Below are positions 1-54,200 of a DNA stretch of 54,200 nt, piece by piece. Origin of the DNA: a virus (lineage: Duplodnaviria; Caudoviricetes); the IMG/VR virus record IMGVR_UViG_3300036844_000041, positions 1 to 54,200 of that record, one strand, 5' to 3'. Below the pieces are notes generated by a model. The model made no database searches. It had not been told where the DNA came from and saw nothing but the letters and a program-made list of their open reading frames with translations. Position 1 is the stretch's first letter, and each line of letters starts with the position of its first letter. A program made the translations under genes and the position numbers.

Positions 1-91
1 GTCGTGGCCCTATTGACCGTTTGCGTGGCCCCCCTGCCCCCCTCCACCCCACCGCGCACGCATCACAGTGCGTAATCACGATCAGGTCGAG

Positions 92-451
92 TCACGCAGC
101 GTAGTCACGCTTCCTGCCGTTGCACCTGCGGCACAGCACACCCAGCGCGCCACCCTCCGCACCACCCGCACCCACACCCACCACATGATCCGCAGTCAGT
201 GGGTTGACCAGACTGGTCGGATGCGGAGGGCACTGCCACCCAGGGCACCACTCGCCGTACGCCGCACGATGCGCATCAACCACGGCCTTCCGCCGCTGAC
301 GCTCAGCGTTGCTGTACGGCCGCCGATCACGCTTGCCCCGCAGCGTCCCCCGATCCACGACACGCTGATGCTCAGGGCAGCGTGAGCCGTGCGCAAGGCG
401 TCCACATCGCACGCCGGGCAGGCCCAGGCATGGGCGTAGCGCTCTGCCCAC
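92..451 (-). CDS. HNH endonuclease (HK97 gp74-like packaging accessory)
   Basis: Motif LTADHVV...LGVLCRRCNGRK and N-terminal C..C..CPEH. Lies immediately upstream of terS when the genome is circularised. Confidence 0.85.
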   Translation of the reverse strand: MGRALRPCLGLPGVRCGRLAHGSRCPEHQRVVDRGTLRGKRDRRPYSNAERQRRKAVVDAHRAAYGEWCPGWQCPPHPTSLVNPLTADHVVGVGAGGAEGGALGVLCRRCNGRKRDYAA

Positions 452-550
452 CGTCGCCTACTTCGGACGGTTCGGCGGCCTCGGTGTGGCCGGCTTCGGT
501 GGGGTGATCGGACGTGGCGCTTGGGGTCGCTGGGACATCGCACCTCCCGC

Positions 551-769
551 TCACGCGACGTTGCGGTGCGACTTCCCCGACATCCGGGTCTGGGCCTCGA
601 CTGTGAGGATGTCGCCCCACCGGTACAGCGGGGAACGGCCGCGCTTGCCCACCGCGCGGAGCTTGCCGAGCTTGCGCCACATGCAGATCAGCGGGATCGT
701 CACGTGCTGGGCTTTCATCGCCGGGTCGGCGACGGCTTCGCTCGCGGTCACGTGGGCGTCCAGATTCAC
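551..769 (-). CDS. Small MerR/excisionase-like HTH DNA-binding protein
   Basis: VTASEA...LICMWRKLGKL...GRSPLYRWGDI pattern; GGGAGG Shine-Dalgarno upstream of the GTG. Confidence 0.6.
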   Translation of the reverse strand: MNLDAHVTASEAVADPAMKAQHVTIPLICMWRKLGKLRAVGKRGRSPLYRWGDILTVEAQTRMSGKSHRNVA

Positions 770-797
770 CGCGGGCGTCCTCCCCTGTGGAGAGACG

Positions 798-832
798 CAA
801 CGAGCGCCGCACGGCGGGCGCGGCGCTCGTTG
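798..832 (-). terminator. Hairpin downstream of the Ro60 gene (likely terminator)
   Basis: 13-bp inverted repeat CAACGAGCGCCGC / GCGGCGCTCGTTG. Confidence 0.55.
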
Positions 833-888
833 GGCAGACTCGTGGCTGCGTTTAGGTTAAACCGTCGCTGATCATCGGTGCAAGCATG

Positions 889-2451
889 TCAGAACGGCCA
901 GTTGGCGTGTCGTCCCGCCTCGATCAGCGGGATCATCCGGAATGTGGCGTCGGTGAGCCCGCCGAACTCGGTCCGGTTCGGCGCGCCCGCGCTGAAGGCT
1001 GCCGGGCGGTAGCCGCCGAGGTTGAAGCCGTACAACGCCACCGACGGCGGGACCGCAGACGTGGCGCCGGAGTCCATCGTCTGCATGTCGGAGACGAGGA
1101 ACACCCGGTCGTGGCCGTTCCATGTGCGGCGCAGGCTCGCGGCGATCTGGGTACCGTGACCCACCTCACCGGTCCGGGACAGGAAGCGGCCGATCTCCTT
1201 GAGCGCGCTGGCGCCCTTCGGCACGTCGTGGCGGAACGCGTCGTCGGCGAAGCCGTACAGGTCGGCGCCGCACCGGATCGCCAGGACGACACCGAACACC
1301 GCGGCGGCCTTCGCCGGGCCCATCTTCGACCGGGCCGAGAACGACATGCTCGTCATCGACGCCGACGTGTCGATGAGCACGAGCGTCTTCCCGTCGAGCC
1401 GCGGCACGTTCGCGAGACTCGCCGACAGGGCCTTGTCCAGGGCATGACCCCAGCGCAGGGACGGGGCGTTCTCGTACGCGGCGAGGAACCGGAACGGGAA
1501 CTGGCGGGACCTCACCACCTGCTGCGGATCCGCGAGCCGCGCCGCGACCTGCTCGGCCACCGCATCAGACACGCCGGCCTCGTCGAAGTTGCGCAAGTTC
1601 CGCAGCAGCGCCATGTAGCCCATCGACGGGATGACTGCCTCCCACAGCTTTGCCTTGTCGACGCGGTCACCAGCCAGCGACAGTGCGTCCTCCCACGTCA
1701 TGCCAGCACGCTTCAGCGCCTCGGCGTCGAGAAGGGCCTGCGGCTCATCGCCGAGCGCGCGGGAGCGCATCAGCATGCGCGCGTCGACCATCGGCAGCCC
1801 GGTGATCTCGCCGCCCCGGCCGTGGCGCCGATCGAGGGCGTAGCGGAACAGCTCGCCCTGCCACGGTGCGACCGCGTCCGGGTGAACCAGGTCGATGACG
1901 TCGGCGAACCGGAAGCCCTTGCTGTCGGTGTCGTACTTGAGCAGGGCGTACTCGTTGTAGAGGCGGCCGATCGCGTCGGCGATGCCGCGCTTGACCGGCT
2001 TCGGGATCGCCCGGCCGAACCGGGACGTCCAGTAGGCGAGCAGCTCGCCGGGTTCGTCCGCGCGCTGCAGCACCGAGGCGATCACCTGGCGGGACATGCC
2101 GGCCTCGCCGCGCTTCAGCCGCTCATGCGCGAAGGCCGCCGCGCCGACCAGCGGGGCGGAGCGCATGTTGCCATCGGTGCGGAGCCACGCCAGGAGCCGG
2201 GACGTCCACTCCGAGTCCTCGGCCGTTGCCTGCCTCACGAGCGCCTCGTAGCGGGCGTCACGGTCGGTTGCCCGCTCGTAGAAGGTGTCCTCACCGACCA
2301 TGTTGGACACCGCGAGGAGGAACAGTTCGCTCTTCACGTCCCGGACGTAGCCGGGCGCGCCTTCGTGGGTGAGCGTGGACGGGGTCGACTCGGCGGCGAT
2401 CGGGCCGTTGCCCTTCGCCGGCCACGTCGCGGTCGTGTTGAACTTCGCCAT
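889..2451 (-). CDS. rsr: Ro60/Rsr TROVE-domain RNA-binding protein with C-terminal vWA domain
   Basis: TROVE motifs (THEGAPGY..ELFLLAV..FYE; LQRADEPGE; MGYMALLRNLRNF; SRQFPFRF) and vWA MIDAS motif (LIDTSASM ... GHGT ... SDMQ). Adjacent Y RNAs. Confidence 0.96.
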   Translation of the reverse strand: MAKFNTTATWPAKGNGPIAAESTPSTLTHEGAPGYVRDVKSELFLLAVSNMVGEDTFYERATDRDARYEALVRQATAEDSEWTSRLLAWLRTDGNMRSAPLVGAAAFAHERLKRGEAGMSRQVIASVLQRADEPGELLAYWTSRFGRAIPKPVKRGIADAIGRLYNEYALLKYDTDSKGFRFADVIDLVHPDAVAPWQGELFRYALDRRHGRGGEITGLPMVDARMLMRSRALGDEPQALLDAEALKRAGMTWEDALSLAGDRVDKAKLWEAVIPSMGYMALLRNLRNFDEAGVSDAVAEQVAARLADPQQVVRSRQFPFRFLAAYENAPSLRWGHALDKALSASLANVPRLDGKTLVLIDTSASMTSMSFSARSKMGPAKAAAVFGVVLAIRCGADLYGFADDAFRHDVPKGASALKEIGRFLSRTGEVGHGTQIAASLRRTWNGHDRVFLVSDMQTMDSGATSAVPPSVALYGFNLGGYRPAAFSAGAPNRTEFGGLTDATFRMIPLIEAGRHANWPF

Positions 2452-2460
2452 GATGCGAAA

Positions 2461-2490
2461 CGGCTCCCAACCGTGAGAGGTGGGGAGCCG
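2461..2490 (-). promoter_or_regulatory. GC-rich hairpin between Y RNA array and rsr start (terminator/attenuator; contains a GGGAG SD-like sequence)
   Basis: Minus strand reads CGGCTCCC-CACC...GGTT-GGGAGCCG then TTTCGCATC and the rsr ATG. Confidence 0.55.
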
Positions 2491-2496
2491 CAGCTT

Positions 2497-2652
2497 CAGA
2501 AGAGATGCCCGAGATCAAAGCGGGACCGGTGACCTAAAGCGCTCTGCCAACTGAGCTACGTCCCGCACGTGAGGCGGGACGACAGGACTCGAACCTGCGA
2601 CCTCTCGATCCCAAATCGAAGTAACCGAACCCTGCGCACCGGGCATCTTCTG
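2497..2652 (-). ncRNA. Y RNA 1 (YrlA-like) carrying a circularly permuted tRNA-Pro(UGG)-like domain
   Basis: Terminal stem (A)GATGCCCG/CGGGCATC(T); Ro-stem strands GGTGCGCAG and TTTGATCTCGG; anticodon arm TTCGA-TTTGGGA-TCGAG; variable AGGTC; T arm GCAGG-TTCGAGT-CCTGT; closed acceptor CGTCCCG/CGGGACG; D arm GCTC-AGTTGGCA-GAGC. Confidence 0.9.
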
Positions 2653-2661
2653 CAATTGTGA

Positions 2662-2786
2662 CTCCCCGAGATCAAAGGTGGGCGACGGGTGCCACACGCC
2701 ATCGTGGCTGCCGAACCCCAGGAGCGGGGTTGGCTGGATTCGAACCAGACCTCAGTGAAGGAACCGTCATCCAGCGCACCGGGGAG
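2662..2786 (-). ncRNA. Y RNA 2 (YrlA-like, degenerate permuted tRNA domain)
   Basis: Terminal stem CTCCCCG/CGGGGAG; GGTGCGCTG ... TTTGATCTCGG; GGTTCCTTC motif; T arm CTGG-TTCGAAT-CCAG; acceptor-like hairpin AACCCC/GGGGTT; D-like hairpin GCCAC/GTGGC. Confidence 0.85.
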
Positions 2787-2856
2787 GTGCTTGTTCAGTT
2801 GTAGCCCGGACGCCTACTCCGAGCGGTCCGGTCGTCAGGCGACACGGGCGTTTTGC

Positions 2857-2974
2857 GGCCTCCCGAGATCGGGGCGGTGTCCGGCAAGCGGGACTCGAAC
2901 CCGCAGCAATCGCCTTTACGGGGCGATTCGTCGGCCAATCGCGAAGTAACCGTCCACCTTCGCACCGGGAGGTC
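2857..2974 (-). ncRNA. Y RNA 3 with anticodon-arm-like (GUA) and T-arm module
   Basis: Terminal stem CCTCCCG/CGGGAGG; GGTGCGAAG ... GATCTCGG; GGTTACTTC; TCGCC-CCGTAAA-GGCGA, 5-nt linker, then GCGGG-TTCGAGT-CCCGC. Confidence 0.85.
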
Positions 2975-2987
2975 TGGAGTTGTTGTG

Positions 2988-3064
2988 TCCGCCGAGATCC
3001 AGGCGCTACGGGGTACGGGTCAAACTAGCAGTTTGAAGTAACCCCATGGCTTCGCACCGGCGGA
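2988..3064 (-). ncRNA. Y RNA 4 (minimal, no T arm)
   Basis: Terminal stem TCCGCCG/CGGCGGA; GGTGCGAAG ... GATCTCGG; GGTTACTTC; apical hairpin TCAAA-CTGCTAG-TTTGA. Confidence 0.8.
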
Positions 3065-3072
3065 ACTTCCCT

Positions 3073-3101
3073 ACCGTACACCGAACGCGGCCCGAGGTTA
3101 A
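3073..3101 (-). promoter_or_regulatory. Candidate sigma70-type promoter for the Y RNA-rsr operon
   Basis: TTAACC-17 bp-TACGGT, placing +1 near 3066, just before the 5' end of Y RNA 4. Confidence 0.5.
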
Positions 3102-3155
3102 ACCGAGTATCCGATGTGGAACGTGCCATCATCGCGCGGCCGTACGACATTCCGT

Positions 3156-3881
3156 TCAAGCCGCCCACGGCACCGTCTTGCCGTGCGCCTCAGCGAACTC
3201 CTCCGCCGTGAACATCCGACCACAGTGCATGCACTCATGATCGGTAGCGATGTCTTCACGCCACACTGCGGCGACATGGCAGTCGGGGCACGACTCCTCC
3301 GGGCGTTGGGAACCGCGCGGAGCCCAGCCTGACACCCGCCGGAGGGTGGAGTGGAGGTCTCGGATCTCCCGGGCGAACTCGTCGATGGCGGGGTGCTGGC
3401 TGCACATCTCCTCTACGCGCCGTACCAGCCACGCGACAAGGTCACCCACCTCAGCGCCTGGCAGATCGTCGGCTGGGCAGAAGGTCTCGTGCCAGTCCCG
3501 CACCCACGAGTCAAGTACCGCGGCGACGGATGGGTAGCCGGTCTGGTCGTGGCTCGGGTCGGACGTGCCGGCGCGCTGGGGTCGCGCCGGCGCGAGCAGG
3601 TCCAGGGCGTCCACGTTGACCGGTACCGGTGGATCGGTCGAGCCGGCCACCTTCGGGCCCGCGGACTGACCAGGCACGGGACCGGCGGGAAGCGCCATCG
3701 CGAGCGCGTCGCGTGCGCCGGTCAGGCCCGCGTCCCGCGCTTCGAGCTCGGCGCAGTAGTCCGGGATCTCCCACAGGATCCGGCGGAGCCAGCGGCGGCA
3801 CGGACCACAGCAGGGCGTCAGGTCCGGAAGCGGGTCTCGGCGGTGGCAGACGACGCAGGTGCCGGAGGGCTCGTCACTCAC
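3156..3881 (-). CDS. Zn-binding putative late-transcription regulator typical of actinophage genome ends
   Basis: N-terminal CxxC...CxxC, central PVNVDALDLL / LDSWVRDW block, C-terminal CPDC...CMHC. Confidence 0.55.
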   Translation of the reverse strand: MSDEPSGTCVVCHRRDPLPDLTPCCGPCRRWLRRILWEIPDYCAELEARDAGLTGARDALAMALPAGPVPGQSAGPKVAGSTDPPVPVNVDALDLLAPARPQRAGTSDPSHDQTGYPSVAAVLDSWVRDWHETFCPADDLPGAEVGDLVAWLVRRVEEMCSQHPAIDEFAREIRDLHSTLRRVSGWAPRGSQRPEESCPDCHVAAVWREDIATDHECMHCGRMFTAEEFAEAHGKTVPWAA

Positions 3882-4196
3882 CGCTACGCCTATCGGTCTC
3901 AGCCCGGGGATCCGGGACACCTGTACTGGCCGGTAACGAGGATTGATCCAGGTATGTCACGGAATGGTCGTCACGATCCGTACTCCCCTGTTGGTCGAGG
4001 GACGTCAGTGCGCCGAGCAACCTCAGCGCCAGCACAACCATCACCGCCGCATGTCGGGTATACCGAGCACACCAGCACGGGTTCCCGCCCGAGCACGCAC
4101 AGGGGAACGGCCGCGCCATCCACTCGAAGGCGTCGCCAAGCGTCACCTCCGCGAAAGGGCTCACCGGTCCAGCTCCTCGCTCATGGCCGCCACTCC

Positions 4197-4628
4197 TCAT
4201 CCGTCCACCTCCGCGCTCTCGCGGCCGCACGACCCACACACGAACCCGCGTGGCGGAACGCCATGACACACCGCACAAGGGCACGTCCGCACGCCGAACT
4301 TCGCCTCACCGACCAGCCACGCCCGCGCGTCCCGGACCGCGTCCAGCCGGCCAGGCAGCAGCTCGACCAGCACATCGGGTTGCGCGTCGACGAGCAGATC
4401 AACCGGCGCCACATCGAGGGCCCGAGCCAGGATGAGCAACTCGGCCGCGGACACGTCATCGCGCCGGCCGATCTCCATATTCGCGATCACCGACCGCGGT
4501 ACCGGGTAGCCCAACTCGGCGCACCGGTCTGCCAGGGTTGCCGCCGACCAGCCCCGCTCACGCCGCAACCTGAGGACCGCCGCCGAGACCATGTGGGTCA
4601 GCCGGACGTTCCACGGTGTCTCGCTCAC
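4197..4628 (-). CDS. XRE-family HTH protein
   Basis: LRRERGWSAATLADRC...RSVIANMEIGRRDDVSAAELLILARALDV. Confidence 0.8.
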   Translation of the reverse strand: MSETPWNVRLTHMVSAAVLRLRRERGWSAATLADRCAELGYPVPRSVIANMEIGRRDDVSAAELLILARALDVAPVDLLVDAQPDVLVELLPGRLDAVRDARAWLVGEAKFGVRTCPCAVCHGVPPRGFVCGSCGRESAEVDG

Positions 4629-4857
4629 GATGCCCCCAGCAGGATGAACTCACCGGCGGGCAGCAACCCGTACAGCCGACGCCCCTCGGGACAATCGAGC
4701 GGCGGAATGCCCAGCGGACGGCAGTGCTCGGCGCAGTGCTCGTCGTACGCTCGCCGCAGCGGCCGGGCCAGCGTGATGGCGAGGGCTTCGAAGACGCCGG
4801 CTGCGAACGGCACCCGCTCGCCAGCCTCGATCCGGGCGGCCACCGGCCAGACATACG

Positions 4858-5262
4858 TCACGCCGCTCTCCACTCCTCTCTGAAGCCCGGACGGTCGGAG
4901 AACGGCTGAGCGACGATCTTCAACACTCGCACCAACGCCAGGAGCCAGCCGGCAGAGGCCAAGTCGTCCGGGTGCGCCCGGCAGGCAGCGAGCGCGCGCT
5001 CGTACTCGGCGATCAGCCGGCGCTTTGCCTCCACCTCGCGGAGCACGCGGGAAGGGTCGTGTTCCGCGATGTGCTCGGCGTGGTGCTCGGTGTGTCCACC
5101 CTCGTCATAGATGATCATGTCGTCGGCTTCGATGCGACGGCAGCCGCACGGACCTTCACAGTCCCCGAAGTGGTCCACATGCCAGGAGTTGCCGCCGGCC
5201 GCGCGCGCCTTCCGTTCGACGTCGTCCAGCACGCCGCGCAACCATGTGACCAGGTCATTCAC
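4858..5262 (-). CDS. DUF6221-like protein
   Basis: DLVTWLR...HIAEHDPSRVLREVEAKRRL...F.DRPGFREEWR signature. Confidence 0.75.
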   Translation of the reverse strand: MNDLVTWLRGVLDDVERKARAAGGNSWHVDHFGDCEGPCGCRRIEADDMIIYDEGGHTEHHAEHIAEHDPSRVLREVEAKRRLIAEYERALAACRAHPDDLASAGWLLALVRVLKIVAQPFSDRPGFREEWRAA

Positions 5263-6602
5263 TGTCGATCTTCCCCACGTCGAGTTCGAGGCCCTTCACG
5301 ACCAGCGCGATCGTCGCGCACGAGCGCCACTCCACCAGCACCGGAGGAGGCATCCCCGGAGAGCAGGCCAGGCACGCCACCACCCCGCCGAACAGCTCGG
5401 GCTTGTGCAACCGCGCGATCTCGTAGATCGTTTCCTCCGCGGCCTGCACGGCGCAGAAGTGGTCCTCGATCTTGCTCAGCACGTCGTCGTGCAGCGCGTG
5501 CGCGTCTGCCGCCGCCAGGCGGACCAGGCGGACCTCTTCCCAGGTCATAGCTGGCTACCCTCCGTACTCCCCTGTGATCGGGGCTCGGCCCGCGACCGGA
5601 ACCACACCGCGCAATGACCGGCCACCCACACACGCGCGCGCGCCGGGCCGGGCTCGAACTCCCGCCACAGCCCGTCAGTCGGCTTCTCAACCGATTCGCG
5701 CGCGTACTCCAGATCCACGGTCAGCGGCACGGCGTCGTCCAGCTCGACCACGATGGTCGCGCCGTCCTTCGTTCGCGCCTCGACACGCACGTGCTCCCAC
5801 TCGATCTTGGTCACGCCCTGCCCCCTTCCGCCCTCGCCGGTGGCGTGGTGCACCGGGCACGGCTCCGACTCCACCGTTATCCCGCACACGTCGCCGATTC
5901 CCTCATCGTCGGGCTCACCGCACACCCAGCCGCCCAGAAGCGGGATCGGGAGCCACAGCTCTACCCGGCCGTCAACCACCCGTGTCTGCCTCATGCTCCG
6001 TCTCCTTCCGCCCTCACTGGTAGCTCCCCAGACTTCAGCTCTACACGGCTCACGCTGGCCTCCCGTGCACCGGGCAGTGCGGGTCGAGGCCCTTCACCGA
6101 TGACGTGTACGGCCGTTCCCCTGGCATCGATGTGTCTATGTCCGGGCAGGAGCAGACTTGCCGCAACGCCAGACGGGTCGGGCACGGCCACGTCTTGTAG
6201 CACTCCGAGCAGGTCACACCAGCCAGCGTTCCGCCCAACGTCCACCGTTCCTCCGGCCGGTGGTTGCGGTCTGCCATCTCGCGGACCATCGGGTCCGACA
6301 GGTCCAGCTGGGTCACTTCGCCAGCCTCTCCACCGGGGTCCGGAACTGCGACGTCGACACCTTCCCCGCCAACCACCGCGCGAGCACGGCCGGCGGGTCC
6401 ACCTTCAGCGGCACGACCCGCACCGTCTGCGCAACCCGGGTTGTCCCCGGCACCACATACCGATGCCCGTCCTTGAGTAGGAACACGTCGCAGAAGATCT
6501 GCCCGCCCTTGATGCGCGGCACCGACTCCCGAGGCACGTCAGCCGCGCAGATGCCGTTCGCCTCCAACCAGGCGATGATCTCGTCTTCGAGCACACGTCG
6601 GC

Positions 6603-7436
6603 TCACTTCGAGGGGTCCTCTCTACTCGGAGGGTCGGCCGGCGGTAGGCGCTTCACGCACGCGATCTCGTAGCCGGCCGCCCACTCCCCGAACCAGCGCC
6701 GCCACTTCTTACCGCCATGCCGGCCTTGGAACCAGCATGCGACGAGCACGTCATCGCGGGTGATGTCGTAGTCGTCGGCGACCCGATCGACGTCCTCTCC
6801 GGCCCAGACCAGGCCCACGAGCGCGTCGACCGGGATGCCCTTCACGTTCGGGTCGCCCCAGCGGTGCAGCGGATCGACACGCACGAACGCGTCCGCCGGG
6901 CGGCGGATGTTCCGCTCCCCGTACTCGCCGTTGCCCCGAAGCACGGTCCGGGGCTCACCGAGCCCGGCAGTGACCTCGCTGGCCACCGCCACGCCGAACA
7001 CCTCCCGGTCCGGCAGCTCGACCCGCACTGTCACCTGATCGCCCGGGGTGACGAGGACGGCGGCGGTCACCGACCAGTCGATGAGCCCGGGCCGGTACCG
7101 CGCGTCGTCGCGGACAGTGCCCGGCTGGATCTCTTCACCGCAAATCCGGCACGCCAGGTAGGGCACGTCATAGCCGGCGCACGGCTCGTCATCCCAGTGC
7201 GCGCACGAGTCGTCACACTCGACATGGCGGGTCAGGCGCTCCAGAGTCGGGGTTGTCCCGGCCGCCGACCAGGCATGGAAATGCCCAGCGGCGTCGGTGT
7301 GCACCCACTTCGGATCCGGCTTCCGCCCCGTCTCCGAGGACACGTCGATGACGTCCCGGGTTACCTGGAGCACGCCCGGGACTGGTTCGGCCGCGTTGAC
7401 GGTGATGCTGGGGTTCCGTGGCACGAATGTCGCCAT
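6603..7436 (-). CDS. Hypothetical protein with C-terminal DUF433 (antitoxin-type HTH) domain
   Basis: C-terminus VRVDPLHRWGDPNVKGIPVDALVGLVWAGEDVDRVADDYDITRDDVLVACWF. Confidence 0.7.
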   Translation of the reverse strand: MATFVPRNPSITVNAAEPVPGVLQVTRDVIDVSSETGRKPDPKWVHTDAAGHFHAWSAAGTTPTLERLTRHVECDDSCAHWDDEPCAGYDVPYLACRICGEEIQPGTVRDDARYRPGLIDWSVTAAVLVTPGDQVTVRVELPDREVFGVAVASEVTAGLGEPRTVLRGNGEYGERNIRRPADAFVRVDPLHRWGDPNVKGIPVDALVGLVWAGEDVDRVADDYDITRDDVLVACWFQGRHGGKKWRRWFGEWAAGYEIACVKRLPPADPPSREDPSK

Positions 7437-7873
7437 CAGGTCGGGTCCTCTCTGTCCGTACTCGCCCCGACGAGCACCGGCTCAACACCCGAGTCGTCGA
7501 TCAAGCAGACGTTCAGATCCTCGTGCCAGCGGGCGCCAGGGAAGCCGCACCAGCCTTCGTGTGCGTGCTCCGCGACCAGCCGGCCAGCGGCGCGGGCGAT
7601 CGGCGCGTGCCCCTCACAGGCCGGGAGCGCGACCAGGCCGTACGCGGCGCTGACCGTCATTACGTGGACCGCCGCCCGCCACCACATCGACCGCGACGCC
7701 TGCCTGAGGATCGCCGGCCAGCCGTCCGGCCACCGGTCCCACGCGAGCGACGTCTCACCGTACGGCGGATCCGCGACGATGCAGTCCGCGGTGATGCCCA
7801 GCGCCGGCACGACCTCGCGGCAGTCCCCGTGGTACAAGGTCACCGAGTCGTCGGCATAGTAGTGTCCGCTCAC
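7436..7873 (-). pseudogene. Truncated amino-(N4/N6) DNA methyltransferase N-terminus fused to an unrelated C-terminus
   Basis: YYADDSVTLYHGDCREV...CIVADPPY start is typical, but the ORF is only 145 aa and lacks the FxGxG SAM-binding motif. Confidence 0.7.
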
Positions 7874-10800
7874 CGTCTCCTCCTCCGGTCGCGGCGGTTC
7901 ATCGGCTCCCCAATCGCCCGCTGCATCGCCGCGTGGTCGCCGCGCTCGCCCTTGACCCGCACCGGGGGCACGTCGCAGCCCGGTTCCCACTTCGGGCCGA
8001 CCAGCCGCCAACGACAGCCCGGCATCCCACCGGACAGGACGACCGGCTTTCGGCAGCGACACTGCGCACCGGAAAGCAGCCGCTCCGACAACGCCATTGC
8101 GGCGGCCGAGGGCGAGCGGTGCTCGTCGGTCTGGATCCGGGCGCCCCGGTAGAACGCGACCGCGTACCAGCCGGCCTCCTCGACTGGGACGTCATCGCGC
8201 ATGAACCCGATCTCGAAGTCGGACGCGCCGCAGCGGCCGACCAGATCCACGCAAGCGATCACCGCGTCCTCGTTGAAGTCCATCACCTGTTCCTCCTCCG
8301 GTTGCGGCGCCTCCGGTACGCCGCGTGCATCGCGCTCGCCCGCCGCATCCCGGCACGCTCACTGCTGGACAGGTAGACGTCGGGCGGCACGATGTAGGCG
8401 TGGTGGGAGCGGTCGAGCGGCACCCAGCCCGATGCTGGCCGCGCCGGCGCTGAAACGATGTGCCGGTAGCGCCGGCGGCTCACACCCCGGATCCGCACCA
8501 AGCGGCCCATCACGCTCACCGTCGCCACGGTGCCCACCACCTCCGGGGACGCGCCGGACGCGGCCCCGGCGGCATGCACTCATCCCGCCACGGCGCACAC
8601 GCGCGCTCGTGGACCACACACCACGGCTCCGGATAGTCGGAGGCGGACCGCCATGTCGCGGCGAACGCCGGGCTCCGCTCGATCTCCTCGGCGATGAATT
8701 GATCAAGGTCGTCCGGGCCGTCCGTCTCCTCTTCGCGCGGCTCCGGGTACCGGCAGACCACCCGGTCACCGTCCCGAAGCTCCCACGTGCCGGGCGGACG
8801 GCTGTTGTCCACGCACACCGGTAGACCGAACAGGGCGTCAACACCGCGCCACGGTGGCCGCGCCCGCGGCTCGACGGCCGCCATCCTCAGCGCTTCGACC
8901 ACGCCGGGCGCCGCATGGACCCGGTCGCCCTCACGCCGCGGCGGCAGGGACGCGGCCAGCTCACGCACGCACGCCATCACGTCCTCACCGGTCGGCGCCG
9001 TGACCGTGAGGGGAGCGCTCCCGTCCATCATCTCGGCGAGCGTGATGCCGATCGGGTCACACACGTGCTCCTCGCCGGCCCGGTGCGGCACTGAGCATCG
9101 CTGGCACGACAGCCAGGTACACGCGGGAGGCTGGTCCACGAGCGGCACACCCCGGGGGTCACACCGTGGATGCTCCACCCGCCGGCGTGCGGCAGCCTCG
9201 TCCTCCGCCGCGTATTCAGCGGACCGGTCCGGGAGCTGCTCCGGCATCCGCCGGCGGCTGTGCGTCGACCCGGTCCACCGCTCAAAGCACGATTGGGCCA
9301 CGAAGCATCGCCCCTCACGCGGTCTGCCGCCGCAGCCGCACAGGCACAGACGGGTCTGCTCGTGCGCCTCGGCGGCCGCGTCTATCGCCTTGAGGATGTC
9401 GGTCACGCCGACTCCCGAGCGGTCAGCCGAATCAGAGCGTCGGCGAGGAAGCCGAACACGGCGGCGTCCGCCTGTTGGTCGCCGACGGTCTCGTACACGA
9501 CGTCGACCGCATGGAGCGCCGCCGCCTCGAACAACTCATGCCCGACGAGCCCATCCATTCGCGACCCTTCGACGAGCACCAGAAGGCGCGTCATGGCCTC
9601 ACGGACGTTCGTCATGTTCTGGTCGGCCGCCGCGATCTGGGCCGGCGTGCGCTTACTGGCCATCGGTGGGTCTCCTTTCACTGGTCGGGATCCACTCCCA
9701 TGCCCCGGCCCGGAACCGGATCGTGGCCGGGCGGTTCCCGGTGTCGTGCCGGCAGGCGAGGGTGACCCCCTCCATACCGGGCTGGTCGTGCTCCCGGATC
9801 GTCTGGATACAGCACCGCATCAACCCGCCGATGCGGATCGGCTCACCGGCCATCGGTGGGGGCTCCCCTCGGTGCTCGGCCCGGTGTAGACCGTGACGAC
9901 AATCTCGGTGCGCTCGACCGGCCTCTGTAGCTGCCACAGGACCAGCACGAGATGGTCTCCGCAGGTCCACGTCACCACGGCGTCCCCTCGGCGCTCCAAG
10001 CGCCAATCAGGGCGGGCGTTGCACTCCTGGCAGCGGTAGGCGGCGCTCACGGGCGAGTAATTGCGGTCGCGGTACCAGTCGGCCATCAGTCCGTGTCCTT
10101 GTCGTGGTCGGGGTTGAGTACCGAACCCATCCAGCGGGCGAGCCGCTCGCCGTCGGCATCCCCGCCCGCGAGCTTCGTTGCGCCGCACGCGTACGCCCAC
10201 GCGGACAGCTCGGCGAGCAACTGCTCTCCGTTGGCGCCGGCCAGCTCGCGCACCCGCTGGCGCATCACAGAGGCAGGGTGCGGGCGGGGCGCCTCCTGTA
10301 CGTGGGGGTCGACCGCGCAGTCGCCCGCCACTCGGGCAGCGATGCTGAGGCCGTCGACCTCAGCGCCGATGTATTGCTCCTGTTCGCGCCGGATCGCGTG
10401 CACGATGTCCCGGCGGGCTCGTTCGTACCCGGCCCGCTCGCCTGCGGCGAAACCGAGTTCGTAGCCGCTTGCGACCGCGAAATCGACCGCCGCGGCCTCG
10501 ACGCGCAGCGCATCCCGCTCCGCCTGCATCGCATCCTTCTCGGCCACCAGGTCGTGCCGGGCGGCCGACAGCTCCCGAATCCACTGCCGGGCACTGTCGA
10601 GATCGGTGACCGTGTCCCACAGGTCGGGGTCGTGTTCTGGCTCCCGGAGCGCTTTGAGCGCGTCGTTGACGCAGTGCCAGATCATCGCGTTCCGCTGCAC
10701 GGGTTCGGTCGGCAGGCCGTCACCGAGCGACGCGATCCGCGCGTACACGGCGTTGTAGGCCGGCTGGAGCTTGTGCGCCTCGCGTTTGGTCTCGTCGTCC

Positions 10801-11174
10801 ATCAGTCCTCGTTCTCCTCGCACGGCACCCACGGGCCGCTCAGCTTCGACCCGTCCGGGAACTCGGTGAACGCGCGCTGCTCCAGCGCGATGACGGCGAG
10901 GCTCGGGTCCTCCGCTACCGCGCGCGCCTGGACCTCATCGTTGGCCTTGTAGCGGTAGCCGTCCTCGAACCGGACACCCCACTGGGTGACGGTCTGACCG
11001 CTGGCCGGGAGGAGTCGTCCCTCCTTGGCCAGTGCGGACAGGAGCGCACGAGCAGCGTCCCGACATTCCCGCCGTATCATGTCGCAGGCAGGATCGTCGT
11101 CAATATCGAACGCGGTCAACCTGAAGCTCTTACAGAGGATGCGTGCGCCGCGCTCGACGTCCTCTTCGGTGTAC

Positions 11175-11615
11175 TCAGTCACGCCCGGCCCGCCTGTCGA
11201 TCGCTTCGATCCACGCCACGAGCACCGCGGCCGCCTGGACCAGCTCGGCGCGCAGCTTGACCGGGTCGTCCTCGACGAGTGCTTCGAAGACCTCTTCGAG
11301 CGCGATCAGCAGCCACGTCGCGCCGCGCGCCGGGATCTCCCCAATCGTCAGGTCCCCGTGGGCCAGCGCGACCACCTGGCCGTCCTCGCCGACCTCCACG
11401 CCGACGCCGGACAGGTAGGTGCTCCGGTACGTGGGGTTGACGGCGCGGTGCAGCGCGTCGCGGACCATCGCCAGCAATCGCGGCCCGCTCGCGCCCGCGA
11501 GTCCCCAGGTCGCGCCGGTGCCGTCGGGGTGGTTCTGCTCGCCCCACTTCTCGTCCTGGCGCCGCCGTTCGGCGGCCACCTCGTCGAGAGTCGGGCTGAT
11601 CTGCGACTCAGCCAT
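11175..11615 (-). CDS. MazG-like all-alpha nucleotide pyrophosphohydrolase
   Basis: AERRRQDEKWGEQNHPDGT ... LEEVFEA ... LRAELVQAAAVLVAWIEAIDRR. Confidence 0.65.
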   Translation of the reverse strand: MAESQISPTLDEVAAERRRQDEKWGEQNHPDGTGATWGLAGASGPRLLAMVRDALHRAVNPTYRSTYLSGVGVEVGEDGQVVALAHGDLTIGEIPARGATWLLIALEEVFEALVEDDPVKLRAELVQAAAVLVAWIEAIDRRAGRD

Positions 11616-12155
11616 GCCCGGCCTCCTTGATGCGTCCGAAGATGTGCGATCCCGGCTGGTGCGGGTCGGGCCGCAGGTACCGGTAGCGGTACTCCCCGGC
11701 CGTGTCGAGGGTGAGAGTGTCGCCGTCCCACACCGACCGGTCCACGGCCTCAAGGAGTTCCTGGGTCACCCGGATAACCGGGTCGGCGCGCTCCACCGTC
11801 AGGGTTCCGTCTTCGCCACGAAGCACGGTTGCGCCGCCGGGCTCCCCGCACCGACACGTCCCCTCGCACCTCTCGCCGAGCGCGTTCAGCGCGGCGGCGA
11901 CAGCCTTGGCCTGCTCCCAGCGAGCCTCAGCGGAGATCGAGGCGTCGTCATCGCCGATCAGCAGGTCGTCCAGCTCGTACAGGACATCGCCGGAGTGGCA
12001 GCTGCTGGGCCGCAGGCCGCCGACCGGGGCGGCTGTGCCGCGCACGACGGCGACCTCCACCTCTTCGTCGGGCTCGAAGTCGGCCACGTCGGATGAGCAC
12101 TGCCCGTACGCGTCGGACAGGACCGCGATCCACGGTCCGCGAAGGTGCGCGCCAA

Positions 12156-12485
12156 TCACGCCGGCACCTCCACATCGAACGTCCCGGCCCGGCACCCCGC
12201 GGCGAAGTGCTCCCGCTCGGCCGGGGTCAACCAAAGGATCGCCCGGCCGCCATCGGGGGTTTGTCCGACGAGCTTCCACCACCCGTCGCTGTCCTGGGTG
12301 AGGGCCGGGGTGTCGGCGTCGGTTTTGACGGCGTCGACGAGGTCCGCCCACGCCTGCCGGGTGAAGGCGAGCACGGTGTGACTGTCCAGGTTGGACAGGA
12401 TGATGTGGACGGCGCCGTCTTCGGCGAGGCGGGCTTCGAGGCAGGCACCCGAGTTGCACGCCCGGGTCCATTCACTGCTGAGCAT
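12156..12485 (-). CDS. DUF397-family protein (tandem-domain-like)
   Basis: WTRACNSGACLEA ... LAFTRQAWADLVDAVK, then a second LWLTPAEREHFAAGCRAGTFD unit. Confidence 0.6.
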   Translation of the reverse strand: MLSSEWTRACNSGACLEARLAEDGAVHIILSNLDSHTVLAFTRQAWADLVDAVKTDADTPALTQDSDGWWKLVGQTPDGGRAILWLTPAEREHFAAGCRAGTFDVEVPA

Positions 12486-12807
12486 CGGCTTCCTTCTGTA
12501 GCGCCATTTCGTGGCGGGAACGGTGGACGGTTTTGCGTGGCGGTCCGGTCCTGCGGGCGTAGTCCGCGGTCCCGCACGGCTGGCCGGGCGGTGCGGCACA
12601 TTCGGGGCAGTCGACCCGCCACGCTTTCGCATCCCGCTTCGGTGGCCTGATGACTGCGGCGGGCGCGGCCAGGCCCAGGACTTCGAGGAGGTCGGGAGCT
12701 ACCCGGGTGAGGTAGGACCGGGCGAGCACGCGGTCTTCTTCGCTACGGGCGGGTGCGGTCGCGATCGGGTCGAGACCCTGACTCGACCCGCCAGAGTTAC
12801 GCCCCAC
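12472..12807 (-). CDS. Zinc-finger DNA-binding phage protein
   Basis: VDCPECAAPPGQPC...HRSR motif. Confidence 0.55.
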   Translation of the reverse strand: MGRNSGGSSQGLDPIATAPARSEEDRVLARSYLTRVAPDLLEVLGLAAPAAVIRPPKRDAKAWRVDCPECAAPPGQPCGTADYARRTGPPRKTVHRSRHEMALQKEADAQQ

Positions 12808-12834
12808 GGGTTTCCTCCTCGGTGCGGTTCTTGA

Positions 12835-13344
12835 TCACGACACAACCCGCAGATGCTTACGGTTGGTCGGCGCGGTACCGCACGTCGCGCACGAGCCGGA
12901 GCCGTCATCGGCGAACGCGTGCGTTCCGGTCGGATTTCCTAGATCCCTTTTCTCTTCTCTACTTCCCTTGAGAGCGGAATCCGGTGCGTTTCCGGACGGA
13001 TTCCGGGCGGAATCCGTCTTACGCTTGCGGTCGGCCGCGCGCCGTTCCTCGATGACCGAGATGGCGTCGTTGTGGGAAAACCACGCCGCCACGAACCAGT
13101 CCTCGGTCTCCTCGTCCCACAGCACGAGCTCCAACTCGGCGAGGCGCTTCAGCTCGGCCTTCCACCTAGGGCGGTGGAGCCGGCCCACCTGTGCCTCGCT
13201 CAGCCGTCCGTCGGTGCCCAGGGCCTTGCACTTGAGCAGCATCGCGATGTACAGCAATGTCGGTCCGTCGCTGGCCGCGATGATCCGGTCGTCGTCGAGG
13301 AATCCGACGGTGAGCGGGATGTAGAGCTTCGGCTTACGGCCCAC
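12835..13344 (-). CDS. Putative replication initiator-like protein
   Basis: FLDDDRII...LLYIAML...TDGRL...L.ELELV..W...RRAADRKRK resembles actinophage replication-initiation N-termini. Confidence 0.45.
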   Translation of the reverse strand: MGRKPKLYIPLTVGFLDDDRIIAASDGPTLLYIAMLLKCKALGTDGRLSEAQVGRLHRPRWKAELKRLAELELVLWDEETEDWFVAAWFSHNDAISVIEERRAADRKRKTDSARNPSGNAPDSALKGSREEKRDLGNPTGTHAFADDGSGSCATCGTAPTNRKHLRVVS

Positions 13345-13825
13345 CGACCCTCGCCCCCTTCGCGCTGTTGCAGGACCGGCAAAGCACGCGGAGGTTGTCC
13401 TCGGTGTGTTGCCCGCCGAGCACCTGCGGATAGATGTGATCGAGGGTCAGATCCTCGGTGGCCCCACACAGCCGGCATCGTCGCCCGTCACGGGCGTAGA
13501 CGGCTCGCGCAATATCCGCGGGGACCTTGCTGGCCGGAATCACCACGCGGTAGGCGGGTTTGCCGTTGCGGCCGATCATCGGATTGAGGACCCGATACCC
13601 GACGTCGCCGGCCCACTCCCACAGCCCGACGCCGATCAGAATCGGCGTCAGCCTTCCGCGCGCATCAGTGAAGAGGGCCTCCTCGTGGGGATAGATGTCG
13701 CCACCGTTCCGCGTGATGTAGCCGACGCTCATCACCCAGAGCCCGAACGCCTCCGTTCCGGCCATCCAGACCTCGGGCGAGCTGTCGAGACCCTCGGCAA
13801 ACGCGATCAACGCCATGTCGGCCAT
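13334..13825 (-). CDS. HNH endonuclease
   Basis: VYARDGRRCRLCG..LTLDHIYPQVLGG..NLRVLCRSCNSAKG. Confidence 0.92.
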   Translation of the reverse strand: MADMALIAFAEGLDSSPEVWMAGTEAFGLWVMSVGYITRNGGDIYPHEEALFTDARGRLTPILIGVGLWEWAGDVGYRVLNPMIGRNGKPAYRVVIPASKVPADIARAVYARDGRRCRLCGATEDLTLDHIYPQVLGGQHTEDNLRVLCRSCNSAKGARVGGP

Positions 13826-14074
13826 CCCTCATCCCGCCAGTACGCCACTCAGCACACCCCTCGGTCATGGCTCAAGTGCGGCCTCCTCTCGGTCTTCTCG
13901 CTCCCCGACGATCCGTGCCGAGTCATCGGCTACCTCGGGTACCGCGTGTACTGGATGCTTCTTCGGCAGCGCACAGCACGTCCCGCCGAGCGGCTGCCCA
14001 CGCCAGTCCCATCCCTGCGCCGGGTCGGGCATGAACACATGCGTCCGCCGGCTACGGTCCATTGCTGCTCCCCG

Positions 14075-14503
14075 TCACGATGCCGCCTCCCCGTACCCCT
14101 CACCCCAAGCCGGCGCCCCGGCCGCGTCGTCCCATTCGATGACCCGCACCGGGATACCCGCCCGCTCCGCCAGCTCGGCGCACTGCGTAGCACCCCGGGA
14201 GTGGTCCCGGATGAACGCCAAGCAGATGTCCGCGCCCCGGTCGACCATCGCCTTGTTCCGCACGAACCCGGCCCGCTTCCCCAGCCCCGGCCAGTCCGCC
14301 GGATGCCGCTCGGCCTGGACGCCGTTGCGGCGGTGATGGCGGACCCAGGCGTCCGCGTGTGAGTCGGCGCCGGGCGCCGACCCGTGCACGATGACGATTT
14401 CGGTGTCGCCTTCGGCGACCGCGCTCCGCGCGATGGCGGACAGGCAGTACCAGACCGGTCCGGCGTCCGACCACGTCCGGGACCCGGTGACCAGGACCCT
14501 CAC
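14075..14503 (-). CDS. SLOG-family (DUF2493/YspA-related) protein
   Basis: RVLVTGSRTW ... IVHGSAPGAD ... HPADW ... AGFVRNKAM ... SRGA. Confidence 0.85.
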   Translation of the reverse strand: MRVLVTGSRTWSDAGPVWYCLSAIARSAVAEGDTEIVIVHGSAPGADSHADAWVRHHRRNGVQAERHPADWPGLGKRAGFVRNKAMVDRGADICLAFIRDHSRGATQCAELAERAGIPVRVIEWDDAAGAPAWGEGYGEAAS

Positions 14504-14973
14504 CAGAGCACACCTCCCCCATCGGTGAGCCACACCCACCGGTCCCGGTACCAGCAGCGCACCCCTTCCGTGTCCGCGCCCTCGCGGAGCACCCAGCCGA
14601 GGCCTTCCGCCTGCTTGCGGTTGCCGGTCGCGGTCTGCCACTCATGACAAGATCGACATCCGTGGAGTGCGTTGCTGAGCCGGTCGTGCTCAACCGCCGC
14701 CGCACCCTGCCGGCCACCGATCTTCGTCCCGATCCGGTGGCACGGGTCGACCGCCAGCCCGCGGCACACCCCGGGCACCTGCATCTCGCACAGGCCACCC
14801 GACCGTTCGGTGAGCAGCTGCACGAGCGTCTTCGTCGACCGCCGGCGCGGCTTGGCCTTCATCGCCTTCACGCGACGGATGGCCGTCGTCCGCTTCAACT
14901 CGGTGCGCTTCAGCGCGGCGGCGACGCGGGCGAGCGGGGTGCGGCGTAGCGGGGTCTTCCGTTGGAGGGTCAC
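14500..14973 (-). CDS. HNH-like nuclease
   Basis: RSGGLCE..C.G.AVDPCHR ... SNALHGCRSCHEW. Confidence 0.65.
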   Translation of the reverse strand: MTLQRKTPLRRTPLARVAAALKRTELKRTTAIRRVKAMKAKPRRRSTKTLVQLLTERSGGLCEMQVPGVCRGLAVDPCHRIGTKIGGRQGAAAVEHDRLSNALHGCRSCHEWQTATGNRKQAEGLGWVLREGADTEGVRCWYRDRWVWLTDGGGVLW

Positions 14974-15606
14974 GCCGCCACGCTCCCGTCGGCGAAAAGG
15001 TCGAGGACTTCCTGTACTGGCTCGGGCTCCAGATCGTCCGGCCACGCCGGCGTGAATCCGTCGTGCCGGTCGTCCTGGACGTGCGCGAACCAGCCGTCAC
15101 GGCACGCCCGGATCGTCTGGAAGCCGTCCCGAAGCACCTGGCACGCGGGCACTGGGCATACGAACGTCCACACCTCGCCGAGCTTCCGGCTACGCCTCAC
15201 CAGCGGAAGCCCGGCCGCGTACCGCTCGGCCAATTCCCGGGCGTTCTTCCGCCCATTGCGGCCCCAGCCGGGCCGGCTGATGTCCGCGATCAGGCGGTCC
15301 AGCACCGGACCGGCGTTGATCGCGCTGCGCAGGTCGAGGGTCACGGGGTATCACTCCTCACATCCGCCCGGTTGTGGTTGAGGTGACCCCACCGGTACGG
15401 GTGGGGTCGCGGTCGGCGGCCGGCGTGCGCGGCCGCGAGCTCCTTGTGGAGCCGCTCCACCTCGACCTCCAACGCCGAGCAGCGGACCTCACGAGCGCGG
15501 TACATGCCCCGCCAGAAGTCGATGCGGCGGTCCTTTTGGATGGCCTCACGGCGGAGTCGCGTCACCTCTTCGCGCAGGGCGCGGCGCGAGTGGAAGGGCC
15601 AGAGCT

Positions 15607-16575
15607 TCACCGGGGGTACTCGTTCCACTCGCGACCGTCCAGCTCGCGCCCGGCCGCCTTTTTGCCGACCCGCCGCACCGCATAGGAGCGGCGGCGCAAC
15701 GCGACCGGGAACGCCTCCAGGCCGGCCGCCGATACGCGGTGGACCGCGCCGCAGTCGGCGACGATGCTGTCCCCGGCCCGCGCGTCGATCGGTGCCAGCG
15801 GCGCCCACTCTCCCCATTGCTTCATGAAGTACGGCACTCTCGCGCTGACGCATTGGTCGCGGAGTCCGCGCGCCCAGTCCGGATGCATCGGCCGGGCGCC
15901 CGGACCGGACTCGCCGCCGACCACCACCCATGACAGCCCGGGCCGGTCAGCGGTGCCGCACCCGCAGTCCATCGGCTTCTCCAGCCACCGCGACACGTCG
16001 ACCGGGCCGAGCAGCGGCTCAGCCGAGATCCAGCGGACGGCAGCAGGCGTGTCGACCAGAGCGGGGATGCGGATGTCCGCCCACTGCTGGTTCTCGACGG
16101 ACACGCCGAGCCCGACGTTCGGAAGCGGCCACCGTCCATGGGAGACATCGACAGGGACGGAGCACGGCTCGTCGTCCGGGCACTTGCACCCGCCGGCGGC
16201 GTGGTCGGTCCAGCGCTGGAGCAGCGACCGCATGCGGCCGTGGCGCTTCGTGAGCACCTGGAAGGTATGCCAGGACGCGCAGCCCATGCGGGTGAACACC
16301 TCGCCGATGAAGGTGTCTGGCACAGCCTCGTGGAACAGATCGGACATGCTGTTGACGAAGATCCGGCGCGGCCGGCGCCAGTGCAGCGGCTGATCGAGCC
16401 GCTCGGGCCGGAGCACCACATCGAAGCCCTGCTCGAAGTGATGCCCCGCCACGCCCCGGAACCGCTCGGCGAACGTCTCCGCATAGCAGTGGTCACACCC
16501 AGGGGAAACCTTGGAGCAGCCGGTGACCGGATTCCAGGTCGCGTCCGTCCACTCAATCTTGCTGTCGTCGCTCAC
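15607..16575 (-). CDS. Phage Gp37/Gp68 (DUF5131) family protein
   Basis: SKIEWTDATWNPVTGCSKVSPGCDHCYAE ... IFVNSMSDLFH ... WVVVGGESGPGARPM ... KQWGEW. Confidence 0.93.
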   Translation of the reverse strand: MSDDSKIEWTDATWNPVTGCSKVSPGCDHCYAETFAERFRGVAGHHFEQGFDVVLRPERLDQPLHWRRPRRIFVNSMSDLFHEAVPDTFIGEVFTRMGCASWHTFQVLTKRHGRMRSLLQRWTDHAAGGCKCPDDEPCSVPVDVSHGRWPLPNVGLGVSVENQQWADIRIPALVDTPAAVRWISAEPLLGPVDVSRWLEKPMDCGCGTADRPGLSWVVVGGESGPGARPMHPDWARGLRDQCVSARVPYFMKQWGEWAPLAPIDARAGDSIVADCGAVHRVSAAGLEAFPVALRRRSYAVRRVGKKAAGRELDGREWNEYPR

Positions 16576-17135
16576 TTGGACTCCCCGATGTAGCGGGCGT
16601 ACACCGTGTATCCGTGCTCAGTCGTCCGGGTGCAGGCATCGAACGAGCCCGCCGGGCGGAACGCCGCCAGCGATGCCCGCTTGATCTGGGCACCCATCCC
16701 GCCGGCGTAGCTGAACGACTCGTGATCCAACACGACGGCCCACACGTATGGCCTCTCGCGCAGCTGCTCGGCGACCTTCCGCCAGTGGTCCGAGCGGAGC
16801 ACACCTCTGACCCCGTGCCTCCTCGGCGGTGGCTCCTCCCACCGGATCACGCTCACCGGACACCGTCCCGAGCCCACGCCGCACGCTGCTCCGAGGTCGG
16901 CTCGATGTAGTACCGGACACCGTGCGGGCACGTGAAGCACTCGGTCCAGACGCTGAAGACCAGCGGCGGCGCGGTGCTCACCGTGATCTCGCAGCCGAAC
17001 TCAGCCATGCCGTCGCGGAGGACGTCGGCGCAGCCGATGCAGTCGCTCATCGGGTCTCCCGTGAGGGTGGAGGGATAGGGCGGGAGATCGGCGGGCGGGG
17101 TTTGCGGGTCTTCGGCTGGGCCGGTGGGCGGCGGC

Positions 17136-17513
17136 TCACGACGCGCTCGCCGGAACGACTTGGAGCCGGCCGCCGACCTCGGCCACTTTCGACGCGAGCT
17201 TCTCCCGGCGCCGCTTCCACCGGTCGTCGTCGTCTTCGTCCTCGCGGTACACCCACCACAGCACGAGGTTCACCGCGAACACGGCCCCGCTCAGCACGTC
17301 CCCGTCACCGGCCGGGAAGTCCAGCGCTGACGTGAGGACGACCGAGGGCAGCGCGAACGGCTTCAGCTCCCGACGCAACCAGAGCGCGATCGGCCGCTCG
17401 GCGCCCGGCTGCAGGATCCGACTGATCCGCAGCCACTGCGACGGGAACAGGTACAACCACCACGCCCACATCGCCACGAAGTCGAGCAGCGTCAGGGCAT
17501 CCGTGCGGCTCAC
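17136..17513 (-). CDS. Membrane protein
   Basis: Several hydrophobic segments followed by a DEDDDD-RWKRRR tail. Confidence 0.55.
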   Translation of the reverse strand: MSRTDALTLLDFVAMWAWWLYLFPSQWLRISRILQPGAERPIALWLRRELKPFALPSVVLTSALDFPAGDGDVLSGAVFAVNLVLWWVYREDEDDDDRWKRRREKLASKVAEVGGRLQVVPASAS

Positions 17514-19940
17514 GCGACCACATCCTTCGGCGCACCGGAGTAGATGTCGTATCCGTCATCGGCGAGGTCGAGCCACAGCCACAGCTCGTGCTCCATGAGC
17601 GCGGCGTCGACCAGCGCCCCGGCGACAACCGGCGGCACCTCCATCGCCACCGTGTCCGCGTGCTCGTCCACCGGATCGGGTCTGTCGTCGTCGAGCGCCG
17701 AGTAGTGCCGCATCGCCCACAGGATCCCGGCCACGCACGCCCCGCCGAGGCCGCCGAGCACGAGCATGCCGAGCAGGTTCGCGATCACGTCCGGCTCCCC
17801 TCGGCCAGCACCCGATACCCGTCGCCGGTCAAGCGGTAGAACGCCTCGACCGGCTCGACCCAGCCGGCGCGGCGCATCTCCTCAATAGCGGCGGTCACCT
17901 TCCGGCGCCCGCCCTCACCGTCCAGGAGCCATGTCGCCCCGTCGGTCTCCTCGGTGATCCCCTCGATGACGTTGCCGGCGAGGACCTCGTGCAGCAAATC
18001 GAGGCGAGTTGGGGTTGGGTAGAGGCTCATGACAGGCTCGCCGGGTCGATGACGTGCAGCTTCAAGCCGCCGAGTAGGCACGGCTCGCAGCAGTGGTCTC
18101 CCTCGGCCGCGCAGTAGAAGTCATCCTGCGGCGTGCAGACGTAGTCCCGTCCGCACCGGTCACAGTGGACGTTCTGCCACGGCTTCGGCGTACAGTTCTC
18201 GTGGCTCACCGCGCCCCTCCGATCGCGGCGCGCAGCTCGGCGAGCGAGATCTCATCAGCGGTCGTCAGCGTCCGCCGCTCCGCGTAGTCCGCCTCCCATG
18301 ACGAGTTCGCCCGCCGCCACCGCGCCGTGTACGACACCGTGCCGCCGGGAAGGAGGCGCAGCATCCACCCGCCGCTGTCGTCCGGGCCAGCCTCGACCCG
18401 CCAGCCGGCCGACAGCGCATCGTGGACGATCCGCTTCGCGTGGGTCGGGTAGCCGATCATGCCGGCATCCCGTTCGGGAACATCAGCATCCCGTCGCGTG
18501 GCCCGTACTCACACCCGAGACACGAGCAGCAGCACTCACAGTGGACACAGTCGTCGTGGTCGGAGCAGTCCCCGGCCGCGCACGCGTCGTCGTCCATGTC
18601 GTGGGTGTGGTGGTAGCAGTGGTCGTCGCTCACAGGCTCTCCCCAGTGTCGATAGTGGACTCGGCCGCGTACCGGAGTTTCGCCGCCCGGGCGGCCTTCT
18701 TCTCCAGCCGCCGGCTCTGCTTCGCCGTCAGCGCGCCCCGGCCGGTCTGGTCCAGGTAGCCCTGAGCCCGGATCGCCGCGGCCTTCGGCTGCACGGCCCA
18801 GCGGTCGACGGGAGGCTTCGGCGGCGGGCCGTGGCGCCGGCCGGGCTGGCGGCCATGGCTCGCCCGGTACTTGGCGATCGTCCGGAGCAGGTACACCATC
18901 GTGTTGATCACTGGCCGTGTCACGTCCCTATCACCACCAGGGCGATAGCCACGAGGATCACGACGATGCATACGAACTGCACGAAGCCTTTCACCGGTCA
19001 CCCTTTCTCGGCCACTCGTGGGCCGTCTCATAGTCGATGCCCTCGGCGAGACGCTCCGGGTCTGCGTGGTGTCCGCCGGCCCACTGTGGCCAATCCGAAG
19101 TCCTATGTGGAGTGGCGGTCCAGACACCCGCCTCGTAGGTGATCGCGGGTCCGATGTACTCGTCAGGGCTCATGTCGCACCCTCCGCAGGGTCTCCCAGA
19201 AGATCGGCCCGGTGATCTCAGTACCCGGTGGGACCGGCGCCCGGAGCGGGTCCGCGTGGAAGCGGGCGCCGAGCCGGCGCCGGGCCACCCGCCGGGGCCG
19301 CTGCACGGGTGGCACGCGTGGGATCTCCCCGGTGCGCTGCTCCTCCACCATGTCGTGGACCCGGCCGGCGTGAATGCCATCGAGGAGCGCTGACGCCGGG
19401 ACGCCTTGGGCGTGGCGGCCGTGGACGGCTGCCCGGTGCCACGCCCGCCAGCTGGCCGCGACGGCGCACAGGATCAGCACCTCAGGAACCATCGGACGCC
19501 TCCGCGCAGCACGATGCGACATAGCCGGGGGCGGCCGGGTCGTAGCGCAGTCGGGTGCCAGCCTCGAAGGGCTCCTCGCAATCGATGCAGCGTCCCGCGA
19601 ACGCGGACGTGAACGTCCGCCCAAGCAAACGTTTCGGCGGGTCCGGGATACGCCGACAGTGCGCGCACTGCTCGACGATCAACTCGGTGACGTCACAGCG
19701 GTCAGGCATCAGCAACCTCCCGGATGTCGAATGTGGACGGGTCACGGTCCAACATGTCGGCAAGATCTGCCCGCGCGGCCTCGGCCCGGTACCGGGCGCT
19801 GTGCGTCTCGACCAGGCGGGAGCCGTCGTACAGCCCCCACGTCTTGCCCTCGGCCTCATCCCGCTCGAAGTCGTCCAAGATGGACTGCACGTAGCCCGAC
19901 TCGTCGCCTTGGAGCATCCAGTCCAAGAGGCCGCCCTTAC

Positions 19941-20423
19941 TCACTGCTCACTCCTCATTCGGATGACGTCCCGGATTTCGTTGAACTCCCTCCAGTTCGC
20001 GGCCTCGATCTGCTGCCGCTCCCATAGGACGAGCCGACCGCTGGCCATCCCGTGACGGATCTCCTCCGCCCGCACGGTTTCCCCAGCGGCTTCGTGGACG
20101 CGGGCGATGAACTCCAACGCCTGGGACTCCGTCAGGTACCCGCCGTCCGGGACGCAGCCGTACGAGCACCGCATCGCCCGGGTAAGTCCCCACAGGCGAC
20201 AGATCAACGGCCGGATCTCGTAGACGCCGCACCGCCGCCACATCGTCAGCGCCGGGCACGGCAACGGCCGGTCCGCGACCGTGCGGCGCGGGATCGACAC
20301 CCCGGCCTCCGCGATCCGCCGCCGCTCGACACCGGTCATGTCGATGCTCGTGCACGCGTCGTGGCAGCGACCCCGGCACTCGATGGCCGGCAGCTCGGCA
20401 TAGATTGCGTCCAGGTCACCCAT
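19941..20423 (-). CDS. YkgJ-like CxxxCxxxC cysteine-cluster (putative Fe-S/Zn) protein
   Basis: CRGRCHDAC ... CPAL..RCGVYEIRPLICRLWG. Confidence 0.8.
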   Translation of the reverse strand: MGDLDAIYAELPAIECRGRCHDACTSIDMTGVERRRIAEAGVSIPRRTVADRPLPCPALTMWRRCGVYEIRPLICRLWGLTRAMRCSYGCVPDGGYLTESQALEFIARVHEAAGETVRAEEIRHGMASGRLVLWERQQIEAANWREFNEIRDVIRMRSEQ

Positions 20424-22380
20424 TGGAGGACTCCCGCCGTGCGGTGATCACCCGGATCCACTCGGCCAACACGGAATCCTGGCTGTCGGAGAGCGGCACG
20501 TAGAAGCCGAGCCGCCCCGCCCGGTCGTGCGCCTGCCGGACCAGCTCGTGTAGCTCGTCGTCGTCCGTGTCGCGGAAGTCGAGATCCGCGAACAGCGCCG
20601 ACTTCCAGTAGTCCCCGAAGGTCTGGCCGAGGACGCAGTCCTCGGCCGAGTACAGGTCCAACTGTCGGAGCTCGACCGTGCTGTCCCATCCGGGCTTGTT
20701 CTCGTCCAGCCAGGCCACTCCGGCGGCGACCCTCTCAGCGATCGTCAGCTCAGACATCGCTGCCCTCTTCGCGGCGGAAGGCGCTCGCGGCGGCCTCCCA
20801 CTCCAACCGGTCGACCTTGTAGAAGCCGGCGCTGTCCGGGTCGTTCAGCGCGGTCGCCGCAGCGAGCGCCAGCGTCGCGTGAACCTGCGCGGCGGTGATC
20901 GTCCACTGTTCGTTGCGGACATACGGCGTTCCGACGTCGTCCGTCTCAACGGCCGCGAGAAGCTCCTCAGCGCGCTTGTAGTGCTCAGGTCCCGTCACTG
21001 CCACTCCTCATGTCGAATTGGATGTCCGGCCAGCGCCCACGGTCGGCTGTCTCGGACGGGACCTCGGCCGTGTCGCAGTCCCCGTGCGGTCCGTCCGCGT
21101 TCTCGAAGCAGCAGGCGTGCACGGCGATCCCGTTGATGCAGAGTTGCCCGTCAACGGTGCGGACAACGGCTGGCGGGATCGGCTCGTGGGCGACGGCCCA
21201 CGCCTCGAAGCGGTCGAGCACCTCGTGTGTCCTCTCGATGTCCACTGTGGTCACGACTTCGCCGCCGGGTGGAAACAGCCATGCCGCGCGCACCAGCCGT
21301 CGTATCCGCCCACCAGGCACTGCGCCGACGGGGCGGGCGGGGCGTCGCCACGCAGCACCCGGCGCACGTAGCGGACGATCAGCTCCTCGGCCCGCTCGGC
21401 TGTGATGTGGAACCGCTGCTCGATCTGCTCCCCGTCGTAGCCCTCGGAGATCAACGACAGCAGGGCCGCGCCGCGCTTCATTTCGGCGTCGGCGCCGTAC
21501 GGGTTGTCCTCGGTGGTCATCACGACTCCAGCAGCGAAGACGCGACCAGCCGGCGCCGCAACTCGTCGCGCTCGTCTTCCAGCGCCACGAACCGGCCGGC
21601 GAGCCTGGCGAGGTTTTGCCGGGCTACATCCCGCTCACCGACCAGGGTCCGGATGATGTCCTCGACCAGCGCCTCGGCGTGGATGCGGTCCATCGGCTCG
21701 GTGGTGCAGGACCGGCGTGCCAGCAGCGCCAGCACCCGGTCAGCGACTTCTGGCGTCGGGCTCACCGGGCACCGTCCTCGGTGGACTCGACCGTCACCGC
21801 ACACCAGACCTCCGCGATCCCGTGCCACCGAACAGGGCCGGTCGTGTACTCCCGCCACGGACGCGTGCCCATGTAGGTCTTCCCGCTCAGCGCGGCAGTG
21901 GCGTCGAGGACGGCCGCCCACGCGTCGACAGCGGCGGTCCTGTCACTGGAGAACTGCATGTACGCCCAGCCGCCGGAGCGCACCCAGATGTTGGCCGGGG
22001 CTGGGAGGCCGGCCTCCACAGCGTCCGCGATGGCGCGCAGCGCCTCGGCGGTAGTCCGGGCGCTCACCGGGACACCGCCTCAACGTACGTGGCGCCGTAC
22101 GTGGAGGCGTACGCCCGCGCGGCGCCCTCCAGCGTCTGGCCGCTGCGCAGGTCATCGGCGGTGCAGCAGAGCTTCACCACAACGCCGCCGAACCTTTCCA
22201 CGACAGCCGCGACCGGGCCGATGTACGCCCGCTCAACCTGCTCGATCGTGATCGTGTGCTTGTCCATCGGATACGATCCCTTCGTTGGGGGCGCTCTCCC
22301 TCGGGTCACATCGATAGCGGGGAGCGCCTCTGTCTGTGTCTTGAGCCGGGCGGCCAGTCGCCCTTAGCCGCCCGGCGGTC

Positions 22381-23220
22381 TTAGGTGGAGCCCCGCTGCT
22401 CAGCGGCGGCGAGGAACGCTTCCTCGACGTCGGCGTGCAGCTCGGCGAGGGCATCGAACGCTTCCTGACTCGTCGCGAAAAGCGACGCGCCCCGCGCTGA
22501 GGTCACGACCTGACGCATCGTCGCGATCGCCTCAAGAGCAACCTCACCCCATGGGTCGAGGGGCTCCCCGGAGGGCGAGGGCTGACTGACCGCGTCGACG
22601 TCGGTCTCATCAGTGCGCACGGCATCAGCCGGGGCGTCTGTGGGGATTACGGCGGACGGTGGGTTAGAGCCACCACCGTCCGCCGCTGGGTCAGCTCCGG
22701 GGCTAGGTCGGCCCCGGTCCTGCTCCGACCCATCTGCCGACTGGCTCACGACGTCGGCAGCCGTCTGGGCCGGGAAGCCATCATGCCCGGCAGTCTCAGT
22801 TGTGACCTCTTCGGTCGACTGGGTGAGCGCGGGCACGACCGCGCTCGACCTCAGCGCGCGGATCGCCGCGGCGGTCGGTCGGCCGTCGGTGACCTCCACC
22901 ACCGCGGCCCAAATCTCAGCGCGCTCATCCTCGGGGAAGGCGAGCAGCTCGCGGGCCTGCCGCTCGTTCTGAACCGGAACCATGGTTCCGACGGCGGCCG
23001 CGTCCATGAGCTGCCGCGCGCGGCGGTCGGTGATGCCCCACTTCTTCGCGCAGTACTCGTCGAAGGTCCCGAACGCTTCGCGATAGAGCTTCCCGACATG
23101 CACCATCGCGAGCGCGTTGCCGACGTCCATGAACGTCAACAGCCCGGCGGCGATGACCTCTTCACACTGGTCCAGAAGTGCGCGCTCTTCGTCAGACAGG
23201 CGCGGCGCCAGCGCGGTCAT
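22381..23220 (-). CDS. DNA-binding protein (DUF3102-like N-terminus)
   Basis: VGNAL...KLYRE.FGTFDEYC..KWGI...ARQLM ... NERQAREL ... PTAAAI. Confidence 0.55.
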   Translation of the reverse strand: MTALAPRLSDEERALLDQCEEVIAAGLLTFMDVGNALAMVHVGKLYREAFGTFDEYCAKKWGITDRRARQLMDAAAVGTMVPVQNERQARELLAFPEDERAEIWAAVVEVTDGRPTAAAIRALRSSAVVPALTQSTEEVTTETAGHDGFPAQTAADVVSQSADGSEQDRGRPSPGADPAADGGGSNPPSAVIPTDAPADAVRTDETDVDAVSQPSPSGEPLDPWGEVALEAIATMRQVVTSARGASLFATSQEAFDALAELHADVEEAFLAAAEQRGST

Positions 23221-23444
23221 GCCGCACCCCGCTCCGCGGACTCGGCGGCCGGGGCGAGCACCGGCGGGACGCCGGCGGTCCAGATCCGGATGGTCTCGCC
23301 CGCGACATCGATGCCGGTGCGCCGGGTGATCTCGACGGCAATGAGCCGCCAGGAGACGCCTGCAGCTCGGCGGGCGGAGATCAAGTCAGCGAGGGGCTCG
23401 CCGAGCGCCTGCTCGATCTCGGAGTGCTTGGGGGGCATCGCCAT
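23217..23444 (-). CDS. Cro-like HTH protein
   Basis: First gene of the leftward arm, divergent from the repressor; RRAAGVSWRLIAVEI...GETIRIW HTH. Confidence 0.7.
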   Translation of the reverse strand: MAMPPKHSEIEQALGEPLADLISARRAAGVSWRLIAVEITRRTGIDVAGETIRIWTAGVPPVLAPAAESAERGAA

Positions 23445-23451
23445 GCCGAGA

Positions 23452-23569
23452 AGTCTGCCATTGGCAGACTCACCATGCAATGGCAGACTCATCCACCGAA
23501 CGGCCGACAACTACTCGGCCGATGGCACATCTTTGCCATTGCCAACTTTGCCTGCGCACGGCAGACTCG
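23452..23569. promoter_or_regulatory. Cro/repressor divergent promoter-operator region
   Basis: Palindrome AGTCTGCCA-T-TGGCAGACT (23452-23470), further GGCAGACTC copies (23482, 23560) and TGGCA/TGCCA half-sites. Confidence 0.75.
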
Positions 23570-23574
23570 CCTCC

Positions 23575-24063
23575 ATGACCGCGATACCACGAGAAGAGGG
23601 CGACGCCGCGAAGGTTGCCCCCGAGCAGCCAAAACGGGGCCGCAGACCGGCCGACACATTCGGCAACAGATTGATGCTCGCGCGCACCCTCGCGGGGCAT
23701 CTGTCGATCCGCGAGGCGTGCGATCAGACCGGGCTCAACCGCGGGAATTGGCAAGGATGGGAGCGCGGGCTACGGCCACGCGACCAGGTCGAGGTGTGCC
23801 GCGTCATCGCGGACGCGCTCGATATCGAATTCGACTGGCTGCTCTTCGGCGGCCCCCTACTTCCCGCGCGAGGGCGGCCGGTAGACAAACGGCCAGCGGG
23901 GGATACCCTTCAGTATTCCCCTCCCCCGATCATCCGAGGCGGCGTAGGCGCCCGGCCCAGTGACAATCGCCCGAAGACTCGACGTGACATGCGGTCCCCA
24001 CGGCGGGTCCGACCGGTGGTCATACATGAGGCCGGCTCGGCGGTAGCAGGTGACCTTGCGTGA
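23575..24063 (+). CDS. Immunity repressor (XRE HTH) with long C-terminal extension
   Basis: TFGNRLMLAR...LSIREACDQTGLNRGNWQGWERG..P ... DWLLFG; divergent from cro and directly upstream of the integrase. The ORF-track start at 22783 is a spurious extension. Confidence 0.85.
   Translation: MTAIPREEGDAAKVAPEQPKRGRRPADTFGNRLMLARTLAGHLSIREACDQTGLNRGNWQGWERGLRPRDQVEVCRVIADALDIEFDWLLFGGPLLPARGRPVDKRPAGDTLQYSPPPIIRGGVGARPSDNRPKTRRDMRSPRRVRPVVIHEAGSAVAGDLA
23898..23921. other. Candidate attP core inside the repressor gene
   Basis: GGGGGATAC-CCTTCA-GTATTCCCC: 9-bp inverted repeat (1 mismatch) around a 6-bp spacer, just after the HTH domain. Confidence 0.45.
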
Positions 24064-24080
24064 GGCGAGGATCACCTACC

Positions 24081-24929
24081 ATGATTGATCCCTGGATCGC
24101 CCGGCACTCCGCGCACCTGCGCGGCGCCGGCTACGCCGAAAACACCATCGAGGACCGAGCCGAAGTGCTGCGCCGCGCGCACCATGAGATGCCGCTCGGC
24201 CTGCTCGAGGCGGACGTGGAGGACCTCTCCGACTGGCTCGCCCGGCCCGGCTGGTGCAACCAGACCCGGGCCACCTACCACGGCCACCTGACCGGCTTCT
24301 TCCGCTGGGCGGCCGACCCGGCGCACCTGCCGCACCTCAGCTACGACCCGTCGGCCGGGCTGATCCGCCCGAAGGTCCGCCGGACCGTGCCGCGCCCGGT
24401 CACCGACCGGGAGCTGGCGCACGTCCTGGGTCGGGCGGAGGGGCGGTGGCTGGTTTACTGCCTGCTCGCCGCGTACGCCGGGCTGCGCTCGTGCGAGATC
24501 GCGGCCGTCCGGAAGGAGGACATCTCGGAGGAGATGATCGTCGTGCGGGGAAAAGGTGACCGGGAGCGGGCCATCCCGACCCACCCGGTGATCTGGCAGG
24601 CGGTCCGCGACTTCCCCCGCGGACCGATTGCCCGCAAGCACCAGCACCCCGGCCCGGCGACCGCGAAGTACGTCTCGATCCAGACCAGCTTGTACCTCAA
24701 CCGGCGGCTCGGCCCGAACGAGATCACCTTGCATCGGCTCAGGCACTGGTTCGGGTCGACGCTGCTCCGCGACGCCGAGGAGGGCGGAGCGGGTACCAAT
24801 CTCCGGGTCGTGCAAGAGTTGCTCGGCCACAGCAATCCGGAAACGACCGCGATCTATACCTTAGTGACGGGGAGGCAGCGCCGACGTGCGGTCAGCGCGT
24901 TGCCTCCCCTCGCCCCTGAGCCCTGCTGA
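24081..24929 (+). CDS. int: Tyrosine integrase lacking an N-terminal arm-binding domain
   Basis: Catalytic residues GLRSCEI, GKG, HRLRH, LGH and TAIY; only 282 aa. Confidence 0.93.
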   Translation: MIDPWIARHSAHLRGAGYAENTIEDRAEVLRRAHHEMPLGLLEADVEDLSDWLARPGWCNQTRATYHGHLTGFFRWAADPAHLPHLSYDPSAGLIRPKVRRTVPRPVTDRELAHVLGRAEGRWLVYCLLAAYAGLRSCEIAAVRKEDISEEMIVVRGKGDRERAIPTHPVIWQAVRDFPRGPIARKHQHPGPATAKYVSIQTSLYLNRRLGPNEITLHRLRHWFGSTLLRDAEEGGAGTNLRVVQELLGHSNPETTAIYTLVTGRQRRRAVSALPPLAPEPC

Positions 24930-24951
24930 GACCTGGAACGTACCGACAGTA

Positions 24952-24990
24952 TCGGCGCCCCGACCCGCCTCGCGCGAGTCGGGGCGCCGC
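24952..24990. terminator. Bidirectional terminator-like hairpin between convergent genes
   Basis: CGGCGCCCCGAC ... GTCGGGGCGCCG inverted repeat. Confidence 0.65.
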
Positions 24991-25389
24991 TCATTCCCGG
25001 CCGAGCTTGCGCTTGAGGATCTCGCCGCGAACCTCGGTGGGGTCCAGGTCGAGGACGTCGGAGATCTCGGACACGGTCAGACCGGCGCCGAAGAGCCGCT
25101 CCACAATCTTCCCGATCTCGCGTCGGACGCGGTGCGGCTGGCGGACCCGTTCCAGCCTGCCGCCCGCGGCCTGAACTTCCTCCGCGAGGCCCTCCTCGTC
25201 GGCGGGCGCGTAGGCGGCGACGATCACGGATGCCTCACCGGTGCGGACGATCTGCAGCGCGTCGGCGGCGTGGAAGACCAGGTTGTCGATACGGTAGCCG
25301 CGCTCTTCGCAGTAGCGCAGGCAGGCGGCCTCCTGCTTCTCGCGCGGGACGCTGCCGGTCAGGTAGATGAGGATCCCTGCGCGGGACAT
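24991..25389 (-). CDS. Degenerate resolvase-fold protein with C-terminal HTH
   Basis: IY...EKQEAACLRYCEERGYRI ... GEASVIVA resembles a serine-recombinase N-terminus without the YxRvS motif; C-terminal GLTVSEISDVLDL. Confidence 0.45.
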   Translation of the reverse strand: MSRAGILIYLTGSVPREKQEAACLRYCEERGYRIDNLVFHAADALQIVRTGEASVIVAAYAPADEEGLAEEVQAAGGRLERVRQPHRVRREIGKIVERLFGAGLTVSEISDVLDLDPTEVRGEILKRKLGRE

Positions 25390-25559
25390 GCCGAAATCGC
25401 CTCCTTGCACACGACCCACCCGCTGGTCGGGAGCTTGGAAGCGGCCTGTCCAAACTCGTCCCCGCAGTCGCAACGTAACGCGGGGCCACGACGCGATCAC
25501 TCGTCCGAACGGGTGAACCACGGAGTGTGAACGCGTGCGTGAGCAACAACCGTCAGGGT

Positions 25560-25802
25560 TTATTCGGCTCGGTCGATCGGTGGATTCTCGGCAACCCAGT
25601 AGGCGACCCCGCCCTGAGAGACGAGCCAGCCCTCCGCGCGCAGGTCCCGCTGCGCGTCCCGCACGACGGTCAGCGACACGCCATGCTCCGCCATCAGGTC
25701 CCGCCGGGACGGCAGTTGGTGGCCGGGTGGCCACGCACCCGAGGTGATCTGCTCCTTGACGTGCGCCTTCAGCCTGTCCGTTTTGGACATGGGTGTGGTC
25801 AT
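25560..25802 (-). CDS. GntR-family winged-HTH regulator
   Basis: ITSGAWPPGHQLPSRRDLMAEHGVSLTVVRDA...L.AEGWL.S.GG..YWV. Confidence 0.88.
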   Translation of the reverse strand: MTTPMSKTDRLKAHVKEQITSGAWPPGHQLPSRRDLMAEHGVSLTVVRDAQRDLRAEGWLVSQGGVAYWVAENPPIDRAE

Positions 25803-25889
25803 TGATGTCTCCCTGGTCAGCGTGACCATGAGATCACCTCCCACACAAGCAGGCAACATCAGGTGACATCCTGCTGTCCCTGGGTTGCG

Positions 25890-25907
25890 GATGCATCCGG
25901 ATGCATC
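25890..25907. promoter_or_regulatory. Palindromic operator candidate upstream of the GntR gene
   Basis: Perfect 18-bp palindrome GATGCATCCGGATGCATC. Confidence 0.5.
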
Positions 25908-26073
25908 TAGCGTCGAGCCTAGGCGCCCGCTCCCTGGTCAGCAACCGCGGGCCGGCGCCCCCCGGTCCGGGGTGCTGGCGCACCTCTTCGCACGAGGGTC
26001 CACACCGCGCCAGCCCCCCGGGCCCCCGATGCCCCCGGTGCGTCGGCGCTCCCGGCGCACTGGGGATCCAGCC

Positions 26074-26133
26074 GGGGTGTGGTGCCCCTCCGCTCGGGTG
26101 GCGAGCCTGGCCTCGGGCACCACACCCCCTTTT
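26074..26133 (+). terminator. Intrinsic terminator-like hairpin
   Basis: GGGGTGTGGTGCCC / GGGCACCACACCCC followed by CTTTT. Confidence 0.5.
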
Positions 26134-26467
26134 CCGCTCGAAGGAGCAGTCATGCTGGCACGGTTGATCGGCGAGGTGCGGACCGCGAAGCGGGCTGGGC
26201 TGCGGATGCTGCGGGTGTGGCTGACCCCGCAGGCGTGGGTGGCGCTGGTGCAGGCGTCCGCGGCGACAGGGGATTCGCACGCCGACACGGTGAATCGGGC
26301 GCTGCAGCACTACCGGGATTCGGTGATCAATGTTTGAGCCTCTGACGCACTATCCGGTGAGGCGCCGTTGGTGGCATCTGAGGTTGCGGTGCGTGTGTGG
26401 TCGTCGGGCGGATCGGTGTGGTGAGTGGCTGGCGGTGCAGGCGCGCGGGTCGCGGTAAGGGATCCTG

Positions 26468-26538
26468 AGACATTTCCGATGCGCATATGTTGACACCACT
26501 CTCCCGGGCCGGTAACGTAAGCGCCATCGGAAACGTCT
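26468..26538 (+). promoter_or_regulatory. Sigma70 promoter flanked by a 14-bp inverted repeat
   Basis: TTGACA (26490)-17-TAACGT (26513); AGACATTTCCGATG / CATCGGAAACGTCT; AGGAGG SD follows. Confidence 0.75.
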
Positions 26539-26554
26539 ACAGGAGGTGGCGGAA

Positions 26555-27511
26555 ATGACCTGGACCCGCGAGCAGATGTTGGCCATCGGCGGCTCGCCGT
26601 GGCAGAAGAACGGCAAGGACCGGATCTACCTGAACGGGTGGGCTGACCTGATCGGCCTGGCCGTCACCCGGTACGGCACCGGGAACATCTCCTCCGCCAC
26701 GCTGGGCGGCGAGCCGATCAGCAACGGCAAGGCCCGCCAGCTGCTCGGCCAGGACGCCAAAGTGTGGTGGGACGCCGCCGACGGGCAGATCCACATCACC
26801 GCCGGGACCGTGCTCGCCGACCGGTACGCCGGCGACCTGCACGACGGTATCGCCGCGGCGGTCGAGCGGGCCGGGGTCGCCACCCCGCCGGCCGAGCCCG
26901 AGCCCCAGCCGGAGCCCACCGTCAAGACGCCGGCCGCGCCGGTCCCGGACGGGCACGTCCGGCTGACGATGCCGAACATGTCCGGCACCCACCTCGTCAA
27001 CTTGTCCAGCCTCACCCCGAAGGCTGCGGCCCTGGCCGAGGCCCTCGCCGGCACCGAGGTCCGGTGGATCGCCATCGAGTCGATCCGCCCGGCCCGCGAC
27101 GTCTACGGCCCCAAGGCCGAGTTCATGTTCGGCGTCGACTCCCCGCGACTGGACCAGCCGGTCCGGGACGCCTGGGAGGGCTGGCGCACCAGCGTCCCCC
27201 AGATCTGGACTGTGGGCCAGGCGCTGGAGTACGAGGCCGCGAAGATGCCCGGGTGGGTGCCGGTCGGCCGTGACGGGGATGTGCCGCACTCGGCGGCAGC
27301 CCGCGACGCCGACGCGCTGACCCCGGACCAGTGCGTGGATCTGCTCCGCCAGCTCGGCTCGCCGGCCGCGCGGGGTGGCAAGGAGCACTGGATGTCGGTC
27401 GCCCCCGAGGGCCGCGACGGGTATCCGAAGCCCGCCGACAGCAACGGATTCACGCTGCTGTGGCGCGCCGCCGACGTCCGCGCCCTCGCCGAGCGGGTGT
27501 CGGCGTGCTGA
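26555..27511 (+). CDS. Hypothetical multidomain protein
   Basis: Strong SD; GSPWQKNGKDRIYLN N-domain, Pro/Glu linker, C-terminal AlpA-like segment (YPKP...LLWRAADV). Confidence 0.7.
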   Translation: MTWTREQMLAIGGSPWQKNGKDRIYLNGWADLIGLAVTRYGTGNISSATLGGEPISNGKARQLLGQDAKVWWDAADGQIHITAGTVLADRYAGDLHDGIAAAVERAGVATPPAEPEPQPEPTVKTPAAPVPDGHVRLTMPNMSGTHLVNLSSLTPKAAALAEALAGTEVRWIAIESIRPARDVYGPKAEFMFGVDSPRLDQPVRDAWEGWRTSVPQIWTVGQALEYEAAKMPGWVPVGRDGDVPHSAAARDADALTPDQCVDLLRQLGSPAARGGKEHWMSVAPEGRDGYPKPADSNGFTLLWRAADVRALAERVSAC

Positions 27512-27900
27512 GGGAGGTCGCCGAGCGCGTGGCTCGGCTTCGTGGGATGCCCGCGGCTCAGGCCGCGGGCGTTCTCGCCGGTCTCGTCGACGACCTCGCC
27601 GCAGTGGTCGGCGACGACCGCGTCGAGGACTCCACGGCGCTGGGCCTCGCGACCCGGGCGCTGCGGGCGGTCCGGCCCCGCGCGCCGCGCCCCACCGACC
27701 GGTATGCCGCGCTCGCCGAGCTACGGACGGCCCTCGCGGAGGGGCCGCGGACCTCCGGCCGTCCGCCGGTCGGGAAGCCACGCACCATCCGTGTGCCGGA
27801 CGAGCTGTGGGCGCAGGTGGAGGCGTATGCCCGCGACCACGGCGTGAGCGAGTCGCGAGCCGGGTGCGACCTGATCGAGGCCGGACTGAAAGCGACATGA
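27505..27900 (+). CDS. Protein with C-terminal ribbon-helix-helix-like DNA-binding domain
   Basis: GRPPVGKPRTIRVPDELWAQVEAYARDHGVSES...LIEAGL. Confidence 0.65.
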   Translation: MLREVAERVARLRGMPAAQAAGVLAGLVDDLAAVVGDDRVEDSTALGLATRALRAVRPRAPRPTDRYAALAELRTALAEGPRTSGRPPVGKPRTIRVPDELWAQVEAYARDHGVSESRAGCDLIEAGLKAT

Positions 27901-28346
27901 TCGTGGTCGCGCGGCATGGCAACCCACGCTATGAGGCAGTCGTCGCCGAGCTCACCGCCGAGCCCCTCGCCTCCCAGTGGTGGCAGGACGCGGAGAGCTA
28001 CCACGAGGACGGCATCTCCTACATGGTCGCGATGGCTGCGGATGAGTCCGGCCAACTCGCGCCGGCCGCGTGGGCAGGCTGGCGCGTCGTCGATGGGATC
28101 CTGAAGTGCTGCAACAACTACGAGCGCCAGGGCATCGGCCGGCGCGACGAGCTGTACCGACTGGCGTACCGGGCGCGGCACCGCCAGATCGTGGCGCCGT
28201 GGCGTGGGCCGGCTGTGACGTACCTCTTCCCGGAGCCGATCGGGCTGCATCTGGCGGACGGCTGGTATCGGACCGGGGTGACCGGGCCGGGTGAGTTGGC
28301 GGGGCATGTGTGGTGGGAGCTCCGGCGGGGATTGCAAACTAGTTGA
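27897..28346 (+). CDS. Hypothetical protein, possibly divergent GNAT fold
   Basis: ATGA coupling; AWAGW...NNYERQGIG...HLADGWYRTG loosely matches GNAT motifs A/B. Confidence 0.4.
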   Translation: MIVVARHGNPRYEAVVAELTAEPLASQWWQDAESYHEDGISYMVAMAADESGQLAPAAWAGWRVVDGILKCCNNYERQGIGRRDELYRLAYRARHRQIVAPWRGPAVTYLFPEPIGLHLADGWYRTGVTGPGELAGHVWWELRRGLQTS

Positions 28347-28378
28347 CGTGCCAAGGGTAAGGATGTAAACTAGTTTGC
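28334..28378 (+). promoter_or_regulatory. Promoter with two palindromic operators driving a leaderless gene
   Basis: TTGACG-17-TAAACT with ATG 7 nt later; operators GCAAACTAGTTGAC and GTAAACTAGTTTGC overlap -35 and -10. Confidence 0.75.
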
Positions 28379-28777
28379 ATGACGATGATGTGGAGTATCG
28401 AGACCGACGCCGTGGTCGGCGCGGCGATGGACATCACCCGGGACATCACCGGAACGCCGTCCTGGTCGCAGAGCGGCCGACTCGGCACCGAGGCTACAAC
28501 CGACCACGCGACGGCCCTCGCCGTGGTGGCCGCGTTGCACGAGGCCGGGCACCGGGCGTGGATGTCTCCCGCGCACGGGCACGGCAGCCGCCGGGTCGCT
28601 GAGGAGCAGCTGGCCGCGTACGCGGTCGCCCGTGACGGGCTGGTCGAGGCGGTCCATGCCGGCCTTGAGGCCGGGATGCGGAAGACGGAGATCGCCCGGC
28701 TGTCGGGGCTGTCGCGCCCCGGACTCGACAAGATCATTGACCGCTTCGGGCTCGACGCCCTCGTCAAGGGAGAGTGA
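28379..28777 (+). CDS. Protein with C-terminal HTH (probable autoregulator)
   Basis: AGMRKTEIARLSGLSRPGLDKII. Confidence 0.7.
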   Translation: MTMMWSIETDAVVGAAMDITRDITGTPSWSQSGRLGTEATTDHATALAVVAALHEAGHRAWMSPAHGHGSRRVAEEQLAAYAVARDGLVEAVHAGLEAGMRKTEIARLSGLSRPGLDKIIDRFGLDALVKGE

Positions 28778-29256
28778 CCATGAGCTACCGCCGGATCGTC
28801 GCGCGGGTGGACGATTTCACCCGGATTGTGGAGTCAGACGAGCGTCGCTGGGTGAGGATGCACTACCTGCACTCCGACGGCAGGGACCAGGTCGAGACCA
28901 TCGATGTGCCGATCGACGGGTCCGGCGACGCTGCCGCCGTCGAGCAGGTGCGGCGAAACGTCGCGGCGCGCGGCGGCACCCCGACGCCGCTGCCGCCCGC
29001 GCCAAGCGGACCAAGGGCCCGGGTCGCAGTCCACAGTGACCCGGTTGCCGGGGACGTGGAGGTGGCCCACTGCCCGGTCTGGCGCACGGTAGAGGCCGAC
29101 GCTTGGGCCGGAACTGACGGCAATGGAAACAACCGATACGACGGGAAGTCGTTTACCGTGCCCGCCGACGGGTCCGGGGATGAGGCGGGCATCGCCCGCG
29201 CGCGGGAGTGGACCAGGAAGCACTCACTCCGTCCGCCAGCGGCGTGCGAGAACTGA
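28774..29256 (+). CDS. Hypothetical protein with internal duplication
   Basis: VPIDGSGDAAAV and VPADGSGDEAGI repeated units. Confidence 0.6.
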   Translation: MTMSYRRIVARVDDFTRIVESDERRWVRMHYLHSDGRDQVETIDVPIDGSGDAAAVEQVRRNVAARGGTPTPLPPAPSGPRARVAVHSDPVAGDVEVAHCPVWRTVEADAWAGTDGNGNNRYDGKSFTVPADGSGDEAGIARAREWTRKHSLRPPAACEN

Positions 29257-29693
29257 GGCATCCGCCAACGCCCGGCCCAAATCCGGGCGTTGGCGGGGCA
29301 CCTCAGCCCCAATCCCGCGAAGGAGCAACCCATGGAGCTATCGGACGCGGCCGTACGCCTGGACGAGCTGGCGGACGAGCTGGCCGCCGCCTCGTGCGCC
29401 GAGATTTTCGCCGCCGCAGTGCATGGCCGGCACGATGATCTCATGCTTCTCTGCGACGTCAGCGCACGGATCCTCTGGGATTTTGACCTGCTGTCCACGG
29501 AGTACCGGCCGCGCATGGCGAACGCGGCGCAGCACGCCGCCTGGGTCGCGGACCTGCGTGAGATGGCGCAGGCGTGCCGCCAGTTCGCGGCCAGCGAATG
29601 CGCCGCCGAGGGCATGCGATGGCTCCTGGCCTGGATGGAGGCGGGCCAGCCAGCCCGCTGGACCGACAGCCGTGCGGCGTTCGGCCAGGTCGG

Positions 29694-30260
29694 ATGACCG
29701 CGCTTGTGGCGATGGTCGCGGTCCCAGGTGCGGGCAAATCCACCTGGGTCCGCGACCGGTTCGCGCTGCGGCAGATCGTCAACCTGGACGGGCTGCGCGG
29801 CTGGCTCGCCGACGACGAGGCAGATCAGGGCGCGACGGCGGAAGCGGTCGCCGTCCAGCGCATCCTGATCGGTGGGCGGTGCCGGCGCGGTCTGCTGACC
29901 GTGGCAGACTCGACCAATTTGACCGAGCGCGCGCGTACCGGCCTGCTCGCCCTCGCCCACGGCATGCCCACCGTCGCCGTCGTCTTGGATTTCCCGCTCG
30001 GCTTGTGCCTCGCGCGCAACGCCCAGCGGGAGCGACGGGTGCCGGTGGAGGTCATCCAGGAGATGCACCGCCGCTTGCTCGCGCTCGGCGCCGGGCCGGT
30101 TCCGGGATTCAGTCGCACGGTCCGGCTCACCCCGGAGGTTGCCGATGACGTGACCCTCGGCGAGGCCCTCGGCATCAGCCCGCAGGCGGTGCATGCCCGG
30201 GCCGGCCGCAGCGCCGGCCAGACGCCCGAGGTCGATATCCCCGCTCCCGGACATCCGTAG
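29694..30260 (+). CDS. Polynucleotide kinase-like P-loop protein (AAA_33)
   Basis: VPGAGKSTW, NLDGLR, TVADSTNL, CLARNAQRERRVP.EVI: the kinase module of Pnkp. Confidence 0.85.
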   Translation: MTALVAMVAVPGAGKSTWVRDRFALRQIVNLDGLRGWLADDEADQGATAEAVAVQRILIGGRCRRGLLTVADSTNLTERARTGLLALAHGMPTVAVVLDFPLGLCLARNAQRERRVPVEVIQEMHRRLLALGAGPVPGFSRTVRLTPEVADDVTLGEALGISPQAVHARAGRSAGQTPEVDIPAPGHP

Positions 30261-30269
30261 ACGCGACGA

Positions 30270-30304
30270 AGCGCCCCGCCCCTCCCGAAGGAGGAGCGGG
30301 GCGT
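30270..30304. terminator. Bidirectional terminator between convergent operons
   Basis: CGCCCCGC-CCCTCC-CGAA-GGAGGA-GCGGGGCG hairpin. Confidence 0.65.
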
Positions 30305-30306
30305 CA

Positions 30307-30891
30307 TCACTTGGGGGAACGTCGCTGACGTTGCGCCGCCGCTGCAGTGTTCGCCGCCCTGCATTGGGCGCATCGACAACCGTGGTAGCCATAGCCGGTT
30401 GCGGTTCCATGAGGGACCTTGGTCGGATCGAAGCTGGCACGCTTGCGCGCTCGGCGGTCGCGGGCATCGGACACCTTCGCCGCCCTGCATTTGTCACATC
30501 TGCAGCCGTAATATTGGTATCCCCTGACGGTGCCATGAGGCACCGTCGCAGGGTCGACGTTAGCCCACTTGCGCGCTCGGCGCGCGAGGGTATCGGCCAC
30601 GGCCGCCGTCCGGCACGCGTCGCACCGGCACGCGTCGTGCACATAGCGCGATGCCTTCCCGTGCTCGGGCTCGCCGCGCCGCGTCTCGCGGACAGGCTTG
30701 GATCCGGGCAGGGCGTCCATCACCACGTCGATGACGCTACGCCGCCACCGCATCGGTGACGTCGCGTCTGGGGGCGGGATGCGACCCTGACGCGCGTACG
30801 CCCGGACCGTCGGCGCCGCGAAGCCTTTCCCGCGAGCGCGGGCGCGGGCTGCGATCTGGACGACGGTGAGCAGCGGATCAGCGTCGGTCAC
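30307..30891 (-). CDS. HTH protein with three HG-x-Y-x-CRC-x2-C repeats
   Basis: N-terminal TVRAYARQGRIPPPD...RW; repeats HGKASRYVHDACRCDAC, HGTVRGYQYYGCRCDKC, HGTATGYGYHGCRCAQC. Confidence 0.75.
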   Translation of the reverse strand: MTDADPLLTVVQIAARARARGKGFAAPTVRAYARQGRIPPPDATSPMRWRRSVIDVVMDALPGSKPVRETRRGEPEHGKASRYVHDACRCDACRTAAVADTLARRARKWANVDPATVPHGTVRGYQYYGCRCDKCRAAKVSDARDRRARKRASFDPTKVPHGTATGYGYHGCRCAQCRAANTAAAAQRQRRSPK

Positions 30892-31334
30892 GTGCCGGCC
30901 CCGCGCTGCGCGAGGCGGACCAGCCGGGCGAGGACCGACCGCCGCGAGCATGACCCATCCGTGGTCTGCTCGATCGACCGCCGGGCGACGAGTTGCGCGA
31001 CCGTGCCAACGGAGACACCGAGGACCGCGGCTGCCTCGGCGCGGGACCAGCCGTCCTCGGGAAGCATCCCGGCGGCGGGGGCGATGAGCAGGCCGAGCGG
31101 GGTGCGCCACCATGACGGATCCGGGTCGCCGTCCGGCCAGAGCAGGGCCATCAGGTCGGCGGCGGTGGCGTCGGGCTGGCCCCCGTCACGCAGCTGCGCG
31201 ACGAGCCAGCCGGCGCGCTCGTGCGCTCGTGCGGTCAGAGCGAGGTGGAGGTCCGTGCCGAGGACCGCGCCGACCCGGGTAGCGACGGCGCCGAGCTCGT
31301 CGTCAAGTTGGGCGATGGCCGGATCGAGGCTCAC
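30888..31334 (-). CDS. HTH-containing protein
   Basis: WWRTPLG...WSRAEAAAVLGVSVGTVAQL. Confidence 0.65.
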   Translation of the reverse strand: MSLDPAIAQLDDELGAVATRVGAVLGTDLHLALTARAHERAGWLVAQLRDGGQPDATAADLMALLWPDGDPDPSWWRTPLGLLIAPAAGMLPEDGWSRAEAAAVLGVSVGTVAQLVARRSIEQTTDGSCSRRSVLARLVRLAQRGAGT

Positions 31335-31618
31335 GGGGTGCCCGGGGTCGGCGCGTCGGGACCGGTCAGGGCGTCGATGGCCATGGCCAACCGGTCGGCG
31401 TTGGCCGGGTTGTGACCGGTCGAACCGGCGAACGTGGTGAGGCACTCCCACCACTCGCCGTCGAACCCGACGATGCCGCCGTCGTCGTCGTCGAAGTCCG
31501 CACCAGTCCGCCACGTCGCGATGGCGTGGGCTTCGGCTGCGGCCGGATCGGCGGCCTTGAACGCCTCGGAGACGAAGCCGCAAGCCTCGAAGTAGTGGTA
31601 GGTGCCCGTTGTGCTCAT
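31331..31618 (-). CDS. Hypothetical protein (leaderless)
   Basis: ATG 6 nt after the -10 box. Confidence 0.55.
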   Translation of the reverse strand: MSTTGTYHYFEACGFVSEAFKAADPAAAEAHAIATWRTGADFDDDDGGIVGFDGEWWECLTTFAGSTGHNPANADRLAMAIDALTGPDAPTPGTP

Positions 31619-31624
31619 GTCATC

Positions 31625-31674
31625 ATGGTACCGCTGACACATGGCCCGTGTCAACAGACTCTTGTTGACACGGG
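31625..31674 (-). promoter_or_regulatory. Promoter with 12-bp inverted-repeat operator over -35
   Basis: TTGACA-18-TACCAT on the minus strand; CCCGTGTCAACA-GACTCT-TGTTGACACGGG. Confidence 0.7.
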
Positions 31675-31699
31675 GCTGCATCTCCTGGGCACAAAGGAT

Positions 31700-31738
31700 C
31701 GCCCTCACCCGCCGGCCGAAGCCTAGCGAGTGAGGGCG
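31700..31738 (-). terminator. Terminator after lysis cassette/tRNA
   Basis: CGCCCTCAC ... GTGAGGGCG stem. Confidence 0.55.
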
Positions 31739-31766
31739 TCTATCAACTGTTGATCAACATGGGATG

Positions 31767-31840
31767 TGGCGCGAGCGGGACTTGAACCCGCGACCTCTGG
31801 GTTATGAGCCCAGCGAGCTACCAACCTGCTCCACCGCGCT
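31767..31840 (-). tRNA. tRNA-fMet (CAT), CCA not encoded
   Basis: Full cloverleaf; anticodon arm CTGGG-CTCATAA-CCCAG with 3 G-C pairs; A1:C72 mismatch; A11:U24. These are initiator determinants. Confidence 0.95.
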
Positions 31841-31908
31841 GCGACACTCCCACCATACCCGCGCGGTGCGCATGTTCAGCCGTCTCCCAGGGGGAACCTC
31901 CCCGGCGG

Positions 31909-32106
31909 TCAGTGCTCGCGGAGGTACCGTACCGACTCGTCCTCGGTCGGCGCATTGCGCACGAGAAGTACCACCACCGCAGTGACGGCGGCAGCCGCCA
32001 TGCCGACCCATTCGTTGTTGGTGACCTGGCCGTCGGCGGCCGCTGTGGTGGCGACGGTGGCTGCGGCGCCGAGGGCCGCGGCGATGAACTTGGCGTAACG
32101 CTTCAC
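31909..32106 (-). CDS. Holin
   Basis: 65 aa, two TM helices (YAKFIAAALGA...DGQVTNNEW...), downstream of the lysin. Confidence 0.75.
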   Translation of the reverse strand: MKRYAKFIAAALGAAATVATTAAADGQVTNNEWVGMAAAAVTAVVVLLVRNAPTEDESVRYLREH

Positions 32107-32229
32107 GGTGCTCCTCCTTCGGAGCTTCGAGGGGGTAGAGGGCGACGTGCTCCTTCTTGGTGAGGGGGTCCCCCCGACCCGCGGTGCTCACCCCTCCGCA
32201 AGCACGCGAGCCGGGGGGTGCATGGGGGG

Positions 32230-32547
32230 TTAAGGGGTGGTGTGCGGGGAGCGGACGTGCTCCTCCAGCCTCCCGTCGAGGCTGGCAAGACGCGCCTCCA
32301 CCCGGCTGACCGCATCCCGCAAGGATTTCCCGCCGTTGGGGGTGACCTCCTGCTCAATGGCTTTGAGTCGGGCGAGGACACCGGGCCGCTCGTCGACGCC
32401 TTGCCGGGCCGGTTCGCCGGCCCAGTCATCGAGAAATTCGGAGATCCGGCGGGCGTGGCGGTTGATCCAGCGCAGCGCGGTGACGATCGCGGCGATCGCG
32501 CCGCCGAAGAGGACGATCGCGCCGGCCCATTCGAGGACGCTGTCCAC
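32230..32547 (-). CDS. Membrane protein of the lysis cassette
   Basis: N-terminal TM helix; FLDDW.GEP...PGV..RL ... PNGGKSLRDAV.RVE motif. Confidence 0.75.
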   Translation of the reverse strand: MDSVLEWAGAIVLFGGAIAAIVTALRWINRHARRISEFLDDWAGEPARQGVDERPGVLARLKAIEQEVTPNGGKSLRDAVSRVEARLASLDGRLEEHVRSPHTTP

Positions 32548-33435
32548 TTAGGAATCCGGGTTGAGCCGGGTGCCCCGGAGCGCGGCGAGCATCTCGTCCC
32601 GGGTGACCCGTTCGAGATCTTCGAGGGTGGGGATGGTGTCGCCGAGCTTCTCGACGACGGCCACGGCGAGGGCGTCGACGAATCCGGCGTGGCCGGCGAG
32701 GGCTGAGGCCAGGGCATCCACGTCCACTGCTGGCTGCGCGAGCTGCTCGACAGCGGTCTTGATCTGCTCGAGCAGGACGTGAGACTGGTCGGTCTCCGCG
32801 TCTTCGGCAGCGAGCCGCTCAAGCAGCGTCCACGTGTTACCGAGAGTTGCGTGTACGCGGTCACCCCAGTAGGGGGTTAAGTCGACGCCCATGTCTGGCC
32901 TCCATTGCAGCAGGGTCTGGACGTGCGCCCGGAACTTGGGCATGTCGAAGGTCGGGTCTGTCTTGTGGCCTGGGGTGTGCTCCTTGTGGCCGCGGAGTCG
33001 GTCCGGGGTCCAGTCGAGCTGCCGGCAGATCGCGGCCCAACCGCGGGCGTACGCCTCGTACTGGCCGGCCGGCCACGCCTCAGCGAGGTTGTCGTTGCAT
33101 GCCTCCACGCCGAGGGCGTAGGCGTTGCCCTTGCCAGCGTACGGGCCGGCGGTGCCGGCGAGGGTGGTGTTGCAGCGGCCGGCGGCGAGGACATGCCACG
33201 TGCCGTCCCGGGTGACGCAGGCGTTGGCGATCGGCCCACGTAGGTCTGACCGTCCATCCCGGACGATCGCGACCTGAGTCGCGTCGGCCTGGCCGCGCGG
33301 GGCCGCGGTGGCGTGAACAATCCCGAACTGTGGCGTCCAGTCACCGGGCCGTTCCCGGGTCTGCCAGCCGGAATGCTCCACAACGGACAGTCCGGCCGAG
33401 CGGAGGACGTTGGCGAGCCAGGTGATCCGTGCCAT
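32548..33435 (-). CDS. Endolysin, N-acetylmuramoyl-L-alanine amidase (Amidase_2)
   Basis: WLANVLRSAGL.V.E..GW..R, IVHATA, LGVEA, GHKEH...KTDP. Confidence 0.9.
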   Translation of the reverse strand: MARITWLANVLRSAGLSVVEHSGWQTRERPGDWTPQFGIVHATAAPRGQADATQVAIVRDGRSDLRGPIANACVTRDGTWHVLAAGRCNTTLAGTAGPYAGKGNAYALGVEACNDNLAEAWPAGQYEAYARGWAAICRQLDWTPDRLRGHKEHTPGHKTDPTFDMPKFRAHVQTLLQWRPDMGVDLTPYWGDRVHATLGNTWTLLERLAAEDAETDQSHVLLEQIKTAVEQLAQPAVDVDALASALAGHAGFVDALAVAVVEKLGDTIPTLEDLERVTRDEMLAALRGTRLNPDS

Positions 33436-33950
33436 CAGTAGCTCACCACCTGCTGCACCCGTAGCCACGACCGGGCGTAGACCGTGGTGGCCGTGCCGGA
33501 CGAGGCCCGTTGCGCCCACTGCAGTTGCAGGGTTCCGGCGTTGGCGCCGACGGACAGGACCCCGCCATAACTGGCGGTGAATGGCAGCGAGCCATTCCCA
33601 CCAAAGTCCGTTGTGGACGATGGCGAGCTGGCGTCCGCGACGATCGCAAGCCATTCCGTCCCGGACGCGGCGCCGGTGTAATCGCGGATCGCGCCGATCC
33701 CACCCCATGTCAGGGTGGCTCCTGACGGGTAGGTCCAGCCGACGGTGATGTCCCCAGCCTGCGCGGCCAGGTAGTACAGCATCCCGTCGATCAGGTAGTC
33801 GGTGTTCGCCGCTACCGGCATCAGCAAATCGTCGTCGTCCTGCAGCGTCGTGCTGCTCGTGACGCTTTCGTCCGCGGACTTCACCTTGATCCGGGGGACA
33901 ATCGCCTCAAGTTGGGCTGCGGGAATCGGACCGGTCGCGAAGTAGCTCAT
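33435..33950 (-). CDS. Minor tail protein
   Basis: KSADESVTSSTTLQDDDDL...GTLQLQWAQ..S..TATTV; position after the tail gene. Confidence 0.7.
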   Translation of the reverse strand: MSYFATGPIPAAQLEAIVPRIKVKSADESVTSSTTLQDDDDLLMPVAANTDYLIDGMLYYLAAQAGDITVGWTYPSGATLTWGGIGAIRDYTGAASGTEWLAIVADASSPSSTTDFGGNGSLPFTASYGGVLSVGANAGTLQLQWAQRASSGTATTVYARSWLRVQQVVSY

Positions 33951-33960
33951 GCCGACCCCC

Positions 33961-36699
33961 TCACAATGCCAGGGCTCTCGGGCGCCACAGCTTCACTTGC
34001 GCATCAGCGGCGTGGGCTTTCGTAACCCCGTTGACCGAGCGGGTCACGGTGGCGGTCTGGTTGCCGCCGGACACCGCACCCATCGCGGTGACGGTGATCC
34101 GCTCGCCGCCGACGTCGATGTCGTACGGCTCGTCGGTGGTGTTCCAGGCGGGCTCGGTCTGGTCGGTACGTCCAATTTGGATGGACGTCGCGGACTCGTC
34201 GATCCCGGCGACGAGATATGAGCTGGTCGAGTCGGCGTCGATACCGTCCTCCACGGAGTTGACCAGGTACGGCCGGGCCGGTGATGTGTTGAGGCTGACC
34301 GTCCACGTGTGACTGCCGAGGACCTCGGCGTAGCCCTGGAGGATCAGGTCGATCTGGTCCGGTGCCATCCCCGGTGGCGGGTTGTCGATGGTGAGCCGGT
34401 TCCCGATTTCCATCGCCAGCCAGTCCGCGAGGAGGTCGCTGTTGCGGTGGAAGTCGATGGTGAGGTTCGGGATCCGCAGCTCGTCCTGGGTGCCCATCCA
34501 TACCCGCCACGACGCGTGCCACTCCGGCCGCTCTGCGGAGTTGAGGGACAGGGTGACGGTCTCTGCCCAGACGGCGCCGCCGTGCGCGTCGATGTGGTCC
34601 TGGTCGGCGTACACGCCGCGCGAGCCGTCGGTGACTTGGACCTCGACGAGGTTGCGGATCTGCTGGTCGTCGTCGGCGGGGTTGAAGCCGTCGGCCTTGA
34701 TGTGCCCGGCGTCGAAGTCGAGTTCGAGGGCCGGGGTCTGGTTGTACATGCCGGCCCTGGTTTGCAGGGTGATGGACCCGGTCCGTCCATCGTGGAGGAT
34801 TCCGCCGGACTCGGCCGCTTCTGCCTCGCGGAGTGCGGCGATGGCGGTGCCGGTGGTCCGCGGCCCCATCCTGGTCGTGGTGCTGCCGGACGATCCGACG
34901 GACACGTCATACTCGTCGGAGATCCGTCCGAGCCTGGCGGTCGTCAGGTCCCCGGCATCCCCGGCCGCCAGCGCGAACAAATCGACCGACGTGGACGCGT
35001 CATCGAACAGGGTGACGAGGCCGACGGTCGCACCTTCGACCAGGGTCGAGTACCACCCGAACACACTTGGGTTGCCCACAGTGGACGAAGCCTCGGTGCC
35101 GGATTCTCCAACGCTGGACAGCGATCCGGTATCACTGTACGGGGTGACGGTGAGGTCCCAGTCCAAATCGGACCCGTTCGTGACCGCGGACGCCTGGATG
35201 ACGAGCTGCGTGCCGTACCAGTCGGGGGTTTCGATATCGATCCCGGTCGCGCCCAGGTCCTCCGCGTACGTCGTCCCGTTGTAGGCCTTGAGAACGATCC
35301 GGTCCGGTGAACCTGGGATCACGTCCACAGTCCACAGAAACTGGGTGCCACTGGTGTACCAACGCAGCAGATTCGACGCCACGCCGGGCGCTGCCGGCAC
35401 CCGGGCGACGAACACCACCAACCATTCCCCTGTGGACGGATACGGCACCACAGGGGCGGCCATGCTCGCCGTGCTCGTGAGGACCGGCAGCGGGTCCGAC
35501 CCTTTGATGCCCGAATCGGACGCCAGGGTCAGCCCGGTGAATTGGGCGCTGAGTCCGCCGACGATCCCGGACGCGAGGCTCGGCGCTCCGGACCGGTCCT
35601 CCATCGGCCAGAACGCCTTTGGGGACAGGGCACGTAGCGACGCGTAGGCGGCAGACCGTGACGCGCCGCCCTGGCCGAGTCGGCGCAGCAGGCCGGATGC
35701 GGTGATGTCCGCCCACTGGTGGGTGAGCGTCGGATCCCATCGGGGCGGAAGTTCATCGATGAACCCGGTGAACCGGATGACCGGGCCGTCGATGACACTG
35801 AAATCATCGGTGTCGATAGTGACGTTGGTGTTGGTGTTTCCGGTAGCGCGGAGCGTGCGGATGCCGACGCTCCCCGCAGCCGCGACCATCAGTGCTTGCG
35901 CATGCCACGTTGTCGGCTCGTCATCGGCGTCCCCCCACACCTTGATTCGCGCCACCACACCGCCGGCGGTAAACCCTTTCCGGACTTCGAGCCGCGCCCG
36001 GAGCCAGGTGTTCGCGGCGTGCGTCAGCGTGGTGGTGCCAGTGTCCGCAGTGGAGTCTGATGCGGACGCGCGTTCCACAAGCGCAACCGTGATGGTCTGA
36101 TCCGTGTTGAGCCGAACCTCGCCGCGGATGTTGTTGTCAGCGTCCACATAGGCCGCGACCGCGCTTGTGGTGAGCATGGCCCCGGCCGCGACCGCGGAGG
36201 TCTGGAACCGCCACGTGATGTCACAGGCGAGCAGCCCGGAGCTGAGCACAGTGTGCCGGGCGACGTTGGTGGAGGTGAGGGTGTGCCGGCCCACCGAGCC
36301 GGTCACAGAGTAGTCCGACGCCGCCCCACCCGACGTGGTCCACGCCTCGCCGGAGTCCGCAGTCCCCCAACCATCGGAGACTGACCTGGTGTAGGTATCG
36401 ACGATGTTGAGGTCGTTGCCGCGGGCCGCGATCCGTAGCGGCGTCTGCGTCGACAGCAGCCCGTACCACCGACCGAGCGGGTTGGTGCGGCAGAAGTCGC
36501 CGTCGGCGTTGTCGACCTGCAGCCTGCACGTCTGCGGCGGGGCGGTCGCGTGCTCGTCGGGACGGCCGCGGCCGATCTGCACGCCCACGCTCTCGCGCAC
36601 GCGATGGCTGATGTCCTCGAAGTTCCAGCTCGACGAGCCGAGGGACAGATCCGCGCCGGGGGCGATCTCGATATCGACATAGTCGGAGCGGAGAGCCAC
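33961..36699 (-). CDS. Large minor tail/baseplate protein (912 aa)
   Basis: I.RGR.DE...VDNADG.F...NPLG.WYG N-terminus; TVTRSVNGVTKAH.A...V C-terminus; follows the TMP. Confidence 0.85.
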   Translation of the reverse strand: MALRSDYVDIEIAPGADLSLGSSSWNFEDISHRVRESVGVQIGRGRPDEHATAPPQTCRLQVDNADGDFCRTNPLGRWYGLLSTQTPLRIAARGNDLNIVDTYTRSVSDGWGTADSGEAWTTSGGAASDYSVTGSVGRHTLTSTNVARHTVLSSGLLACDITWRFQTSAVAAGAMLTTSAVAAYVDADNNIRGEVRLNTDQTITVALVERASASDSTADTGTTTLTHAANTWLRARLEVRKGFTAGGVVARIKVWGDADDEPTTWHAQALMVAAAGSVGIRTLRATGNTNTNVTIDTDDFSVIDGPVIRFTGFIDELPPRWDPTLTHQWADITASGLLRRLGQGGASRSAAYASLRALSPKAFWPMEDRSGAPSLASGIVGGLSAQFTGLTLASDSGIKGSDPLPVLTSTASMAAPVVPYPSTGEWLVVFVARVPAAPGVASNLLRWYTSGTQFLWTVDVIPGSPDRIVLKAYNGTTYAEDLGATGIDIETPDWYGTQLVIQASAVTNGSDLDWDLTVTPYSDTGSLSSVGESGTEASSTVGNPSVFGWYSTLVEGATVGLVTLFDDASTSVDLFALAAGDAGDLTTARLGRISDEYDVSVGSSGSTTTRMGPRTTGTAIAALREAEAAESGGILHDGRTGSITLQTRAGMYNQTPALELDFDAGHIKADGFNPADDDQQIRNLVEVQVTDGSRGVYADQDHIDAHGGAVWAETVTLSLNSAERPEWHASWRVWMGTQDELRIPNLTIDFHRNSDLLADWLAMEIGNRLTIDNPPPGMAPDQIDLILQGYAEVLGSHTWTVSLNTSPARPYLVNSVEDGIDADSTSSYLVAGIDESATSIQIGRTDQTEPAWNTTDEPYDIDVGGERITVTAMGAVSGGNQTATVTRSVNGVTKAHAADAQVKLWRPRALAL

Positions 36700-36783
36700 G
36701 CTGACCTCCCTTGCCAGAAAGGATCAGCGGTGATGGATGATCAGCGGAGGGTGAGGGTTGCGTGACGGCGTCATACTGCGGGC

Positions 36784-37140
36784 GTGACCCCTCAGACCCC
36801 GTTCACGCTCGATCAGCTCACCCAGCCCAGCGCTCGCCCGCGGCGCTGGCCGGTCCGGTGGATCGTCGCAGGCGCCGCTGCGGTCGCGCTGGCGTCCGGC
36901 GGTGCCGCCGCCTACGTGATGAGCCGCCCCGACCTTCCGGTGAAGGACGGCATCCGCGCACCGCACGCTGATTGCACCAGCGATGTGCAGAGCCTCGACC
37001 ATCCGTGGATCCGCTCCGGCTGGTGGGCCGGCTACATGGACGACCAGCCAACCGAGATGGTCGCCTCGGACGCCGCGGCGTTGAACGCCACGCACAAGAT
37101 GTACGGGGTGTGGCTGTGCCCGCCGAAGTCCGAGTGGTGA
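36784..37140 (+). CDS. Membrane-anchored/secreted protein on the opposite strand within the tail operon
   Basis: RRWPVRW followed by a hydrophobic helix; antisense to the flanking tail genes. Confidence 0.6.
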   Translation: MTPQTPFTLDQLTQPSARPRRWPVRWIVAGAAAVALASGGAAAYVMSRPDLPVKDGIRAPHADCTSDVQSLDHPWIRSGWWAGYMDDQPTEMVASDAAALNATHKMYGVWLCPPKSEW

Positions 37141-37141
37141 C

Positions 37142-39328
37142 CTAAGCCAGGCTGGGGAGATCGCCCGAGCGGCGCATCTTCATGAGCTGGGTTCCGAGGC
37201 CGGCATTCAGAATCTTGTCGAGCAGGACCCGGCCCGACGTGTCCTCGACGATCAGCCTGTGGACTGTCTGACCGCCGCCACCAGACAACATCGATGCCGT
37301 CTGCGCGGCGGTCCACACGTGTCCGCTGCGGTTTGGCGTGATGAGTTCTGGGCCATCCTCGCCCACGATGTACGGCCGTCCGGCCTGGACCGGTCCGCCG
37401 TGCGCTCGGCCGCCGATGCCGGACTGGAAGTCGTTCGAGATGCCGAGCGCGCGGCCCTTTTCCCTATACCGCACGGTGACGTTGATCTCTTCGTCGTCGA
37501 TGCCGTCCAGGGCGCCGTTGACGCGGTCCCGGAATGATTCGAAATCCTTCACCGCCTTGTCGAGCTTCGGGCCGATCCCCGGCAGCCACCCGAAAGCAAT
37601 CTGCGCGGCGCCCAGAATCGCCCCGAAAACCGCCGAGGCGATGTCCCACATCATCTTGAAACCTTTGCCGACGATGGTCATCGTATCCGCCACGTTACGG
37701 AAGTAGTCAACGAGCGCGAGGAGCACGCCGCCCGCCAGCGCGCCGAGTGCCGAGAGTACTGGCTTTCCGACGCCGTCCCACCATGCCTTGATGATGGGAC
37801 CCCACTCATCCCATGCCTCCTTCAGGCTGTCGACGAGGCCCTTCCACTTTTCGCGCAGTCCGCCGTTGTCGATGACCTCGCGGAAGCTGTCGACGAATCC
37901 CTTCCAGCCCTCGCGGATCGACTGAAAGATCCCCTTGACGTGCTGGTCCTGGGCGATCTTCTTGAATGCGTCGCCGGTGCCGCCGACGGATTTCTTCAGC
38001 CCGTCCCAGTTGTTGATCGCGAGCGAGGCGCCGCCGGCGAGCACCGCGAAGACGTTCCCGGTCGCGGCGCCGACCACAATGGCCAGCCCGGCGATGACGT
38101 TGCTGAAGGCTTTGACTTTGCCTTCATTGTCAGCCATCCACGAGCCGACGTCTTTGAGGACGTTGAAGACGTCTTTGGCTTTCTGTCCCCAGCCGCCGAG
38201 TGATTTCATGGCCCCGTCGATGTCTGATCCGTCGATGCTGTCGAGCCATTTGATGGTGGACTCGGCGAGCTTGGCCAGGGCGTCGGCGGCGCCGGTGATG
38301 GCGCGTGGCCCTACCCGCTTGACCAGCTCGCCGAAGCTGATGGCGAGCCGCGCGACCCGGCCGTCGAGCTTGTCGGTGGCTGCGGCGGTCGCCTCGGTGA
38401 TGTCGCGGATCATCTGCTGCCCGGACGCCGAGTTGATCCACTTGCCGACGACGCGCAGGACGGTGTTCATATCCCCCGCGATGTCTTGCATGGCCTTGGA
38501 GATGGCCGGGAAGTTGACTCTGACGAATTCCTTGCTGAGGTCCCGGAGACCCTTCGAGGCGATTTGGCCGATCTTGTCTTGGATTCCGGTGAAGGCTTCG
38601 GCGATCGGGCTGAGCTCCTTGCCGATGGCTGGGCCTGCCATCTTCGCCGTGCCGACCACGAGCGCGAACCCGGCGGCCAGCGCGGGCAGCGTCGCGGCGA
38701 GCGGCGCCAGCCCAGCTACGGCTTTGCCTGCGACTACGGCGGCCTTGCCGAAGGCGACCATCCCGGAGACGGCTGGACCGGCGAGCGAGGCCAGACCTGC
38801 TGCCGCAGCCCCGGCGCCTCCGACCACGCGTGCCCCGCCAAGCCCGGCGCCGGCGGCTGACTTCAGCCGGTCGGTGATCCGGGACATCTGCCGGTCGTGT
38901 TCGTCAGCTGCTGCCTTCGCGGCGGCGGCGAGTTGTTTCGCGGCCCGCTGGGCGCTTTTGACCGCCTCGCTGCGCCGCCGCTGGTCGTCCTTCGCGCGGC
39001 GCTGCGCTGCCCGGTCCGCTTCATCGAGGGCGTCCTCAATGTCGCCGACGAGCGCCTTCCGTGCGGTCACCGCGGTGGCGATCTCGGCGGTCGCCGCCTT
39101 CAGCTTCTGGCCAACGGCGGCGTCGCCGGTGCGGGCGAACTCGGCGGCGAGTTCGCGTTGCGTGCCGCGGAGCTCGTCGAGCTTGGTGTCCAGTTTCGCG
39201 GCGTCGCGGCCGAGCTCCGTGAACTCGCCGCCGAGCCGGTCGGTGGCCTTGCCTAGCCGGTCGAGATCCCGGGCGCCTTCGGTGGCGCCGACGATCGCGA
39301 CGCGGATCCGTTCCTCGCGGGTGGCCAC
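37142..39328 (-). CDS. Tape measure protein
   Basis: Ala/Gly-rich helical protein with Trp/Phe periodicity; C-terminal GRAHGGPV.AGRPYIVGEDGPEL. Confidence 0.92.
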   Translation of the reverse strand: MATREERIRVAIVGATEGARDLDRLGKATDRLGGEFTELGRDAAKLDTKLDELRGTQRELAAEFARTGDAAVGQKLKAATAEIATAVTARKALVGDIEDALDEADRAAQRRAKDDQRRRSEAVKSAQRAAKQLAAAAKAAADEHDRQMSRITDRLKSAAGAGLGGARVVGGAGAAAAGLASLAGPAVSGMVAFGKAAVVAGKAVAGLAPLAATLPALAAGFALVVGTAKMAGPAIGKELSPIAEAFTGIQDKIGQIASKGLRDLSKEFVRVNFPAISKAMQDIAGDMNTVLRVVGKWINSASGQQMIRDITEATAAATDKLDGRVARLAISFGELVKRVGPRAITGAADALAKLAESTIKWLDSIDGSDIDGAMKSLGGWGQKAKDVFNVLKDVGSWMADNEGKVKAFSNVIAGLAIVVGAATGNVFAVLAGGASLAINNWDGLKKSVGGTGDAFKKIAQDQHVKGIFQSIREGWKGFVDSFREVIDNGGLREKWKGLVDSLKEAWDEWGPIIKAWWDGVGKPVLSALGALAGGVLLALVDYFRNVADTMTIVGKGFKMMWDIASAVFGAILGAAQIAFGWLPGIGPKLDKAVKDFESFRDRVNGALDGIDDEEINVTVRYREKGRALGISNDFQSGIGGRAHGGPVQAGRPYIVGEDGPELITPNRSGHVWTAAQTASMLSGGGGQTVHRLIVEDTSGRVLLDKILNAGLGTQLMKMRRSGDLPSLA

Positions 39329-39331
39329 CGG

Positions 39332-39801
39332 TCACCCCCCGGACTTGTCCGCTTTGTCTTCGATCCAGTCGGTGAGCACATCGAACTGTTGCCAGGTGAG
39401 GTTTTCCACGTCGTCGGGCTTCAGTCCGTACCAGTGACAGAGGGCCGGCATCCACGCCCACATCAGGGATTCGACGTCGTCTCCCCAGAGGCGTCGTCTT
39501 TTCCCGCTTCAGCGTCCTCGGCGATTTCTGGTTCGTCGCCGATGATCTGAATTGGCTCGTACAGGTCGAAGGTGTCCCACGGTGGACGTTTCCCGAGCGC
39601 CCGACCGATCGCGAGCCAGGCGACGCCTGCGAGGACTTCGAGGTCCTCCGCCTCCAGGGCTTCGCCGATGTCGGCAGGGTGGGTGTCGGTGGCTTTCTGT
39701 AGGGCGGCGGCTTCGCGGATGCCGATGCGGTCGAAGTCGAATGGGATCTCTTCGGGTATGCCGAGTCGTTCGGCATCTGAGGCGCCGAGGCGGATTTTCA
39801 T
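39332..39801 (-). CDS. Tail assembly chaperone pair G (39463-39801) / GT via -1 frameshift
   Basis: Slippery GGGAAAA at 39499-39505; the -1 frame reads RRRLWGDDVESLMWAWMPALCHWYGLKPDDVENLTWQQF... to the stop at 39332. Confidence 0.85.
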
Positions 39802-39823
39802 GAGGGGTTTTACTCCTGAGGGC

Positions 39824-40357
39824 TTATCGTCCGGCCATGATCCGGGCGGTGCGGTCGAGTGCCCGACCGGCCGCCTTCTGTGCGCCATCGAGTAGCTGGC
39901 GGGCTCGTGTCCAGGCGTTGGGCATGTTCTGGCCGACGCCGCCGCGCCACGATCCGTCTCGCGTCTTGCCCATGATCGGGTGGCGGAGCCGCGTCTTCTG
40001 CCCCGCGATGTAAGCGACCAGCGCACGCACCCGGATCGCGACTTTGTTGGGGCTGAAGATGACGTCGGCTCGCGGGTTGCCGGCCGATGTGCTGACGTTC
40101 CATGACAGTCCACGTAGGACTGGTTTGCGGACGTGGTTGCCGGCGCCGATTCCTTGGGGGAATCGCTTCTTCGCGCCGCGGACCGGGCGGCCTCGCATGT
40201 CGCCGGTTTCGACGGCCGACTCGACGGCCTTGTAGACGACCTTTGTCGACTTCCGCAGTTCCGCAGCCAACTCGCGGCGATAGTTTCCGCCAGCGCGCTT
40301 GAGGTCCCGGGCCGCGGCGCCGATACGATTCGGCTTCGACACCTCGGCCCGGAACAC
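39824..40357 (-). CDS. HK97 gp10-like tail completion protein
   Basis: Basic protein with ARDLKRAG..RRELAAELRK and RLRHPIMG motifs; in the tail module. Confidence 0.6.
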   Translation of the reverse strand: MFRAEVSKPNRIGAAARDLKRAGGNYRRELAAELRKSTKVVYKAVESAVETGDMRGRPVRGAKKRFPQGIGAGNHVRKPVLRGLSWNVSTSAGNPRADVIFSPNKVAIRVRALVAYIAGQKTRLRHPIMGKTRDGSWRGGVGQNMPNAWTRARQLLDGAQKAAGRALDRTARIMAGR

Positions 40358-40758
40358 TAGCCGACCTTGGCGATCGTCGACGCGGCGTTCCAGCTGCACG
40401 ACCCTTCGATCGCGCCGTCGACCGAGCCGGACACGGAGAAGTCGGGGAGGATGGTGCCCCACCAGTACTGGGAGGCCGCGTTGACGATGTCCGGGTACAG
40501 GTAGAACTTCCGGGCGATGCCGTCGACGGCGGCGGTGTACGTCTGCACGGTCGCGTCGTCGTACCAGAACGTGAACGTGCCGGAGGCGTCCGGCAGGCCG
40601 GCGACGTAGATCTTGTTCGAGTCGCCGTAGGCGGTGACGTCGATCTTCTCGGTGCCGTTGTTCATCTCGAAGCTCTTGACGAACGCGACGGGTTCGGCGG
40701 TGCCGCCGCTGGTGAGGTTCATGTAGACCCGGGTGTTCCGGCCGTGCCTGCGCGCCAC
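40357..40758 (-). CDS. Major tail (tube) protein
   Basis: RHGRN..VY ... IDVTAYGDSNKIYVAGLPDASGTF ... FYLYPD; upstream of chaperones and TMP. Confidence 0.75.
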   Translation of the reverse strand: MARRHGRNTRVYMNLTSGGTAEPVAFVKSFEMNNGTEKIDVTAYGDSNKIYVAGLPDASGTFTFWYDDATVQTYTAAVDGIARKFYLYPDIVNAASQYWWGTILPDFSVSGSVDGAIEGSCSWNAASTIAKVG

Positions 40759-40761
40759 GGT

Positions 40762-41784
40762 TCACTTCCTTTCGAGAAGCCGCAGGAGCGCGGCGGCGTT
40801 GGTGTCGAACGTGCGATGGGCCACGGCTTCCCGGGCTTTCATCGCGGCTTCGGCGCGCTGGTCGGGGCGGTTGAGCCACCAGCGCAGTTGCTCGGACGCC
40901 TCTTCCGGCGAATGGAAGACGGGCAGCATCGGGAACAGCTCGTCGCCCTCGGGCCGCGGGTCGCGGAGGAAGAACGCGCCGATCGCGGCCATCTCGATTT
41001 CGCGGGGGCCGACCGCCCAGCCGGCCGACAGCTCCGGTCGTTCGGACTCGCGGCGGTAGAGGTTCATCCCGACCGCGGCCGAGCGGTAAATGTCGACGGC
41101 GGCGGTGTTGTCGACGCACTCGTCGAGCCCAGTCGCGACGTGCCCTCGCAGCGGCGAGGTGTCGTCGAGCTGCTGCCAGTTGCCGGCGAGGAGCACGTCC
41201 AGGTCAGTGAGGTCCATCGCCTCCAGGAACGCGACCCGGGACGGGTAGCCGGTGCCGACGAACGCGAAGTCGGCGGCGAGTTCCGCGACGGCCGGGCCGG
41301 GTGTGTGGACGGTGGGCCGGTAGCAGTGCGGGGCGTGGACCGCGGTGCACACCTCGCGGAAGTCCACCAGGTTGATCGGGTCGGTCAGGAGCGCGACGTC
41401 GCAGTGGCTGGCCAAGGCGAGTTCGCGGCTGTGCTCGTAGGGCTGCTCGGTGAGCAGCGCTACGACCTTGACGCCGTCACGCCGGGCCACGTCGAGCAGC
41501 CGGGCGTCCAGGAAGAAACCGGAAGTCAGGAACAGCGCGTCGGGCCGCACTTTGTACAGAGCGCCGGCGAGCCGGTCGGTGGCGAGCTGGGTTGCCTGCT
41601 CGCCGGAGAGCGCCTTGCGGAACTCGCCGCCGACCGGGACGTGGGCGTGGTCGTAGAACGACAGCAGGTCACCGAGCGGGAACTCGACCACCAGTTCGCC
41701 GAGACCGCACAAGGCTTCGACGTAACCGACGTGGCAGTCCTGCACGGAGTAGCCGGGGCCTGGCGCGGCGGCGAGCCACCTCAC
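40762..41784 (-). CDS. CgeB-like GT-B glycosyltransferase
   Basis: DFAFVGTGYPSRV ... YRSAAVGMNLYR ... GPREIEMAAIGAF.L.D.R ... HRTF. Confidence 0.85.
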   Translation of the reverse strand: MRWLAAAPGPGYSVQDCHVGYVEALCGLGELVVEFPLGDLLSFYDHAHVPVGGEFRKALSGEQATQLATDRLAGALYKVRPDALFLTSGFFLDARLLDVARRDGVKVVALLTEQPYEHSRELALASHCDVALLTDPINLVDFREVCTAVHAPHCYRPTVHTPGPAVAELAADFAFVGTGYPSRVAFLEAMDLTDLDVLLAGNWQQLDDTSPLRGHVATGLDECVDNTAAVDIYRSAAVGMNLYRRESERPELSAGWAVGPREIEMAAIGAFFLRDPRPEGDELFPMLPVFHSPEEASEQLRWWLNRPDQRAEAAMKAREAVAHRTFDTNAAALLRLLERK

Positions 41785-42203
41785 GGCACCATCACCTCGA
41801 CCTCGAACTCGACGCCGGCGTACTCCGCGGCGCCGTCGCCGGTAGGCACGCTGATGCCGGTCATGCCGCTGTCGGAGACCACGCGTACGTCGGAGGCGAC
41901 GTTCGCGATGGCGCCTTCGATCGCGTCGGGCACGGACGTGGCGCCGGTCCGCTCGCAAAAACCGTTGACCTTGTCGACGGCTTTGCGGTCGGGCGCGCGG
42001 CCGACCAGCAGCGTGACTGTGAATCGGCGGAGCGCGGTGCCGCTGTACGAGTCGTTGTAGGTGGTGCCGGCGTACGACACCACGGCGCCGGTCGCGTTCC
42101 CGGTGACGTCGAGGGCGCCGGGAAGCTCGTCGGACACCCGGATCCCGGAGACCGCGGCGAGGCGGGTCTCGAGCGCGGAGCGGATGTCGCCGATCTCACT
42201 CAT
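41781..42203 (-). CDS. Tail terminator / head-tail joining protein
   Basis: 140 aa, IRSALETRL...FEVEV; position in the neck module. Confidence 0.6.
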   Translation of the reverse strand: MSEIGDIRSALETRLAAVSGIRVSDELPGALDVTGNATGAVVSYAGTTYNDSYSGTALRRFTVTLLVGRAPDRKAVDKVNGFCERTGATSVPDAIEGAIANVASDVRVVSDSGMTGISVPTGDGAAEYAGVEFEVEVMVP

Positions 42204-43117
42204 GCGATCAGGACCGGATGGAGTTGGTACGGGGCGAGCATCTGCATCGCCGGCCCGCTCACCCTGGCGCGGATCGCGCCGTAGTCGCCGTAGCCGATGG
42301 TGCCCCACTTCATCCCGGGCAGCTGCGCGAAGTCGGTGCAGATGATGCGGGCGGCTTCGGAGACTGGTTCGGGCACAGCCGGCCACCCCCACACCCCGGC
42401 GATCTGGACGCGTTCCCTACGGGTGTTCCCGGCCCACTGGTAGAGGGTGGGGAAGGTGAGTGACCCGACGGCCTGGACGGAGGTGTATGGCTCGGCTTCG
42501 AGTTCGTTGGGCGCGTCGATCGGTCGGAGCTGGTAGTCGGCGGTGGTCCAGGTGGTTTCGAATGTGCCGTCGCCGGACTCATCGGTCTTCAGTGTGGCGA
42601 CGGACACGAGGGGTGGAGTCTCCAGGCAGTAGGGGTTGCTGGCCTGGAAGTGTCGGGTCATGGTGTGCCGGTAGAAGTGACCCTGGCCGCCGAAGCAGTG
42701 CTGGTCGATCCACCGGGAGATGGCGCGGCAGACACCGAGGATTTCCCGGTCGTCGAGGCTGTCGGTGATCCCGGCCCGGGATTTCAGCGCTTCGGGGGTG
42801 CAGTACAGGGACTGGTGTTCGGTGGGCTGCGTGTCCCAGCTGGCGACGGTGGTGTCAACGGCGGCGCCGGTGCCGGTCCACACCGCTTGCCAGGTGCCTT
42901 TGACGCTGTCCGAGCAGGAGACGTCGACGGTGTAGACGCCGGTCCCGGACCGGGTGAGCGTGGCCGGGGTTGGGTAGTTGTAGGTGGTTGCCGTCCCGGA
43001 CGGAGAGGTGACGACGAGAACGACCGCGGTCGGGTCGGTAGCAACCCCGGCGACGGAGAATGTGTTCGTGACCGTGGCCAGTTCGCTGACCGCGTTGTAG
43101 AAGACGGTGGCGGACAA
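42200..43117 (-). CDS. Head-tail adaptor (gp6/gp15-like) with N-terminal Ig-like beta domain
   Basis: C-terminal YCTPEALK...SRWIDQHC...GVWGWPAVPEPV; N-terminal DPT.V.L.V.SP.G ... GTGVY...GTW..W. Confidence 0.75.
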   Translation of the reverse strand: MSATVFYNAVSELATVTNTFSVAGVATDPTAVVLVVTSPSGTATTYNYPTPATLTRSGTGVYTVDVSCSDSVKGTWQAVWTGTGAAVDTTVASWDTQPTEHQSLYCTPEALKSRAGITDSLDDREILGVCRAISRWIDQHCFGGQGHFYRHTMTRHFQASNPYCLETPPLVSVATLKTDESGDGTFETTWTTADYQLRPIDAPNELEAEPYTSVQAVGSLTFPTLYQWAGNTRRERVQIAGVWGWPAVPEPVSEAARIICTDFAQLPGMKWGTIGYGDYGAIRARVSGPAMQMLAPYQLHPVLIA

Positions 43118-43121
43118 GGTC

Positions 43122-43997
43122 TCAACCTCCCGTCACGGTCGGGGCCGAGGTGCGGCGGGCGGTCACCGTCGCGGTCGATGTCCGGCCGGCGCCGACGGTG
43201 GCAGCCGAGGTGGCGGGGACGTTGGGTTGCGCACCGGCGATGGTGGCGGTCAGCGGTCCCAGGGCGGCGGCGCCGGCGCCGTATACGGTCCGCTGCCCGG
43301 CGGCGGCCGCGGTGAGCGGACCGAGGTCGGCGGTGAGTACCCCGTTGATGGTTCGCTGCCCGACGATGGTTGCGGTCAGGTCGCCGAGTGCGACGGCGAG
43401 CGTCCCGGCGACCCGCCGGGTGCCGGTGATGGTCGCGGTGAGCGGGCCGAGGTCGGCGGCGGCGGCGCCGAACACCTCGGCGGCGGAGGCGATGACGACG
43501 TCAGCGAAGTAGCAGGCGCCGGACCCGTTGGTGTTCGGGAACGTCGGGCTGGCGTTGACGGCCAACCGTCCATTGCGGACGTTCCCGCCGCCGGACGGAA
43601 CTTCGGTGTTGTCCTGGATCGCGGTGATGATCCCGTTGGTGACGCCCGCGCTGGTGAAAAACCCGGCGGTGGCAACGTACCTGTCTGGGGTGTGGATGCC
43701 GACGATGTACTCGATGTTCGCCGTGAGCGAGACGGGAGTATCCCAGGTGACCGTATTCCACTCGCCTGCCACCGGCGAGGAGAAAGCCTTGCTCGCCAAC
43801 AAGGTTCCCTCGGCACCGGGCTCGTCTGTCCACAGTGCTGCGGTGACGGTGCCGCCCGGCAGGGTCGCGGGGAAGTACCAGCGCGCGCCGGTGCACGATG
43901 CACCAGTGGTGACATAGAAGCTGGTGCCGAGAGTGTAGGCAGTGGCGTCGGTGGCGTCGGTGATACTGGGCGTTTGGCTGGTGAAGATGGAGACCAT
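43122..43997 (-). CDS. DUF4082-domain virion protein with C-terminal ~24-aa repeats
   Basis: YTLGTSF...GARWY ... GEWNTV...PV.L ... YFADV; four LG(P/D)LTA repeats. Confidence 0.75.
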   Translation of the reverse strand: MVSIFTSQTPSITDATDATAYTLGTSFYVTTGASCTGARWYFPATLPGGTVTAALWTDEPGAEGTLLASKAFSSPVAGEWNTVTWDTPVSLTANIEYIVGIHTPDRYVATAGFFTSAGVTNGIITAIQDNTEVPSGGGNVRNGRLAVNASPTFPNTNGSGACYFADVVIASAAEVFGAAAADLGPLTATITGTRRVAGTLAVALGDLTATIVGQRTINGVLTADLGPLTAAAAGQRTVYGAGAAALGPLTATIAGAQPNVPATSAATVGAGRTSTATVTARRTSAPTVTGG

Positions 43998-44008
43998 CGG
44001 GCCTCCAC

Positions 44009-44398
44009 TTAGGACGCGGTCGGCAGGCTGACGTCCAAATCTCCGACCGCGACGGTGAAGTCATCCCCGGCGGTGACCGCGTTCGCGGTGACGGTGCCGC
44101 TGAAGAGGAACGTTCCGTCGGACGACGCGGACCAGGCCGAGAAGTGGGTGAAGTCCTCTGTGCCGGCGACCGATGTCCAGGTGAGCGCGACCGTGTTGGA
44201 GATTGCTCCGGAGGATGCGGCGCTGCCGAAGGTCGCCTGCTTCCGGGTGGTCTCCGTCGCCGCGTTGGAGGTGCCGGCCGTGCCGGGGTTGCCGGTGTGC
44301 AGCTGGATCCACACCGCGTCCGGCTCCGACCACGTCACGGAGCGACAGAGGGCGTCGAGGACAGCGTTGGCGATGGTGGCGGACAGGTTCACAGCCAT
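44009..44398 (-). CDS. Small virion structural (fibre-like) protein
   Basis: ANAVLDA...WIQLHTGNPG.AGT.N ... THF..W.A...GTFL..G. Confidence 0.7.
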   Translation of the reverse strand: MAVNLSATIANAVLDALCRSVTWSEPDAVWIQLHTGNPGTAGTSNAATETTRKQATFGSAASSGAISNTVALTWTSVAGTEDFTHFSAWSASSDGTFLFSGTVTANAVTAGDDFTVAVGDLDVSLPTAS

Positions 44399-44436
44399 GG
44401 CCACCCCTCCTTTCCGTGAGAGATGGCCAGGGCCGT

Positions 44437-44763
44437 TTAGTCGCCGAGTTGTTCGGTAATGCGCCGGATCAGGTTCTGTACCCAGGCGACGGCCTGTTCG
44501 GCGTCGCCGTCGCCGCACAGTGCGCTGACGTGCTCGATTGCTTCGTCGGCGGTGGCGAGCCTCGAGTGATGCGCCAGCGCGTTGACGAGGGTGCCGGCGA
44601 GGTTGTACCAGCGGTCGGTTTTCGGCCGAAGCAGCGCCATGTAGAGCAGGCGTCGCGTCTCGTCGAGGTCGGTTCTGTCGATGTCGTGCACCAGTGGTCC
44701 TCCGGTGTATCTCGGGTAGGGCCAGATGGGATTGAGCGAGCGCGGCTTGAGGCTTGTCACCAT
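44437..44763 (-). CDS. Hypothetical protein
   Basis: ORF coupled to the upstream glycosyltransferase. Confidence 0.45.
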   Translation of the reverse strand: MVTSLKPRSLNPIWPYPRYTGGPLVHDIDRTDLDETRRLLYMALLRPKTDRWYNLAGTLVNALAHHSRLATADEAIEHVSALCGDGDAEQAVAWVQNLIRRITEQLGD

Positions 44764-45326
44764 CGATCGGGCCTGCCTTTCGTGGTGTCGCCGAGGTTCC
44801 AGCGCCACGTCTTGACGGGCAGGTGCCCGAAGGTTGCGCCGCGCGCGAGCATGGCGAGCCAGAGTCCCCAGTCCTCGCAGGGGTCGCCGTGCTCGTCGGG
44901 GTGGGGCTGGAATCCGCCGGCGGCGCGGACCGCGGCGGTGCGGCACAGTGTGGTCACCGGGATGTAGTTCCGGCGGGCGAGGAGCGTCGGGTCGAATGGC
45001 AGACCGAAGCAGTCGACGGGATCCGTTCCGCCGGTCACGTCGTAGCCGGGGTAGGCGACGTCCACTCCGGACAGCCGCACGTACCGGGCGAGCCTCAGGA
45101 GGTGGTCGCGGTACAGCTCGTCGTCGTCGTCGAGCCAGGCGACCCATTCGGTGTCCACCCGCTCGAGCGCGTTGTTCCGCGTGGTCGCGGCGCCGGCCCG
45201 GCCGGTGTCGACTTCGACGATGACGTCCGCCGGCGGCAGGGTTTGCGCATCCACGGAGGCGAGTGCGCGCTCGAGCAGCGCGGCCCGGGCGGGGATGGTC
45301 GGGATGACGACGGTGATCACGGTCAT
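44757..45326 (-). CDS. GT2-family glycosyltransferase
   Basis: ITVVIPTIP.R...ALASV.AQT ... GAATTRN ... WLDDDD ... GGF ... EDWGLW. Confidence 0.92.
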   Translation of the reverse strand: MTVITVVIPTIPARAALLERALASVDAQTLPPADVIVEVDTGRAGAATTRNNALERVDTEWVAWLDDDDELYRDHLLRLARYVRLSGVDVAYPGYDVTGGTDPVDCFGLPFDPTLLARRNYIPVTTLCRTAAVRAAGGFQPHPDEHGDPCEDWGLWLAMLARGATFGHLPVKTWRWNLGDTTKGRPDRW

Positions 45327-45408
45327 CGCCGCCTGCGCGCCTCGATCGAGGCGATGATGAGCGCGGCTTCCATGGCGCAATGCGCGCAGTCCACGCTCCA
45401 CGGTTCGC

Positions 45409-46119
45409 TCATGAGGGGCTCTTTTCGGGGGTGCGGGTCCGGCGCAGCAGTTTCGCCACGTCGGCCACCATCCCGGTCTGCTTCCACGCTAGGAAGGCTT
45501 CCCGGTCTGCGGCGAACCGGGCGGCGTGGTTGGTTTCCCGGTAGGACTCGTCCCAAGCCGTTTTGCCGGCGACCGGGTGCAGGTGCTCGATAACCGCGTC
45601 CGGCCGGTAGGCGATCCGGCCGGCGGCGCGACCCAACTCAAGGACGGCGTTGTCGACGTACATGTGTTCACAGGTGGGCAGCATCATCCACCCGACGGCT
45701 TGCACCGCCTCGACCGACACCATCCACGCGGTGGGAAGTTGTGCCCGTTGCAGCAGGTCGTCGCCGTAGGCGATGCCGGGTCCCGGCATGGCTTCGATTG
45801 CTGCGGCGAGCTTGCGGTCCCAGTGCGGGGTGCGTGGCCGGTGGTCGTCGCCGAGGGAGGCGAGGTAACGCGGCGGGTTGTCGGATTCGACGGCAATCCG
45901 GGCGAGGTGGTTGGTCCATCCGGACAGCGACCGCCGGGCGCCGCGGAACGCCACAACCAGGTCGGCGCCGCACGCCTGCCCGTAGTCGGCCGGGTCGTCG
46001 TTGTCGATGCCGGCCCAGACCTGCACGTCGAGTGCGCAGGTTGCCCGGACCGCGTCGACGAGTCCGGCGAAGCGGTCCGGCCGCCCGCGGGTCGGGGTGA
46101 TGATGACGAGGTCAGGCAC
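45409..46119 (-). CDS. GT-A glycosyltransferase
   Basis: IITPTRGRP ... SLGDDH.PRT..WD ... HMYVDN ... IEHLHP. Confidence 0.85.
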   Translation of the reverse strand: MPDLVIITPTRGRPDRFAGLVDAVRATCALDVQVWAGIDNDDPADYGQACGADLVVAFRGARRSLSGWTNHLARIAVESDNPPRYLASLGDDHRPRTPHWDRKLAAAIEAMPGPGIAYGDDLLQRAQLPTAWMVSVEAVQAVGWMMLPTCEHMYVDNAVLELGRAAGRIAYRPDAVIEHLHPVAGKTAWDESYRETNHAARFAADREAFLAWKQTGMVADVAKLLRRTRTPEKSPS

Positions 46120-46726
46120 GCCGCCACCAGCCCATCGGGTGGTGGGAGACGCTGTGCAGGTGTTCGATCTCCTCGTCGCGTACCCACGCCGGGTTGTCGA
46201 CGAGGCGGGACCGGACCGCGTCCAACGGGCTGCCGGGCAGCCCGGCCAGGTTGACGGCCGCAAGTGCCTGCTGGTCGGCGTGTCCGAGGATGGTGTCCTC
46301 CACCACCAGGTAGCAGCCGGGGGTGACCAGCGGGCCGTACAGGTCGATCTCGTCGGTGACGTGGTCGGCGGAGTGGTCGGAGTCCAGCGACACCATGACC
46401 CGCCGGCCGTGGACCGTGGCGGCGACCTGGGCGGCGAGGCCGCGGTGGACGGAGTCCCCGACGAGATAGGTGATCGCGGGGTGCGCCGGGGGTGATGTCT
46501 TCTGGATCAGGTCGATGGTGATGACGTCGACACCCTGTCCGGCGAACCACAGGGCCGATCCGCCGTAGCGGGTGCCGCACTCCACCACCACATCAGGCCG
46601 GGTCGCCGCGATGATCCGCGAGTACCGGTCCAGGTCAGCGGCCAGCTTGTCGACCTTCACCCCGTTGATGACCTGCCGCTGGCCCCGCTGCGCGAGCACC
46701 TCGACCGAGGTCGCGATGTCAACCAC
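46112..46726 (-). CDS. CmcI/rhamnosyl O-methyltransferase-like SAM-dependent methyltransferase
   Basis: PDVVVECGTRYGGSALWF ... GDS ... VMVSLDSDH ... PGCYLVVEDT ... HPMGWW. Confidence 0.9.
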   Translation of the reverse strand: MVDIATSVEVLAQRGQRQVINGVKVDKLAADLDRYSRIIAATRPDVVVECGTRYGGSALWFAGQGVDVITIDLIQKTSPPAHPAITYLVGDSVHRGLAAQVAATVHGRRVMVSLDSDHSADHVTDEIDLYGPLVTPGCYLVVEDTILGHADQQALAAVNLAGLPGSPLDAVRSRLVDNPAWVRDEEIEHLHSVSHHPMGWWRRA

Positions 46727-47489
46727 TGACGATCTCCACACCATCGGGCGGCTCCTGCTGTCGCAGCGCCGCAGCCCGGCGGGTCTCCACGTAGTAGTCC
46801 TCCGACACCCACAGCTGCTTCAGGTGGGTGGTCTTGACGCCGGTGTGGACGTACAGCGGTATGCCGGCGGCGCCGAGCCGGGCACAGAAGGACATGTCCT
46901 CGCCGAGGATGCGCGGCTCGTCCGGCAGGCCGGCCCGGGTGAACCAGGTGTCCCCGGCGCCGGCGCGGAGTTTGTCGAGGATTCCGCGGTGGATGAGCAG
47001 GAACGCAGCCCCGGTCGCGGCGACCCGGGTGACGGTGTTCTGCGGGTACTCCCACCGGATCGTGAAGCCCCACCGGTTGGTGCCGGGTAGGTTCCCCCAG
47101 TCGTAGATCGTGGGGAACGGCTTGGTCAGGTAGCCGCCCTGGCCGTCCGTGACGACCTGCTGTAAGCCGAAGCACAGCGCGCCCACCACGGGCCGCTCGA
47201 CGGGATCGGCGGCCTCGAGGAGCCGGTCGACGGAGTCCTCCGTGAACCCCATGTCCGAGTCCACGAACAACAACCAGTCGGCCTTCGACTCGTCGAGCAG
47301 GTACGCACACGCCTTGTTGCGGACCTCCGGCAGGGTGTTCACGCCGGCCGGCAGGAGCGCCGGACCGCCCCCGCGGACCAGCCGGCCCTCGTGCATCGCG
47401 TCGTAGGCGACCATCCTCAGCATGGACTCGCTGTAGGACGTCGCCACGGTGTGGGCGTGCAGGGTGGCCGCGAAGACGGCGTCACCCAC
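46719..47489 (-). CDS. GT-A glycosyltransferase
   Basis: RN...L....DWLLFVDSDMGF ... ATGAAFLLIHR ... GEDMSFC.R...G.P.YVHTGV...H.K. Confidence 0.88.
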   Translation of the reverse strand: MGDAVFAATLHAHTVATSYSESMLRMVAYDAMHEGRLVRGGGPALLPAGVNTLPEVRNKACAYLLDESKADWLLFVDSDMGFTEDSVDRLLEAADPVERPVVGALCFGLQQVVTDGQGGYLTKPFPTIYDWGNLPGTNRWGFTIRWEYPQNTVTRVAATGAAFLLIHRGILDKLRAGAGDTWFTRAGLPDEPRILGEDMSFCARLGAAGIPLYVHTGVKTTHLKQLWVSEDYYVETRRAAALRQQEPPDGVEIVSG

Positions 47490-47718
47490 TGCTGTCGGCC
47501 TTCGGGGTGCGCTTGACCGCCGCTCGGCGTTCCCCGGGTGCCCGGGTGGCCCGCTCGACCGGGGGTTCGGAGCCGTGCACCTCGGGGTCGTGGTCGAACA
47601 GCCACGGCTTGGCGACGACGAGCGGGTCGGTGGCGGACCAGGCGTCGCCGCGGCGCACCCGCCGCACGCGGCCTTCCCAGTGCACCGCGGCGTTCTTCTT
47701 GACGTAGACGACATCCAT
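47482..47718 (-). CDS. Small head-associated protein
   Basis: DPLV...P.LF ... VERATRAPGERR motif directly after the capsid gene. Confidence 0.6.
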   Translation of the reverse strand: MDVVYVKKNAAVHWEGRVRRVRRGDAWSATDPLVVAKPWLFDHDPEVHGSEPPVERATRAPGERRAAVKRTPKADSSG

Positions 47719-47741
47719 GGGGGTGTCCTTCCCTAGATAGG

Positions 47742-47779
47742 ACGGAGGCCGGCAGGTCTAGGGCCTGCCGGCCTCCCGT
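47742..47779 (-). terminator. Hairpin after the capsid gene
   Basis: GGAGGCCGGCAGG / CCTGCCGGCCTCC inverted repeat. Confidence 0.65.
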
Positions 47780-47788
47780 ACGTGTCGA

Positions 47789-49504
47789 TCAGGTCTGGCT
47801 CAGGACCCGGAACGCCAGGTCGTTGATCGAGTCCGACCCGAGCCGTGCCCACGCCCACAGGCCACGCTGACCGGTCGGGACACCGGTGGTGGTGTCCACC
47901 ACGTGCTGCACGACCTCGACCGTCATCCCGACCCGCTGCGCGATCAGGAAGTTCGACCAGTCGCCGACGATGAGCAGCGACGCGTCCGACGTCGACGCGA
48001 CCATGGAGTCCATGTAGTCGTTGGCGTGGTACGGCTTGCCGAACAGTTGCGGGATCTCGCCGGCGAGCAGGTTGACGGTGAAGTTGGCGTCGTCGTTCTC
48101 GCCGAACTGGCGCACCTCGTTCTGGATCTCCGTCGAGGACATCCAGCGCGCGTTACGCCGCCACTTGATCGGCAGCGCCGCCCACAGCGCGTATACATCC
48201 TCCGGGTGGAACTCGCCGTCGGTGACCACCGCGACCTGCGCGTTGGTGTTCGCCTCGAGCGCGGTGACGATGCCGGTCGGTTGGGCTGTCGTCCCGAGTC
48301 CCGTGGTGAGCCCTTCGACGACCTTCTCGTTGTAGCCCGAGTTGAGGACCATGCTCATCTCGGACGCGAACGCGGGGTAGTCCCCGCCGATCTCCACGCT
48401 GTACGGGATCCAGCCGGTGAGCTTCTTCGTCGGCACGGTCGGCTGGGCCAGCACCGGCGCGCCGTCGGTGGACGTGACACCTTCCGTCGTCCAGTACCAG
48501 GTGGCACCCGCCGACGAGACACCCTTCCACTCGTCGTTGGTGATCTGCTCCACCCGCGAGATGGCGAAGAAATCGTTCGGGTGACCCTGACCGGTGATGA
48601 TGATCGTCGGGTCAATGAGGCAGTGTTGTTACTCCTCGGCGGCGCCGAGGGGGCCGGTCATTTCTGCCGGCCTCTTCACGTCTCCGTGAAGCTCAGACCA
48701 TATCTTTGCCTCGGTGAGGCAACCCGTGCATGGTCGTTGAACCTTCCCGTCGGGTTTCCCCAGGCGGGCTCGGCTGCTGATTGTCCCTACCGTCCGCTTC
48801 TCGAACCGTCGCGTCCAGGCTTTCGCCTCACGCTGTGGTGCGGACGTCTAGCGGGATGTCCCAGCAATTCTCGGGTTTTTCACTAGTCCGTCGCCGGACT
48901 AGGCGGCCCTGGTGTTGACCGGAACGCCGTACCCACCCGCCGCGTCCGTCAGGGACATGGCGGTCCGCAGTTCGTTGAACTGCCGCAGCGCCGCCGCTTC
49001 CTCGGACGACAGCAGTGCCGCGCCGCCGAGGATCTGCCGGAACGCGGTGTGGTAGTGCGGGTTCTCGCTGGCCAGCAGGAGCCGGGCCAGCTTCGTGCCG
49101 TCGAAGTTCTTCGACTCGGTGCGCAGTAGCCGGTCGACGTGGGCGCGCTGCTCGTCGGTCATGTGGTCGGTGTGCTCGCGGGACTCGAGCACCTTGCGGG
49201 CCTTGTCCCGGGCCTGGTGTCGGGGCAGCGCGCGTACGTCGGAGCCGTCGAACGGCTCGACCTTGCGCATCACCTCGGGTGCCACCGGGTCGACGTTCTC
49301 GGTGTGGCCGGGCCGGTCGGCCAGCGACCGCACCACGGCGCGGCGTTCGTCGTCTCGGGCGATCGCCGCTTCGACCTGGCCCCGTTCGGCGACGAGGGTG
49401 TCCCAGGTGGTCTGCTGCTCTTCGGTCAGGGCCGCGTCACCCGCGGCCTCGTGGATGCTGCGAAGCTCGGCCTCAATCTCGGCGAGCCGCACGCGTGGGT
49501 TCAC
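47789..49504 (-). CDS. Major capsid protein (HK97 fold), spliced: exon 1 49504-48918, exon 2 48620-47789, 472 aa
   Basis: GTG start after GGAG; coiled-coil delta domain; splicing gives ...AGGYGVPV|LIDPTIII...; C-terminal IVGDWSNFLIAQRVG ... GQRGLWAWARLG. Confidence 0.92.
48621..48917 (-). mobile_element. Group I self-splicing intron (297 nt, no ORF)
   Basis: P AATTGCTGGGA, Q AATCAGCAGCC, R GTTCAACGACCA, S AAGATATGGTC; P3 AACCCG/CGGGTT; P7 GACCA/TGGTC; GNRA-capped P2 and P9; exon ends in U with U.G in P1; terminal G. Confidence 0.95.
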
Positions 49505-50327
49505 AGTCTGCTCCCAGATGTGCAAGGGAAGGCACGGCAAGCAGTCGCGCTCGCGCGTGCGCGGACAGACCGGTCGAGTGGTGCACCACTGGGGTGTCCG
49601 GCGCGTCGGTCGGGCTGATCGCGGCGCCCGGTGCCGAGGTGCCCACAGGGGCGGCGTCGGCGTCGGGAGTGCGGAGGCCGTGCTGGGCACGGAAGTCTTC
49701 GAACCGCGCGGCGAGCGCGGCGTGGCGGTCGGGGCTGCGGGACCGGAGCCGATCGGCGTACCAGTCGGTCATGCACCGCAGTCCAGCGGTTGCGGCGGGG
49801 TTGGCTGGCCAGGTGACCGGCCCGAATTCGAGCAGCCGCACCTCGAGGATGGTGCGCTCGGGGATGCCCTGCGGGTTGTGCTCGGAAACGCCAGGCTCCT
49901 CGCTCCATTCGTCACGCAGGACCTGGAACATGAACGAGGACCCGTAGCCACCGGCCTCCAGGCCGGGAAGAAGGTCTCGGTTGTAGGAGGTGTCCAGCAA
50001 CGGAACCTCGGCGTGCGGTCCGTCGTCCCGCTCCTCGAGCACCTCGGGGACGCCGAGGATCTTCTCGCCGACGTGGAAGTCCATACCGTGGTTGAACAGC
50101 ACCTTGATCTGGGCCTGCCGCTCGGCGATGGTCTTCGCGAACGCACCACGCTGGGTCCGCTCGAGGAACTCGCCTTCCCAGAAGCTCGCGATGCGGTACC
50201 AGATGCCGAACGGGGAGAACCGCACGGCCATCGTCGGCATCCCCGGCTCCGGCCCATCGGCTGGAACGGCGCGCAGCGCGTCGACCGCAGGGACGCCGCG
50301 CACTACGGAGAGGTCACGCTTGGCCAC
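49473..50327 (-). CDS. HK97-family prohead maturation protease
   Basis: FLERT.RGAF.KTI ... VLFNHG ... LLDTSYNRDL ... GSSFMF.V ... EFGPVTWPA. Confidence 0.92.
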   Translation of the reverse strand: MAKRDLSVVRGVPAVDALRAVPADGPEPGMPTMAVRFSPFGIWYRIASFWEGEFLERTQRGAFAKTIAERQAQIKVLFNHGMDFHVGEKILGVPEVLEERDDGPHAEVPLLDTSYNRDLLPGLEAGGYGSSFMFQVLRDEWSEEPGVSEHNPQGIPERTILEVRLLEFGPVTWPANPAATAGLRCMTDWYADRLRSRSPDRHAALAARFEDFRAQHGLRTPDADAAPVGTSAPGAAISPTDAPDTPVVHHSTGLSAHARARLLAVPSLAHLGADCEPTRAARRD

Positions 50328-51663
50328 CGTCGCCTCCTGATTCCCGTGCGGGTGGATCCGCCGGACTGGACGCGCCGGCGGGCTGGAGTTGTACCGAGTA
50401 GAGGCCGGTGTGGGCGAGCTGTGTCAGATCTCCACTCGACACCGCGGCCACGATGGACTCGGGTGTGTAGCCAGCGCGGACCCCGGACTCAATGGCGAGC
50501 ATCTGCTCTTTGAGGATCGCGGCCTTGTCCTTCTCGTCCTCGCGGAGGAACGCGATGTCGCGGTCGTCGTACCACAGCCGTACCGAGCCGGGCGGTCTGC
50601 GAACCACGGTTTCGAGCGCGGCGCACGCCGAGCGCCACTGCGGGCGAGCCCAGTGGTCGCCGAACTTCCGCCGGGCTGACGCGTAGTTGGAGTACGTGGC
50701 GGCCTGAAGTCCCTCGGATAGTCCGACGATGATGGGTGGCACGCCGCCGGCCGCGCAGATCCGCGTCTCACCGGCGCCTTGGGTCGCTTTGAAGTCGAGT
50801 TGTTTGAGGTCCGCGCCGGCGACTGTGACGTCGGCGCCGCCGCCGAGGTACAGGGTCTTGTATGCCTGGTCGACGCCGGCGTGCGCCGCGTTCATGATCT
50901 CGATGAATTTCTTGAACTGGTCAGAGGTGACGTTCTCCTTGAGCGACACGACCAGGCCGGGTTTGGCGCCGTTGCGGAAGAACGCGGCCTTGTGGTCGGT
51001 CGCTGCCCCGTCTGCCTGGATCTCCCGCACCACGGGCGTGATCCATGACATGCCGCGGTACTGCTGCTCCGGGTCGGGGATCGGCGACCAGTGCGCGACC
51101 TCACCGGGCAGGTACAGCTTCCCTTCGGATTTCGACATGAGGCCGCCGGGCCGGTACAGGTAGCCGGCGACGTCGGACTCGACCGCCTCGTCCGGTGGGG
51201 CGGTCAGGACAATCGATACCCAGTCCGGTCGCAGCCGCCGCAGCCGTTGGCCTTCCCGGGCGACGAAGAAGTTCCCGGAGTTCGTGGCGTCCTGCTCCAT
51301 CCGGCCAAGGAGTTCGCCGGTGGTGCCGTTTGGCCATGGCCGTTCGAGCGGCGTCAGATCGGGATTCCCGAACAAGGTCCCGGGCCGGCCCTTGTCGAGC
51401 GGCTGCCACTGGAACCGCGCCTCACTGAAGAGAAGCTGCCGGGCGAGGGAGATGGCGAACACCACACCGTTGCGCTTGTAGGCGCCACGGACGTAGCCCT
51501 GGAAGGTGTGTTCGATCTCCTCGACCGTGGAACCCATCCCGGACAGCCCGACGATGGGGTAGGTGTGGCCGTTGAAGGTGAACCAGTTCGCAGCGTCCTT
51601 AGCCCATTCGTCGAGGGTGTACCGGCGTTCGCCACGCCCGATCAGGGTCCGCCACAGCTTCAC
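50314..51663 (-). CDS. Portal protein
   Basis: GNFF...LRPDWV ... GMSW ... FFRNGA.P ... GVPP...G ... TYSNY. Confidence 0.93.
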   Translation of the reverse strand: MKLWRTLIGRGERRYTLDEWAKDAANWFTFNGHTYPIVGLSGMGSTVEEIEHTFQGYVRGAYKRNGVVFAISLARQLLFSEARFQWQPLDKGRPGTLFGNPDLTPLERPWPNGTTGELLGRMEQDATNSGNFFVAREGQRLRRLRPDWVSIVLTAPPDEAVESDVAGYLYRPGGLMSKSEGKLYLPGEVAHWSPIPDPEQQYRGMSWITPVVREIQADGAATDHKAAFFRNGAKPGLVVSLKENVTSDQFKKFIEIMNAAHAGVDQAYKTLYLGGGADVTVAGADLKQLDFKATQGAGETRICAAGGVPPIIVGLSEGLQAATYSNYASARRKFGDHWARPQWRSACAALETVVRRPPGSVRLWYDDRDIAFLREDEKDKAAILKEQMLAIESGVRAGYTPESIVAAVSSGDLTQLAHTGLYSVQLQPAGASSPADPPARESGGDGGQA

Positions 51664-51817
51664 TTGCCCGCCCTTCGATATCGAAGACGAAGAGCACGAG
51701 CGCGGCCAGGCCGACGCCGGAGCAAATGAGCCCGGCGGGTCCGAGCCACCAGGTGAGGCCGGCGGTCACGAGAGCGATGGCCACAAGCAGGAGCCCGAGG
51801 GCTTCACGTTTCGTCAT
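51599..51817 (-). CDS. Small membrane protein between terL and portal
   Basis: Two hydrophobic helices; ATGA overlap with the terL stop. Confidence 0.55.
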   Translation of the reverse strand: MTKREALGLLLVAIALVTAGLTWWLGPAGLICSGVGLAALVLFVFDIEGRASEAVADPDRAWRTPVHPRRMG

Positions 51818-53400
51818 GCGTACATTGCCCACGGTTCCGAGGTACCTGCCGTCAACGCGCCCTCCTCGATTGCCTGACCGCGGGCGGCCTCGGCGAGGAT
51901 CCCGGCAACGAACGTGTCAATGTGACCCTTGTCGCGCTTGGGCACGATCCGCAGGTAGTGGTGTGACACCGACGGATCCTCTTCGGGCCGCGGCGCCCGT
52001 TTGCGGCCTTTGGCAAGCGCGGCCATCATGACGTGCCGGCGGAGGATGTCGTCGCCGTCGTGGGTCATGTCGCCCCTGAACACGGTCTGGAAACGCACGA
52101 TGGCGTCGTCCATGCGCTTCTCGACGTTGGTGGGGAATTCCACGACCCGGCCGGGCCAGCGTGCGGCCCACACGTCGAAGTACTCCTGCCACCGGTACGG
52201 GTCGCCGAAGAAGTACAGCACCTCGTATGCCTCGAACGCGTCGGTGAGGACCTGGTCGACCTCGGTCCGTGGGATCTTCCCGTCCTGGTAGTCGGCGGGG
52301 TTCCAGGTGCGCAGGTGGAACCAGCGGCCGTCTTCGAGTCTGGACGCCACGATCGAGGTGCAGTCCAGCGATCGGGAGCCGTCGAACCCGATGGCGATCT
52401 TCTGCTTCGGAGTCAGGTCCCGGTCCCGGACTTTCGCGTCCCAGCGGGTGGCGTCGACGGCGTCGGCGACACCGACGACGATCCGGTTGAAGAAGTACCG
52501 CAGCGCATCCGCCCACGTTGGACAGACGTTGGGGTCCCGAGCGTCGGTGAGGACCCGGTCCCGGTCCACCCACCACGAGTCCCCGTAGACGTGCTCGAGG
52601 CAGGCGAGACAGTCTTCATCGTCGTCCTGGCGGGGGAGCCGCGGCGCCGGCCGGTAGTCGACGACGACGTCCGGCATCTTCGCCTCGTGCGTGCGCTGGG
52701 CGACGGACTTCTGACTCGGATCGTAGGCGTTGGTGGTTTCCAGCCACCGCCCGGACATGCCGCCGATGTTCCGCTTCATCGTGGACGCGAGGAGCACGCC
52801 GCCGTTGCTCTCCACGAAGAGATGGGTCTCGTCGAAGATCGCGAACGTCAGCCGGGCACCCAGCCGGGCCTTCCCGCTCGACGTACGCGGCTCGATCTTC
52901 CCGCCGGACGGCAGGTTGATGTCCTCGACCCCGATGTCCACGCCGGGGATGTCGGCGACTGCACCGCGGCGGGCCATCTCGTAGACGCACAGCCAGGTGT
53001 TGTCAGTCTGCTCCTCCGACGTGGCCACAATCTGGATCCACGGCGTCGGGTGCGGCTCGCCCATGGGCTCGCCGTCTTCATCCCAGCCGGCGAACCGGAC
53101 CGGGCCGAACGCCTCGGCGAGGCAGATCGCCGCGGCGAACGGCCCCTTCCCCCACTTCTGCGGACGCATCAGCAGACCGCCGCGGTTGTGGAACGCCGCC
53201 GACGGCCGGTCCTTGATGTACCGGGCGTTGGGCTTGAGCCGATAGAAGCGGAACAGGAACATCCACATCTCGTCGGTGAGCACGAACGGCTCGCCCTGGT
53301 AGTTCCCGTCGGGGATGACGCAGTTCGCTTCGATCCATTCGCCGACCACGTACCCGAGGGTTGGGATCTCGCCCTCGAATTCCGGCCCGCGCCAGGGCAT
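51814..53400 (-). CDS. terL: Terminase large subunit
   Basis: Walker A RPQKWGKG, Walker B AIFDETH, nuclease GFDGSRSLD, C-terminal HID. Confidence 0.95.
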   Translation of the reverse strand: MPWRGPEFEGEIPTLGYVVGEWIEANCVIPDGNYQGEPFVLTDEMWMFLFRFYRLKPNARYIKDRPSAAFHNRGGLLMRPQKWGKGPFAAAICLAEAFGPVRFAGWDEDGEPMGEPHPTPWIQIVATSEEQTDNTWLCVYEMARRGAVADIPGVDIGVEDINLPSGGKIEPRTSSGKARLGARLTFAIFDETHLFVESNGGVLLASTMKRNIGGMSGRWLETTNAYDPSQKSVAQRTHEAKMPDVVVDYRPAPRLPRQDDDEDCLACLEHVYGDSWWVDRDRVLTDARDPNVCPTWADALRYFFNRIVVGVADAVDATRWDAKVRDRDLTPKQKIAIGFDGSRSLDCTSIVASRLEDGRWFHLRTWNPADYQDGKIPRTEVDQVLTDAFEAYEVLYFFGDPYRWQEYFDVWAARWPGRVVEFPTNVEKRMDDAIVRFQTVFRGDMTHDGDDILRRHVMMAALAKGRKRAPRPEEDPSVSHHYLRIVPKRDKGHIDTFVAGILAEAARGQAIEEGALTAGTSEPWAMYA

Positions 53401-53987
53401 TACTCGACCGCGCGGAGCCGGGGCCGCGCCTTGGCCGGCGCCGCCTTCGCGTCACGCGCCTCGGCCAGCTCGTCAGACACGATCTCCCACCGCAGCCGCA
53501 GCAGCGCCATCGGCGACAGGCCGAGCCGGTCCGACCATTGGCGGGCTTCCTTCGCTGCGTCGAGGTCGCCGAGCTCGGCGAGGGTCTTGTGCCGCACGTA
53601 CTGCGCGACGTCGCGCGTCCAGCCGAGCCGCTCCCACTGGACGGCTTGGGGAAGCGACCAGAGGTCTTTCCACAGGACGGCTTCGAGCTTGCGTTGCTCG
53701 GCGAGCTGCCGCTCGCAGATCGTCAGCGTCTCGAGGGCTGCGTCGAGCCGGCGCTCGAGCGGGCCGGTGGGCTGGCCGGCGGCTTCGGCCTCGTTGATGT
53801 CGTACCGGAGGCGCTCGACCTTGTCGTTGGCGAGGTCGCGACGCACGGTGAGGATGACGTCGGGGATGAGCGGCCAGTTCGGGGCGCGCTTCTTGCGGCC
53901 CTCCGCGGGCAGCTGCGTCATTGCGATGGTCGGGTTTGTGCGCCGGCGCTGCCCTGCGGGCTTCGGCGGCGGTCCCATGCCAGCCAT
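53400..53987 (-). CDS. terS: Terminase small subunit
   Basis: MAGMGPPPKP...RRRTN ... W..LW.LPQA..W ... GLSP..LLRLRWEI; upstream of terL. Confidence 0.88.
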   Translation of the reverse strand: MAGMGPPPKPAGQRRRTNPTIAMTQLPAEGRKKRAPNWPLIPDVILTVRRDLANDKVERLRYDINEAEAAGQPTGPLERRLDAALETLTICERQLAEQRKLEAVLWKDLWSLPQAVQWERLGWTRDVAQYVRHKTLAELGDLDAAKEARQWSDRLGLSPMALLRLRWEIVSDELAEARDAKAAPAKARPRLRAVE

Positions 53988-54079
53988 AGAGGTGCCTCCC
54001 GGATGTGCGGAAGGCCCGAGCCGGGAGACTCGGGCCTTCCTCTGCACCACGCCGATCAAACGTGGCTGTCCACGACGGA

Positions 54080-54111
54080 CGTCACACTCTGTTACGTAAC
54101 AGAGTGTGACG
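54080..54111. repeat. Perfect 32-bp palindrome near the genome end
   Basis: CGTCACACTCTGTTAC-GTAACAGAGTGTGACG. Confidence 0.85.
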
Positions 54112-54200
54112 GATAAAGATCAAGAAGACTCAGAGGGGTCTGAACCACAGCCCGAGCGCAAAACGGACAAACTCCAGACCCGTACACAGCGCGAGACCCC

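Follow-up and report, generated by a model that had tools for sequence, protein, structure and literature searches.

Does a viral Y RNA that holds a complete but circularly permuted tRNA-Pro(UGG) imitate a whole tRNA, or is it a precursor that could be cut and ligated into one? The question is raised by a locus on the minus strand of IMG/VR record IMGVR_UViG_3300036844_000041 (CheckV completeness 91%), whose full 54.2 kb were analysed and are hereafter called the window. Several elements of the problem are already known: the permuted-tRNA look of YrlA RNAs and their origin from a dimeric tRNA are in print (Wang et al. 2018), and the hairpin at issue was described earlier under the name "V" stem-loop, placed after the conserved YUAY (Chen et al. 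2014, PMC4201824), and has been treated as a long, class-II-like variable loop (Wang et al. 2018).

A YrlA-class Y RNA beside a viral Ro60 gene

The window encodes a Ro60 protein (rsr) of 520 aa at positions 889–2451 of the minus strand, recognized as an open reading frame with a Pfam TROVE match (E = 1.8e-20); its protein relatives, 80 viral and 80 bacterial, share 40–71% identity. The gene lies directly downstream of the Y RNAs, of which the window holds about four Y-RNA-like modules in tandem, and the 3′ end of Y RNA 1 is ~47 nt upstream of the rsr start (2451). Y RNA 1 as a whole (2498–2650, minus strand) was delimited from its terminal helix, in which 5′ GAAGAUGCCCGGUG... pairs with ...CUCGGGCAUCUCUUC in computed folds; these ends are approximate, because a scan of 2400–3250 found no promoter-like site and gave a sole terminator-like match, which belongs to the plus strand and not to that of the Y RNA.

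With E = 2.2e-4 and 33.6 bits, the Rfam YrlA model (positions 23–87) covers T arm, acceptor stem and D arm. The score lies below the Rfam gathering threshold of 69, since the hairpin has no counterpart in the Rfam consensus; the copy in Gordonia phage Sixama scores 46.8 bits. Based on the TROVE neighbour, the match to the YrlA model and the order of the arms, Y RNA 1 is, as judged from sequence, a phage-encoded YrlA-class Y RNA, and the identity assigned to it in an earlier, sequence-only reading is borne out. Among sequencing-run contigs, which are uninformative on RNA ends, strand and transcription, the whole stretch was present in one run only, which carries a flag as a possible origin of the DNA, and a 151-nt contig in each of two soil metatranscriptome runs from one study matches 2580–2645 with 5 differences and represents a relative. 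Other short run matches (35–45 nt) look like ordinary tRNA genes, judging by the D-arm-like flanks of some of them.

For comparison we used 126 non-identical YrlA-type modules, of which 57 come from viral contigs, 67 from actinobacterial genomes and one each from Sixama and the window, selected by a pattern that demands a closed acceptor stem together with the motifs of T loop and D arm and that leaves divergent Y RNAs uncounted. In Y RNA 1 the terminal stem is formed by a 5′ strand at 2631–2650, which contains CCCGGUGCGCAGG, and a 3′ strand at 2498–2525 (UCCCGCUUUGAUCUCGGGCAUCUCUUC). The CCGGUGCG.AG block of the former hardly varies across the 126 aligned modules, and a ...CCGNC..UUGAUCUCGGG motif of the latter recurs in relatives. 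By analogy with published Y RNAs, this stem would be the one that binds Ro60; its 5′ motif GGUGCGCAGG (2640–2631) is akin to GNCGAAN0-1G, with no literal match. Further in, an inner helix pairs CGGUUAC (2621–2627), which ends in the YUAY motif (UUAC, 2624–2621), with GUCACCG (2527–2533). This helix covaries (alignment A2: column 34-161 with GC 95, AU 11 and CG 4; column 38-153 with AU 83 and UA 10). In the 97 modules with the hairpin described below, the twelve commonest four-letter words that precede it account for 91 modules and include UUAC (35), AUAC (19), CUAC (14) and GUAC (2).

Four tRNA arms in permuted order

Reading of the minus strand from 2620 to 2541 confirmed, at every coordinate, the earlier claim that all four arms of a tRNA are present in permuted order. 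Two near-invariant U's (2619–2620), which had been numbered 27 and 28, stand at a predicted three-way junction and lead into the putative anticodon stem-loop mimic at 2604–2618. The latter consists of CGA (2618–2616; positions 29–31), the loop UUUGGGA (2615–2609) and UCGAG (2608–2604; positions 39–43), so that U33 corresponds to 2614, the triplet UGG to 2613–2611 and G37 to 2610. The next element is a 5-nt variable loop of class I type, AGGUC (2599–2603), in which C2599 is position 48 and forms the Levitt pair with G15 (2551); of the 97 hairpin-bearing modules, 56 have GC at 15:48, 39 have AU and 2 another combination.

The T arm, GCAGG-UUCGAGU-CCUGU (2582–2598), was placed by the Rfam YrlA alignment; 100% of its cells are paired, with covariation in four of five pairs. 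It is followed by a closed acceptor stem of 7 bp (2559–2581), composed of CGUCCCG (2581–2575), a 9-nt loop (2574–2566) and CGGGACG (2565–2559). The stem has C1:G72 and reaches 8 contiguous pairs if C73:G-1 is counted; contiguous acceptor pairs number 7 in 37 and 8 in 43 of the 126 modules. The caveat that base 73 is C instead of A was correct (C2574). U8 and A9 (2558–2557) and the D arm, GCUC-AGUUGGCA-GAGC (2556–2541), complete the block at 2541–2558, with a D stem that is 100% paired and almost invariant in the 126 modules. G26, C27 and U28 (2538–2540) come directly after the D stem, where C27 can pair with G2604 ('43') and U28 with A2605 ('42').

Anticodon-arm geometry among relatives

The hairpin was compared across the modules with a strict register test that required a 5-nt stem, a 7-nt loop and a 4–5-nt spacer before the T stem. 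In the exact register, 72 of the 126 modules form five of five pairs, including the window, and 25 form four of five, compared with 3.0% and 18.1%, respectively, in shuffles of the same 22 nt. The resemblance in the window exceeds what chance would yield. A hairpin with anticodon-arm geometry is present in 97 of the 126 phage and actinobacterial YrlA modules and absent in 29. Within the 97, the loop has C32 in 76 (U in 9, A in 12), U33 in 94, R37 in 90 and A38 in 95. The virus whose Ro60 protein is nearest to that of the window (L006) has the same loop on a stem with compensatory changes (UUCUA/UAGAG). Retention of the 7-nt loop in homologues had been set beforehand as a test, and the 97 modules retain it. 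With this geometry, the option of a "fuller mimic" put forward in the sequence-only reading holds. That reading had also placed the hairpin beyond what canonical YrlA contains; the anticodon-arm geometry stands, but the hairpin itself had already been published as the "V" stem-loop.

Covariation at the junction

Our analysis revealed that positions 42 and 43 of the anticodon stem covary with the strand that follows the D arm. Pair 27:43 (column 58-146) is GC in 77, CG in 18, UA in 10, AU in 7, GU in 2 and other in 10, with 35 cells changed on both sides; pair 28:42 (column 57-147) is GC in 58, AU in 51, CG in 4, GU in 4, UA in 2 and other in 3, with 57 cells changed on both sides. Both were reproduced by a separate count. 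The first junction U set against '43' gives UG 81, UA 9 and other 29, with 2 double changes, and the second against '42' gives UG 61 and UA 52, with 0. The inner pairs of the hairpin covary as well across the 126 modules (column 43-55: CG 47, GC 34, UA 8, AU 6; column 45-54: AU 57, CG 23, GC 6, UA 2), with 48 and 31 double changes, respectively; no covariation was found for 26/44 (AU 29, AA 21, GA 19, GU 17). For the whole structure, the covariation score was 0.369, compared with 0.114 in shuffles (0 of 500 reached 0.369) and at most 0.084 with slid partners.

These counts moved one element of the sequence-only reading, which had put the break at the D/anticodon junction. A2605 and G2604 covary with U2538 and C2539, not with U2620–U2619; since '42-43' covary with '27-28' after the D arm, the Ro-binding stem branches between 28 and 29. 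The pairing of TCGAG with CTTTA, mentioned there as a weaker alternative, is real for two pairs (27:43 and 28:42). By our own reading, the rows of M. smegmatis, phage ET08, S. roseum and G. polyisoprenivorans in the published seed alignment fit the three-strand scheme as well. The two junction U's are absent there from the M. smegmatis, ET08 and Gordonia YrlAs, in which the three-strand version alone is therefore possible. The near-invariance of U2620–U2619 calls for an explanation, of which alternative pairing with 42-43 is one.

Nearest-neighbour energies favour the self-contained hairpin, which counts against the three-strand version. With the T, D and acceptor stems enforced, the self-contained 5-bp hairpin reached -65.4 and the three-strand form -61.2 kcal/mol, and 27:43 and 28:42 had a probability of 0.0 in the ensemble. 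The T arm and the hairpin are absent from the unconstrained minimum-free-energy fold. On the linear sequence, ARAGORN called nothing at 2541–2650, and the Rfam tRNA model scored 21.9 bits at 2574–2641 against a cut-off of 29. When permuted constructs were supplied, ARAGORN called a tRNA in 119 of the 126 modules, with tRNA-Pro(tgg) for the construct from the window; this test barely discriminates, because 1046 of 1260 controls with a shuffled anticodon region (83%) were also called as tRNA.

Likeness to tRNA-Pro and the proposed dimeric origin

A blastn search with the 48 nt at 2621–2574 against 50,697 phage records returned, among its best 60 matches, 35 to tRNA-Pro, 1 to tRNA-Thr and 24 without annotation, at 80–91% identity. 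Alignment with three real phage tRNA-Pro genes laid both halves column for column on tRNA-Pro(UGG). Over positions 27–73, Y RNA 1 shows 80–89% identity to the listed tRNA-Pro(UGG) genes of Streptomyces phages Wakanda and JimJam and Gordonia phage Sixama, with an identical loop UUUGGGA, and its 5′ part (1–28) differs from Wakanda tRNA-Pro 2 by two letters and two gaps. Unlike the phage tRNA-Pro genes, it has its halves swapped, C as base 73 and its parts split by the Ro60 stem. Furthermore, its 5′ part (acceptor 5′ strand and D arm) matches tRNA-Ala, tRNA-Met and others about equally: the 36 annotated sequences among the best 40 matches comprise 13 tRNA-Pro, 10 tRNA-Ala and, for the rest, other isotypes. 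In these comparisons the 5′ part is not proline-specific.

In phage Wakanda two tRNA-Pro genes lie side by side, and the window matches their junction with 80% identity over 73 nt; the proline-like sequence of Y RNA 1 is in keeping with an origin of YrlA from a tRNA dimer. Sim and Wolin are said to have been the source of the dimeric-tRNA model, in 2018, and may already treat the upstream anticodon arm. In such a dimer the upstream tRNA would have given positions 27–73 and the downstream tRNA positions 1–28, and the two alternative partners for 42-43 (UU and CU) would therefore both be present. Dimeric tRNAs have been flagged as possible high scorers in searches for YrlA (Chen et al. 2014, PMC4201824), and we considered whether the locus is a junction of tandem tRNA genes mis-scored as YrlA. 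This was rejected, as the acceptor strands pair with each other, a terminal Ro-type stem is present and the arrangement beside rsr occurs in 126 modules.

A variable anticodon-equivalent triplet

The anticodon-equivalent triplet takes 33 different forms in the 97 modules. Among nine Dactylosporangium loci with identical stems, pairwise comparisons differ at 34–36 in 61% and at position 37 in 72%; for four-fold sites in rsr the value is 25%, and for the stem 0%. Similarly, the 52 closest module pairs differ by 45% at 34–36 and 48% at 37, against 1–5% in the scaffold. Base 73 is not conserved in the 126 modules (U 39, C 35, G 34, A 18). In a search of the virus record alone, no RtcB, RNA_ligase or PolyA_pol (CCA-enzyme) domain was found in its 54.2 kb. 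Because of the hypervariable triplet and a record devoid of ligase and CCA enzyme, a structural mimic is far more likely than a pre-tRNA-Pro. The second option of the sequence-only reading, a precursor cut and ligated into tRNA-Pro, is thereby disfavoured: the triplet differs even between congeneric hosts, base 73 is unconserved and the record contains none of these ligase or CCA domains.

Alternative explanations for the hairpin

The published interpretation takes the hairpin for a long variable arm of class II type and lets the Ro60 stem replace the anticodon stem, with no equivalent of an anticodon loop. The V region was oriented as a variable arm by Chen et al. (2014, PMC4201824), a class II tRNA was superposed by Wang et al. 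(2018), and the S. Typhimurium YrlA of the latter study is without an anticodon loop. The hairpin also closes on itself energetically, and the helices follow one another round the junction in the sequence expected of anticodon arm, variable arm, T arm, acceptor stem and D arm. We nevertheless consider a class II arm unlikely for Y RNA 1, as the partners of 27 and 28 lie 3′ of the hairpin rather than 5′ of it; the hairpin therefore interrupts a strand of the anticodon stem and lies outside the variable region. A class II arm would be located 3′ of the 3′ strand of the anticodon stem, and the hairpin is not. Such an arm generally has just one or two nucleotides after it, whereas here a standard 5-nt variable loop follows, ending in the Levitt partner C48. 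The sizes of stem and loop, together with the C32, U33, R37, A38 pattern, are of the anticodon-loop type.

That the locus is a working, permuted tRNA-Pro(UGG) gene appears very improbable to us. The product would arise either by excision of the Ro stem and ligation of 28 to 29, or as a two-piece molecule opened by RNase P, tailed with CCA and charged. Both halves do align with genuine tRNA-Pro genes (C1:G72, UGG, G37, AGGUC), the 7-bp acceptor stem is of a length that permits the RNase P cut and CCA addition seen in vivo for M. smegmatis YrlA (Chen et al. 2014, PMC4201824), and processing of YrlA was raised as a possibility by Wang et al. (2018). Against this, orthologues vary the triplet, some of the 33 triplets have A34, position 37 is C in 7 of the 97 modules, and base 73 is unconserved and C here. 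The record is also without ligase or CCA enzyme, and a helix of ~30 bp that leaves the anticodon stem as a branch would be expected to collide with the ribosome. We give equally little credit to the idea that the hairpin is a degenerating remnant, now without a role, of the upstream tRNA in an ancestral dimer. The dimeric origin is published (Wang et al. 2018), the match to the Wakanda gene junction agrees with it, and positions 34–37 change freely. Yet stem length, loop length, U33, A38 and compensatory changes are kept in 97 of the 126 modules although Ro60 identity is just 40–71%, and the persistence of this pattern across diverged hosts and phages therefore points to purifying selection on the fold.

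Proposed structure and comparison with known systems

We consider it probable that Y RNA 1 is a structural mimic of a whole cloverleaf, tethered to Ro60/Rsr and built with a three-strand anticodon stem, and not the gene of a decoding tRNA; the latter is unlikely because the "anticodon" varies so freely. In the proposed structure, the putative Ro60/Rsr-binding terminal stem would carry a tRNA-like effector module which, in the subgroup found on actinomycete chromosomes and in their phages, would imitate the cloverleaf in full, down to the anticodon stem-loop. Three strands would make up the 5-bp anticodon stem. Positions 26–28 would come next after the D arm, just as they do in a genuine tRNA, and the chain would then depart as the 3′ strand of the Ro60-binding stem; the returning 5′ strand of that stem would supply 29–31, the 7-nt loop and 39–43, then the variable loop of 5 nt, the T arm and the acceptor's 3′ strand. 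A loop closes the acceptor end. The 3-bp hairpin would stack on 27-28:42-43, given that 41 joins 42 without a linker and that linkers occur on the other two sides of the junction; the anticodon arm would then be unbroken, and the Ro60 stem would branch off its side. Anchored to Ro60, the RNA would probably offer a tRNA-binding partner the shape of a full tRNA.

Y RNA 1 resembles the M. smegmatis and ET08 YrlAs (RF02553) in its rsr neighbour, its terminal stem, the succession of T arm, closed acceptor and D arm, the YUAY, the covariation of the Levitt pair and the hairpin between YUAY and T arm, and shares the 7-bp acceptor stem with M. smegmatis. It differs from both by two extra U's before position 29, by GGUGCGCAGG in place of GNCGAAN0-1G, by the ~four tandem Y-RNA-like modules of the window and by an Rfam score under the cut-off. 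With S. Typhimurium YrlA (6CU1; Wang et al. 2018) it has in common the T and D loops, U8-A9, a pyrimidine that ends the variable loop, and the top of an anticodon stem to which one strand comes from before the variable loop and the other from after the D arm. The Salmonella helix, however, continues into the Ro60 stem, kinked at UA and loopless, whereas in Y RNA 1 an inserted 3-bp stem and 7-nt loop would complete the anticodon arm and leave the Ro60 stem as a branch. In red algae and one archaeon, the permuted tRNA genes summarised by Wang et al. (2018) likewise have the 3′ half upstream of the 5′ half, an acceptor stem that is at first a closed loop and transcript ends that pair beside the anticodon stem. 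Those genes, in contrast, yield decoding tRNAs with fixed anticodons by means of a splicing endonuclease and ligase; in the present case the triplet varies, such enzymes were not found in the record and the paired ends form the putative Ro60-binding site.

Implications for the YrlA family

The findings that are new here are the interpretation of the V stem-loop as an anticodon-arm mimic, the covariation of 27-28 with 42-43 and the hypervariable triplet. In a literature search confined to papers open without subscription, we found none whose accessible text names the V stem-loop an anticodon-arm mimic. More tentatively, and with a low probability in our view, the conserved C32-U33 ... A38 frame may display the hypervariable 34–37 as a fast-evolving specificity element, acting as decoy, bait or guide. 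Its targets would then be anticodon nucleases (toxins or defence), loop-modifying enzymes, synthetases or an RNA that pairs with the loop, and phage and host copies would be in an arms race. After opening by RNase P and addition of CCA, such a molecule would possess both functional ends of a tRNA.

At its threshold the Rfam YrlA model misses the actinobacterial and phage subgroup. The 3′ part of Y RNA 1, still tRNA-Pro-like, and the survival of both copies of 27-28 provide unusually direct sequence support for the dimeric-tRNA origin. The partner bound by the tRNA-like module in bacterial Y RNAs has been expected to recognise the elbow (Wang et al. 2018); if many YrlAs show a correctly sized anticodon stem-loop, the range of candidate partners would extend to proteins that recognise a tRNA at both of its ends, and the published guess of competition between YrlA and tRNAs for an anticodon nuclease (Hughes 2020) would become directly testable.

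Results

The Ro60 locus of the virus record

The 54,200-base record, 91% complete according to CheckV, contains a minus-strand ORF of 520 aa (2451-889) with a TROVE domain (E = 1.8e-20), and this gene, rsr, was therefore identified as a Ro60/Rsr orthologue. The ORFs neighbouring rsr gave domain matches to HTH, DUF6221, DUF433 and HNH only. About four Y-RNA-like modules stand directly upstream of rsr on that strand, each starting with CC(C/G)GGUGCG and ending with GAUCUCGG(G/C), and in this they resemble the terminal stems of Y RNAs. Y RNA 1 (about 2650-2498) is the module nearest rsr; the three upstream of it, each with these same 5' and 3' strands, occupy 2662-2789, 2859-2973 and 2987-3066 (minus strand, boundaries drawn by eye), with a T arm in the first two and the GGUUACUUC motif in two of the three. 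A 'tRNA-Tyr (gta)' called by ARAGORN at 2879-2953 (minus) falls within the module at 2859-2973, the third counting from rsr, and has a non-permuted arrangement (a UUCG...CGAA hairpin, a second hairpin with the loop CCGUAAA, and a T arm) enclosed by a Ro-type stem; it reached only 22.1 bits with the Rfam tRNA model and is probably not a real tRNA. ARAGORN also called, both on the minus strand, a 91-nt tRNA-Gly(acc) at 22649-22739 and a tRNA-Met(cat) at 31766-31840; no tRNA-Pro gene was called by ARAGORN anywhere in the record. The interval from Y RNA 1 to the rsr start codon contains a hairpin, GGCUCCC...GGGAGCC (2462-2489, minus), that a terminator scan did not class as a terminator and that may keep Y RNA 1 and the mRNA apart or include the ribosome-binding site.

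Permuted tRNA parts of Y RNA 1

Read 5' to 3' on the minus strand, Y RNA 1 contains all the elements listed in the sequence-only reading: an anticodon-arm-like hairpin (UUCGA, loop UUUGGGA, UCGAG; 2620-2604), a variable loop AGGUC (2603-2599), a T arm (2598-2582), the acceptor 3' strand CGUCCCG (2581-2575), a 9-nt linker, the acceptor 5' strand CGGGACG (2565-2559), UA, and a D arm (2556-2541). With 33.6 bits (E = 2.2e-4), below the cut-off of 69, the Rfam YrlA model aligned to the T arm, the acceptor stem and the D arm, and in genomic order Y RNA 1 drew no tRNA call from ARAGORN or the Rfam tRNA model.

Relatives were taken from 80 viral and 80 actinobacterial genome loci with Ro60 relatives at 40-71% identity, the bacterial ones mostly from Micromonosporaceae, Streptosporangiales and Streptomyces. 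The module pattern asked for a T loop on a T stem with 4/5 pairs or more, then 8-60 nt able to form 5 or more pairs and no more than one mismatch (acceptor part), then UA or GA followed by a D arm. It yielded 131 modules, which came down to 126 once identical ones were merged (57 from viruses, 67 from bacteria, one from Gordonia phage Sixama and that of the window); three loci that are copies of the window (L001-L003) were excluded, and modules failing the pattern, such as that of L083 and any in L009, are uncounted.

When a fixed register was imposed on the 126 modules (5-nt stem, 7-nt loop, 4-5 nt before the T stem), 72 formed 5/5 pairs and 25 formed 4/5, against 3.0% and 18.1% of shuffles. 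In the loops of these 97 hairpins, C is the usual base at position 32 (C 76, A 12, U 9), U at 33 (94 of 97) and A at 38 (95 of 97), and 90 have a purine at 37 (A 68, G 22), the other 7 having C. The 7-nt loop is thus conserved in homologues, and a hairpin of anticodon-arm geometry is a family trait, wide among phage and actinobacterial YrlAs. The geometry is absent from 29 of the 126 modules, and several loci have one module with it and one without. At many Ro60 loci there are two YrlA-type modules, of which one bears the hairpin and the other has in its place a shorter ACUUCA..GG(G)AAC.. segment, for example L049 (950, 1207), L062 (1327, 1667), L060 (2149, 2315) and L081 (1945, 2354).

Pairing of the hairpin and position of the chain break

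Two competing structures, a closed 5-bp hairpin and a three-strand form, were compared by covariation after the full set of 126 modules had been aligned with MAFFT. The inner pairs covary, 30:40 being CG 47, GC 34, UA 8 and AU 6, and 31:39 being AU 57, CG 23, GC 6 and UA 2; in the closest viral relative (L006), UUCUA/UAGAG stands for the UUCGA/UCGAG of the window with the loop unchanged. The two U's before the hairpin (U2620-U2619) showed no covariation in this alignment, neither the first with 43 (UG 81, UA 9, other 29; 2 double changes) nor the second with 42 (UG 61, UA 52; 0 double changes). Positions 42 and 43 covary instead with the third and second nucleotides after the D stem, which are 28 and 27: 27:43 is GC 77, CG 18, UA 10, AU 7, GU 2 and other 10 (35 double changes), and 28:42 is GC 58, AU 51, CG 4, GU 4, UA 2 and other 3 (57 double changes). 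The whole-structure covariation score was 0.369, compared with 0.114 for shuffles, 0 of 500 of which reached 0.369, and at most 0.084 when the partners were displaced by 1-3 columns. The rows of the published YrlA seed alignment (supplement of Chen et al. 2014) that we reread fit the three-strand scheme: the M. smegmatis row has CCA-CUUCUAA-UGG, then AA and UGGUC, with A-UU after the D arm, and the two U's are absent from the mycobacterial, Gordonia and ET08 rows, so that only the three-strand version is possible there. In the window, this model pairs C2539:G2604, U2538:A2605, C2618:G2606, G2617:C2607 and A2616:U2608 (minus strand).

Energy models are at odds with this result. When the T, D and acceptor stems were imposed as constraints, folding gave -65.4 kcal/mol for the closed 5-bp hairpin and -61.2 for the three-strand form, and the ensemble probability of 27:43 and 28:42 was zero. 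We gave more weight to covariation; under either structure the hairpin site has a 7-nt loop on a 5-bp stem.

The Y RNA 1 module is a complete cloverleaf. Four permuted arms had been proposed and stand, but the break, earlier placed at the D/anticodon junction, is moved by the covariation of 27:43 and 28:42: the chain would be broken between 28 and 29, within the anticodon stem's 5' strand, with the predicted Ro60-binding stem branching there. The 3-bp hairpin may stack coaxially on 27-28:42-43, as suggested by the zero-length 41/42 junction. Long variable loops of YrlA have been compared to those of class II tRNAs in the preprint of Wang et al. 2018; since the hairpin stands 5' of the partners of 27-28, with a normal 5-nt variable loop after it, its location appears not to be that of a class II variable arm. 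The last variable-loop base forms the Levitt pair as GC in 56 and AU in 39 of the 97 modules.

Likeness to tRNA-Pro

A 48-nt query, from the hairpin through the acceptor 3' strand, was searched against 50,697 phage records, and its 60 best-ranked matches (80-91% identity) were annotated tRNA-Pro in 35 cases, tRNA-Thr in one and unannotated DNA in 24. A longer query matched the junction of two adjacent tRNA-Pro genes in Streptomyces phage Wakanda, and also a stretch without annotation in Sixama's tRNA array, next to the Ro-like gene; this stretch contains a YrlA (46.8 bits; hairpin loop AUUGGGA). Both this YrlA and a tmRNA (Rfam 88.1 bits, E = 1.8e-34) lie in the array downstream of the Ro-like gene and are absent from the deposited annotation (MN484601.1; tmRNA L005:1599-2020, YrlA L005:2505-2603).

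Aligned to three genuine phage tRNA-Pro genes, the 3' part of Y RNA 1 corresponds to positions 27-73 and the 5' part to 1-28. The 5' part alone has no isotype specificity (36 annotated among its 40 best matches, 13 tRNA-Pro and 10 tRNA-Ala); in the 3' part, tRNA-Pro(UGG) is still recognisable at the level of sequence. Y RNA 1 carries both UU, the upstream copy of 27-28, and CU, the downstream copy, which is what a tRNA-dimer ancestor would be expected to leave behind.

A chromosomal YrlA of Dactylosporangium sucinum (L096, 2338-2390) shares its hairpin stem and acceptor strands with the window and has the loop UUCGGGA, CGG being a proline triplet too. Taken with the best Ro60 protein matches (Pilimelia, Jidongwangia, Actinoplanes, Dactylosporangium), this likeness points towards a host from the Micromonosporaceae.

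Discussion

Y RNA 1 had been proposed to be either a fuller tRNA mimic or a precursor of a real tRNA-Pro. Chen et al. 2014 (PMC4201824) report that M. smegmatis YrlA, with a 7-bp acceptor stem, is cleaved by RNase P and acquires CCA in vivo. Among the 97 hairpin modules, however, the triplet at 34-36 is of 33 kinds (GUU 21, CUU 8, GCU 7, UGG 6, UUU 6, others), base 73 is not conserved among modules, and a domain search of the virus record found no RtcB, RNA-ligase or CCA-enzyme domain, which makes a decoding tRNA-Pro unlikely. In nine Dactylosporangium chromosomes with identical stems, pairwise differences amount to 61% at 34-36 and 72% at 37; the adjacent rsr has 25% at its four-fold sites, and the corresponding values are 29% for the acceptor loop and 0% for the stem. 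In the 52 closest module pairs, drawn from 86 modules with a 5-nt variable loop, 34-36 differ in 45% and 37 in 48%, and the scaffold in 1-5%. Positions 34-37 are the fastest-changing of the module, ahead of rsr four-fold sites, while C32, U33 and A38 are kept in the 97 modules (exemplified by L096, L110, L113, L114, L118, L120, L121, L126 and L131). The better reading is a shape mimic in which the loop frame is kept and the display nucleotides are free to change; neutral and diversifying change are both compatible with the data. Public sequencing runs yielded only contig fragments of relatives.

YrlA was defined by Chen et al. 2014, and Wang et al. 2018 solved the structure of the Salmonella module, in which the anticodon loop is absent, discussed the likeness of YrlA to circularly permuted tRNA genes and cited the model of Sim and Wolin, in which YrlA arose from a dimeric tRNA transcript. 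Given what these two sources already contain, neither the permuted topology nor the tRNA origin is new, the hairpin itself was already known, and Y RNA 1 joins the established YrlA family as a new phage representative; the original observation is confirmed and its interpretation supported in part. The additions made here are that the published V stem-loop is re-read as mimicking an anticodon stem-loop, the chain break being placed at 28/29; that it is widely conserved among phage and actinobacterial YrlAs; that the "anticodon" is hypervariable; and that the 3' part of this copy is still recognisable as tRNA-Pro(UGG).

What the first reader, a model, noticed from the sequence alone, without database searches (positions are those of the whole stretch)
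48621..48917. ORF-less group I intron interrupting the major capsid gene
Seen: complete P/Q/R/S core; P1 (exon CGGU with intron GCCG, U.G at the splice site); P10 (AGG with exon CCU); P2, an extended P5 domain, P8, P9-P9.2; terminal G. Removal joins GT|C to give GVPV-LIDPT. Unspliced RNA stops at 48899, giving a ~200-aa product that is mostly the delta/scaffold domain. Established: phage group I introns are mostly reported in DNA-metabolism genes of lower-GC phages and often carry homing nucleases. Inference: an intron in the most abundant virion protein of a high-GC actinophage is unusual. Splicing efficiency could set a scaffold-fragment:capsid ratio or gate assembly, and a free-standing HNH (13334-13825) might mobilise it in trans.
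Basis: partly seen in the sequence, partly recalled or inferred. Interest (0 to 1): 0.82.

Follow-up and report, generated by a model that had tools for sequence, protein, structure and literature searches.

The report
Self-splicing intron splitting a phage capsid gene
A 297-base group I self-splicing intron without a gene of its own interrupts the only major capsid gene of this soil actinophage; it is real, but it belongs to a widespread and partly described intron lineage that mostly sits in phage capsid genes.

Summary
Rfam's group I intron model hits 48674-48932 (-) at 67.9 bits against a cut-off of 50. Intron-less homologues read GGYGVPVLIDPT without a break, and only 48918|48620 gives P-V-L together with a U before the intron and a G at its end. 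This restores a 472-aa HK97-type capsid protein. P2-P9.2 and the P3/P7 pseudoknot show strong covariation across 28 relatives.

It is not unique. The 3' domain is shared with the mycobacteriophage LittleE capsid intron and the BAKA tail intron, both shown to splice (Pope 2013). A 19-base motif of that domain occurs in at least 120 viral-contig stretches. In 35 of 80 fetched loci the intron lies beside a capsid-type exon. Close relatives sit at the same capsid site; four carry an Endonuclease VII-type gene in the P8 loop.

The best reading is a selfish, ORF-less mobile intron that must splice for capsid synthesis. A scaffold-ratio role has no support. The free-standing HNH shows no link to the intron. 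Splicing of this copy is inferred, not shown.

The parts
48918..49504 (-). Capsid exon 1: GTG start at 49504-49502 after a GGGAG, 195 codons plus 2 bases. It encodes the delta (scaffold-like) domain and ends ...GGYGVP + GT.
   Evidence: It is colinear with the N-terminal halves of intron-less homologues P0003-P0071. It has no Pfam hit of its own.
48621..48917 (-). Group I intron, 297 nt, with no ORF. Intron position i = 48918 minus the window coordinate.
   Evidence: Rfam RF00028 at 67.9 bits; family covariation; fold z = -5.82; junction fixed by homologues.
47789..48620 (-). Capsid exon 2: 1 base plus 276 codons plus stop, beginning (V)LIDPTIIITGQG. This is the HK97-fold body.
   Evidence: Pfam PF05065, E 2.1e-28. 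Matches PDB 9lw6 residues 266-538, E 4.5e-52. It is the only PF05065 match in the record.
48904..48910 (-). Internal guide sequence AGGGCCG. GCCG pairs with exon 1 CGGU (P1, with U48918.G48907). AGG pairs with exon 2 CCU (P10).
   Evidence: Read from the sequence. P1 co-varies with the target in relatives: exon CGGU with guide GCCG, against exon CGAU with guide GUCG.
48883..48902 (-). P2 hairpin, 8 bp with a GCGA (GNRA) loop. It contains the in-frame TAG at 48901-48899.
   Evidence: Helix 1: 8 of 8 pairs have changes on both sides; 92.4% of cells are paired.
48741..48876 (-). P3 5' strand (48876-48872) and the P4-P6 domain: P4 48866-48861/48780-48775; P5 48856-48853/48787-48784; P5a 48846-48840/48797-48791; P5b with a GAAA loop 48839-48805; P6/P6a 48774-48741.
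   Evidence: Helices 2-10. P4 is invariant; P5a has 7 of 7 pairs with changes on both sides and P5b has 6 of 8.
48695..48737 (-). Catalytic core. P7 5' strand 48737 and 48735-48730, with C48736 bulged; P3 3' strand 48726-48722; P8 48721-48717/48711-48707 with a 5-nt loop; J8/7; P7 3' strand 48701-48695.
   Evidence: Helices 2, 11 and 12. The P7 closing pair co-varies three ways (GC 18, CG 5, AU 4). Relatives carry an insert of about 680-700 nt with an Endonuclease VII ORF in the P8 loop.
48621..48691 (-). 3' domain: P9 (48691-48685/48680-48674, GAGA loop), P9.1 (48672-48665/48660-48652), P9.2 (48649-48644/48640-48635), the tail GAGUAACAACACUG and the terminal G at 48621.
   Evidence: Helices 13-15. 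This domain is shared with the BAKA and LittleE introns (nhmmer E 2.6e-12 and 3e-10).
49473..51663 (-). Context: portal gene (50314-51663) and S78 prohead protease gene (49473-50327), directly upstream of the capsid gene.
   Evidence: Pfam PF04860, E 3.2e-32, and PF04586, E 1.3e-15. The large terminase lies at 51814-53400.
13334..13825 (-). Free-standing HNH endonuclease gene. It was considered as a possible mobiliser, and no link to the intron was found.
   Evidence: PF01844, E 1.5e-12. Its neighbour resembles a replication initiator. It has no significant similarity to the intron ORF of relative L106.

Best explanation
This is a complete, splicing-competent group I intron of 297 nt without a homing-endonuclease gene, lying in the single HK97-type major capsid gene of a high-GC soil phage.

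Inferred mechanism, following established group I chemistry:
1. The pre-mRNA folds into P1-P9.2.
2. The guide sequence AGGGCCG holds the end of exon 1 (CGGU, with U.G at the splice site) and the start of exon 2 (CCU).
3. An external guanosine bound in P7 attacks after U48918.
4. The freed exon end attacks after the terminal G48621.
5. The exons join as ...CCG GT|C CTC..., giving a 472-aa capsid protein reading GGYGVPVLIDPT.

The in-frame TAG six codons into the intron stops ribosomes before they enter the ribozyme core.

The element is best seen as a selfish mobile intron. It is an ORF-less member of a lineage whose other members carry an Endonuclease VII-type gene in the P8 loop and home into the conserved GG..VP..DPT stretch of capsid genes. 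This copy either lost that gene or never had one, so it persists by descent or by recombination in co-infections.

Shown here: the sequence, the structure with its covariation, the junction by homology, and the family membership. Inferred: actual splicing, its efficiency, and mobility.
For: - Rfam RF00028 hit at 67.9 bits against a cut-off of 50.
- Junction: 10 intron-less homologues (466-483 aa) read GG..VP.(L/F)(I/V)DPT across the break with no gap, and exon 1 and exon 2 stop and start being similar exactly there.
- Among junctions that give P-V-L, only 48918|48620 has a U before the intron and a G at its end (read).
- Covariation on 28 distinct family members: 82 pairs, 96.3% of cells paired against 75.9% in shuffles. 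58 pairs have changes on both sides against a mean of 39.9, and 0 of 500 shuffles reach this. Slid controls give 33.5-41.6%. RNAalifold predicts 75 pairs, 55 of them compensatory.
- P1 co-varies with the target: six loci have exon CGGU with guide GCCG, and three loci at a site 10 nt downstream have exon CGAU with guide GUCG.
- Relatives sit at the same site in homologous capsid genes: L131 (89% identical over 285 nt, ORF-less), L157, L106, L094 and L163.
- The 3' domain is homologous to the BAKA and LittleE introns, whose splicing was shown by RT-PCR and by N-terminal protein sequencing (PMC3706429, section 19, read).
- The record has only one capsid gene. It is estimated 91% complete and lies at about 31x depth in the probable source DNA run. 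A viable phage would therefore need splicing.
Against: - There is no direct evidence that this copy splices. No RNA run held this phage. The RNA contigs laid came from relatives and covered only intron sequence.
- Rfam's alignment places P1 in a different register, which would break the frame.
- P10 is only 3 bp and is not conserved in relatives.
- With no endonuclease gene, present-day mobility is unproven.
- The retrieval pattern fixes 19 bases of P9.1, so conservation of that helix is partly due to how the sequences were selected.
- The structure used came from the same alignment, and P7 was added by hand from the window's sequence. This favours it over the slid controls.
Confidence: 0.88

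Rival explanations
1. Regulatory intron. Splicing efficiency is tuned so that unspliced mRNA yields a free 201-aa delta-domain protein that acts as a scaffold in trans. This would set a scaffold:capsid ratio or time assembly.
For: - The intron lies about 13 residues past the likely delta-domain boundary, by analogy with LittleE, whose mature N-terminus is 10 residues before GGY.
- The in-frame stop gives a tidy truncated product.
- The lineage is strikingly concentrated in capsid genes: 35 of 80 loci.
Against: - The same lineage also sits in capsid families without such a domain layout (P22 coat, Phage_cap_E, PF25209), in portal, tail-tube and minor-tail genes, and in 23S rRNA genes.
- Four different insertion points within 24 nt, and up to five introns in one capsid gene, fit homing into conserved DNA, not one functional boundary.
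- All 80 of the closest capsid relatives in viral contigs lack the intron, so it is dispensable for this capsid type.
- An early in-frame stop is general in the capsid-site relatives (10 of 10).
Confidence: 0.06
2. Dead intron in a dead phage. The ribozyme no longer splices, so the capsid gene is a pseudogene in a decaying prophage or a defective particle.
For: Splicing is not shown for this copy. There is no endonuclease gene. The record is a metagenomic contig without end repeats.
Against: - Every core helix is intact in the window's own sequence, including the P7 pair at the G-binding position and the terminal G.
- Both exons are open and colinear with homologues at up to 76% identity.
- The portal, protease and terminase genes are intact.
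Confidence: 0.04
3. The free-standing HNH (13334-13825) cuts intron-less capsid alleles and mobilises this ORF-less intron in trans.
For: Trans-acting free-standing endonucleases are known in phages (general knowledge, recalled). The gene does encode an HNH domain (PF01844, E 1.5e-12).
Against: - It lies about 35 kb away in the replication module.
- The lineage's own enzymes are Endonuclease VII-type and lie inside P8.
- It has no significant similarity to them (E 0.35).
- No co-occurrence was tested.
Confidence: 0.04
4. Not an intron at all: an assembly chimera, an intein, or a programmed frameshift or readthrough region.
For: None was found.
Against: - A DNA contig spans the region with 0 differences at even depth.
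- The insert has stops in the capsid frame, which rules out an intein.
- It matches a ribozyme model and shows RNA covariation.
Confidence: 0.01

Closest known systems
Mycobacteriophage LittleE gp13 capsid intron (Cluster J; Pope et al. 2013, PMC3706429)
   Same: - It is a group I-type intron in the major capsid gene of a high-GC actinophage.
- It is inserted in the same GGY.VP motif just after the delta-domain cleavage site.
- It has a U before the intron and a G at its end.
- Its P9-P9.1 and 3' tail are homologous (nhmmer E 3e-10).
- Its splicing was shown experimentally.
   Different: - LittleE's intron is about 810 nt and carries an endonuclease ORF on the opposite strand.
- It is inserted 14 nt upstream, between the G and Y codons.
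- Its 5' core lacks the long P5 extension and reaches only 30.7 bits on Rfam, below the cut-off.
- Only profile positions 204-271 align with the window's family.
Mycobacteriophage BAKA/Optimus gp34 minor-tail intron (Pope et al. 2013)
   Same: It is ORF-less and small (265 nt), lies in a virion structural gene, and was shown to splice by RT-PCR. It has the same 3' domain (nhmmer E 2.6e-12, profile positions 204-295).
   Different: It sits in a tail gene, not a capsid gene. Its 5' half differs and has no extended P5.
Uncharacterised capsid introns in viral contigs and actinomycete genomes (L131/L244, L157, L106, L094, L163; Streptomyces, Kitasatospora)
   Same: - They are 86-95% identical to the window's intron over the aligned core segments (79.8-91% over the 3' segments).
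- In L131, L157, L106, L094 and L163 the intron sits at the same P1 target and in the same capsid family.
- Full-length copies occur in contigs labelled Streptomyces, Kitasatospora and Pseudonocardiaceae.
   Different: L106, L094, L163 and L108 carry a 223-227-aa Endonuclease VII-type ORF in the P8 loop. L108 sits 6 nt upstream of the window's site. I found no paper that describes these introns.
Classical phage group I introns (T4 td/nrdB/nrdD, SPO1 DNA polymerase, Twort)
   Same: [quoted passage not shown] They have an early in-frame stop after the 5' splice site. Twort has several introns in one gene. These points come from general knowledge and from the introduction of PMC3706429.
   Different: They lie mostly in DNA-metabolism genes of low-GC or Gram-negative hosts. 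From recall, they are subgroup IA with P7.1/P7.2. The window's intron has only 3 nt between P7 and P3' and instead has an extended P5 plus P9.1 and P9.2. Subgroup models were not available here.
Bacterial 23S rRNA group I introns
   Same: The same P9.1 motif lies inside 23S rRNA genes of Actinomycetota and Acidimicrobiia MAGs. All 4 of 4 loci checked show this: L212, L215, L260 and L274.
   Different: Their host gene is an rRNA, so there is no reading frame to restore. Only the 3' module was shown to be shared.

Membership tests
Group I intron (Rfam RF00028) | Covariance-model score above the curated threshold | tested here: met
   67.9 bits against a gathering score of 50, E 3.7e-15, full model 1-253. 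The own-genome search gave 56 bits.
Group I intron (Rfam RF00028) | Conserved core P3-P8 with the P3/P7 pseudoknot, supported by covariation | tested here: met
   P3 has 3 of 5 pairs with changes on both sides, P7 has 3 of 7 and P8 has 4 of 5. P4 is invariant. Overall 96.3% of cells are paired against 75.9% in shuffles.
Group I intron (Rfam RF00028) | 5' splice site after a U that forms U.G with the internal guide in P1 | tested here: met
   U48918.G48907 lies within CGGU/GCCG. The guide co-varies with the exon at a second site (CGAU/GUCG).
Group I intron (Rfam RF00028) | [quoted passage not shown] | tested here: met
   G48621. The five close capsid-site relatives and L108 also end in G directly before exon 2.
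Group I intron (Rfam RF00028) | G-binding G-C pair in P7 next to a bulged nucleotide | tested here: met
   G48735-C48696 with C48736 bulged. This column pair is GC in 26 and GU in 2 of 28 sequences. That this pair is the guanosine-binding site is recalled knowledge, not tested.
Group I intron (Rfam RF00028) | Removal restores an uninterrupted host gene | tested here: met
   The exons join in frame to 472 aa, colinear and without a gap against 10 intron-less homologues. All 80 of 80 intron-less loci carry the contiguous motif.
Group I intron (Rfam RF00028) | Guanosine-dependent self-splicing | not testable with these tools
   This needs an in vitro or in vivo assay. It has been shown only for the related LittleE and BAKA introns, and there only as in vivo RT-PCR.
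Cluster J mycobacteriophage intron lineage (LittleE/BAKA) | Homologous ribozyme sequence | tested here: inconclusive
   The 3' domain is clearly homologous (nhmmer E 3e-10 and 2.6e-12, profile positions 204-271 and 204-295; alignment). The 5' two-thirds do not align.
Cluster J mycobacteriophage intron lineage (LittleE/BAKA) | Same insertion site as the LittleE capsid intron | tested here: not met
   LittleE's intron lies between the G and Y codons of GGYAVP. The window's lies 14 nt downstream, after GT of the V that follows P.
Subgroup IA (typical phage introns) | Extra P7.1/P7.2 helices between P7 and P3' (feature recalled from memory) | tested here: not met
   Only 3 nt separate the P7 5' strand from P3' (intron positions 189-191). 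Subgroup covariance models were not available, so the subgroup stays open. The layout looks IC-like: P2, extended P5, P9.1 and P9.2.
HK97-type major capsid protein (Pfam PF05065) | Profile match, plus gene order portal - protease - capsid | tested here: met
   Exon 2 matches PF05065 at E 2.1e-28. The S78 protease and portal genes lie directly upstream. PDB 9lw6 matches at E 4.5e-52.
Mobile (homing) intron | Intron-encoded homing endonuclease | tested here: not met
   The window's P8 loop is 5 nt and the 297 nt hold no ORF. Relatives L106, L094, L108 and L163 carry a PF02945 ORF there.

The most novel reading that the evidence does not exclude
The window's intron is one member of a large, essentially undescribed lineage of group I introns specialised on phage major capsid genes.

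- The lineage occurs across at least five unrelated capsid protein families.
- It uses several re-targeted insertion points within 24 nt at the delta-domain/capsid-body boundary.
- Up to five introns occur in one capsid gene.

Its concentration there may not be purely selfish. Unspliced transcripts could supply free delta-domain scaffold. Alternatively, the endonuclease-bearing members could serve as weapons between co-infecting phages by cutting rivals' capsid genes.
Probability: 0.12. Interest if true: 0.75.

Novelty: new member of a known kind. Interest (0 to 1): 0.45.

Why it matters
For annotation: the capsid gene of this phage and its relatives is called as two unrelated ORFs. The public protein set holds the 254-aa exon 2 call (P0001). 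Recognising the intron restores a normal 472-aa capsid protein.

For biology: a self-splicing RNA sits in the most heavily expressed virion gene, so capsid supply depends wholly on ribozyme efficiency. Pope et al. raised this point for LittleE.

The wider pattern found here may be worth a dedicated census:
- The motif occurs in at least 120 viral-contig stretches.
- Introns lie beside capsid-type exons in 35 of 80 loci.
- The guide sequence changes with the target.
- Some capsid genes hold several introns.
- Actinomycete genomes and 23S rRNA genes hold relatives.

I found no such census in print (searches; the group I intron database paper PMC11835236 has no mention of phage or capsid).

Tried and rejected
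- Close phage relatives. blastn of the region against 50,697 phage records found only short Gordonia-phage capsid matches covering 5-8% of the query. tblastn of exon 2 found 71 records, all at 38.2% identity or less. blastn of the intron alone gave only weak matches to phiKZ-like phages (E 0.02 to 1), which I do not interpret.
- Intron profile on intron-less capsids. nhmmer with the family profile found 0 hits in the 80 closest capsid loci.
- RNA evidence. Of 24 runs listed, only the probable source DNA run holds the stretch. I laid X1 plus three RNA runs. No contig of this phage appeared in the RNA runs, and no exon-exon joint was seen. This says nothing either way about splicing.
- Short capsid homologues as extra split alleles. 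Of the 8 short proteins fetched, P0046, P0032, P0105, P0018 and P0096 read straight across the site.
- phrog_13692, the host protein of 12 loci. It has no Pfam hit and no PDB sequence hit. The Atlas lead points to 'major capsid protein' (score 0.98). I treat this as a lead only.
- Subgroup assignment. No subgroup models are on hand.
- Supplements and figures of PMC3706429 (Fig. 10C) could not be seen. I derived the LittleE junction from the record's sequence and the published N-terminal peptide.
Full report
WHAT IS THERE. The window is a 54.2-kb virus record, 69% G+C and estimated 91% complete. On the minus strand the genes run large terminase (51814-53400), portal (50314-51663) and S78 prohead protease (49473-50327). 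Two open frames follow, separated by 297 nt.

- The first frame (GTG at 49504, after a GGGAG) ends ...GGYGVPV and then runs NTRAA to a TAG at 48901-48899.
- The second frame is open from 48628 and reads ...LIDPTIIITGQG... to a stop at 47789-47791.
- The second frame matches Pfam Phage_capsid (PF05065) at E 2.1e-28. The first frame has no Pfam hit.
- Rfam's group I intron model matches 48674-48932 (-) at 67.9 bits (cut-off 50, E 3.7e-15, full-length model). The only other Rfam hit in the window is a tRNA.

THE JUNCTION. A search with exon 2 found 534 proteins at E <= 0.001 among 1591 candidates. Most of the 120 listed are 460-483 aa. Ten of these, aligned with the two window frames, read GG(Y/F/L)(G/A)(V/L)P(V/A/T/I)(L/F)(I/V)DPT without a gap. 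Exon 1 loses similarity right after GVPV, and exon 2 gains it at LIDPT. G191, G192, P196, D200, P201 and T202 are invariant.

To give P-V-L the cut must fall in or beside the V codon. Only 48918|48620 (GT|C) leaves a U before the intron and a G at its end. The spliced gene has 587 + 829 = 1416 coding bases, or 472 codons, within the range of the homologues.

The guide sequence AGGGCCG (48910-48904) pairs without a break with the ligated exons CGGU|CCU. Rfam's alignment draws P1 five bases further upstream. That register would break the frame and is not conserved in relatives.

STRUCTURE AND COVARIATION. A motif shared with the BAKA and LittleE introns led to many relatives. From blastn hits that covered intron positions <=45 to >=260 (32 hits), I dropped 5 identical copies and aligned the 27 remaining sequences with the window.

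- RNAalifold predicts 75 pairs, of which 55 have compensatory changes.
- I added P7 by hand as a pseudoknot, giving 82 pairs. Of all cells, 96.3% form standard pairs against 75.9% in shuffles.
- 58 pairs have changes on both sides against a mean of 39.9, and 0 of 500 shuffles reach any of the five measures. Sliding the partners by 1-3 columns gives 33.5-41.6% paired.
- Every helix except the invariant P4 and the base of P6 co-varies. The P7 closing pair switches among G-C, C-G and A-U.
- L2 and L9 are GNRA loops throughout the family, and the P5 extension ends in GAAA.
- The window's own sequence folds at z = -5.82.

Caveats: the retrieval pattern fixes 19 bases of P9.1, and the structure was derived from this same alignment.

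RELATIVES AT THE SAME PLACE. In viral contigs the intron recurs in homologous capsid genes at the same P1 target.

- L131 is 89% identical over 285 nt and ORF-less. The same sequence lies in a Pseudonocardiaceae MAG contig, L244.
- L157 has about 64 extra bases in P8.
- L106, L094 and L163 each have an insert of about 680-700 nt in the P8 loop.
- L108 has the same kind of insert but sits 6 nt upstream.
- The inserts encode 223-227-aa proteins on the intron's strand that match Endonuclease VII (PF02945) at E 1e-20 to 1e-21.

More distant HK97-type capsids (27-33% identical: L118, L087 and L134, and for their 3' ends also L119 and L161) carry the intron 10 nt downstream, between the D and P codons. 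There the exon reads CGAU and the guide GUCG, against CGGU and GCCG in the window group. LittleE's intron lies between the G and Y codons.

So four insertion points fall within 24 nt of one conserved motif. All 10 capsid-site copies for which I have the 5' end have an in-frame stop within six codons.

By contrast, the 80 closest capsid loci in viral contigs have uninterrupted matches with at most about 75 nt of excess length. They give no hit to the intron profile, and all 80 have the contiguous motif. 57 of 83 motif instances (three of which lie elsewhere in the loci) begin CCGGT at the P-V codons. Targets are therefore common and occupancy is low.

THE WIDER LINEAGE. The 25-letter pattern (19 specified bases) hit at least 120 stretches in viral contigs and at least 120 in species-representative genomes. 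For the 596-Gb genome set, a uniform-composition estimate gives about 4 chance hits (my arithmetic).

A family profile gave 124 hits in the window plus 82 loci, and only one hit in the window. About a third of the hits cover the whole window-type ribozyme. The rest share only the 3' domain, as BAKA and LittleE do.

I clustered the exon pieces next to the introns and scanned 30 of them. The tally for the 80 viral loci is:

| Exon next to the intron | Loci |
|---|---|
| Capsid-type (PF05065; PF25209/PF13252; P22 coat PF11651; Phage_cap_E PF03864; phrog_752, phrog_1357, phrog_9953) | 35 |
| phrog_13692 (unknown function; the Atlas points to a capsid protein as a lead only) | 12 |
| Portal | 1 |
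| Tail tube | 1 |
| Homologue of the BAKA minor tail protein | 1 |
| Unassigned, or no exon piece of 40 aa or more | 30 |

Labels spread through BLAST clusters from one or two scanned members, so the counts are approximate. The phrog_13692, portal, tail-tube and minor-tail rows are counted by label, so a locus that carries two labels appears in more than one row and the table sums to more than 80.

Full window-type copies also occur in contigs labelled Streptomyces, Kitasatospora, Pseudonocardiaceae and Actinomycetota. This supports an actinobacterial host. The capsid's nearest named homologues (Streptosporangium, Nonomuraea, Microbispora, Planobispora) point the same way.

WHAT IS KNOWN. Pope et al. 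2013 (PMC3706429; passages and section 19 read) showed intron splicing in the LittleE capsid gene by gel size, N-terminal sequence DLDRNNGTGGYAVP across the junction, and RT-PCR. They also showed it in the BAKA tail gene. [quoted passage not shown]

Later Cluster J genome notes repeat this; I saw only their search listing. Large numbers of group I introns were reported in gut jumbo phages, in terL, nrdD and polymerase genes (PMC12880540, passages read). My three searches found no description of a capsid-centred lineage in soil or actinobacterial phages. The 2025 group I intron database paper has no occurrence of 'phage' or 'capsid'. Papers outside the held library cannot be excluded.

HOW IT MOST LIKELY WORKS. 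See Best explanation: ordinary two-step group I splicing that restores the capsid mRNA. The early TAG keeps ribosomes out of the core. The copy itself is an endonuclease-less member of a homing lineage.

The HNH at 13334-13825 is a PF01844 enzyme in the replication module, and it is unrelated to the lineage's own Endonuclease VII genes.

VERDICT. The feature is real and the junction is as proposed. It is a new member of a known kind. Its interest is moderate, and comes mainly from the size and capsid bias of the lineage it reveals.

Noticed in passing
L133:1600-4180 (viral contig); also L128:5450-9680 and L160:9080-12150: One PF25209-type capsid gene in L133 is cut by five introns of this lineage. 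Three are full window-type copies, and two are seen through their 3' domain. tblastn of intron-less homologues maps the exon pieces in order between them. L128 and L160 show 5-7 intron hits, some with mini-exons of 16-29 aa.
   Followed up: partly
window:48620-48884, contig 'record 22' of RNA run X21: A 206-nt metatranscriptome contig from a relative joins the intron's 3' end (through the terminal G) directly to what looks like an intron 5' end (P1 loop, guide sequence, P2, then positions 34-77). This fits a full-length intron circle, or tandem introns in DNA. It is a single contig at depth 2.7 and does not come from this phage.
   Followed up: no
L212, L215, L260, L274 (Actinomycetota and Acidimicrobiia MAG contigs): The same P9.1 motif lies inside 23S rRNA genes. 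The LSU model matches are stretched by roughly 700 nt or more around model positions 2046-2912. So the 3' module is shared with rRNA group I introns of soil bacteria. All 4 of 4 loci checked show this; 86 3' ends were found in 80 genome loci.
   Followed up: partly
L088, L093, L121, L144 (viral contigs): In each of these loci two motif matches lie about 290-312 nt apart, meaning adjacent introns separated by very short exons.
   Followed up: no
window:46719-47714 (-) and 46112-46744 (-): Directly downstream of the capsid gene lie a glycosyltransferase-like ORF (phrog_34859, E 6.8e-23) and a 210-aa ORF with no PHROG hit. LittleE also has a glycosyltransferase directly after its capsid gene.
   Followed up: no
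window:31767-31840 (-): A tRNA gene, 58.8 bits in Rfam. The anticodon loop as aligned reads CUCAUAA, which suggests tRNA-Met. I did not check this with ARAGORN.
   Followed up: no
window:53400-54059 (-): The ORF upstream of the large terminase, where a small terminase would be expected, matches a PHROG labelled 'minor tail protein' (phrog_226, E 2.4e-16). The label may be unreliable.
   Followed up: no
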